Shown here piece after piece: positions 1 to 9,730 of a stretch of 9,730 nt of DNA. Made by a program: the position numbers and the translations under genes. The stretch is from positions 1-9,730 of the IMG/VR virus record IMGVR_UViG_3300018478_000064. The stretch is one strand, 5' to 3'. This DNA comes from a virus. Its lineage: Duplodnaviria; Heunggongvirae; Uroviricota; Caudoviricetes. Below the pieces are notes generated by a model. It saw nothing but the letters and a program-made list of their open reading frames with translations. It was not told the DNA's origin and searched no databases. Numbering within the stretch: position 1 is the stretch's first letter; the number at the start of each line of letters is the position of its first letter.

Positions 1-924
1 AACTCCATTAACTTTTATTTGAACTTCTCCTGATGCCGGAAGATTTACTTTCAAAGAGATAACCCATGGTTGTTTCGACGTATTTGTGTACGTGATTCCA
101 GGATACTTATCTGTGACGATCTGATACGTTTGATCTGTACCGATTAACTGAGACGCTGTTGCTAACGCGACAACACTGTCACTCTGTGCATGTCGCATAT
201 ATGGTTTTGTTGCATCATTTCTACTAAAACCAATGACACTGGCTCCATCACCAGTGACCATATCATCCAACTCTAGGTATTGGATAACATCATGAATACT
301 AGACTTACCGATGATATCTCGTCCTACCTTCGTAAAATCGGTAAGGTCTGCACTATTTTCATTGTTGAAATATGGTAGTTTATTAGTTGTTGCGATCAAA
401 TTCGCAAGAGCACTCAAAGTGTCATTCGAATCCTGCTTTTCATCTAAAGCAGTGCTTAATTCCTCTTGTGTAGTCAACAAAATTACAGTGTCTGTATCTT
501 GATGCCTGAAATACGGTTTATTTATAACACCTTTACTAAAACCAATGACATTGGCTCCATCACCAATAACAGCATTGGATATTCCAAGGTTTTCGAGAGC
601 TGTTTTCACCGTGCCGTCCGATTTGATATCGCCAAACGGATTCTTGCGGCTCAGGTATTCAACAGCAAACCCCGATCCCAGCAATTCAACAAAACCGGGC
701 AGATCACCATTATCAAGCACATCCCGTTGCGTTTTATCACTTACAAACTGGGCCAGAGCTGCAGCAATAAAGCTAGCCTGCCGAATAACCTTATTGACTT
801 GCGCACTGGAGGCTTTCCCTGCTGTAAATCCGGATAAAAGCGCGGGCAACGCTTCCCATTCCTCCTGCGATATAACATTGGCATTTCGATCCGTTGCAAA
901 CGCTTTAAAGTCATTTTTCGCCAT
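1..924 (-). CDS. Tail fibre protein, N-terminal part (P2 gpH / Mu gpS / lambda Stf family); 3' end lies beyond the window start
   Basis: Not in the ORF track because it has no stop in the window. Manual minus-strand translation from the ATG at 924..922 (TGATG overlap with the upstream gene stop) is open to position 1, about 308 codons, starting [33 protein letters not shown]. It contains ...[37 protein letters not shown], which closely resembles the conserved P2 gpH segment FPYFTGNDVASLATLTKVGRDILAKSTVAAVIEYLGL as I recall it. Position immediately after the J-like and gp48-like genes fits a fibre gene. Confidence 0.8.
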
Positions 925-1604
925 CAGAGTAATACTCCCCATGCTCCTACATCAAAACCACTGATGAATTCGTTATCCATATCAAAACCAAAAAATTTTG
1001 AGCCTTCCGATGGGGTTTCCACCGAAGGTGTTTCAATGCCACCCGCCCATACCCCGGCGGCTTTTACTGTGAGATACCCCTGTTTAATTGCCGCAATTAA
1101 CTCACGCGATACATCTGAAATATCAGTATCAGGAAAGACCCAGACCGATATCGTCATGTCCTGGTTATCGACTATCTGCATTCGCAGCCCGGATCCTGCT
1201 GTTGCCGCGTCAAGAATTGCCGGAAGCGAATCATTCCGTCCGTCCCAGTTATTAATCGCAATCTTCGCTTTAAGAATGACACGATAAGTTTCATCGCTGA
1301 GATACATGTATCCTGAATCAGGATCGTATGGTCCCTGCCATACCCCCTGATCATATCCAAGACCGTCGGTATCCCAGCTGAAATAGACACCTGAGATAGG
1401 CTGGCTGACAACACGGCTACGTCCGATCCACAATCCAAGAATGTCAAGTTGCACACCAACCGCAGAGTCAATATCAAATGCAGTAATCAGCCCTCTGGTG
1501 GCAGCCGCAACATCAATAAGTGGCCGGGTCATCAGATCAACATGCGCAAGAAATTTAGGTTTGGTGGCGTGGTAGTTCGTGATTAGTTCGGTGTATTTGC
1601 TCAT
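924..1604 (-). CDS. Baseplate/tail protein, Mu gp48 / P2 gpI-like (DUF2313, YmfQ-like)
   Basis: 226-aa ORF. Its start overlaps the stop of the upstream J-like gene (1601..1604) and its stop overlaps the fibre gene start. Size and position between the J-like gene and the fibre gene match Mu gp48 / P2 gpI. Family assigned from position and general sequence character, not from a search. Confidence 0.65.
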
Positions 1605-2800
1605 GACTCCACCGTTATAACGATATTTTCCGGGGTACAGGACGCAGATTCGTTGTATCTGATATCAATGTTTGATGACGACAAAGCCCCCGGGGATTTA
1701 CCAATCGTCAGTTCCTGAATATCGTAATAGCGTGCATTCCCGCCACTCACCACGCCAAGATTCGCCGGTGAGTAAATGCGACTTAAAAGGACCGAATCAC
1801 CGATCGTCAGACTATTGATATAGTCAGAAATAGCCTGCTGGATTTGCTGCCCTATCTGTGATGTATAACCCGTAAAAACTTTTAATTTAATCCGGGCATA
1901 AACAGGCACATCACTGGAACGCGAGAATTTGATTACATGGGGATTGCCGTATTTATCCGGAACCGTAACGGATGTTGTACCGTGAGTGGCTGTCCCCTGG
2001 CCTTTATTTCCTCTGATAGCCTGAGCAATATCCGTCACATCACCGCCATCCACAATTACAGCAACAGAGTGTGGCGGTAACCCGTTACCGTCCTCCGAGC
2101 CAGTATCGTTTTCATAGAGTTTGTGGCGGGTTACACCGGTAACATTAGAAACAGCACCATCCAGTGCTTCAAATGGGGTTATTGATGGCAACGCAACACT
2201 TTGCGACTGACGGATACGTAACTCCGCATCAGTTTCTGCCGGAGTGCCTACAGTAGCTGCAGCAGGATTGGTTACCGAAACCCAGCCACGGGTTGGCGTA
2301 TTAATTTCAGTGATAGTTCCAGCCAGCGCCGCCACTGCACCACTGACGGAACATGTTGCGGTCGCCATCACTGTACCATCCACGCCGACCACCACTGAAG
2401 CAGGCAAACGCCATATCACATTATTACCATCTTTCACGCTGCCATTAATGATGGTTGTTCCGGCAGTTCCTGTAAGAAGCAAATCAACCGTAGAGTTCGT
2501 CGCGCCTTTACGTGAAATACCATTTATTTTCACGTTACTGGTCAGTGCAGCCCCATAGCCGGTTGCCGGTGAAAAACAGTTGTAGACAGTTATCGCCGTA
2601 TTATTGGCATCATGAATCGCCAGCGCCATCAGAGCCACCATCTGGCCGTCTTTGCTGTCCGGTTCGAGGTAGGCATCACTACCATAAATCTGCTGAAAAT
2701 AGCTAATCAGGGTGCTGAGTATCGTCTGATAATCAGGCGCACTGATCCCCTCCGCGGTTACCTTTGCAGATAAACCGAGAGAATCAAGGTTCAGAGCCAT
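1601..2800 (-). CDS. Baseplate J-like protein (Mu gp47 / P2 gpJ / T4 gp6 family)
   Basis: 399-aa ORF whose start shares base 2800 with the stop of the upstream 117-aa gene. Gly/Thr/Val-rich beta-type composition and the position between the gp25-like and gp48-like genes are typical of baseplate J wedge proteins. Confidence 0.75.
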   Translation of the reverse strand: MALNLDSLGLSAKVTAEGISAPDYQTILSTLISYFQQIYGSDAYLEPDSKDGQMVALMALAIHDANNTAITVYNCFSPATGYGAALTSNVKINGISRKGATNSTVDLLLTGTAGTTIINGSVKDGNNVIWRLPASVVVGVDGTVMATATCSVSGAVAALAGTITEINTPTRGWVSVTNPAAATVGTPAETDAELRIRQSQSVALPSITPFEALDGAVSNVTGVTRHKLYENDTGSEDGNGLPPHSVAVIVDGGDVTDIAQAIRGNKGQGTATHGTTSVTVPDKYGNPHVIKFSRSSDVPVYARIKLKVFTGYTSQIGQQIQQAISDYINSLTIGDSVLLSRIYSPANLGVVSGGNARYYDIQELTIGKSPGALSSSNIDIRYNESASCTPENIVITVES

Positions 2801-3153
2801 TACGCCTCCGATGTAACAGTCGTTATTCCATAGAGAGTGTCGATTTCAGCGGAAAACATGACACGTCGGGTCGTGGTATCCACCGTCGTATTGAAAGAGA
2901 GGATTGATTTAACGCCCTGCGTTTCCAGAATGCGTTTTCTGATCGCTAGGTTGTAAGTTTCCGGTTTTTGCCTGCCCAGCACAGACTGGATCCACGGAGT
3001 CCCTTCGGTGGTGTCGAGAAACCATTGCCCATACCACAATTCGAATCGCGTTTTTACCGCCTGCGCCACGGCCTCCGGTGAGTTAATCAGCCAGGTGTCA
3101 TCACCGCTGCCAAAGGTGTAATCGCCATCGGCGTCTTCACGTCTGTATCGCAT
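2800..3153 (-). CDS. Small baseplate protein in the gpW / gp25 / Mu gp46 position (DUF2634 / XkdS-like)
   Basis: 117-aa ORF lying directly between the spike gene and the J-like gene; its start shares base 3153 with the spike gene stop. This position is held by the gp25-like wedge initiator in Mu, P2 and PBSX-type clusters. Confidence 0.6.
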   Translation of the reverse strand: MRYRREDADGDYTFGSGDDTWLINSPEAVAQAVKTRFELWYGQWFLDTTEGTPWIQSVLGRQKPETYNLAIRKRILETQGVKSILSFNTTVDTTTRRVMFSAEIDTLYGITTVTSEA

Positions 3154-3905
3154 CAGTTTACCCCGTCGGTACTGCTTCCACCGCGCTGAACACCGCCATG
3201 AGTGTGCGTATCATCGATTGGCTTGCCGTTAGCCTTCACGCTCCCCAAAAACTCAACAGCACCAGTGATTTTTGAAGCCACACCAGAAACAACAGACCCC
3301 ACCATGCCACCCATCCAGGTTAACAGACCATGAATGGTTACTTTCTCAGAAAAATCAGCCAGAGGGGCAACCACATCAAGACCACCCGGAGCGACAATTT
3401 TAATTTTCCTGGTATCAGGATTAAGCTCAAAATAGGTGCTGCCGTCGTCACTACGCAACTGTGTGGCACTGGTATTAATACCGCTAATCTTCCTCGCCTG
3501 CGACTGGGGACCGACAATACAAAACGCATCCGATAAATCATGCATTCTGTCATCGACTGGCTCCTGTATCCCGCCACTCTGCCACCAGAAATCAATACAA
3601 CGATCGGCAAAAACGACAAGACACTCATCCCCGGCTTTTACCGGAAAAGTCAACGTACAGCCTCCGCCGCGCGGGAATACCACTGGTACATCCACCAGCA
3701 GGGGTAATGTCGTCGACTGGTTGATTCCATTTGAGTCCGGCTCATAGCCTTTAATCGCAGGTTGAACAACCACTGTTACCGTGTCCGGATCAAATGACTG
3801 GACGATGCCGGGCATAGAAACACGCAGCGCCGACATGACAGAGCCAGCAAGTCTTACATCGGCCTGTTCTTTGCTACCAAGTTGAGCGCTTAAAGAAACG
3901 GGCAT
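3153..3905 (-). CDS. Baseplate central spike protein (P2 gpV / Mu gp45-like)
   Basis: 250-aa ORF. N-terminal region (PGIVQSFDPDTVTVVVQ...PVVFPRGGG...KAGDECLVVFADR) looks like the gpV OB-fold spike domain. C-terminus ends ...DDTHTHGGVQRGGSSTDGVN, with an HxH motif of the kind that coordinates iron at the gpV-type spike apex. A GGAGA Shine-Dalgarno sits about 7 nt upstream of the ATG. Confidence 0.75.
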   Translation of the reverse strand: MPVSLSAQLGSKEQADVRLAGSVMSALRVSMPGIVQSFDPDTVTVVVQPAIKGYEPDSNGINQSTTLPLLVDVPVVFPRGGGCTLTFPVKAGDECLVVFADRCIDFWWQSGGIQEPVDDRMHDLSDAFCIVGPQSQARKISGINTSATQLRSDDGSTYFELNPDTRKIKIVAPGGLDVVAPLADFSEKVTIHGLLTWMGGMVGSVVSGVASKITGAVEFLGSVKANGKPIDDTHTHGGVQRGGSSTDGVN

Positions 3906-3925
3906 TCATATGTCTCCAGAAAGTA

Positions 3926-3949
3926 AAAAACCCGCCGGGTGGCGGGTTC
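3926..3949 (-). terminator. Rho-independent terminator downstream of the 79-aa membrane protein gene
   Basis: Plus-strand text AAAAAACCCGCCGGGTGGCGGGTT. On the minus strand this reads AACCCGCCacccGGCGGGTTTTTT: a 6-8 bp GC stem, 4-nt loop and T6 tract. It lies between the 79-aa ORF stop (3965) and the spike gene start (3905). Hand-counted coordinates, +/-2 bp. Confidence 0.6.
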
Positions 3950-3964
3950 ATTATTGAAGTTTCA

Positions 3965-4204
3965 TTACTGCTTGTTTGCTTCTAACGCTTCAGCTATTCG
4001 GCGAAGATACTCATTGTTTTTAAATGAAACCATGATGCACTCAAAGAATATTCGGCAAAATACAGCACATAACAAAAGCACTAAAGCGCCAGCAGCCTTC
4101 CCATTAACAAACGTTATAATGGCGGCAACAACCAGAAGTAACATTGTGATGCCATACAGAACGTTGATGATTTTTGGAGTTATTAATTTATCAAATCCGA
4201 ACAT
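3965..4204 (-). CDS. Small inner-membrane protein, two predicted transmembrane helices and a charged C-terminal tail; accessory (moron) gene of unknown function
   Basis: 79-aa ORF MFGFDKLITPKIINVLYGITMLLLVVAAIITFVNGKAAGALVLLLCAVFCRIFFECIMVSFKNNEYLRRIAEALEANKQ. Two hydrophobic stretches of about 21 residues separated by a short NGKAAG loop, then a charged tail. An AAGGAA Shine-Dalgarno sits about 8 nt upstream of the ATG, a candidate promoter lies upstream and the terminator lies downstream. The region is visibly AT-rich. Confidence 0.6.
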   Translation of the reverse strand: MFGFDKLITPKIINVLYGITMLLLVVAAIITFVNGKAAGALVLLLCAVFCRIFFECIMVSFKNNEYLRRIAEALEANKQ

Positions 4205-4240
4205 GCGACAAATTCCTTATCGTGAAAGTAGAAGTATCAC

Positions 4241-4268
4241 ATTATAATTACGGGTGATTAATCAACAA
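4241..4268 (-). promoter_or_regulatory. Candidate sigma70 promoter for the 79-aa membrane protein gene
   Basis: On the minus strand: -35-like TTGTTG (plus 4263-4268), 16-nt spacer, perfect -10 TATAAT (plus 4241-4246), about 35 nt upstream of the ATG at 4204. A 10-bp perfect palindrome TGATTAATCA (plus about 4255-4264) overlaps the -35/spacer. Hand-counted coordinates. Confidence 0.35.
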
Positions 4269-4343
4269 TCTTTTTGCATGGAAAGGAACCGATGATTTTC
4301 GGCGCATCCATGCTGTTCTGCAGAAGCTGGACGCCAATGTGAT

Positions 4344-4679
4344 TCACTTCACCTTCCGACAATCATACGTCCAGAACTCCCGAGGCTCGTCCATATTTTT
4401 GCGGATAACTTCAACGTTGAGGATCGGCTTGCCATTTCTGGCCACAAAATCCATCCCTAACCAACGCCCATTACCCGGAATCATCCATTGGATGTTCACA
4501 TTGTCATAATCACCTTCCTGTTTGAGAAAGATGATTTTCTGTGTCTCCGGTTTCTGTCCATTAATCCTTGCAAGTCCGTCTTGCGCTTTCCAGTTGATCG
4601 TAAATGGTCCGCAACCGGTATCAGCAAAGGAAATGAAGGAGATACAGACAAGTAAAACTGTCAACAATAGTCTTTTCAT
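4344..4679 (-). CDS. Sec-exported periplasmic protein (signal peptide, two Cys), unknown function; accessory gene inside the tail operon
   Basis: 111-aa ORF. N-terminus MKRLLLTVLLVCISFISFA / DTG has a positive n-region, a 15-residue hydrophobic core and a SFA signal-peptidase I site. There is no lipobox (D at -3 relative to Cys). The mature protein has Cys near each end (DTGC...TYDC). Its start overlaps the hub gene stop as ATGA (4676-4679). Confidence 0.7.
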   Translation of the reverse strand: MKRLLLTVLLVCISFISFADTGCGPFTINWKAQDGLARINGQKPETQKIIFLKQEGDYDNVNIQWMIPGNGRWLGMDFVARNGKPILNVEVIRKNMDEPREFWTYDCRKVK

Positions 4680-5707
4680 GTGTATTTCGCCGCATCAATC
4701 CCTTTCGAGTTAAGCAATTCTTTGCCACCTTTAGCCAGGCAAAGCAGGTCCATATACCACGCCTGCCCTCGGGTGTCGCCAGTATAATCAATGCTGCCCA
4801 CAATGTAATCACCGTCAGTATTAATGCTGGCAGGCTGTGACATGCCTGGCAGACCGTTAACGTAGAGATTACCGTCGCTTTCAGACTCATCCAGTCGTGC
4901 TGGCGATTTCGCTACCTGGTCATTACTCAAAGAGGCACGGTATACAGATGCCTGATCCAGACGAATAAGCCCACCGAGCTTAATATTTGGATTAATCAGA
5001 CATCTGACATTTACGCCAGCTCCCATCGTCTGCTGTGGCATACCGATAAGCCCGGTGTTAGCATTCAACACTGTAGCAACACCAATATATTTATCTTCAG
5101 GAACAATATTTACCAGATTATTTTCATACCACCAGTTAGCTTTACACTGCCCTGCGATATGATTCATCAACCTTGATGTGTTTTGATAAACAACGCGACC
5201 CCGGGGAAATACCGTTTCCGGCATGTCAGGAACTGCGCCGGATTCGATGCCATATGGTTCGAATGATTTCATACCCAGACTGAAAAGATCGCTGTACTTC
5301 CAGCCAGCTGCCACTGTTGTTTTCACACTTGCGTTCAGATGGCCTTCCCAGCTGTCAATACACTGCAACATGATCCAACTGTCTGTGGCATTATCTTTAC
5401 CAGTGACAGTAAAACGGATATCTCCATTGAATATCATACCAACGTTTTCATCAGGATAATTACCTGCTGCATCCGGTTGCCCCTTGTATCCGGCAATAAC
5501 CTGTATACGCGAAAACTCCTTCTGCATAATCCGGTTCTGAGTGGTAGGAGACAGGTTATAAACCTTAAAATTTCCAACGAATCCATTGAATATGGTCGCA
5601 GGCATTTTCTGAATATTGAAAGTGACTTTAAGCTCAGAAATTTTTATCCCGTCGCCCTTATCATCAACAAGCAATAATTCAAAGTGACGCATCCAGTTTT
5701 TCGACAT
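4676..5707 (-). CDS. Baseplate hub-like protein (tentatively P2 gpD / Mu gp44 / T4 gp27-like)
   Basis: 343-aa ORF directly upstream, in transcription order, of the accessory insertion and the spike gene. The N-terminal segment HFELLLVDDKGDGIKISELKVTFNIQK resembles in style the late-control-D N-terminus (LISLTLTDNRGFEADQLDIELDD in P2 gpD). The functional call is positional and tentative. Confidence 0.5.
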   Translation of the reverse strand: MSKNWMRHFELLLVDDKGDGIKISELKVTFNIQKMPATIFNGFVGNFKVYNLSPTTQNRIMQKEFSRIQVIAGYKGQPDAAGNYPDENVGMIFNGDIRFTVTGKDNATDSWIMLQCIDSWEGHLNASVKTTVAAGWKYSDLFSLGMKSFEPYGIESGAVPDMPETVFPRGRVVYQNTSRLMNHIAGQCKANWWYENNLVNIVPEDKYIGVATVLNANTGLIGMPQQTMGAGVNVRCLINPNIKLGGLIRLDQASVYRASLSNDQVAKSPARLDESESDGNLYVNGLPGMSQPASINTDGDYIVGSIDYTGDTRGQAWYMDLLCLAKGGKELLNSKGIDAAKYT

Positions 5708-5709
5708 TG

Positions 5710-6012
5710 TTACTCCGTGAAAACATAGAGGTGTGAGAGCGTTCCAAGATCGAATTGCGTCGGATTCTCCTGCCCTGCCACGTCGCAGAGCACCACCAGA
5801 GAAAAACCCAGATCCATATATCGATACTGTGCCAGCAGGTCAGCCCCCGTAATCATCGGTATACCTGATATAATGGCGGAGCCATTGCTGTCAGCAAGAT
5901 CCAGAACCCAGTACTCGCCTCGCCAGATGACAGACAGGTGATAAACCGAACCGTTAATTGTGGTGGCAAAAGTCTGATTGTCAGCAACCAGTGGGATTTC
6001 TACGGCTTCCAT
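5710..6012 (-). CDS. Small phage tail-operon protein, unknown function
   Basis: 100-aa ORF tightly packed between the 217-aa ORF and the hub-like gene (2-bp gap to the hub start). It has its own Shine-Dalgarno (GGAAGGTG) overlapping the upstream stop codon. Confidence 0.6.
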   Translation of the reverse strand: MEAVEIPLVADNQTFATTINGSVYHLSVIWRGEYWVLDLADSNGSAIISGIPMITGADLLAQYRYMDLGFSLVVLCDVAGQENPTQFDLGTLSHLYVFTE

Positions 6013-6015
6013 GAA

Positions 6016-6669
6016 TCACCTTCCCAGAAATAAATTGCTCAAATACCCATCAACAGTGGAGATACCTTCTTGCGCCATCTGTGGCAGCGATTTCAGAATG
6101 GAATTATTCGGCGGCACCGTTGTTTTGGTGCCTGTATTCTGCACAGCAGACGTTCCGACTCCCTCGGTCATATTGTTTTTCGGGGCAACCCTGACTGACT
6201 GCGTGGAGGTAATAATTACTTCCCTGAGGGTAAGTGTCGCCAGAAGCACATTTTCACTACTCTTATCGGTCGTGACCTCCAGCGTTTTTATCAACATATT
6301 GTTGTAAATACGCTTGCCGGTTGTCACATCGAAAGGAATACGATTCCGCTGCAGGTTAAGCAGTTCCTGATACAGTTCTTTCGGGCTCAGCCCCAGTAAA
6401 CTGGTAGCAGTCAGGTTACTGGCAAAATCAAGCAGCGATCCGCCTCCGGAAAAACCGGTTTCCATCACAACCTCAGAAGGGCGCCTGAATGCGTGTTCTG
6501 ATATGTAACCAGCGCCCTCACCACTGGCACCAGCATTCGTGGGCTGTTCAACCGGATGTTCCGTAATTTCCAGGGCGTCAGTGTGCTTTTCGGTAATAAC
6601 CACATCAGGAATAATGATTCCTATTGAGCGGGTTCGCTGCTGCAGTAAAACAGATAAAAAGTCCATCAC
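6016..6669 (-). CDS. Phage tail protein of unknown family immediately downstream of the tape measure gene (in the position held by Mu gp43 or a distal-tail protein)
   Basis: 217-aa ORF whose start overlaps the tape measure stop as ATGA (6666-6669). No motif I can confidently assign; no LysM signature seen. Confidence 0.6.
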   Translation of the reverse strand: MMDFLSVLLQQRTRSIGIIIPDVVITEKHTDALEITEHPVEQPTNAGASGEGAGYISEHAFRRPSEVVMETGFSGGGSLLDFASNLTATSLLGLSPKELYQELLNLQRNRIPFDVTTGKRIYNNMLIKTLEVTTDKSSENVLLATLTLREVIITSTQSVRVAPKNNMTEGVGTSAVQNTGTKTTVPPNNSILKSLPQMAQEGISTVDGYLSNLFLGR

Positions 6670-8672
6670 GCAGGCCCTTTCAATTGCTGTACCGCCCTGG
6701 CATTTACAGCCCCCTGCTTGTCAGCAATCAGATTAGCCGCCTCCTGAGGGTTGTTAACTCCATGAACATTTATAACAGTCTGCTGGTTAAGGCTGCCAGC
6801 GGCGGCCTGATACGCCAGCGGGCTGTTCCAGTTTGAATAACCTTCTTTGCGCGCCATCGACTGCATCAATGCTCCCATAGTCCGGGGATCTGTAAGATTC
6901 AATATTGCATTCGGTGATACTCCCATCCATTTCGCAACATCCTGTGCATACTTTTTCGGATCGTTGTTATCACCTGCCGGGGCCCAGGTACTGACAATAT
7001 CCTGAATAGTCTGTAATGCCCGTCCGGTTGTTTTCCCGGTAAAGTAACGCATGAGCTGGTTTTTCATCGCCTCCCAGCCCTCAAGCGCTGATTCGAAAAA
7101 CCGGAACCCTTTACCGCTCACCGGGCGAATGTTCCCGGGGTTATTGTTGCGATCAGCAAGAGTGCCGCCGCCGGGGATGTCGGGCTGGACGTTGGAGCCA
7201 TGCACTACACCGTTACTCTGTCCCTGCCGGATAACTTTACCGGGTCCCCCGTGCAACCAGTCCATCCACGCAGGCCATTCACGGACCTCACTGACATCCC
7301 TGCGTCCGATATCTGTTTTTATACCAATAGCAGCCAGCGTGTCGCCGATAATTCGCTTCGTATACCTCAGTGAAGATTTTGCGCTATCGGCAATATTTTC
7401 TCTGTCACTAACAATATAGCCCGCGTAAAGCGCCCACAATTTAAGCCAGGGTGGGACCGGTAAACCTGATATTTTTCCGAAAGCCCCCAGAACCCTGGAT
7501 ACCCAGACACCCGCGATGAATGTACCGAGGATTTCCAGTGCATTTTGCCAGCCGCCAACACCATCTTTTAGTTCCAGAAGGTGATCACGAAGCCAGGTGA
7601 TCGCATCCTTCGCTTTATCTATTGCCGGTTGCCATTTTTCCCAGTCGATAAGACTGTTACCGCCTTCTTTCCATGTTTTGTAGTCTTCCCACAAGAGACC
7701 GAGAGCCACGATCAGACCGGTAATCAGCCCTATAGGTGACATCCAGAAAGTAGAGTTAAGTATCCGCATGGCGACAACCAGACCGCCGATAACCTCTATC
7801 AGGGTTTTCGTTTCGGCATCCAGTTTCCCCCACCACTCGATGATATCTCCGACACCATCGACTATCCGAAATGCTACCCGCCCGACTATCTCACCCAGCC
7901 AGAGGATCCCCTTTATGACCTTTGTGATGGTGACTTCAATTTTGGGAAAATTTTCAATTATCTTTTTGCGCAGGTTATCAATCTGCCCCGCCAGTCCGTC
8001 CGCAAGATTCGATCCGATTTTGTCCCGCGCCATCCCGGCCATTTCACCGAGCGATTTCAGTGAGGTCATAAACCGGTTTGACGATAAGGCAGCCTGATCG
8101 GCATTAAATCCGATCGCTTTCACCATTTCTGAATACTGAGCGCTGAACTGCCCCACTCCGCGACGCATAGCCATCAGGGTATTTTCGTCAATGCCCAGCA
8201 TCTGCGCATACTGGTTAGCCCGGTAATACGGCATGCTGCTGAGTTTCTGTCCAACGCCCGTAAAGATAGCAGCCATGTCACGCATGTTACCGCTGGCATC
8301 ACGGGTCTGTACGCCCAGGCGATTCAGAAAGCCTTCTGCTCCGGGATTGTTACGAATAAACCGGGAGAGGCTTTCCAGAGAAGATCGCGCAGCGTCCACG
8401 CTGCCGCCAACCTGCGAAACCGCATAGCCAATAGACTGAATTCCCTGGACTGTCGCGCCGGTGCGCTGTGACGCCCAGTAAAGATTATCCAGACCGGAGG
8501 CGATCTTAGCCGTGAAGGCCACCACGGACAGCGCGGCTCCTTCAACGGCCAGCCCCATTTTGATGACATTTGCAGTTGTACCGGCGAGGACAGAACCGAA
8601 TTTTTTCGCTCCTGCATCATCCACACTGAAGCCAAGCGAGACGAGGAAATCTTTAATAGTTTCAGCGTTCAT
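6666..8672 (-). CDS. Tail tape measure protein
   Basis: Largest ORF in the window. The track starts it at a TTG (8693, 675 aa). The ATG at 8672, preceded by GGAGAGAGG about 5 nt upstream, is the more likely start (about 668 aa). Ala/Gly/Ser-rich helical N-terminal region, a central hydrophobic block (LIEVIGGLVVAMRILNSTFWMSPIGLITGLIVALGLLW) and a position right after a frameshifted chaperone gene are all typical of tape measure proteins. Confidence 0.9.
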   Translation of the reverse strand: MNAETIKDFLVSLGFSVDDAGAKKFGSVLAGTTANVIKMGLAVEGAALSVVAFTAKIASGLDNLYWASQRTGATVQGIQSIGYAVSQVGGSVDAARSSLESLSRFIRNNPGAEGFLNRLGVQTRDASGNMRDMAAIFTGVGQKLSSMPYYRANQYAQMLGIDENTLMAMRRGVGQFSAQYSEMVKAIGFNADQAALSSNRFMTSLKSLGEMAGMARDKIGSNLADGLAGQIDNLRKKIIENFPKIEVTITKVIKGILWLGEIVGRVAFRIVDGVGDIIEWWGKLDAETKTLIEVIGGLVVAMRILNSTFWMSPIGLITGLIVALGLLWEDYKTWKEGGNSLIDWEKWQPAIDKAKDAITWLRDHLLELKDGVGGWQNALEILGTFIAGVWVSRVLGAFGKISGLPVPPWLKLWALYAGYIVSDRENIADSAKSSLRYTKRIIGDTLAAIGIKTDIGRRDVSEVREWPAWMDWLHGGPGKVIRQGQSNGVVHGSNVQPDIPGGGTLADRNNNPGNIRPVSGKGFRFFESALEGWEAMKNQLMRYFTGKTTGRALQTIQDIVSTWAPAGDNNDPKKYAQDVAKWMGVSPNAILNLTDPRTMGALMQSMARKEGYSNWNSPLAYQAAAGSLNQQTVINVHGVNNPQEAANLIADKQGAVNARAVQQLKGPA

Positions 8673-9302
8673 TATCCTCTCTCCATTTCTCAATGCGCCG
8701 CTGGTTATCCGCTTTTACCGCCAGATGGTCATTCAAGAGAGCAATGTCGTACAAATCGACAGAGCCATCTTTAAGTGCTGTATAAGGAATTAACCCGGCG
8801 TCAACCGGATTGAGAAGGTAGGACAGCCCGTCCGGCAGGCTGTTAAACGTCAGCCCTGTTGCAGGCTCTGCGTCGTGCTGGTAAGGGGTGTAGGCAAAAA
8901 ATTTCCCAGCGAATCGGCGACCACCCGCGCCACCAGATGAAGCATGACCAGCAGGTCAATATCATCAAACATCAGTTCGCCCCGGGTAAATACCGGCACC
9001 CATCCGTCCATATGACGCCGCGATACCACCGCAAGACAGGGATGAATAATCGCATCGGTGTCATCTTCGGTCAGGGAAGACAGTTCCTCAGCGATACGCG
9101 GGAGCATGGTTTCAAACACCGGTTTTAACTGCTCGAATTTCACGGTGTCGATTTTGCCGTCAGCAGGCAAACGGGAGCGAATGCTCCCGAAATCTGACAT
9201 CATTCCTGCCAGCACCGGCAGAAGTTTGCGGGTCACTTTCAGCTGGTCAAAAACGCTGAGTTTTGCCACGCGATATTTCACGCCTTTGATTTCGAATTCC
9301 AT
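8662..9302 (-). CDS. Predicted -1 frameshift fusion product of the tail assembly chaperone (gpGT-like, about 200 aa)
   Basis: My hand translation of the minus strand finds the -1 frame open from the slippery site, through the whole 157-bp gap, to a TGA at about 8664..8662 that overlaps the first codons of the tape measure gene. About 80 codons, ...KFFAYTPYQHDAEPATGLTFNSLPDGLSYLLNPVDAGLIPYTALKDGSVDLYDIALLNDHLAVKADNQRRIEKWREDNER. Confidence 0.5.
8850..9302 (-). CDS. Tail assembly chaperone (gpG-like, short product)
   Basis: 150-aa acidic ORF immediately upstream of the tape measure gene, with a slippery sequence near its 3' end and an open -1 frame downstream. Confidence 0.7.
   Translation of the reverse strand: MEFEIKGVKYRVAKLSVFDQLKVTRKLLPVLAGMMSDFGSIRSRLPADGKIDTVKFEQLKPVFETMLPRIAEELSSLTEDDTDAIIHPCLAVVSRRHMDGWVPVFTRGELMFDDIDLLVMLHLVARVVADSLGNFLPTPLTSTTQSLQQG
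8896..8907 (-). other. Candidate -1 programmed ribosomal frameshift (slippery) site
   Basis: Minus-strand text CTG GGA AAT TTT TTG in the chaperone frame contains G_GGA_AAT (same class as lambda G_GGA_AAG), immediately followed by A_AAT_TTT and T_TTT_TTG, all fitting the X_XXY_YYZ rule. Hand-counted coordinates. Confidence 0.5.
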
Positions 9303-9305
9303 CTA

Positions 9306-9728
9306 TTAAAACTCCCCGAGAACCTGGTCAATCTTGCCGCAGTCAAACACCCACGGCATCGTATTACCGGTTTTAGCGTTGGCGTTATCCGGTTGTTTCT
9401 GGAACGCAACACTGCGTGCCGTGATGATGTCGCCGCTGACCTTGTTGCGGATCACGATAACGTTATTCCCCCATGTGGCAGAAGACTGGCTCTGTGCGTT
9501 ATACGCCAGCGACAATTTTTTATTTGTCGGTGATGTCTTCAGAAGGTTAACGGTAATCGTCCCGCTTTTATCTGCATGGAGACTGTGCATCACTTCGCCA
9601 TCAGCACCGATAGTCATGGTGTTTTTAGGACCGCCCATCGCAACCACAATCCCCTCTTCAGAACTTGCCGAACCGTACCCGAGGTCAATCGAACCGGTCG
9701 GCCCGGTCAGCGTCGCAGTGACATCCAT
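9306..9728 (-). CDS. Phage tail structural protein, possibly tail tube; N-terminus may lie beyond the window end
   Basis: 140-aa ORF whose first ATG is 2 nt from the window end, so the true start and any ribosome-binding site are not visible. Beta-rich composition. Its stop is 4 bp from the chaperone start. In Mu/P2-type operons the tube gene precedes the chaperone. Confidence 0.4.
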   Translation of the reverse strand: MDVTATLTGPTGSIDLGYGSASSEEGIVVAMGGPKNTMTIGADGEVMHSLHADKSGTITVNLLKTSPTNKKLSLAYNAQSQSSATWGNNVIVIRNKVSGDIITARSVAFQKQPDNANAKTGNTMPWVFDCGKIDQVLGEF

Positions 9729-9730
9729 AA

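Follow-up and report, generated by a model that had tools for sequence, protein, structure and literature searches.

We asked what two small genes are doing between the baseplate hub and spike genes of a phage tail operon, and whether they share one history. The window, i.e., the whole 9,730-nucleotide stretch of DNA that was analysed, is the tail and baseplate operon of an SEN34 (Brunovirus)-like temperate myovirus of E. coli. A sequence-only reading of this stretch had proposed that the two genes form a horizontally acquired cassette that acts at the cell envelope in superinfection exclusion or defence.

Layout of the hub-spike interval

The minus strand carries two ORFs between hub and spike, 4344-4679 (111 aa) and 3965-4204 (79 aa), and RefSeq annotates the same pair in an E. 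coli prophage that is 99.1% identical to the window, confirming the two small genes of the sequence-only reading. The features of the interval and its flanks are as follows.

4676..5707, minus strand: baseplate hub gene, 343 aa, left anchor of the hotspot (PF22759 E217_GP41; phrog_196 'baseplate hub')
4344..4679, minus strand: 111-aa exported-protein gene, the conserved first gene of the slot (phrog_3443; RefSeq 'STY1065/STY2022 family phage-derived protein')
4620-4679, minus strand: signal peptide of the 111-aa protein, about codons 1 to 20 (sequence features)
4258..4341, minus strand: recombination scar, a 27-codon 3' remnant plus stop of a clade B allele of the 111-aa gene (translation HIGVQLLQNSMDAPKIIGSFPCKKIVD, then the stop)
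4241..4268, minus strand: sigma-70-like promoter motif (TTGTTG at 4268-4263, 16 nt, TATAAT at 4246-4241)
3965..4204, minus strand: DUF4282 gene, encoding a 79-aa predicted inner-membrane helical hairpin, N-in/C-in (PF14110; phrog_12129)
3918..3949, minus strand: intrinsic terminator, right border of the slot (GAACCCGCC-ACCC-GGCGGGTTT and a T-run)
3914..4332, minus strand: exchangeable DUF4282 moron module of 419 bp (scar, promoter-like element, RBS, CDS and terminator), delimited as an identity island
3153..3905, minus strand: spike gene, 250 aa, right anchor of the hotspot (PF18352 N-terminal domain and GpV Apex motif; RefSeq 'membrane-puncturing spike protein')

Consecutive minus-strand genes are separated by 3, 156, -4, 3, 2, -4, 139, 59, -1, -1, and -4 nt, the value being -4 between the hub and 111-aa genes, 139 between the 111-aa and DUF4282 genes, and 59 between DUF4282 and the spike. 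The claim that the operon opens only here is essentially right, since the sole other gap in this gene run, 156 nt between chaperone and tape measure, is filled in the annotated 99.1% twin by a small DUF6889 ORF. The hub stop overlaps the start of the 111-aa gene as ATGA, so that translation of the two is coupled. A separate promoter motif for the 111-aa gene is missing, which makes its expression in lysogens doubtful.

When GC content was examined, the AT-rich segment noted earlier was borne out for the DUF4282 gene (37.5%) and the gap (41%), both below the window (48.5%) and the spike (51%), but not for the 111-aa gene, which at 44.3% does not differ from the hub (44.9%). The DUF4282 gene is preceded by an RBS, AAGGA, at 4214-4218, 9 nt before its ATG, and by the motif TTGTTG-16-TATAAT, whose TATAAT is the only copy on the coding strand of the window and whose -35 element overlaps the end of the scar ORF. 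The promoter-like element that had been attributed to this gene is thus present as a motif, with a weak -35; since this element matches only 3 of 6 consensus positions, the consensus scanner missed it and under its rule returned zero sites within the 4205-4343 gap, and the motif is kept only among near-identical copies. An antisense ORF at 3939-4247 on the plus strand was rejected as a real gene, as it lies entirely opposite DUF4282 and is unannotated in RefSeq, and an Rfam scan of the whole window yielded zero RNA families at an E value of 1 or better.

A conserved flanking gene and exchangeable cargo

We compared the interval across 153 loci, comprising 135 filled slots and 18 loci with adjacent hub and spike, and across a species-representative set of 74 relatives (56 filled slots and the 18 adjacent loci). 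The hub-to-spike interval ranged from -11 to 2817 bp in the 153 loci. At least 53 cargo gene clusters occupy the slot among relatives, and overall we counted 52 architectures and 59 cargo clusters. Mean GC across loci was 41% for cargo, 45.7% for the 111-aa family, and 52-53% for hub and spike, with cargo averaging 11.7 points below its flanks (109 loci). The hub/spike junction is an accessory-gene hotspot in two parts. The proposal of an accessory insertion was thus upheld, with hub and spike adjacent where it is absent (18 of the 74 representative relatives) and intervals of up to 2.8 kb; the opposite pattern, in which the genes would be invariant in close relatives, was checked and is not what the relatives show, with 18 loci adjacent and the cargo varying.

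The first part is the 111-aa gene, the constant left flank of the slot. It comes first after the hub in 115 of the 135 filled slots (48 of 56 in species-representative genomes), and its offset relative to that stop codon is -4 to +19 nt in all loci in which the full-length ORF could be called cleanly. Unrelated exported proteins or lipoproteins take its place in about 20 filled slots, and it is missing from all 18 loci with adjacent hub and spike. Salmonella loci carry an identical 111-aa protein with different cargo behind it. By Spearman coefficient, the 111-aa protein correlated with each half of the hub at 0.80-0.82 and with the N-terminus of the spike at 0.62, compared with 0.54 for plug with hub, and this covariation with the hub may reflect linkage and shared ancestry, because locus pairs are not independent. 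At a hub identity of ≥95%, the 111-aa protein was 84% identical, compared with 93.5% for the spike and 96.5% for the plug. By these sequence measures, the 111-aa gene diverges faster than its structural neighbours while co-varying with the hub and the spike N-terminus.

The second part is the cargo, which includes recognised anti-phage or exclusion families. By Pfam, the slot holds toxin-antitoxin pairs of the YafO and the Phd with Doc/Fic types, Imm_superinfect (PF14373, the T4 Imm family), a TM protein with a T5orf172/MUG113 nuclease domain, a bPH_2 membrane protein, and DUF2335 and tRNA_anti-like proteins; the PF14373 cargo, a true member of that family, occurs at the slot of Photorhabdus prophages. 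Approximately 54% of cargo clusters have a signal peptide or TM segment according to a crude predictor. PADLOC, run on eight alternative cargoes, returned nothing but one marginal HEPN hint on a neighbour's cargo.

The right border of the slot is the terminator, a 9-bp GC-rich stem with a 4-nt loop that ends 13 nt ahead of the spike ATG. The sequence-only reading had assigned a canonical terminator to the 79-aa gene; the strong hairpin and T-run are there, and they follow DUF4282 in all six contexts examined, but a terminator specific to DUF4282 was ruled out, as it is common to nearly all cargo types. Regardless of cargo, 114 of 135 filled slots have a similar GC-rich hairpin and T-run ahead of the spike, versus 3 of the 18 loci in which hub and spike adjoin; the hairpin of the E. 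coli-type prophage loci is identical (AACCCGCC-ACCC-GGCGGGTT).

DUF4282 itself is present in 21 of the 135 filled slots, all 21 with the 111-aa family, and in 1 of 56 slots in species-representative genomes. The 419-bp block is 98.8% identical to that of one other prophage (L112), while identity in the hub flank is only 72-74% and blastn gave no match to that prophage for the start of the spike gene. The region was matched in 316 of 5,426 complete E. coli genomes, and the complete module in 83 of these 5,426. In alignments, the scar translation matches the C-termini of clade-B 111-aa proteins, and about 90 E. coli genomes match only the scar part of the module, within intact clade-B genes. Part of the gap is therefore the 3' remnant of another 111-aa allele, a pseudogene scar, and not purely regulatory sequence. 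Together, the identity island and the scar offer a clean example of how such cargo is exchanged.

Measured against the moron in the Juhala/Hendrix sense (PMC3594210), DUF4282 has the patchy presence, the deviant composition, and the terminator. At the sequence level, the DUF4282 gene bears the hallmarks of a horizontally moved moron, the promoter being represented by a motif. The acquired moron of the sequence-only reading therefore stands for DUF4282 (patchy, low in GC, with promoter motif, terminator, and a 98.8% island) and falls for the 111-aa gene, the hub-coupled flank. Morons and prophage defence hotspots are well-known kinds of element, so the category itself is not new, but we found no description of the hub-spike hotspot in the searchable literature, and it is apparently undescribed. 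With its sharp borders, it sits in the baseplate block of a family of prophages that is common throughout Enterobacterales, and its more than 50 cargo clusters, most of them unannotated, make a ready list of candidate entry-stage or abortive defences.

Candidate roles of the two proteins

The 79-aa protein, named 'DUF4282 domain-containing protein' by RefSeq, matched PF14110 over residues 2-71 with 42.2 bits (cut-off, 27). It has two hydrophobic segments, with topology assigned from the charge distribution, and the AF2 model consists of helix 10-33, a turn, and helix 37-78 (pLDDT, 86), in agreement with the two-helix membrane protein described before. Elsewhere, Klebsiella prophages and Edwardsiella phage GF-2 have a DUF4282 gene immediately behind the tape-measure gene. 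In GF-2 the gene abuts the tape-measure stop with no space for a promoter, so DUF4282 can also be a late-operon gene.

The 111-aa protein begins with an n-region (MKR), a 14-residue hydrophobic core, and an SFA|D cleavage-type site, and source annotations label its relatives 'secreted' or 'putative exported'; the Sec-type export claimed earlier is supported by both. The sequence at the cleavage site (...SFISFA|DTGC) contains no lipobox, which ruled out a lipoprotein. In the AF2 model, a low-confidence N-terminal helix is followed by a confident all-beta domain, and the mature protein (~91 aa) is predicted to be an eight-stranded beta-barrel. Cys23 and Cys107 are invariant across the family, which is narrow, with 55 clusters in a profile search of 1.84 billion representative proteins. 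Lipoprotein-fusion relatives have the domain at their C-terminus, and lipoboxes occur only in the longer fusions (P0178 and P0189); two long multi-repeat matches to the profile (P0219 and P0223) were discarded as low-complexity artefacts.

Pfam searches with the 111-aa protein and all 63 family members gave only scattered noise at an E value of 5 or better, no NCBIfam model matched either protein, and PADLOC-DB 2.0 gave zero matches for both. Homology and profile searches matched neither protein to a known tail or lysis component, and the families to which the homology and structure checks led were PF14110, a DUF, with phrog_12129 for the one and phrog_3443 for the other. Neither protein is a member of a characterised family, and the sequence-only reading had likewise placed neither in a family. 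Our literature search found no paper mentioning DUF4282 and no relevant paper on the STY1065 family.

The explanation that we prefer, to which we give a probability of about 50% as a whole, is a two-part hotspot with proposed exclusion roles. Part 1 is the hub-coupled gene for a Sec-type exported barrel, which opens most filled slots, and part 2 a cargo bay whose left edge is the 3' end of the 111-aa gene and whose right edge is the terminator before the spike. The DUF4282 moron arrived, or was retained, by recombination that left a stub of another 111-aa allele. Its own promoter probably drives expression in the lysogen, and the terminator would shield the late genes downstream; because the 13 nt ahead of the spike start leave no room for a promoter, late transcription has to pass through this terminator. 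In the inner membrane, the DUF4282 protein would block entry of the incoming genome at the step of membrane opening by the tape measure or tail tip. By analogy with HK97 gp15 and T4 Imm, we advance this combination of lysogen expression and genome-entry block tentatively, at somewhat less than even odds. Synthesis of the 111-aa protein probably accompanies that of the late tail proteins and possibly also occurs in lysogens; the protein would be exported to the periplasm, and its target there would be part of the envelope or of a tail tip, in keeping with the hub-spike type of its own phage. Such a role, with the exclusion logic of Sp, Llp, or Cor, is possible but doubtful. Position, topology, and association make an anti-superinfection role for the two proteins plausible.

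Several other functions were weighed. The DUF4282 protein could serve lysogenic conversion or fitness, with no relation to phage defence, by modulating a transporter or sensor of the host inner membrane or a stress response; this we consider rather unlikely. Its conserved parts are the cytoplasmic N-tail, the second helix with the invariant R51 and E55, and the C-terminal helix, so that the conserved face is cytoplasmic and intramembrane, and the periplasmic loop is tiny (~5 residues) and variable, a pattern that fits a host or cytoplasmic partner better than recognition of the incoming tail from outside. DUF4282 also lies beside the gtrABC conversion genes in Pantoea, its relatives are widespread across Enterobacterales genomes, and morons have many non-defence roles (PMC3594210). 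Against this, all contexts examined are phage or prophage-like, three of the five distinct ones lie within tail operons near envelope-crossing parts, and the identifiable neighbours in the slot are mostly defence-type genes; moreover, altering a host membrane protein needed for phage entry would itself be exclusion.

Class II holins are small proteins that cross the membrane with two helices (N-in/C-in) and end in a charged tail, and the 79-aa DUF4282 protein resembles them in predicted topology and in its charged C-terminal tail; toxin-antitoxin modules, in addition, share the hub-spike slot. A membrane-damaging function, whether as a holin/antiholin-like protein, as an abortive-infection effector resembling type I toxins, or as a modulator of the timing of lysis, is nevertheless improbable: the window has no lysis-gene context, endolysin and spanin genes being absent from it, constitutive transcription of a holin-like toxin would kill the cell in the absence of regulation, neither an antitoxin nor an antisense partner is evident (the Rfam scan was empty), and in GF-2 the gene is translationally coupled to the tape-measure gene.

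The sequence-only reading itself, in which a periplasmic and a membrane protein were acquired together and function together as an exclusion pair like T4 Sp and Imm, is very improbable, and as a genetic unit the pair is largely refuted. The genes are adjacent and both envelope-targeted, their pairing recurs in 21 of 153 loci, and both are also found in Erwinia rhapontici (L021). Their histories differ, however, the 111-aa gene being a conserved flank and DUF4282 an exchangeable moron: only 21 of the 115 loci with the 111-aa family carry DUF4282 (48 versus 1 in the species-representative set), the same 111-aa protein pairs with other cargo, DUF4282 occurs without the 111-aa gene in Klebsiella, Pantoea, and GF-2, and the identity island covers DUF4282 but excludes the resident 111-aa gene.

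Least probable of all is that the 111-aa protein is a tail or assembly component, e.g., a hub-associated or tip protein with an uncleaved N-terminal helix, for although its translation is hub-coupled, it occurs in most relatives, including isolated phages of the SEN34-like group (we found no virion proteomics in the SEN34 paper), and it co-varies with the hub and spike N-terminus, it is neither invariably present nor cytoplasmic as a baseplate protein should be, given that it is absent from the 18 adjacent loci and replaced in about 20 filled slots, that it has a signal sequence of the classic n-h-c type along with two invariant cysteines, lipoprotein-fusion relatives, and a family GC 7 points below the structural genes, and that Pam3/E217-type baseplate families in Pfam cover plug, hub, and spike without it.

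The two-part hotspot with proposed exclusion roles also admits a more specific version, which we hold to be unlikely, in which two uncharacterised families encoded by the slot form a self-matched entry barrier of two layers. The 111-aa barrel would then be a new periplasmic exclusion factor recognising the hub-spike tip of incoming phages of the type to which it belongs, and this would account for its tight covariation with the hub and the N-terminus of the spike. DUF4282, as a new family, would block injection at the inner membrane by acting against tape-measure-mediated channel formation, which would explain why it recurs directly after tape-measure genes in unrelated tails. If so, the SEN34-like hub-spike junction would be an unmined hotspot of entry-stage defences, and if either protein blocks genome entry, a new mechanism would join the short list of superinfection-exclusion proteins. 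In any case, the locus provides two testable families that lack a literature, DUF4282 as a recurrent tape-measure neighbour and the narrow 111-aa barrel that tracks the hub.

Comparison with known systems

[quoted passage not shown] DUF4282 is likewise a small predicted inner-membrane protein encoded by a discrete low-GC tail-operon insert near genes for envelope-crossing parts, with its own promoter (here a motif only) and terminator and a patchy presence in relatives (PMC3594210). It differs in having no sequence relationship to gp15, Pfam giving only DUF4282 and a weak YbhQ match and the Pfam-wide scan no match to a YebO-type model. The sites differ as well, chaperone-tape measure for gp15 and hub-spike, in a contractile-tailed phage, for DUF4282.

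T4 Imm binds the tape-measure protein and thereby blocks genome translocation (bioRxiv 10.64898/2026.03.06.709160). DUF4282 is, like Imm, a two-helix inner-membrane protein as predicted, but its conserved residues are cytoplasmic or intramembrane, not periplasmic, and the 79-aa protein did not match PF14373 at an E value of 0.1 or better.

SNIPE (TM, DUF4041, GIY-YIG) acts at the injection site via tape-measure proteins (PMC13190303). One cargo cluster, c18 (loci L029, L034, and L089), resembles it in having an N-terminal TM segment, a long helical region, and a C-terminal T5orf172/MUG113 (GIY-YIG-type) domain (PMC13190303 for SNIPE). DUF4041 was not detected in c18 at an E value of 0.01 or better. 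This cargo sits at the slot in other genomes and is separate from the window's own genes.

T4 Sp, T5 Llp, and phi80/N15 Cor are small phage proteins with signal peptides that act outside the cytoplasm, and T4 Sp is helical. The 111-aa protein is similarly small, signal-peptide-bearing, and exported, but it lacks the lipobox of Llp and Cor and is a predicted beta-barrel, unlike Sp. Cor is described in PMC3594210. We found no sequence or fold match of the 111-aa protein to Sp, Llp, or Cor, or to the lysozyme/transglycosylase inhibitors MliC/PliC and Ivy.

The hotspots of P2/P4 and the lambdoid morons bor and lom are fixed sites between conserved genes at which cargo alternates. The hub-spike slot resembles them in its unrelated AT-rich cargo, toxin-antitoxin and defence genes included. 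It departs from them in lying inside the baseplate block, with a conserved 'founder' gene on its left and a conserved terminator on its right.

The tail operon and the hub-spike interval

All long ORFs of the window lie on the minus strand and constitute a contractile-tail operon, and an annotated prophage in E. coli IGC_RcoliRes_1.1 is 99.1% identical to the window. Isolated relatives include Salmonella phage SEN34 (genus Brunovirus), Klebsiella phage Mulock, and several E. coli vB_EcoM phages. The two ORFs that the sequence-only reading described between the hub and spike genes are present and are also annotated in the twin prophage.

Genes of the tail operon in the window
9306-9728, minus strand, tube
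8850-9302, minus strand, chaperone
6666-8693, minus strand, tape measure
6016-6669, minus strand, Dit-like protein
5710-6012, minus strand, Pam3_gp18-type plug
4676-5707, minus strand, E217_gp41-type hub
between hub and spike, minus strand, two small genes (111 aa, 4344-4679; 79 aa, 3965-4204)
3153-3905, minus strand, spike, PF18352-type with GpV apex motif
2800-3153, minus strand, 117-aa protein; its homologue at the identical position is Pfam Sheath_initiator
1601-2800, minus strand, baseplate J
924-1604, minus strand, DUF2612/wedge
running off the left end of the window, minus strand, tail-fibre gene

Operon spacing is -4 to 3 nt with only three exceptions: the 111-aa and 79-aa genes lie 139 nt apart, the 79-aa gene is 59 nt from the spike, and 156 nt separate the chaperone from the tape measure. 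In the last gap (8694-8849), the twin carries a small DUF6889 ORF overlapping the tape-measure start, which may be the usual second or frameshifted chaperone product; RefSeq sets that start at the position equivalent to 8672, versus the TTG at 8693. A 102-aa ORF (3939-4247, plus strand) antisense to the entire 79-aa gene is without RefSeq annotation and most likely spurious. In the distal tail-fibre gene (1-600), whose frame is open through position 1, GC drops to 37-42%, as is typical of a mosaic receptor-binding end.

We sampled 160 loci encoding spike relatives (80 one-genome-per-species contigs and 80 IMG/VR loci) plus nine annotated records, and hub and spike were located in each by iterated HMMs. 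Both were found in 153 loci, with an interval of -11 to 2817 bp. The two genes abut or overlap in 18 loci, among them Arsenophonus, Serratia, Erwinia, Pantoea-group, Salmonella, and Paraburkholderia; among the 74 species-representative loci, 18 have the two genes adjacent and 56 have a filled interval. This adjacency, sought in the alignment that the sequence-only reading had proposed, favors insertion between hub and spike. Between the spike and sheath-initiator genes, which overlap by 1 nt in the window, SEN34 (locus L176, 5165-5302) and some Salmonella prophages (L180/L182, 7153-7290) have a 45-aa ORF and ~240 nt of extra DNA, and this junction may be another small insertion point. A contig labelled Chryseobacterium sp. 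18061 (L017, CACSKA010000001.1) encodes a prophage tail of the Enterobacterales type whose spike shares 84% identity with that of the window, which suggests a contaminated or mislabelled assembly.

Clustering of the interval ORFs yielded 59 clusters and 52 architectures. Most frequent, at 25 loci, is a three-gene order of the 111-aa family, a 257-aa protein, and a 131-142-aa HEPN-like protein; next come the 111-aa family followed by DUF4282 (21 loci), a lone 241-aa lipoprotein (9 loci), and the 111-aa family with no further cargo (6 loci). In second position, the cargo seen most often is a conserved, unannotated pair of ~243-257 aa and 131-142 aa (L005 3468-4623, L009 3471-4630, L179 5531-6690). 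Its smaller protein shows a HEPN-like R-N-x-x-D-Y motif along with a marginal PADLOC HEPN_IX match (E 0.009), and the pair is a candidate for a defence or toxin-antitoxin system of two genes. Pfam further recognized a YafO toxin with partner, Phd and Doc/Fic pairs, bPH_2 and DUF2335 membrane proteins, and a secreted tRNA_anti-like OB-fold protein, and a crude predictor found a signal peptide or TM segment in about half of the cargo clusters. Mean GC is 41% for cargo 3' of the 111-aa gene, 45.7% for the 111-aa family, and 52-53% for hub and spike.

The 111-aa family and the DUF4282 module

The signal sequence of the 111-aa protein follows the textbook n-h-c plan (MKR, 14 hydrophobic residues, SFA|D) and has no lipobox, in keeping with the Sec export first ascribed to the protein. 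Its sole match is phrog_3443, of function not known, and no Pfam model matched; RefSeq names some family members 'STY1065/STY2022 family phage-derived protein'. The 79-aa protein belongs to DUF4282 (PF14110, 42 bits versus a cut-off of 27; phrog_12129), and neither protein matched PADLOC or NCBIfam. In a literature search, DUF4282 was mentioned in no paper found, and nothing relevant appeared for STY1065. The two hydrophobic helices of the 79-aa protein and its confident AlphaFold2 hairpin (helix 10-33, turn, helix 37-78; pLDDT 86) agree with the two-helix membrane protein described initially, and from the K/R distribution (N-tail 2, 5-residue loop 1, C-tail 4) both ends are predicted to be cytoplasmic. 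Among 46 DUF4282 relatives, the N-tail (F-x-F-D-K-L-I-T-P-K-I-I), the second helix (with R51 and E55 invariant), and the C-terminal helix (F-K-N-N-E-Y-L-R-R-I-A-E-A-L-E) are conserved, whereas the first helix and short loop are variable, so that the conserved surface is intramembrane and cytoplasmic.

The distribution of the two genes argues strongly against the single two-gene cassette originally proposed. Of 135 filled slots, 115 begin with the 111-aa family (48/56 in species genomes), whereas DUF4282 occurs in 21 loci (1/56 filled slots in species genomes); the 111-aa protein pairs with other cargo, an identical protein in Salmonella being followed by a 243+142-aa pair or by Phd-Doc depending on strain. 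DUF4282 without the 111-aa gene lies directly 3' of the tape-measure gene in siphovirus-type Klebsiella prophages, abuts the stop of the tape-measure/'lytic tail protein' gene in Edwardsiella phage GF-2, and sits beside gtrABC in Pantoea.

Wherever a clean full-length ORF was called, the offset of the 111-aa start from the hub stop is -4 to +19 nt, and family members align well across loci (signal peptide, two invariant cysteines, 28-64% identity to the window's protein). The family is narrow: only 55 clusters came out of a profile search against 1.84 billion representative proteins. Two longer relatives (proteins P0178 and P0189; L024 3831-4697, L078 4651-5541) are lipoproteins with a lipobox signal peptide, a conserved unannotated ~190-aa N-terminal domain, and the barrel domain C-terminal, and these fusions would again put the 111-aa domain in the periplasm. 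A 124-aa secreted protein encoded second after the 111-aa family (cluster c11; L038 5566-5940, L114, L118, L016) shows the family's 'KCG...C-near-C-terminus' pattern and may be a distant paralogue arisen by tandem duplication.

Where hubs are >=95% identical, the 111-aa family is 84% identical versus 93.5% for spike and 96.5% for plug, and thus it diverges faster than its neighbours. Its pairwise identity correlated with that of the two hub halves (Spearman 0.80 and 0.82) and of the first 70 spike residues (0.62), locus pairs not being independent, while the equally adjacent plug reached just 0.54 against the hub. These data suggest a matched module of hub, 111-aa protein, and spike N terminus, with linkage as a confounder.

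The 139-bp gap reads in one frame HIGVQLLQNSMDAPKIIGSFPCKKIVD followed by a stop, which is the C terminus of the other clade (clade B) of the 111-aa family (compare ...FLNVQLLQNSMDAPKIIGSFPCKKV), and thus the gap is partly a scar. Window positions 3914-4332 share 98.8% identity across 419 bp with L112, a prophage that carries an intact clade-B gene and then DUF4282. The hub flank there is only 72-74% identical, and blastn found no match for the start of the spike gene. An island of this kind between diverged flanks indicates that the block, which comprises the last 75 nt of a clade-B gene, the promoter region, DUF4282, and the terminator, either moved between backbones or was retained while backbones recombined around it. 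Together with the presence of DUF4282 in unrelated contexts, this supports, for DUF4282, the earlier proposal of a horizontally moved moron. The complete block occurs in 83 of 5,426 complete E. coli genomes, and ~90 further ones match just its left 60-75 nt, inside genuine clade-B genes. GF-2 (L177, 4001-6316) has a second accessory region inside its tail operon, between the tape-measure/'lytic tail protein' and Dit-like genes, where DUF4282 precedes two Arc-like regulators and an Ant antirepressor, reminiscent of P22 immI. The broader group thus has multiple cargo sites in its tail operons.

Expression signals and composition

The AT-richness reported for this segment holds for the 79-aa gene (37.5% GC) and the gap (41%) relative to the window (48.5%), but here the 111-aa gene (44.3%) is no different from the hub (44.9%). 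On the coding strand 5' of the 79-aa gene we found TTGTTG (4268-4263), 16 nt, and TATAAT (4246-4241, the sole coding-strand copy in the window), with AAGGA 9 nt 5' of the ATG. The signals were thus accurately described, but the promoter stands as a motif only. A promoter scanner rejects TTGTTG-16-TATAAT under its rule (the -35 matches just 3/6).

The canonical terminator assigned to the 79-aa gene, a 9-bp GC-rich hairpin with T-run (3949-3918), is likewise present, but it is not private. A comparable structure lies just 5' of the spike in 114/135 filled slots, whatever the cargo, versus 3/18 adjacent loci, and it is identical in E. coli-type prophage loci (AACCCGCC-ACCC-GGCGGGTT). Therefore, the terminator marks the right-hand boundary of the cargo bay, and it is probably a recombination anchor; outside this slot, DUF4282 genes likewise have their own terminators at the 3' end. 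In the window, the T-tail called by the scanner lies just 13 nt from the spike ATG, leaving no space for a promoter, so late transcription would have to read through the terminator, which is classical moron logic (PMC3594210).

Possible functions and known systems

The comparisons above establish the hotspot architecture, the mobility of the DUF4282 module, and the export and membrane features of the two proteins; the functions that follow are proposals. From its moron anatomy, topology, placement, slot company, and the precedents HK97 gp15 and T4 Imm, we reasoned, with a probability of roughly 35 to 40%, that DUF4282 acts in exclusion: made in the lysogen, it would sit in the inner membrane and stop genome entry of an incoming phage at the tape-measure/tail-tip step. 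In three unrelated tail types, DUF4282 repeatedly neighbours a tape-measure, hub, or spike gene. A simple model in which it recognizes the incoming tail is disfavored by its cytoplasm-facing conservation and by its coupling to the late operon in GF-2, and the same two features keep alive the alternatives that it modulates a host membrane protein or is toxic or holin-like.

For the 111-aa protein, our best guess, a doubtful one, is a factor that would act in the periplasm, excluding or protecting in a type-matched way. A structural role is very improbable because the protein has an export signal and is absent from many relatives. Both orphan families are directly testable, and the hotspot is a well-bounded source of candidate entry-stage defence genes.

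In other genomes, the slot holds proteins that belong to or resemble known systems. In Photorhabdus prophages (L054 4401-4694, L070), a T4 Imm-family protein (PF14373, E 1.6e-14) with a fused C-terminal zinc ribbon is encoded immediately 3' of the 111-aa gene in the same hub-spike slot. A 409-aa cargo protein (L029 3407-4636; L034, L089) with an N-terminal TM segment, a long coiled-coil/helical region, and a C-terminal T5orf172/MUG113 domain (GIY-YIG-type) is similar in layout to SNIPE (PMC13190303), but no DUF4041 was detected in it. This hotspot and both protein families are uncharacterized, with no description found in the literature searched; morons and prophage hotspots are kinds already known.

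Follow-up and report, generated by a model that had tools for sequence, protein, structure and literature searches.

The hairpin immediately before the spike gene of this tail module is probably the Rho-independent terminator of a moron, carried within the Q-antiterminated late operon of a lambdoid myovirus-type prophage. All credible genes of the window, by which we mean the whole 9,730-nt stretch of caudoviricete DNA analyzed here, lie on the minus strand. Tube and chaperone genes lead to the tape measure gene (8693..6666), two baseplate proteins, the baseplate hub and a gene for a 111-aa protein; a 139-nt gap, a DUF4282 gene, the hairpin and the spike gene come next, followed by a gp25-like wedge protein, baseplate J, DUF2612 and the start of a fibre gene. 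An earlier, sequence-only reading of this DNA had listed spike, gp25-like, J-like, gp48-like and fibre genes downstream of the hairpin, and that order is correct, with every gene on the minus strand.

The genes on either side of the hairpin can be assigned with some detail. The hub gene (4676..5707, minus strand) encodes 343 aa and matches phrog_196 (baseplate hub, 5e-80) and Pfam E217_GP41. Its stop codon overlaps the start of the 111-aa gene (ATGA), an entry of the ORF list at 4344..4679 on the minus strand whose secreted-looking product matches phrog_3443 (2e-42) and has no Pfam or NCBIfam match. This gene is semi-conserved after the hub gene, with tblastn matches in about 60 of 85 related loci. 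The product has a signal-peptide-like N-terminal segment; it may be a periplasmic protein expressed late, and not a moron. Next past the terminator, the gene at 3153..3905 (minus strand) encodes the 250-aa central spike, recognized by a Pfam spike N-terminal domain (1.3e-44) and a GpV apex motif; a TIGR01644 phage_P2_V match falls below the cut-off, and the RefSeq name is 'membrane-puncturing spike protein'. Its Shine-Dalgarno sequence, GGAG (3914..3917, minus strand), lies 8 nt before the ATG, a spacing kept in most related loci.

The 5' part of the spike gene is itself variable. The first ~66 codons (window 3709-3905) form a separate mosaic block, the match of many relatives to the window being confined to 3708 and below, and at least two alleles exist for the first ~21 residues. 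At the other end of the tail genes, positions 1-583 do not align with the closest relatives, whose match begins at 584. In one of these, L091, the fibre and fibre-assembly genes adjoin a pinE invertase, and window 1-583 may be a variable or invertible fibre segment.

The core hairpin (3931..3946, minus strand), recovered by reading, folding and scanning the sequence, consists of CCCGCC (3946..3941), the loop ACCC (3940..3937) and GGCGGG (3936..3931), and the stem reads as extendable by GAA/UUU to 3949..3928. A T6 U-tract (3925..3930, minus strand; tail score 4.76) lies directly 3' of the stem and is followed by ACTTTCT, the GGAG (3917..3914), ACATATGA and the spike ATG (3905), so that 9 of the first 13 nt beyond the stem are T. 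Hairpin and T6 on the coding strand, at 3946..3931 and 3930..3925, are thus confirmed, and the earlier estimate of about 20 nt to the spike start was right, T6 ending 19 nt from the ATG. On the upstream side, the DUF4282 stop codon TAA (3967..3965) is separated from the stem by 18 nt.

Free-energy scoring, which the sequence-only reading had proposed as a check, agreed with this anatomy. Folded as RNA, 3920-3955(-) reached -16.7 kcal/mol versus -6.1 ± 2.3 for shuffled sequences (z -4.7), and 0 of 200 shuffles folded as well. The core hairpin alone, with six G-C pairs (nine pairs when extended) and a 4-nt loop, gave -11.6 kcal/mol. A scan of the window for terminator-like sites ranked it first, with nine pairs of which six are G-C, and the pattern CCCGC-N3-9-GCGGGTTTT matched the window once and none of 200 shuffles. 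A search of the whole window against Rfam at gathering thresholds returned no match. A d'Aubenton-Carafa-type score, approximate in that the formula was combined with modern energies, was +39.6 on the coding strand. On the plus strand, which had also been described as terminator-like, the same stem is followed by UUCAUUAUU and scored only -1.9 (likewise approximate). The window scan listed no plus-strand site, and we rejected bidirectional termination as weak on account of this poor tail.

Overall, the site combines a G+C-rich stem of ~5-11 bp and a short loop with an uninterrupted U-tract abutting the stem, in an intergenic position shortly 3' of a stop codon on the transcribed strand. Judged by its sequence anatomy, it is a genuine, strong-looking intrinsic (Rho-independent) terminator, situated, as originally proposed, among the late tail genes and just before the spike ribosome-binding site.

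The gene that this terminator follows (3965..4204, minus strand) encodes a 79-aa DUF4282 protein with two hydrophobic segments (Pfam DUF4282 1.2e-10; phrog_12129 8e-48), and its G+C content is 37.5%, versus 44-52% in the neighbouring genes. A literature search on DUF4282 found no papers, and a transcriptome paper on LF82 prophages contained no related prophage. Upstream lies a candidate sigma-70 promoter (4241..4268, minus strand) composed of TTGTTG (4268..4263), a 16-nt spacer and a perfect TATAAT (4246..4241) that ends 36 nt before the DUF4282 ATG (4204). The consensus promoter scan of the window did not list TTGTTG-16-TATAAT because its poor -35 matches the consensus at only 3 of 6 positions. 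Both hexamers are kept in the related locus L003, where changes are limited to the spacer and to downstream positions.

Comparison with L003 delimits the mobile segment. Window 4330..3914, which spans the promoter, DUF4282, the hairpin, T6 and GGAG, is 98-100% identical to L003 despite different flanks: the hub there is only 48% identical, and the spike N-terminus is a different allele. Identity collapses right after GGAG, the last shared element of the cassette. At its left end, 4258..4330 (minus strand) is a remnant 3' end of a second allele of the 111-aa gene (ending in QLLQNSMDAPKIIGSFPCKKIVD and a stop codon), recognizable from the L003 alignments in which that gene is intact. The remnant adjoins the downstream side of the intact 111-aa gene and is, on these alignments, a scar left by a past recombination event; the -35 of the candidate DUF4282 promoter lies within its last codons. 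As judged from the shared segment, promoter, gene, hairpin including its loop, U-tract and Shine-Dalgarno sequence move as one unit, and near-identity between differently flanked copies argues that the terminator arrived with the accessory cassette, as had been supposed. The reciprocal comparison is provided by L004, which has the same backbone (hub 98%, spike 100%) and different cargo. Here the variable segment extends from ~4727 to the 5' arm of the hairpin, so that the last ~17 codons of the hub gene already belong to it.

The DUF4282 gene is thus inserted between genes that are adjacent in related phages, differs from its neighbours in base composition, and has its own factor-independent terminator, which co-transfers with it. 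A moron has a promoter and a terminator of its own, which serve its expression from a repressed prophage, and the first described example, HK97 gene 15, sits within a tail operon (PMC3594210). The unit described here, candidate promoter included, fits this published definition as far as its sequence can tell. Direct repeats flanking the cassette were sought as a transposition signature, which was rejected, the repeats found being only short matches of the kind expected by chance.

To see the hub-spike junction in other genomes, we counted 85 loci. Besides E. coli, whose carriers number roughly 300-1700, eighty loci were drawn, with one genome per species, from Trabulsiella, Erwinia, Pantoea, Yersinia, Serratia, Photorhabdus, Salmonella and other Enterobacterales, and their spike proteins are 48-89% identical. 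Ten E. coli prophages and phages have a CCCGC(C)/(G)GCGGG stem, T6 and GCTTTCTGGAG about 20 nt before the spike ATG, with differing loops and differing cargo (DUF4282, DUF2335 and several unnamed proteins). Across the set, 71 of 85 loci have a terminator-like site no more than 75 nt from the spike ATG. Where the hub-spike interval holds more than 300 nt of cargo the fraction is 59 of 60, the exception (L041) having a 14-nt loop. Relative to a background of 0.0185 terminator-like sites per 80 nt of coding strand, the junction is enriched ~45-fold across the 85 loci.

A terminator is also present in about nine short gene-free gaps of 38-86 nt (L023, L030, L066, L068, L070, L071, L078, L079 and L082) and beside cargo genes encoded on the opposite strand (L026, L032, L038, L045, L057, L072 and L077). 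The hairpin is therefore not only a cargo gene's own terminator. Loci whose hub or 111-aa gene runs up to or into the spike gene lack it (L020, L021, L025, L063, L064, L081, L085, L087 and L089). Hub and spike genes overlap in L020, L021, L025, L063, L064, L081 and L087, and the gap from the 111-aa gene to the spike gene is 10-12 nt in L085, L088 and L089.

Stems of the CCCGC/GCGGG type are a common enterobacterial terminator design, exemplified by the trp terminator, so likeness of the stem alone is no proof of common descent. An alignment of 67 distinct hairpins had 95.7% of its cells paired, with four of seven pairs changed on both sides (e.g. C-G to U-A, G-C to A-U). Covariation as high as that observed occurred in 0 of 500 shuffles, and the loops are free to vary. 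The constant position of the terminator at the junction does show selection. At the hub-spike cargo site, a terminator ahead of the spike gene is a fixed feature that depends neither on genus nor on the kind of cargo, and viewing the hairpin as a peculiarity of one cassette, as the sequence-only reading had done, is accordingly incomplete.

Leader type tracks the backbone lineage. Loops vary both within cargo families and within backbones, and we rejected on these grounds the notions that each cargo, or each backbone, always carries the same loop. Two further arrangements were seen at this junction. In Yersinia artesiana (L035, ~2915-3000), a tandem pair of terminators stands ahead of the spike gene, and its distal member has the E. 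coli-type leader GCTTTCT, which suggests that a cassette was imported with its own terminator beside the resident one. In five of the loci with an opposite-strand cargo ORF next to the junction (L026, L032, L045, L057 and L077), the motif CCTGACATTTGATCAGTAACCCGC abuts the hairpin, ~25 nt upstream; CCTGACATTTGATCAGTAACCCGC could mark that end of a shared reverse-oriented cassette at which its promoter or operator lies.

Counting only the last gene before the spike, the slot holds ~30 cargo families. The hub-spike gaps of L006, L008, L061 and others hold known or candidate genes for defence and addiction. PD-Lambda-1 is encoded in three ORFs (E 5e-83), and further cargo comprises PDC-S57, PDC-S42, YafO/Phd, Fic/DOC, Imm_superinfect (superinfection immunity), HEPN and T5orf172, as well as P22 antirepressor-like and Arc-like genes. 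The slot is thus a place to seek new prophage-borne defence or exclusion genes. A literature search for a published account of a hotspot between hub and spike found nothing specific.

A strong terminator ahead of the spike gene raises the question of how the distal tail genes are expressed. The window itself excludes the early and regulatory region, and the Q context was read from relatives. Lambdoid phages are mosaic, and the closest relatives of this tail module are lambdoid prophages. Identity to the window among complete E. coli genomes is at most 98.7%, and L091 is 98.3% identical to window 584-9730, ~9.1 kb without gaps. L091 encodes int/xis, exo/bet/gam, recE, kilR, a divergent cI/cro-like repressor pair and replication genes. 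A further L091 gene (17754-18308) specifies a 184-aa protein with matches to phrog_753, 'anti-termination protein Q-like' (2e-81), and to Pfam PF06530 (27.5 bits, cut-off 26), the Q21 family (PMC9388147). Its match to the Q21 structure 6P18 is weak (E 0.0016), and one published table entry calls DUF1133 a Q antiterminator by HHpred. Directly after this gene, TTGACT-18-TATATT (L091 18305-18334; 10/12) is the best sigma-70 match of the region, and a hairpin with T5 (18396-18412) lies ~60 nt past it, both identified as consensus matches only. Further L091 terminators, at 19283, 19916 and 21784, lie behind an ORF6N moron, ahead of the holin gene and past the lysis genes. The first of these belongs to a terminator and Shine-Dalgarno unit (19283-19330) of the same design as that before the spike gene, AACCCGCC-ATTGA-GCGGGTTTTG-TTGTTTCTGGAG-8 nt-ATG, which sits after the ORF6N accessory gene, just downstream of the Q gene.

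L092, L093 and L094, whose early regions are of three different kinds, have a Q gene at this position too. L093 has the arrangement of L091, its Q-like protein matching phrog_753 (2e-81) and PF06530 above the cut-off. In L094 the early region is of lambda/P22 type, contains N and nin genes, and comes with a different Q, annotated as such; the Q of L092 is likewise assigned by annotation, and the induced phage vB_EcoM-606R2 has yet another annotated Q. In all four close relatives (L091-L094), the Q-type gene lies directly upstream of the lysis, head and tail genes, which are co-directional and tightly packed.

Read-through by Q is the standard explanation for the tolerance of terminator-bearing morons in late operons. 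Once loaded with Q, polymerase prevents hairpins from forming in its RNA exit channel and is termination-deficient, and Q antitermination is processive over tens of thousands of nucleotides (PMC9388147). The sequence-only reading had offered three ways out of the apparent block: a leaky terminator, antitermination, or an unrecognised promoter for the distal baseplate genes. The Q-type gene upstream of the late genes in four relatives makes antitermination the best answer, and a Q antiterminator most likely lets late transcription through the hairpin. The last option fails for want of space, since the 19 nt between T6 and the spike ATG hold only the Shine-Dalgarno sequence, with no -10-like hexamer (TTTACT lacks A2), which excludes a promoter for the distal genes downstream of the hairpin. 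Relatives similarly conserve only the Shine-Dalgarno sequence in this interval. Leakiness may occur, but is not needed to explain distal expression. Polarity on essential genes, which had been expected of the hairpin, is unlikely if RNA polymerase is Q-modified, and the same arrangement is found in 59 of 60 cargo-bearing relatives.

We therefore favour the following model for this site, in which a promoter, the DUF4282 membrane-protein gene and the terminator would form an accessory transcription unit between the 111-aa gene and the spike gene. In the lysogen, transcripts from the moron promoter or from stray upstream promoters would end at the U-tract, so that the spike, wedge and fibre genes would be insulated and remain silent. 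During lytic growth, the whole lysis-head-tail string would be transcribed from one late promoter just downstream of the Q-type gene. Q-loaded RNA polymerase would then pass the hairpin as it does tR' and the other terminators of the operon, because its exit channel admits no terminator hairpin. We infer the read-through step from the gene context of the relatives and from the established Q mechanism.

The likeliest alternative, although an improbable one, is that the hairpin is a leaky attenuator of the backbone, at which a constant share of late transcripts would end during lytic growth too. Less of the spike, wedge and fibre proteins would then be made than of the sheath, tube and tape-measure proteins. 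Retention of the terminator without cargo, in gaps of 38-86 nt, and beside cargo on the opposite strand speaks for such a role, and the phage L genome paper lists partial termination among the possible functions of intra-operon terminators. However, the hairpin is missing from lineages whose spike gene directly adjoins or overlaps the hub or 111-aa gene, so that the tail needs no attenuator there. Travel of the hairpin with the cassette, and the description of Q-loaded polymerase as termination-deficient (PMC9388147), also count against attenuation.

Somewhat less probable still is a hairpin that serves mainly as a recombination landmark. The hairpin, U-tract and Shine-Dalgarno sequence (~35-40 nt), together with the 3' end of the hub or 111-aa gene, would be homology arms at which Red/RecET-type recombinases exchange cassettes, and termination would be secondary. 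Breakpoints do fall exactly at these elements, at 4727 and the hairpin 5' arm relative to L004, and at ~4330 and right after GGAG relative to L003. E. coli relatives with unrelated cargo have GGCGGGTTTTTTGCTTTCTGGAG in common, one of the tandem terminators of L035 has a foreign leader, and exo/bet or RecE are encoded by relatives. Such a landmark would nevertheless leave unexplained why the element is always a G+C-rich stem and U-tract with compensatory stem changes, and why terminators are kept in lineages with quite different leaders. No flanking direct repeats were found, and the proposal is compatible with the moron-terminator explanation rather than a replacement for it. Finally, that the hairpin arose by chance or is decaying, and plays no part in transcription, is barely credible given the folding score (z -4.7), the pattern's absence from 200 shuffles, the ~45-fold enrichment over 85 loci and the compensatory changes.

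The pattern at the junction would also suit a further role of the terminator, as a recombination joint. We tentatively raise the possibility that the hub-spike junction of this tail module, which is widespread in Enterobacterales, is a dedicated cargo-exchange hotspot, whose right border, the terminator plus Shine-Dalgarno sequence, does two jobs. One would be insulation, keeping cargo transcription in the lysogen out of the baseplate genes, and the other would be to act as a short homology arm for Red/RecET-type cassette swaps. If this is true, selection on the intra-operon terminators of lambdoid late operons is in part for their use as recombination joints; their roles are called not known in the phage L genome paper. 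The junction offers a natural series, from no gap and no hairpin, through an empty gap with a hairpin, to ~30 cargo families each with a hairpin, which would let the ideas of insulation, attenuation and a recombination joint be distinguished. For annotation, a strong terminator in a string of tail genes should not be equated with an operon end under Q-type late control.

Several known systems resemble this arrangement in part. Phage L and P22-like phages similarly have predicted Rho-independent terminators within an operon served by a single Q-dependent promoter, for which the phage L genome paper proposed partial termination or the stopping of spurious, non-antiterminated transcription. Unlike the terminator described here, the phage L example has no link to a cargo cassette and lies after the procapsid module. 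P22 immI, between gene 16 and the tailspike gene 9, invites comparison in that some slot loci hold P22 antirepressor-like or Arc-like genes. P22, however, is a podovirus with an unrelated tailspike, and immI has its own circuit (mnt, arc, ant); no sequence relationship between immI and the DUF4282 cassette was found. With the lambda late operon (Q, PR', tR'), the relatives share a Q-family gene, a strong promoter match with a terminator a few tens of nucleotides on, and co-directional lysis, head and tail genes with further terminators. In contrast to lambda Q, the L091/L093 allele is a DUF1133/PF06530-type protein, and the tail here is contractile.

A further parallel is provided by the morons of HK97 and HK022, where an extra gene likewise separates tail-operon genes that are neighbours in relatives (PMC3594210); HK97 gene 15, for instance, sits between those for the tail chaperone and the tape measure. 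Shared features are a differing base composition, a promoter (here a candidate) and factor-independent terminator of the moron's own, a small membrane protein as product, and a Q-dependent late operon (here a probable one). The DUF4282 unit differs in its hub-spike position and its protein family, and in belonging to one site that holds ~30 different cargo families across genera. A moron terminator in a Q-antiterminated late operon is an ordinary feature of such cassettes; what this junction adds is a fixed terminator border across genera.

What the first reader, a model, noticed from the sequence alone, without database searches (positions are those of the whole stretch)
3965..4204. Autonomously expressed 79-aa two-helix membrane protein (Imm-like or holin-like topology) inside a tail operon
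The topology (short N-terminus, two hydrophobic helices separated by a 6-residue loop, highly charged C-terminal tail KNNEYLRRIAEALEANKQ) is shared by T4 Imm-type exclusion proteins, class II holins and small membrane toxins. Location in the tail operon rather than a lysis cassette, plus its own TATAAT promoter and terminator, argues for a lysogen-expressed function over a lysis role. It could equally be a toxic membrane peptide.
Basis: partly seen in the sequence, partly recalled or inferred. Interest (0 to 1): 0.6.

Follow-up and report, generated by a model that had tools for sequence, protein, structure and literature searches.

The report
Prophage moron encoding DUF4282 membrane protein
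A small accessory gene sits in a swappable cargo slot of an E. coli prophage tail operon; it encodes an uncharacterised two-helix inner-membrane protein (DUF4282) that may stop other phages injecting DNA, though this is untested.

Summary
Window 3965-4204 (minus strand) is a real 79-aa gene. It has two hydrophobic helices, a 6-residue loop and a charged C-terminal helix. It lies between a secreted STY1065-like gene and the spike gene of an E. coli prophage tail operon.

The protein belongs to Pfam DUF4282. No paper in the searched library mentions that family.

The gene behaves as a classical moron:
- It has the lowest G+C in the window.
- It has a perfect TATAAT with a weak -35.
- An intrinsic terminator follows it.
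- 83 of about 300 related E. coli prophages carry it. Others carry toxin-antitoxin pairs, Arc/antirepressor modules or other membrane proteins in the slot, or nothing.

One correction: the terminator belongs to the slot, not to the gene.

The protein is not the holin, because a full lysis cassette lies elsewhere in the prophage. It is not homologous to T4 Imm.

Homologues recur as optional cargo directly after the tape-measure gene in three other phage tail types. They also occur on some bacterial chromosomes. Distant relatives carry exactly five tandem copies, which hints at a pentamer.

Best guess, at about 0.4: an inner-membrane blocker of phage DNA entry that works like HK97 gp15 or T4 Imm. 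I rate it a new member of a known kind, of moderate interest.

The parts
3965..4204 (-). 79-aa ORF encoding a DUF4282 two-helix inner-membrane protein (TM1 about residues 12-33, loop NGKAAG, TM2 about 40-60 with R51/E55, C-terminal amphipathic helix FKNNEYLRRIAEALE)
   Evidence: PF14110, 42.2 bits; PHROG 12129; hydropathy; conserved motifs; AF2 hairpin, pLDDT 88; pN much lower than pS
4241..4268 (-). Promoter-like site inside the cargo-specific DNA: -35-like TTGTTG (4268-4263), 16-nt spacer, perfect -10 TATAAT (4246-4241). The inferred transcription start is about 4234-4237.
   Evidence: Read from the sequence and checked. Not flagged by the scanner because the -35 matches only 3 of 6. Identical in the O145:H28 copy. 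Function is inferred, not shown.
4214..4218 (-). Ribosome-binding site AAGGA, 9 nt before the ATG
3925..3949 (-). Intrinsic-terminator-like hairpin GAACCCGCC-ACCC-GGCGGGTTT plus T-run, directly before the spike RBS. It is a resident feature of the slot, not of the cargo.
   Evidence: 9 pairs, 6 G-C; a hairpin plus T-run is kept in relatives with other cargo or an empty slot (41 of 55 with the same CCCGC/GCGGG stem).
3953..4272 (-). Cargo-specific segment of about 320 bp (promoter-like site, RBS, ORF), 37% G+C against 49% for the rest of the window. Its boundaries come from comparison with relatives that carry other cargo.
   Evidence: (lowest-GC 240-nt window starts at 4011)
4273..4343 (-). 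Conserved left flank of the slot. This non-coding spacer matches the 3' end of other alleles of the STY1065-like gene and is shared by relatives with different cargo.
   Evidence: matches covering only query 350-428; L013; small ORFs reading ...NYIGVQLLQNSMDAPKIIGSFPCKK in L290 and L325
4344..4679 (-). Left border gene: 111-aa STY1065/STY2022-like protein with an N-terminal signal peptide. It overlaps the hub gene stop by 4 nt.
   Evidence: PHROG 3443, unknown function; RefSeq name
3153..3905 (-). Right border gene: membrane-puncturing spike protein with a GpV apex motif
   Evidence: (spike N-terminal domain E=1.3e-44; Apex motif)
6666..8693 (-). Tape measure protein (675 aa) with hydrophobic segments at about residues 297-335 and 385-405. 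It is the inferred kind of target for an entry-blocking membrane protein.
   Evidence: weak TIGR01760 match; relatives annotated as lytic transglycosylase; clusters with the GF-2 ORF18 TMP

Best explanation
Shown:
- The 79-aa gene is a horizontally acquired accessory gene (a moron) in a hypervariable cargo slot of the tail operon of a lambdoid E. coli prophage with a contractile tail.
- It encodes a member of the uncharacterised DUF4282 family. The protein is a helical hairpin of two transmembrane helices. Its conserved parts are an N-terminal LITPKI motif, an RxFFE motif in TM2 and a juxtamembrane FKNNEYLRRI helix.

Inferred:
- Both ends face the cytoplasm. This follows from the positive-inside rule and from tandem-repeat relatives.
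- The protein assembles into a homo-oligomer, probably a pentamer.
- In the lysogen it is transcribed from its own weak sigma-70 promoter and stopped by the slot's resident terminator. During lytic growth it is also read as part of the Q-antiterminated late transcript.

Most likely function, inferred by analogy and context: superinfection exclusion at the inner membrane. On this reading the protein interferes with the channel that an incoming phage's tape measure or ejection proteins open for DNA transfer. HK97 gp15, T4 Imm and P22 SieA work this way. The variable TM1 and loop would set specificity, and the conserved TM2 and C-terminal helix would form the oligomer core.
For: Moron status:
- The gene has the lowest G+C in the window (0.375 against 0.489).
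- A TATAAT lies in the cargo-specific DNA and a terminator lies downstream.
- The gene is present in 83 of about 285-313 related E. coli prophages.
- The slot is empty in L309 and L333. Elsewhere it holds Phd/Doc, a YafO toxin, TPR-containing two-gene pairs, Arc plus P22-type antirepressor, or a zinc-ribbon/two-hydrophobic-segment/OB-fold protein.
- A Q-type antiterminator lies upstream of the late operon.

Membrane hairpin.

Link to DNA entry:
- Homologues are optional cargo directly after the TMP gene in Klebsiella siphovirus-type prophages.
- They hold the same position in a second group of contractile-tail-type prophages, here called group 2, in 27 of 38 loci; the remaining loci that could be resolved mostly carry other small hydrophobic or signal-peptide proteins there.
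- They also follow the TMP gene in Edwardsiella phage GF-2-like phages, with a 0-nt gap.
[quoted passage not shown] T4 Imm binds the TMP (bioRxiv 10.64898/2026.03.06.709160).

Oligomer: four full-length distant relatives each hold exactly five tandem DUF4282 units.

Not the holin.
Against: - There is no experimental evidence for this family at all.
- It does not match any PADLOC defence model.
- The most conserved parts (N-terminal motif, TM2 R/E, C-terminal helix) face the cytoplasm and are shared with chromosomal homologues in Serratia, Enterobacter and non-coli Escherichia. That fits a conserved cellular partner or an intrinsic activity better than recognition of diverse phage TMPs.
- The periplasmic loop is only about 6 residues.
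- The same slots also carry cargo unrelated to entry, such as toxin-antitoxin pairs and immI modules. Position next to the TMP gene may only mark a permissive insertion site.
- The promoter has a weak -35 and was not flagged by the scanner.
- In two lineages there is no room for a promoter at all.
Confidence: 0.4

Rival explanations
1. Lysogenic-conversion factor unrelated to phages. On this reading the protein is a small inner-membrane regulator that binds a host membrane protein such as a transporter or sensor, as SgrT, AcrZ, MgrB or MgtS do. Phages captured it from the bacterial chromosome.
For: Chromosomal homologues sit at fixed non-prophage positions. Examples are accA-DUF4282-yaeR/tilS in E. 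ruysiae, E. whittamii and Pseudocitrobacter, between two GntR-aminotransferase genes in Enterobacter and Lelliottia, and near an epimerase and a PTS EIIBCA gene in Serratia. The strictly conserved residues face the cytoplasm or lie within the membrane and are shared by phage and chromosomal copies.
Against: No conserved neighbour gene points to a partner. Phage copies form clades apart from the chromosomal ones in a rough tree. Recurrence right after TMP genes in several unrelated tail modules is not explained. Five-fold tandem relatives suggest a self-assembling unit rather than a single-helix-type regulator.
Confidence: 0.2
2. Membrane-depolarising effector, either a toxin or an abortive-infection protein. 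The oligomeric hairpin ring would be a latent channel that opens on a trigger such as an incoming phage or stress, collapsing the proton-motive force and killing or arresting the cell.
For: The topology is small and two-helix, with conserved charged residues (R51, E55) inside TM2. Five-fold tandem relatives suggest a ring of ten helices. The same slot carries toxin-antitoxin cargo (Phd/Doc, YafO) in relatives. Chromosomal copies look like single-gene islets, present in some Escherichia species and absent from all 5,426 complete E. coli genomes.
Against: There is no partner antitoxin gene, no promoter-like site on the opposite strand, and no Rfam match for an antisense RNA. At 79 aa with two helices it is unlike typical type I toxins. 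The protein is 100% identical in about 30 IMG/VR prophage contigs with no sign of decay. It does not match any PADLOC model.
Confidence: 0.15
3. Lysis-timing regulator, meaning an antiholin or accessory pinholin-like protein. It would be expressed late with the tail genes and would modulate the canonical holin or the membrane potential.
For: The protein has class II holin-like features: two transmembrane helices, both ends probably cytoplasmic, and a charged C-terminal tail. It is co-oriented with the late operon and is read through by Q-modified polymerase. In group-2 phages it lies three genes upstream of a holin, SAR-like lysozyme and DUF2514 cassette, with no room for a promoter of its own. 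There is a precedent: mycobacteriophage D29 encodes its lysis regulator LysA2b downstream of the TMP gene among minor tail genes (bioRxiv 10.64898/2026.08.27.747656).
Against: It is optional in every lineage examined. Complete lysis cassettes with their own holins exist in the window-type prophage and in group 2. One search returned no holin family for it. Non-prophage chromosomal homologues exist.
Confidence: 0.12
4. Tail morphogenesis or ejection helper. On this reading the membrane protein is needed for handling the hydrophobic tape measure protein during assembly, or is carried or used during the phage's own DNA delivery.
For: It lies immediately next to the TMP gene, with 0-16 nt gaps, in GF-2-like and group-2 phages. 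TMPs in these phages have hydrophobic segments.
Against: It is absent from most otherwise near-identical tail modules, about 70% of the window type and most Klebsiella-type loci. It is replaceable by unrelated cargo and present on chromosomes without phage genes.
Confidence: 0.05

Closest known systems
Pfam DUF4282 (PF14110) / PHROG 12129
   Same: The protein is a sequence member: 42.2 bits against a gathering score of 27, and full-length PHROG 12129 at E=8e-48. RefSeq annotates the identical protein WP_000466689.1 as a DUF4282 domain-containing protein.
   Different: The family has no known function, and no paper in the searched library mentions it. Membership therefore explains nothing about mechanism.
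HK97 gp15 (YebO-related moron-encoded superinfection exclusion protein)
   Same: Both are small inner-membrane proteins encoded by a moron inside a tail operon, with deviant G+C and promoter/terminator signals. Both have chromosomal homologues in Enterobacteriaceae (PMC3594210). In other lineages the DUF4282 gene also sits next to the TMP gene.
   Different: The family is different; YebO was not among the Pfam matches returned. This protein has two transmembrane helices. In the window it lies four genes downstream of the TMP gene. No exclusion phenotype has been tested.
T4 Imm (Pfam Imm_superinfect)
   Same: Size is similar (79 against 83 aa) and both are hydrophobic helical membrane proteins encoded by a phage. 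Imm blocks DNA translocation by binding the TMP, and a conserved Arg in its helical core is needed (bioRxiv 10.64898/2026.03.06.709160). DUF4282 likewise has an invariant Arg in TM2.
   Different: There is no detectable homology (hhalign probability 0.2%), and Imm_superinfect was not among the Pfam matches returned. Imm has its N-terminus in the periplasm and more helices. Imm is an early gene of a virulent phage, not a prophage moron.
P22 SieA
   Same: [quoted passage not shown]
   Different: The sequence is unrelated, the protein is larger, it is encoded outside the tail operon, and its targets are podovirus ejection proteins.
Class II holins / pinholins (e.g. phage 21 S68)
   Same: They share a two-transmembrane-helix layout, a probable N-in/C-in topology, a charged C-terminal tail and likely oligomerisation. 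The holin side of this comparison rests on my own knowledge of the family.
   Different: The gene is not in a lysis cassette. The prophage has its own lambda-family holin, and group-2 phages have their own holin too. One search returned no holin family. The gene is optional, and chromosomal homologues exist.
[quoted passage not shown]
   Same: They are small helical inner-membrane proteins encoded next to the gene of the membrane-inserting protein they neutralise. The T4 Imm study draws this analogy. It would fit TMP-DUF4282 adjacency.
   Different: Homology was not tested, so this is purely an architectural analogy.

Membership tests
Pfam DUF4282 (PF14110) | Score above the family's gathering threshold over most of the model | tested here: met
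   42.2 bits against a cut-off of 27, residues 2-71 on model positions 2-85 of 86. All 86 full-length hits carry PF14110.
Pfam DUF4282 (PF14110) | Two hydrophobic helices forming a membrane hairpin | tested here: met
   Hydropathy; AF2 helices 7-32 and 36-77, pLDDT 88. Membrane insertion itself is not testable here.
Moron (as defined for HK97/HK022; PMC3594210) | Extra gene between two genes that are adjacent in related phages | tested here: met
   In L309 and L333 the STY1065-like and spike genes are 50-75 nt apart with no ORF between them. 83 of about 285-313 E. coli prophages of this type carry the gene.
Moron (as defined for HK97/HK022; PMC3594210) | Nucleotide composition different from the neighbours | tested here: met
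   G+C is 0.375 against 0.489. The lowest-GC 240-nt window of the whole 9.7 kb starts at 4011.
Moron (as defined for HK97/HK022; PMC3594210) | Own promoter | tested here: inconclusive
   There is a perfect TATAAT at 4246-4241, but the -35 is TTGTTG (3 of 6) and the scanner did not flag the site. The Klebsiella cassette has TTGATA-18-TATAAC, read. Group-2 and GF-2-like copies have no room for a promoter.
Moron (as defined for HK97/HK022; PMC3594210) | Own factor-independent terminator | tested here: inconclusive
   A strong terminator-like hairpin follows the gene. However, it is resident in the slot whatever the cargo, so it is not brought by this gene.
Moron (as defined for HK97/HK022; PMC3594210) | Expression from the repressed prophage | not testable with these tools
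   This needs RNA-seq or 5' RACE of a lysogen.
T4 Imm family (Pfam Imm_superinfect) | Sequence or profile similarity to Imm | tested here: not met
   Imm_superinfect was not among the Pfam matches returned at E<=0.1. hhalign of the 31-sequence profile against T4 Imm gives probability 0.2% over 8 columns.
Holins (class II / pinholin) | Encoded in the lysis cassette next to the endolysin and required for lysis | tested here: not met
   The lysis cassette (lambda-family holin, glycoside hydrolase, lysis protein) is at L001 37953-39232, about 17 kb from the gene. Group-2 phages have a separate holin next to the lysozyme. The requirement for lysis is not testable here.
Holins (class II / pinholin) | Match to a holin family profile | tested here: not met
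   Pfam returned only DUF4282 and a sub-threshold YbhQ match; PHROGs returned only two unknown-function families; NCBIfam returned four sub-threshold matches, none a holin.
HK97 gp15 / YebO family | Sequence similarity to YebO/gp15 | tested here: not met
   YebO was not among the Pfam matches returned at E<=0.1. A direct comparison with the gp15 sequence was not made.
Type I toxin-antitoxin toxin | Small hydrophobic peptide with an overlapping or adjacent antisense RNA antitoxin | tested here: not met
   The protein is 79 aa with two helices. No promoter-like site lies on the opposite strand in 3700-4900. There is no Rfam match of that kind. A novel sRNA cannot be excluded.
Known anti-phage defence systems (PADLOC-DB 2.0) | Match to a defence-system protein model | tested here: not met
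   No match at E<=1.

The most novel reading that the evidence does not exclude
DUF4282 proteins may be a widespread, so far unrecognised family of pentameric inner-membrane rings that neutralise the membrane channel formed by phage tape measure proteins. Phages with both contractile and non-contractile tails would carry the gene beside their TMP gene, much as a colicin operon carries its immunity gene. Bacteria would have fixed copies on their chromosomes as standing defence. The gene would travel between unrelated tail operons through cargo slots marked by a shared terminator-RBS boundary element.
Probability: 0.2. Interest if true: 0.65.

Novelty: new member of a known kind. Interest (0 to 1): 0.42.

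Why it matters
If the exclusion reading is right, DUF4282 would be a new family of injection blockers. It would span Escherichia, Klebsiella, Erwinia, Pantoea, Edwardsiella and related prophages. That bears on phage-therapy host range and on how tape measure proteins open the inner membrane.

Whatever the function, the locus is a clear example of a tail-operon cargo slot. The slot has a fixed upstream gene, exchangeable cargo, a resident terminator and then the RBS of the next tail gene. It could be mined systematically for prophage-encoded accessory and defence genes.

If the protein turns out to be a host-physiology factor or a toxin, it remains an ordinary moron of limited wider interest.

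Tried and rejected
1. Holin. Rejected because the complete prophage has a canonical lysis cassette elsewhere. Group-2 phages that carry a DUF4282 gene also have their own holin; my first ORF picking hid it and one search recovered it.

2. Homology to T4 Imm. Rejected.

3. Known defence, holin, Imm or YebO families. Pfam, PHROGs, NCBIfam and PADLOC gave nothing beyond DUF4282 and PHROG 12129.

4. Solved structures and fold searches. There was no significant match by PDB sequence profile, Foldseek PDB or Foldseek BFVD. A simple helical hairpin is uninformative in such searches.

5. Packing of the five-repeat relative. AlphaFold2 gave pLDDT 58 and pTM 0.39, too poor to say whether the hairpins form a ring.

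6. Antisense RNA or type I antitoxin. No Rfam match and no promoter-like site on the opposite strand.

7. "The terminator travels with the gene". I first inferred this from its conservation in the Erwinia and Klebsiella copies. I then rejected it, because empty slots and slots with other cargo keep the hairpin.

8. Literature. No paper mentions DUF4282 or PF14110. The Tai tail-assembly-interference paper and the 2024 exclusion review added nothing specific.

9. A chromosomal copy in E. coli itself. None was found in 5,426 complete genomes.

10. Source organisms of the tandem-repeat proteins. The look-up returned no names.

Full report
**What is in the window**

All genes in the window read on the minus strand and form the distal part of a contractile-tail module.
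- The upstream genes are a tape measure protein (6666-8693), a Dit-like protein (6016-6669), a baseplate plug (5710-6012) and a hub (4676-5707).
- Next comes a 111-aa STY1065/STY2022-like protein with a signal peptide (4344-4679).
- The finding follows at 3965-4204.
- The downstream genes are the spike (3153-3905), a gp25-like sheath initiator (2800-3153), baseplate J (1601-2800) and DUF2612 (924-1604).
- A tail-fibre gene runs off the left end.
- The same arrangement at 99% identity is found in E. coli chromosomes. In strain IGC_RcoliRes_1.1 it belongs to a full prophage. That prophage has a DUF1133 protein that also matches Phage_antitermQ above its cut-off (27.5 bits against 26), a lambda-family holin, a glycoside hydrolase and a lysis protein.

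**Check of the observation**

- The ORF, its 79-aa product and the described topology are all there.
- Hydrophobic segments span about residues 12-33 and 40-60. The loop is NGKAAG, and the C-terminal tail is charged.
- AlphaFold2 with 31 homologues gives two long helices, 7-32 and 36-77, at mean pLDDT 88.
- The gene is real. It matches Pfam DUF4282 at 42.2 bits against a cut-off of 27, and PHROG 12129 at E=8e-48.
- Eighty-seven homologue clusters occur across Enterobacterales.
- Non-synonymous divergence is far below synonymous divergence: pN 0.21 against pS 0.64 for the Erwinia orthologue, with synonymous sites saturated for more distant ones.
- The -10 TATAAT (4246-4241), the RBS AAGGA (4218-4214) and the terminator hairpin (3949-3925) are present.
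- The -35 is weak (TTGTTG, 16-nt spacer), so the promoter scanner did not list this site.

**It is an add-on in a cargo slot**

- The gene and its upstream signals have 37% G+C against 49% for the rest. This is the lowest-GC stretch of the window.
- Of 5,426 complete E. coli genomes, 285-313 carry this tail module but only 83 carry the gene.
- In complete E. coli genomes the same slot holds a 151-aa ORF on the other strand, a 190-aa protein with a YafO toxin, or a TPR protein with a 136-aa partner. In phage vB_EcoM-606R2 it holds a 170-aa protein.
- Among IMG/VR relatives with a resolved slot, 11 carry the DUF4282 gene.
- The others carry TPR-containing two-gene pairs, Phd/Doc, Arc plus a P22-type antirepressor, or a zinc-ribbon protein with two hydrophobic segments and an OB fold. 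Two have nothing.
- Comparing these variants places the cargo-specific DNA at about 3953-4272. That segment includes the promoter-like site.
- Positions 4273-4343 are a conserved left flank.

**Correction about the terminator**

- I first took the hairpin to travel with the gene, because it is conserved after the Erwinia and Klebsiella homologues.
- That inference is wrong. Relatives with any cargo, or none, keep a hairpin plus T-run directly before the spike RBS. Forty-one of 55 have the same CCCGC/GCGGG stem, and most of the rest have another G+C-rich hairpin.
- The slots after the TMP gene in two other phage groups have the same layout.
- The terminator is therefore slot hardware. It would stop transcription that starts in the cargo while the prophage is repressed. 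Q-modified polymerase would read through it during lytic growth.

**Relatives elsewhere**

- In Klebsiella siphovirus-type prophages the homologue sits between the TMP gene and the first minor tail gene.
- That slot is empty in many relatives and holds unrelated small proteins in others.
- In a second group of prophages with contractile-tail-type genes (group 2) the homologue follows the TMP gene by 8-16 nt in 27 of 38 loci.
- Of the remaining 11 loci, those that could be resolved mostly carry other small hydrophobic or signal-peptide proteins there.
- In Edwardsiella phage GF-2 and similar contigs it starts at the TMP stop codon. The GF-2 TMP clusters with the window's TMP.
- Non-phage copies also exist:
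  - between accA and yaeR/tilS in E. ruysiae, E. whittamii and Pseudocitrobacter;
  - between two GntR-aminotransferase genes in Enterobacter and its relatives;
  - near an epimerase and a PTS gene in Serratia.
- The accA-linked copy is absent from all complete E. coli genomes.
- A rough neighbour-joining tree puts the phage copies mostly apart from the chromosomal ones.

**What the sequence family says**

- Invariant positions cluster in three places: the N-terminal LITPKI motif, RxFFE in TM2 (R51 and E55 of the full protein), and FKNNEYLRRI just after TM2.
- TM1 and the loop vary.
- A profile search of 1.84 billion representative proteins found 633 relatives, nearly all stand-alone proteins of 77-140 aa.
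- Four full-length relatives each contain exactly five tandem units, and a fifth, truncated one has at least three.
- Tandem hairpins require both ends on the same side of the membrane.
- Their Arg/Lys-rich linkers place that side in the cytoplasm.
- Five units in one chain suggest that the single-unit proteins work as pentamers.
- A structure prediction of one tandem protein was too poor to show the packing.

**What it is not**

- It is not the holin. Lysis cassettes with their own holins exist in the window-type prophage and in group 2.
- It is not a relative of T4 Imm.
- It does not match any PADLOC defence model, any solved structure by sequence or any fold-library entry at a meaningful level.
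- There is no sign of an antisense RNA.

**Most likely mechanism**

I favour superinfection exclusion at the inner membrane, at about 0.4.

The arguments rest on context and analogy:
- The gene is a moron-type accessory gene.
- The protein is a small inner-membrane protein.
- It has been placed repeatedly and independently next to the TMP gene, in slots where the alternative cargo is often also an envelope protein.
- Precedents exist. [quoted passage not shown] T4 Imm binds the TMP directly (bioRxiv 10.64898/2026.03.06.709160). P22 SieA blocks the ejection-protein conduit (PMC10883804).

The arguments against are substantial:
- The conserved surface is cytoplasmic and shared with chromosomal copies.
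- The periplasmic loop is tiny.
- The slots also hold cargo unrelated to entry.
- Nothing has been tested experimentally.

The rivals, with my estimates, are:
- a host-membrane regulator (0.2);
- a latent channel acting as a toxin or abortive-infection effector (0.15);
- a lysis-timing regulator (0.12), with the D29 LysA2b precedent from bioRxiv 10.64898/2026.08.27.747656;
- a tail-assembly helper (0.05).

**Verdict**

- Its reading as a lysogen-expressed exclusion protein or toxin, rather than a lysis protein, is partly supported.
- The family is uncharacterised, but the kind of element is well known: a moron encoding a small inner-membrane protein.
- I therefore rate it a new member of a known kind, with moderate interest.

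Noticed in passing
window 3925-3949 and 3912-3917; L211, L303, L331, L335 and L342-L421: A 33-nt element, AACCCGCYNCGGCGGGTTTTTTWATGCCYGGAG, combines a terminator hairpin, a T-run and an RBS. It lies in front of at least 14 unrelated downstream gene families, including TMP, minor tail, spike and fibre-like genes. In L347, L357, L380 and L395 it occurs twice about 2.6-2.9 kb apart, roughly the length of an 883-aa TMP gene; what lies between the copies was not checked. The window carries a close variant of it. It looks like a shared boundary element of enterobacterial phage tail operons, and cargo genes sit just upstream of it.
   Followed up: partly
window 4344-4679 (minus strand): A 111-aa STY1065/STY2022-like protein has a clear N-terminal signal peptide (MKRLLLTVLLVCISFISFA/DT). 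Its gene overlaps the hub gene stop by 4 nt. A secreted protein coupled to a baseplate gene is odd. It matches PHROG 3443 (unknown function), has no Pfam match, and is absent from GF-2-like relatives.
   Followed up: partly
window 4273-4343: The spacer between the STY1065-like stop and the cargo matches the 3' coding end of other alleles of the STY1065-like gene (for example L013). In relatives with different cargo it reads as ...NYIGVQLLQNSMDAPKIIGSFPCKK. It is either a recombination scar or the conserved left anchor of the slot.
   Followed up: partly
P0124, P0131, P0174, P0230 (distant relatives, not in the window): These proteins of 507-632 aa are made of exactly five tandem DUF4282 hairpins. 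Three of them end in one to three C-terminal zinc-ribbon CxxC motifs. Their source organisms were not named by the look-up.
   Followed up: partly
L337 4375-5043 and L196 3140-3922: Envelope proteins with a Pfam tRNA_anti-like OB-fold domain occur as alternative cargo in two places. One has a zinc ribbon and two hydrophobic segments; the other has a signal peptide. They are found in the hub/spike slot and in the after-TMP slot of group-2 phages. These are the same two kinds of slot that hold DUF4282 genes.
   Followed up: no
L164 4282-9587; L135, L141, L143: Group-2 prophage contigs show this gene order: chaperone, TMP, DUF4282, Dit-like, plug-like, holin, SAR-like lysozyme, DUF2514. Non-phage-looking genes follow directly, with no hub, spike or baseplate J genes in the stretch read. 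The tail module may be unusual or truncated, or the element may be defective.
   Followed up: no
window 1-926 (minus strand): A tail-fibre-like gene starts just downstream of DUF2612 ([26 protein letters not shown]...). It runs off the left end of the window, so at least 308 codons are open. In L001 the corresponding gene is a shorter 264-aa phage tail protein, so the fibre region differs between otherwise 99%-identical prophages.
   Followed up: no
L005 7408-9316 (Edwardsiella phage GF-2) and L328, L320, L289, L294, L312, L318: P22 immI-like modules (Arc/Mnt-type repressors plus an antirepressor) are inserted inside tail operons. In GF-2 the module lies right after the DUF4282 gene. In E. coli relatives it occupies the hub/spike slot.
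   Followed up: no

Follow-up and report, generated by a model that had tools for sequence, protein, structure and literature searches.

A probable G/GT-type -1 frameshift in the tail assembly chaperone gene of a contractile-tailed Escherichia coli prophage

A frameshift in the tail assembly chaperone (TAC) gene is among the most conserved features of long-tailed phages. The prophage region analysed here, a window of 9,730 nucleotides, raises the question of what lies between the chaperone gene and the tape measure gene, a stretch in which most phage records have nothing annotated: an independent small gene, an open frame giving no product, or a second part of the chaperone itself, read in another frame. 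The prophage, a SEN34-like (Brunovirus-related) element of E. coli with a contractile tail, very probably uses a programmed -1 ribosomal frameshift of the G/GT type in its chaperone gene. The evidence is drawn from sequence, and the two products and the mechanism are ones that we infer.

Gene layout and the open -1 frame

All the features listed in Table 1 lie on the minus strand, in the order tube gene, chaperone, -1 ORF and tape measure gene, the chaperone and the ORF overlapping it being placed between the tube gene (9728..9306) and the tape measure gene (from 8672), as in G/GT-type loci. The 5' end of the tube gene lies beyond the window edge, since the full gene counts 146 aa in an identical E. 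coli record. The tape measure gene starts at ATG 8672..8670, as used by PGAP and the phage records, and an SD-like GGAGAGAGG is found upstream of this ATG at 8684..8676, within the end of the -1 ORF.

Table 1. Coordinates of the features at the chaperone locus, given as positions in the window
Feature	Position	Strand	Basis
Tail tube gene	9306..9728	(-)	Pfam PF11681 KPP10_Orf10, 1e-55; PGAP name 'DUF3277 family protein'
Chaperone ORF, coding for the short ('G-like') product of 150 aa	8850..9302, including stop	(-)	ATG 9302, TGA 8852..8850
Slippery run G_GGA_AAT_TTT_TTG	8895..8907	(-)	0-frame codons GGA AAT TTT TTG at 8906..8895, G at 8907
Candidate shift heptamer T_TTT_TTG (P-site UUU Phe135, A-site UUG Leu136)	8895..8901	(-)	Conservation of the run; heptamer of P2
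Dual-coded overlap, shared by the chaperone tail (0 frame) and the first part of the -1 extension	8850..8898	(-)	Synonymous-site and codon-position data
Putative -1 extension ('T-like' part) of 77-79 residues, the length varying with the heptamer	8662..8898	(-)	Stop TGA 8664..8662
RefSeq/PGAP 'DUF6889 family protein' WP_071819661.1, 54 aa, CTG start	8662..8826	(-)	Coordinates converted from L004
DUF6889 domain in the -1 extension	8671..8787	(-)	Pfam PF21829, 2.1e-20, residues 57-95 of the 97-codon -1 ORF
Tape measure gene, 668 aa, C-terminal lytic transglycosylase-like region	6666..8672	(-)	phrog_2276 'tail length tape measure protein', 1e-248

The frames and the slippery run are directly observed. 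The first-pass annotation had described a slippery G_GGA_AAT_TTT_TTG run 18 codons before a chaperone stop at 8850, and a -1 frame open from there for about 80 codons to a stop overlapping the tape measure start. Six-frame translation bears this out: the GGA of the run is found 18 codons ahead of the stop of the chaperone, and the open stretch of the -1 frame counts 97 codons (8955..8665), 80 of which (8904..8665) run from the slippery sequence onwards with no stop. Counted from the A of the tape measure ATG, the TGA closing this frame is 8 nt further 3', which makes an 11-nt overlap, and the predicted fused product counts 213 aa. The gap between the two genes had been said to be not empty, and it does hold the coding -1 extension, but the figure of 157 bp given for it has to be replaced by 177 nt (8849..8673) up to the ATG, or by 156 nt only if the upstream TTG 8693 is used as start.

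A search against chaperone families, suggested at the same stage, assigned the chaperone ORF to Pfam Phage_TAC_15 (PF21822; residues 6-138, 106.3 bits, E = 2.1e-30, for a gathering threshold of 22 bits) and to phrog_1688 'tail assembly chaperone' (1e-64). In the -1 translation, DUF6889 (PF21829) scored 72.6 bits (E = 2.1e-20, for a gathering threshold of 23.9 bits) and the extension also matched phrog_4364 (3.7e-23); at a Pfam cut-off of E <= 0.1, Phage_TAC_15 and DUF6889 were the whole output for the window protein. An NCBIfam scan gave no match for the chaperone or the -1 extension. On profile comparison, the -1 peptide is a genuine protein domain or family. The AlphaFold2 model of the fused protein (pLDDT 81) presents two folded parts and a disordered linker, with DUF6889 as a helical domain (pLDDT 85-93). 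Its structural matches in BFVD are tail assembly chaperones, and none of the solved TAC structures matched it.

Within the 11 genes of the window, the -1 frame meets one stop per ~13 codons (0.079 per codon); outside the chaperone locus its longest open run is 59 codons, and none of the 1852 positions is followed by 80 open codons. The open frame found here exceeds chance, although these single-sequence figures are far weaker evidence than the comparison across relatives described below.

Conservation of the extension and of the slippery run

The comparison included seventy species-level loci, with 45-85% TAC identity, plus phages, for a total of 72 relatives counted. Substitutions were analysed on the species-level genome scan, the viral-contig relatives being all at least 94% identical and hence too close; the P0143 search of viral contigs gave no match. 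In 69 of the 72 relatives, the -1 frame is open for 77-84 codons, against a median of about 18-22 for the +1-frame control. It is broken or aberrant in the other three (L118, L142 and L133), which may be decaying prophages. L142 comes from an insect symbiont (Arsenophonus).

Both the coding signature and the conservation are direct observations. Synonymous-site identity in the 0 frame is about 0.45-0.5 along the TAC gene and 0.8-0.94 from codon 133/134 to the stop, the rise coinciding exactly with the run; it reaches 1.0 at codons 134-136, AAT, TTT and TTG showing 100% conservation. Codon positions 1, 2 and 3 of the -1 frame have variabilities of 0.28, 0.24 and 0.56 after the TAC stop and 0.31, 0.24 and 0.48 in the overlap, where the most variable site is the second base of the 0 frame and the third of the -1 frame. 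This third-position bias indicates that, from the run onwards, selection acts on the protein encoded in the -1 frame. The arrangement and the coding signature on the extension are thus kept in diverged relatives, as would be expected of a G/GT-type pair. Moreover, all 40 phage records matching the fused protein match it in two pieces, and in the six distant phages among them that were checked directly DUF6889 is always in the -1 frame.

These data leave practically no room for an open -1 frame that would be a chance occurrence or an evolutionary relic giving no product. Such a reading could draw on the mononucleotide shuffles, about 2% of which leave the 240 nt stop-free over the 80 codons, and on the three relatives with a damaged frame, but it has to account for a frame that 69 of 72 diverged loci keep open, as do the distant phages that were checked, for a third-position-biased substitution pattern, for significant Pfam and PHROG matches and for natural in-frame fusions; the comparative data effectively refute it.

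The extension could also be an independent small gene, of 54 aa from CTG 8826 or of 30 aa from TTG 8754, translated separately or by re-initiation after the chaperone stop. PGAP calls such a CDS in the E. coli records inspected, Pfam and PHROGs list the family as stand-alone short proteins, and a small ORF is called in some phage records (Providencia PSTCR3, Edwardsiella ZHS). Against this, the CTG is unconserved, the codon being GAA or GAG in most relatives (LPDGE motif). The -1 frame of the window has no ATG or GTG, and its sole TTG (8754) falls inside the Pfam domain. Only 16 of 69 relatives possess a canonical start anywhere from the run to the conserved LPDG motif, upstream of the domain, and its position is scattered; the second ORF thus overlaps the first in the -1 frame with no conserved initiation signal, as G/GT-type pairs do. 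Nor does a stand-alone gene account for protein-level conservation and a codon-position signature that both reach past the chaperone stop on its 5' side, as far as the T run, and all the single-ORF occurrences found have a TAC domain fused upstream. Separate translation is therefore very unlikely. Since the CTG is GAA or GAG in most relatives and conservation runs 5' of it, the RefSeq CTG-start CDS is doubtful; it is probably the 3' part of the frameshift extension, called as a separate gene by an artefact of annotation.

The run holds three overlapping in-phase heptamers, G_GGA_AAT, A_AAT_TTT and T_TTT_TTG, which places an in-phase X_XXY_YYZ slippery sequence inside the ORF overlap, another mark of the G/GT type. 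In the first set of loci compared, the whole G_GGA_AAT_TTT_TTG was unchanged in 85 of 86. Among the 72 intact relatives, a T6 (64 loci) or T7 (8 loci) run in phase T_TTT_TTN is found without exception, and the codon giving its first T always ends in T, across four amino acids (N, S, G, D), in all loci. In the 0 frame this first T is synonymous, and decoding of the -1 product skips it, yet it is a T everywhere. As dual coding and common descent partly explain the conservation of the T run, it is not an independent proof of slipperiness. In four variant contexts (5 loci), a -1-frame stop directly abuts the T run on its 5' side, and the shift must therefore occur on the T run there.

Set against this, the lambda-like G_GGA_AAT, in phase in the window, is missing from several relatives, and a shift on it would meet a -1 stop in four contexts; judged by this comparison, it is not the conserved element among close relatives. 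The G/GT-type frameshift proposed in the first-pass annotation fits the gene order, the chaperone family, the coding signature and the fusions, the invariant element being T_TTT_TTN (72/72). T_TTT_TTG is accordingly ranked as the most probable shift heptamer in the window, on the strength of its conservation pattern. Distant phages carry other heptamers, with C_CCT_TTT in Magia, A_AAT_TTT in Acinetobacter and G_GGA_AAT as the sole canonical heptamer in a Bordetella phage, and no canonical heptamer was found at the locus in vB_E192a and Edwardsiella ZHS. Because of the three overlapping heptamers and of these distant relatives with another heptamer or none, the exact shift site in the window is ambiguous.

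Possible routes to a long chaperone

Under the proposed mechanism, most ribosomes would make the 150-aa chaperone and end at its own stop, and a minority would slip back by one nucleotide on G_GGA_AAT_TTT_TTG. The likeliest event would be a tandem slippage of tRNA-Phe and tRNA-Leu on U_UUU_UUG (8901..8895), after which the shifted ribosomes would read 77 further -1 codons up to the TGA that closes the extension. The resulting 213-aa product would comprise the chaperone domain, a disordered linker and DUF6889 as a small helical domain. Lambda gpG/gpGT and P2 E/E+E' suggest, by analogy, that the N-terminal part common to both products would serve to coat the tape measure protein and that the tube protein would be recruited by the C-terminal domain; how often ribosomes slip would then determine the ratio of short to long product. 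We infer that the shift is ribosomal, and likewise the heptamer used, the efficiency and the roles of both products; that the locus implies a functional tail assembly pathway, as had also been claimed, goes further than sequence can carry. At the peptide level, the junction SLGNFLAYTPYQHD would mark a shift on T_TTT_TTG, and SLGNFFAYTPYQHD would mark a shift on A_AAT_TTT or G_GGA_AAT, a P-site-only slippage or a U7 transcript.

Stimulatory elements around the run were considered and rejected. Downstream, folding 8910..8780 as a single sequence produced nothing beyond weak hairpins (z = -1.8), and RNAalifold on 34 diverged sequences found essentially no consensus structure (-0.29 kcal/mol) and no covariation. 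Upstream, an SD-like stimulator was unsupported, synonymous conservation 5' of codon 132 being at baseline. A stretch of 45 nt is invariant among close relatives, and this invariance is gone at greater divergence.

The absence of a conserved RNA stimulator is also in keeping with transcriptional slippage, in which RNA polymerase would add an extra U at T6 and a minority of mRNAs would encode the 213-aa fusion in frame with no ribosomal shift. The conserved element is indeed a homopolymer, U6 could support low-level slippage, one allele with T7 in place of T6 forms an in-frame fusion exactly at the run, which is the very product expected from a one-U insertion, and the phage Adele paper (PMC12846349) cites Vladimirov et al. 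However, efficient slippage of bacterial RNA polymerase has been described for ~9 A or T (PMC5009743), a length that is not reached by T6 here, nor by T6 or T7 in any of the relatives. Distant relatives also keep the -1 arrangement with the non-homopolymer heptamers given above for Magia, the Bordetella phage and Acinetobacter, and these fit tRNA re-pairing, not polymerase slippage. Finally, the identical TTTTTTG of P2 is reported as a translational frameshift (PMC3091744). A purely transcriptional origin is consequently unlikely, and a partly transcriptional shift at U6 is kept as a smaller possibility beside the ribosomal one.

In-frame fusions exist in nature, as is directly observed: Phage_TAC_15 and DUF6889 share a single frame in seven distant proteins (about 30-35% identity), and their junction '..RFLAYEP..' aligns with the predicted '..NFLAYTP..'. 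The DNA of these seven is GC-rich and has no slippery run at the junction, and in at least one case (L157/L158) the in-frame TAC-DUF6889 gene directly follows a separate short TAC gene. From this, it may tentatively be proposed, at somewhat less than even odds in our estimation, that DUF6889 is the 'T domain' of Phage_TAC_15 chaperones and that the short and long chaperones are made in at least two ways: by a -1 frameshift with interchangeable heptamers (T_TTT_TTG, C_CCT_TTT, G_GGA_AAT) at one homologous spot in most lineages, and from an in-frame gene in some GC-rich lineages. If this is true, the Phage_TAC_15 family would be a natural experiment on why, and at what ratio, tail assembly uses frameshifting.

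Known systems and annotation of the locus

The closest counterpart is the orthologous pair CPT_Mulock_014/015 of Klebsiella phage Mulock (MN098327.1), which is 58% identical to the fused protein. It shares with the window the GGGAAATTTTTTG run and its phase, the -1 DUF6889 extension and the place before the tape measure gene. In GenBank, its long product is a two-piece join named 'tape measure chaperone frameshift product' and its short one 'tape measure chaperone'. Mulock differs in its host and as a phage, and its frameshift is an annotation for which no experiment is cited; the Mulock genome announcement and the SEN34 paper make no mention of a frameshift. For Burkholderia phage Magia, a joined frameshift product is also given in GenBank at the homologous position. 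The frameshift proposed here is therefore of a known kind, in a textbook phage arrangement of which an orthologous pair is already annotated.

P2 E/E+E' is reported to shift at TTTTTTG with no downstream RNA structure (Christie et al. 2002; Xu, Hendrix and Duda 2004, as cited in PMC3091744). Like the prophage studied here, P2 is contractile-tailed, and it has in common with it the heptamer and, as reported, the lack of a downstream RNA structure, whereas its proteins are shorter (91 and 142 aa vs. 150 and 213 aa). The Pfam scan of the window protein detected no homology to gpE/gpE+E', so the locus would work like P2 E/E+E' but stands outside its protein family. Lambda G/GT resembles the present locus in gene order, in the -1 direction, in a low-level shift with no strong stimulator and in the proposed division of labour, with the tape measure bound by the shared part and the tube or tail protein by the extension (PMC5009743). 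It differs in that lambda is a siphovirus shifting on G_GGA_AAG, and no sequence homology to the present locus was detected.

A -1 frameshift at the chaperone locus has also been proposed in the phage Adele paper for Vandenendeviridae and Andersonviridae, on the grounds that the -1 frame is uninterrupted and that a poly-T motif, GTTTTT, is conserved (PMC12846349), an argument and a method that are the same as those used here. The Adele-group phages are likewise myoviruses with a KPP10-type tube protein, and their chaperone-tape measure gap is usually annotated as a hypothetical protein. They differ in being lytic phages of Pseudomonas, Acinetobacter and Citrobacter, and any homology of their chaperone to Phage_TAC_15/DUF6889 would be tentative, with a weak structural match of our model to the phage Moogle chaperone (E = 0.09).

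DUF6889 is listed in Pfam and PHROGs as a family of unknown function, and none of the papers searched names it. The main value of the present reading would be an annotation correction, in which this DUF gains a function as the C-terminal domain of the long form of the chaperone and a spurious small gene disappears, and the conserved T_TTT_TTG would offer a clean test case for frameshift predictors. The region is present in 315 of the 5,426 complete E. coli genomes, and the RefSeq records inspected among them call the separate CTG-start protein.

Reading frames at the tail assembly chaperone

All genes of the window lie on the minus strand, and the region 9330..8600 was translated in three frames (Table). 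The 150-aa protein is a tail assembly chaperone (Pfam Phage_TAC_15, 2e-30; phrog_1688, 1e-64), flanked 5' by the gene for a KPP10/PhiTE-type tube protein and 3' by the 668-aa tape measure gene (phrog_2276, 1e-248), whose product has a lytic-transglycosylase-like C-terminus; the other genes form a Pam3/E217-like baseplate module. The first-pass annotation had placed a slippery run 18 codons ahead of the chaperone stop, followed by about 80 open codons in the -1 frame and a -1 stop overlapping the tape measure start, all of which translation reproduced exactly: the TGA falls within the first tape measure codons, with an overlap of 11 nt. The gap it had given as 157 bp measured 177 nt; a value of 156 nt is obtained solely with the upstream TTG 8693 as tape measure start, and both PGAP and the phage records take the ATG.

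Coordinates of the features discussed (window positions unless stated otherwise)
Feature	Position	Strand	Remarks
Tail tube gene	ends 9306	(-)	translation
Tail assembly chaperone ORF	ATG 9302 to TGA 8852..8850	(-)	150 aa
Chaperone codons 133-136, GGA AAT TTT TTG	8906..8895	(-)	G at 8907 just before
-1 frame	open 8955 to 8665, stop TGA 8664..8662	(-)	97 codons, 80 past run
Tape measure gene	6666..8672, ATG 8672..8670	(-)	668 aa
RefSeq/PGAP CDS 'DUF6889 family protein', WP_071819661.1	8826..8662; E. coli FDAARGOS_946 prophage (L004) 10005..10169	(-)	54 aa, CTG start
DUF4282 membrane-protein ORF	3965..4204	(-)	79 aa
Phd/Doc pair	L004 14568..15388
T7 allele P0001 (Logan assembly SRR23924998)	L006 about 1900		213-aa fusion in frame
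Shift position, Burkholderia phage Magia	L161 about 810
Separate 167-aa Phage_TAC_15 gene followed directly by the fused gene	L157 1989..3130; L158 577..1718
TAC_15+DUF6889 single ORF	L159 2501..3133		no slippery run
Chaperone domain	fusion residues 1-137		AlphaFold2, confident
Linker	fusion residues 140-157		AlphaFold2, disordered
Small helical domain	fusion residues 160-212		AlphaFold2

Across the 11 genes of the window, the -1 frame has one stop per ~13 codons and a longest open run of 59 codons, an openness of 80 codons being reached at 0 of 1852 positions; among mononucleotide shuffles of the 240-nt -1 stretch, 2% were without stops. The -1-frame peptide is not noise, since it matches Pfam DUF6889 (2e-20) and phrog_4364 (4e-23), both families of 'unknown function'. 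In the window, this open -1 frame has no ATG or GTG, and its sole TTG (8754) would yield 30 aa, starting inside the Pfam domain.

The T run and its coding signatures among Enterobacterales

One genome per species was scanned, giving 70 Enterobacterales loci with chaperone identities of 45-85%, a set completed with SEN34, YP3, a divergent E. coli allele and the window. The chaperone is intact in 72 of 73 loci, all 72 carrying a T run (T6 in 64, T7 in 8) that begins at the third base of a codon, hence the phase T_TTT_TTN, with the chaperone stop 12-17 codons past it. Counted from the run, 77-84 codons of the -1 frame are free of stops in 69 of the 72, against a median of about 20 codons for the +1-frame control. 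The exceptions are L118, where it shuts after 39 codons, L142 (an Arsenophonus symbiont), after 11, and L133, where it continues for 258; in a further locus, L094, the chaperone is cut down to 47 aa. These four may be decaying or rearranged prophages.

As for the run G_GGA_AAT_TTT_TTG initially proposed, it is present and in phase in the window, but the heptamer conserved among close relatives is T_TTT_TTN. The AAA beside the T run varies among loci, with GGCGGTTTTTTG, GGCAGTTTTTTG and GGAAGTTTTTTG among the variants, and in four variant contexts (5 loci: GGTAGTTTTTTT, GGTAATTTTTTT, GGTGATTTTTTG) a -1-frame stop lies directly 5' of the T run. Judged from these sequences, the T run must suffice in those 5 loci, where a shift on G_GGA_AAT or A_AAT_TTT would be impossible. 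In the 0 frame, the heptamer begins with a T at a synonymous position, which the shifted product does not decode; this base is still T in every locus (AAT, AGT, GGT, GAT).

Synonymous-codon identity, computed along the chaperone gene between pairs having the same amino acid, is about 0.45-0.5, rises to 0.8-0.94 at codons 133-136 and remains high onward to the stop; at the run, Asn is AAT, Phe is TTT and Leu is TTG without exception. Such a jump is what would be expected of a second reading frame beginning at the run. Mean pairwise differences at -1-frame positions 1/2/3 are 0.28/0.24/0.56 downstream of the chaperone stop and 0.31/0.24/0.48 in the overlap. There, the most variable base is the second base of 0-frame codons, which argues that selection in the overlap acts mainly on the -1 product. 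The consensus of this peptide is FFaRtPrqrd...LPdGedyl.rPvdag.i.y..LkdG.vDL.DiA.mND.Ld.kadN..RI..Wr. No conserved start codon was found between the run and the LPDG motif, ATG, GTG or TTG occurring there in just 16 of 69 loci, at scattered positions.

Distant phages, natural fusions and the nature of the shift

A tblastn search of 50,697 phage records with the fused protein returned 40 records, each matched in two pieces. Klebsiella phage Mulock, with 58% identity to this protein, has the same GGGAAATTTTTTG run, and a joined CDS in its GenBank record bears the name 'tape measure chaperone frameshift product'. A join of this kind is also annotated in Magia, with the heptamer C_CCT_TTT at the homologous Leu-Gly-Pro-Phe position. 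In six further, distant phages (L162-L167), DUF6889 is kept in the -1 frame over 55-75 codons beyond the chaperone stop. The heptamers are G_GGA_AAT in a Bordetella phage, G_GGT_TTT and T_TTT_TTC in a Ralstonia phage, G_GGA_AAT and A_AAT_TTT in an Acinetobacter phage and T_TTT_TTT in a Providencia phage; no canonical X_XXY_YYZ heptamer was found in Burkholderia vB_E192a and Edwardsiella ZHS, where DUF6889 is still in the -1 frame. Across the family the shift spot is thus homologous, and the heptamer at it appears interchangeable. Novelty is low, because the phenomenon is textbook, a frameshift in the same gene family is already annotated in GenBank, and one has been argued on the same lines for related myoviruses (PMC12846349).

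Allele P0001 has T7 for T6, and its cluster of 16 members takes in CDL28562.1 of E. coli ISC7, while the UniRef entry of one member lists n=10. Either an error in sequencing the homopolymer or a genuine GT-only mutant could explain it; such mutants, if real, are expected to be tail-defective. In an exhaustive profile-free search with P0001 as query, seven distant proteins (191-210 aa, about 30-35% identity) gave one uninterrupted match spanning the junction, and in each of the seven a single frame encodes both Phage_TAC_15 and DUF6889. Their junctions, such as 'NLHGYF-SYTPVAFD' and 'SLARFL-AYEPIEFE', align with the predicted 'SLGNFL-AYTPYQHD', and no slippery run was found there in their GC-rich DNA (CGC TTC CTG GCC, CCG TTC TTC TCC). 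In-frame fusions in distant lineages argue that the long isoform is a real, selected protein, and the gene pair of one lineage (L157/L158) would represent a two-gene alternative to frameshifting. Within the L157 locus shown, no tape-measure-sized gene was found between the TAC genes and the spike gene. Separately, P0075 (212 aa, Logan) is a chimeric ORF: it begins with a PF06163 (DUF977-like) segment and continues as the C-terminal two-thirds of the chaperone, a structure that points to prophage rearrangement or to misassembly.

Concerning the mechanism, the most likely step would be tandem -1 slippage on U_UUU_UUG, giving ...SLGNFL-AYTP... (213 aa). The junction would read ...SLGNFF-AYTP... 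if either of the other two heptamers were used or the transcript had U7. Transcriptional slippage producing that U7 transcript is a minor rival to the ribosomal shift: bacterial RNA polymerase slips efficiently on ~9 A or T, whereas the run here is 6, and non-homopolymeric heptamers occur in relatives. No conserved RNA structure was found downstream of the run, and no extra constraint was seen at synonymous sites upstream of it. Ribosomal slippage at the run would in this resemble P2 E/E+E', for which a shift at TTTTTTG with no stimulatory structure is reported (PMC3091744), and the low-level shift of lambda G/GT (PMC5009743).

AlphaFold2 models the fusion in three parts (Table; pLDDT 81, pTM 0.74). 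In BFVD, the model's neighbours are tail assembly chaperones; among solved structures, no chaperone came up as a match. The arrangement of frames is confirmed, and its reading as a G/GT-type -1 frameshift is supported, with the conserved heptamer and the gap length refined; that both products are made and in what ratio, that the ribosome is what shifts, and what each domain does are inferred.

Occurrence, annotation and neighbouring genes

The translated 731-nt region is 100% identical to the FDAARGOS_946 prophage and present in 315 of the 5,426 E. coli genomes that are complete. Phages related to it are four vB_EcoM isolates (98%), Yersinia phage YP3 (85%) and, at 78%, Salmonella phage SEN34 (genus Brunovirus, with the morphology of a myovirus); in their records the -1 stretch is without annotation. 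In the E. coli records inspected, among those 315 genomes, RefSeq/PGAP annotates a CTG-start CDS there. The codon of this CTG reads GAA or GAG in most relatives, and the CDS seems artefactual, the outcome of profile-guided gene calling applied to the 3' part of the frameshift extension. It should give way to a ribosomal-slippage join, and the long chaperone isoform can be seen as having DUF6889/phrog_4364 for its C-terminal ('T') domain.

Tape measure residues about 488-667 (the C-terminal third) match endolysin and transglycosylase PHROGs (phrog_873, 2e-46), and PGAP names homologues 'lytic transglycosylase'; the protein thus probably carries a cell-wall-degrading domain. Finally, the DUF4282 ORF sits between the baseplate hub-region genes and the spike gene, where the otherwise near-identical FDAARGOS_946 prophage has a Phd/Doc toxin-antitoxin pair; the site looks like a cargo ('moron') slot within the tail module.
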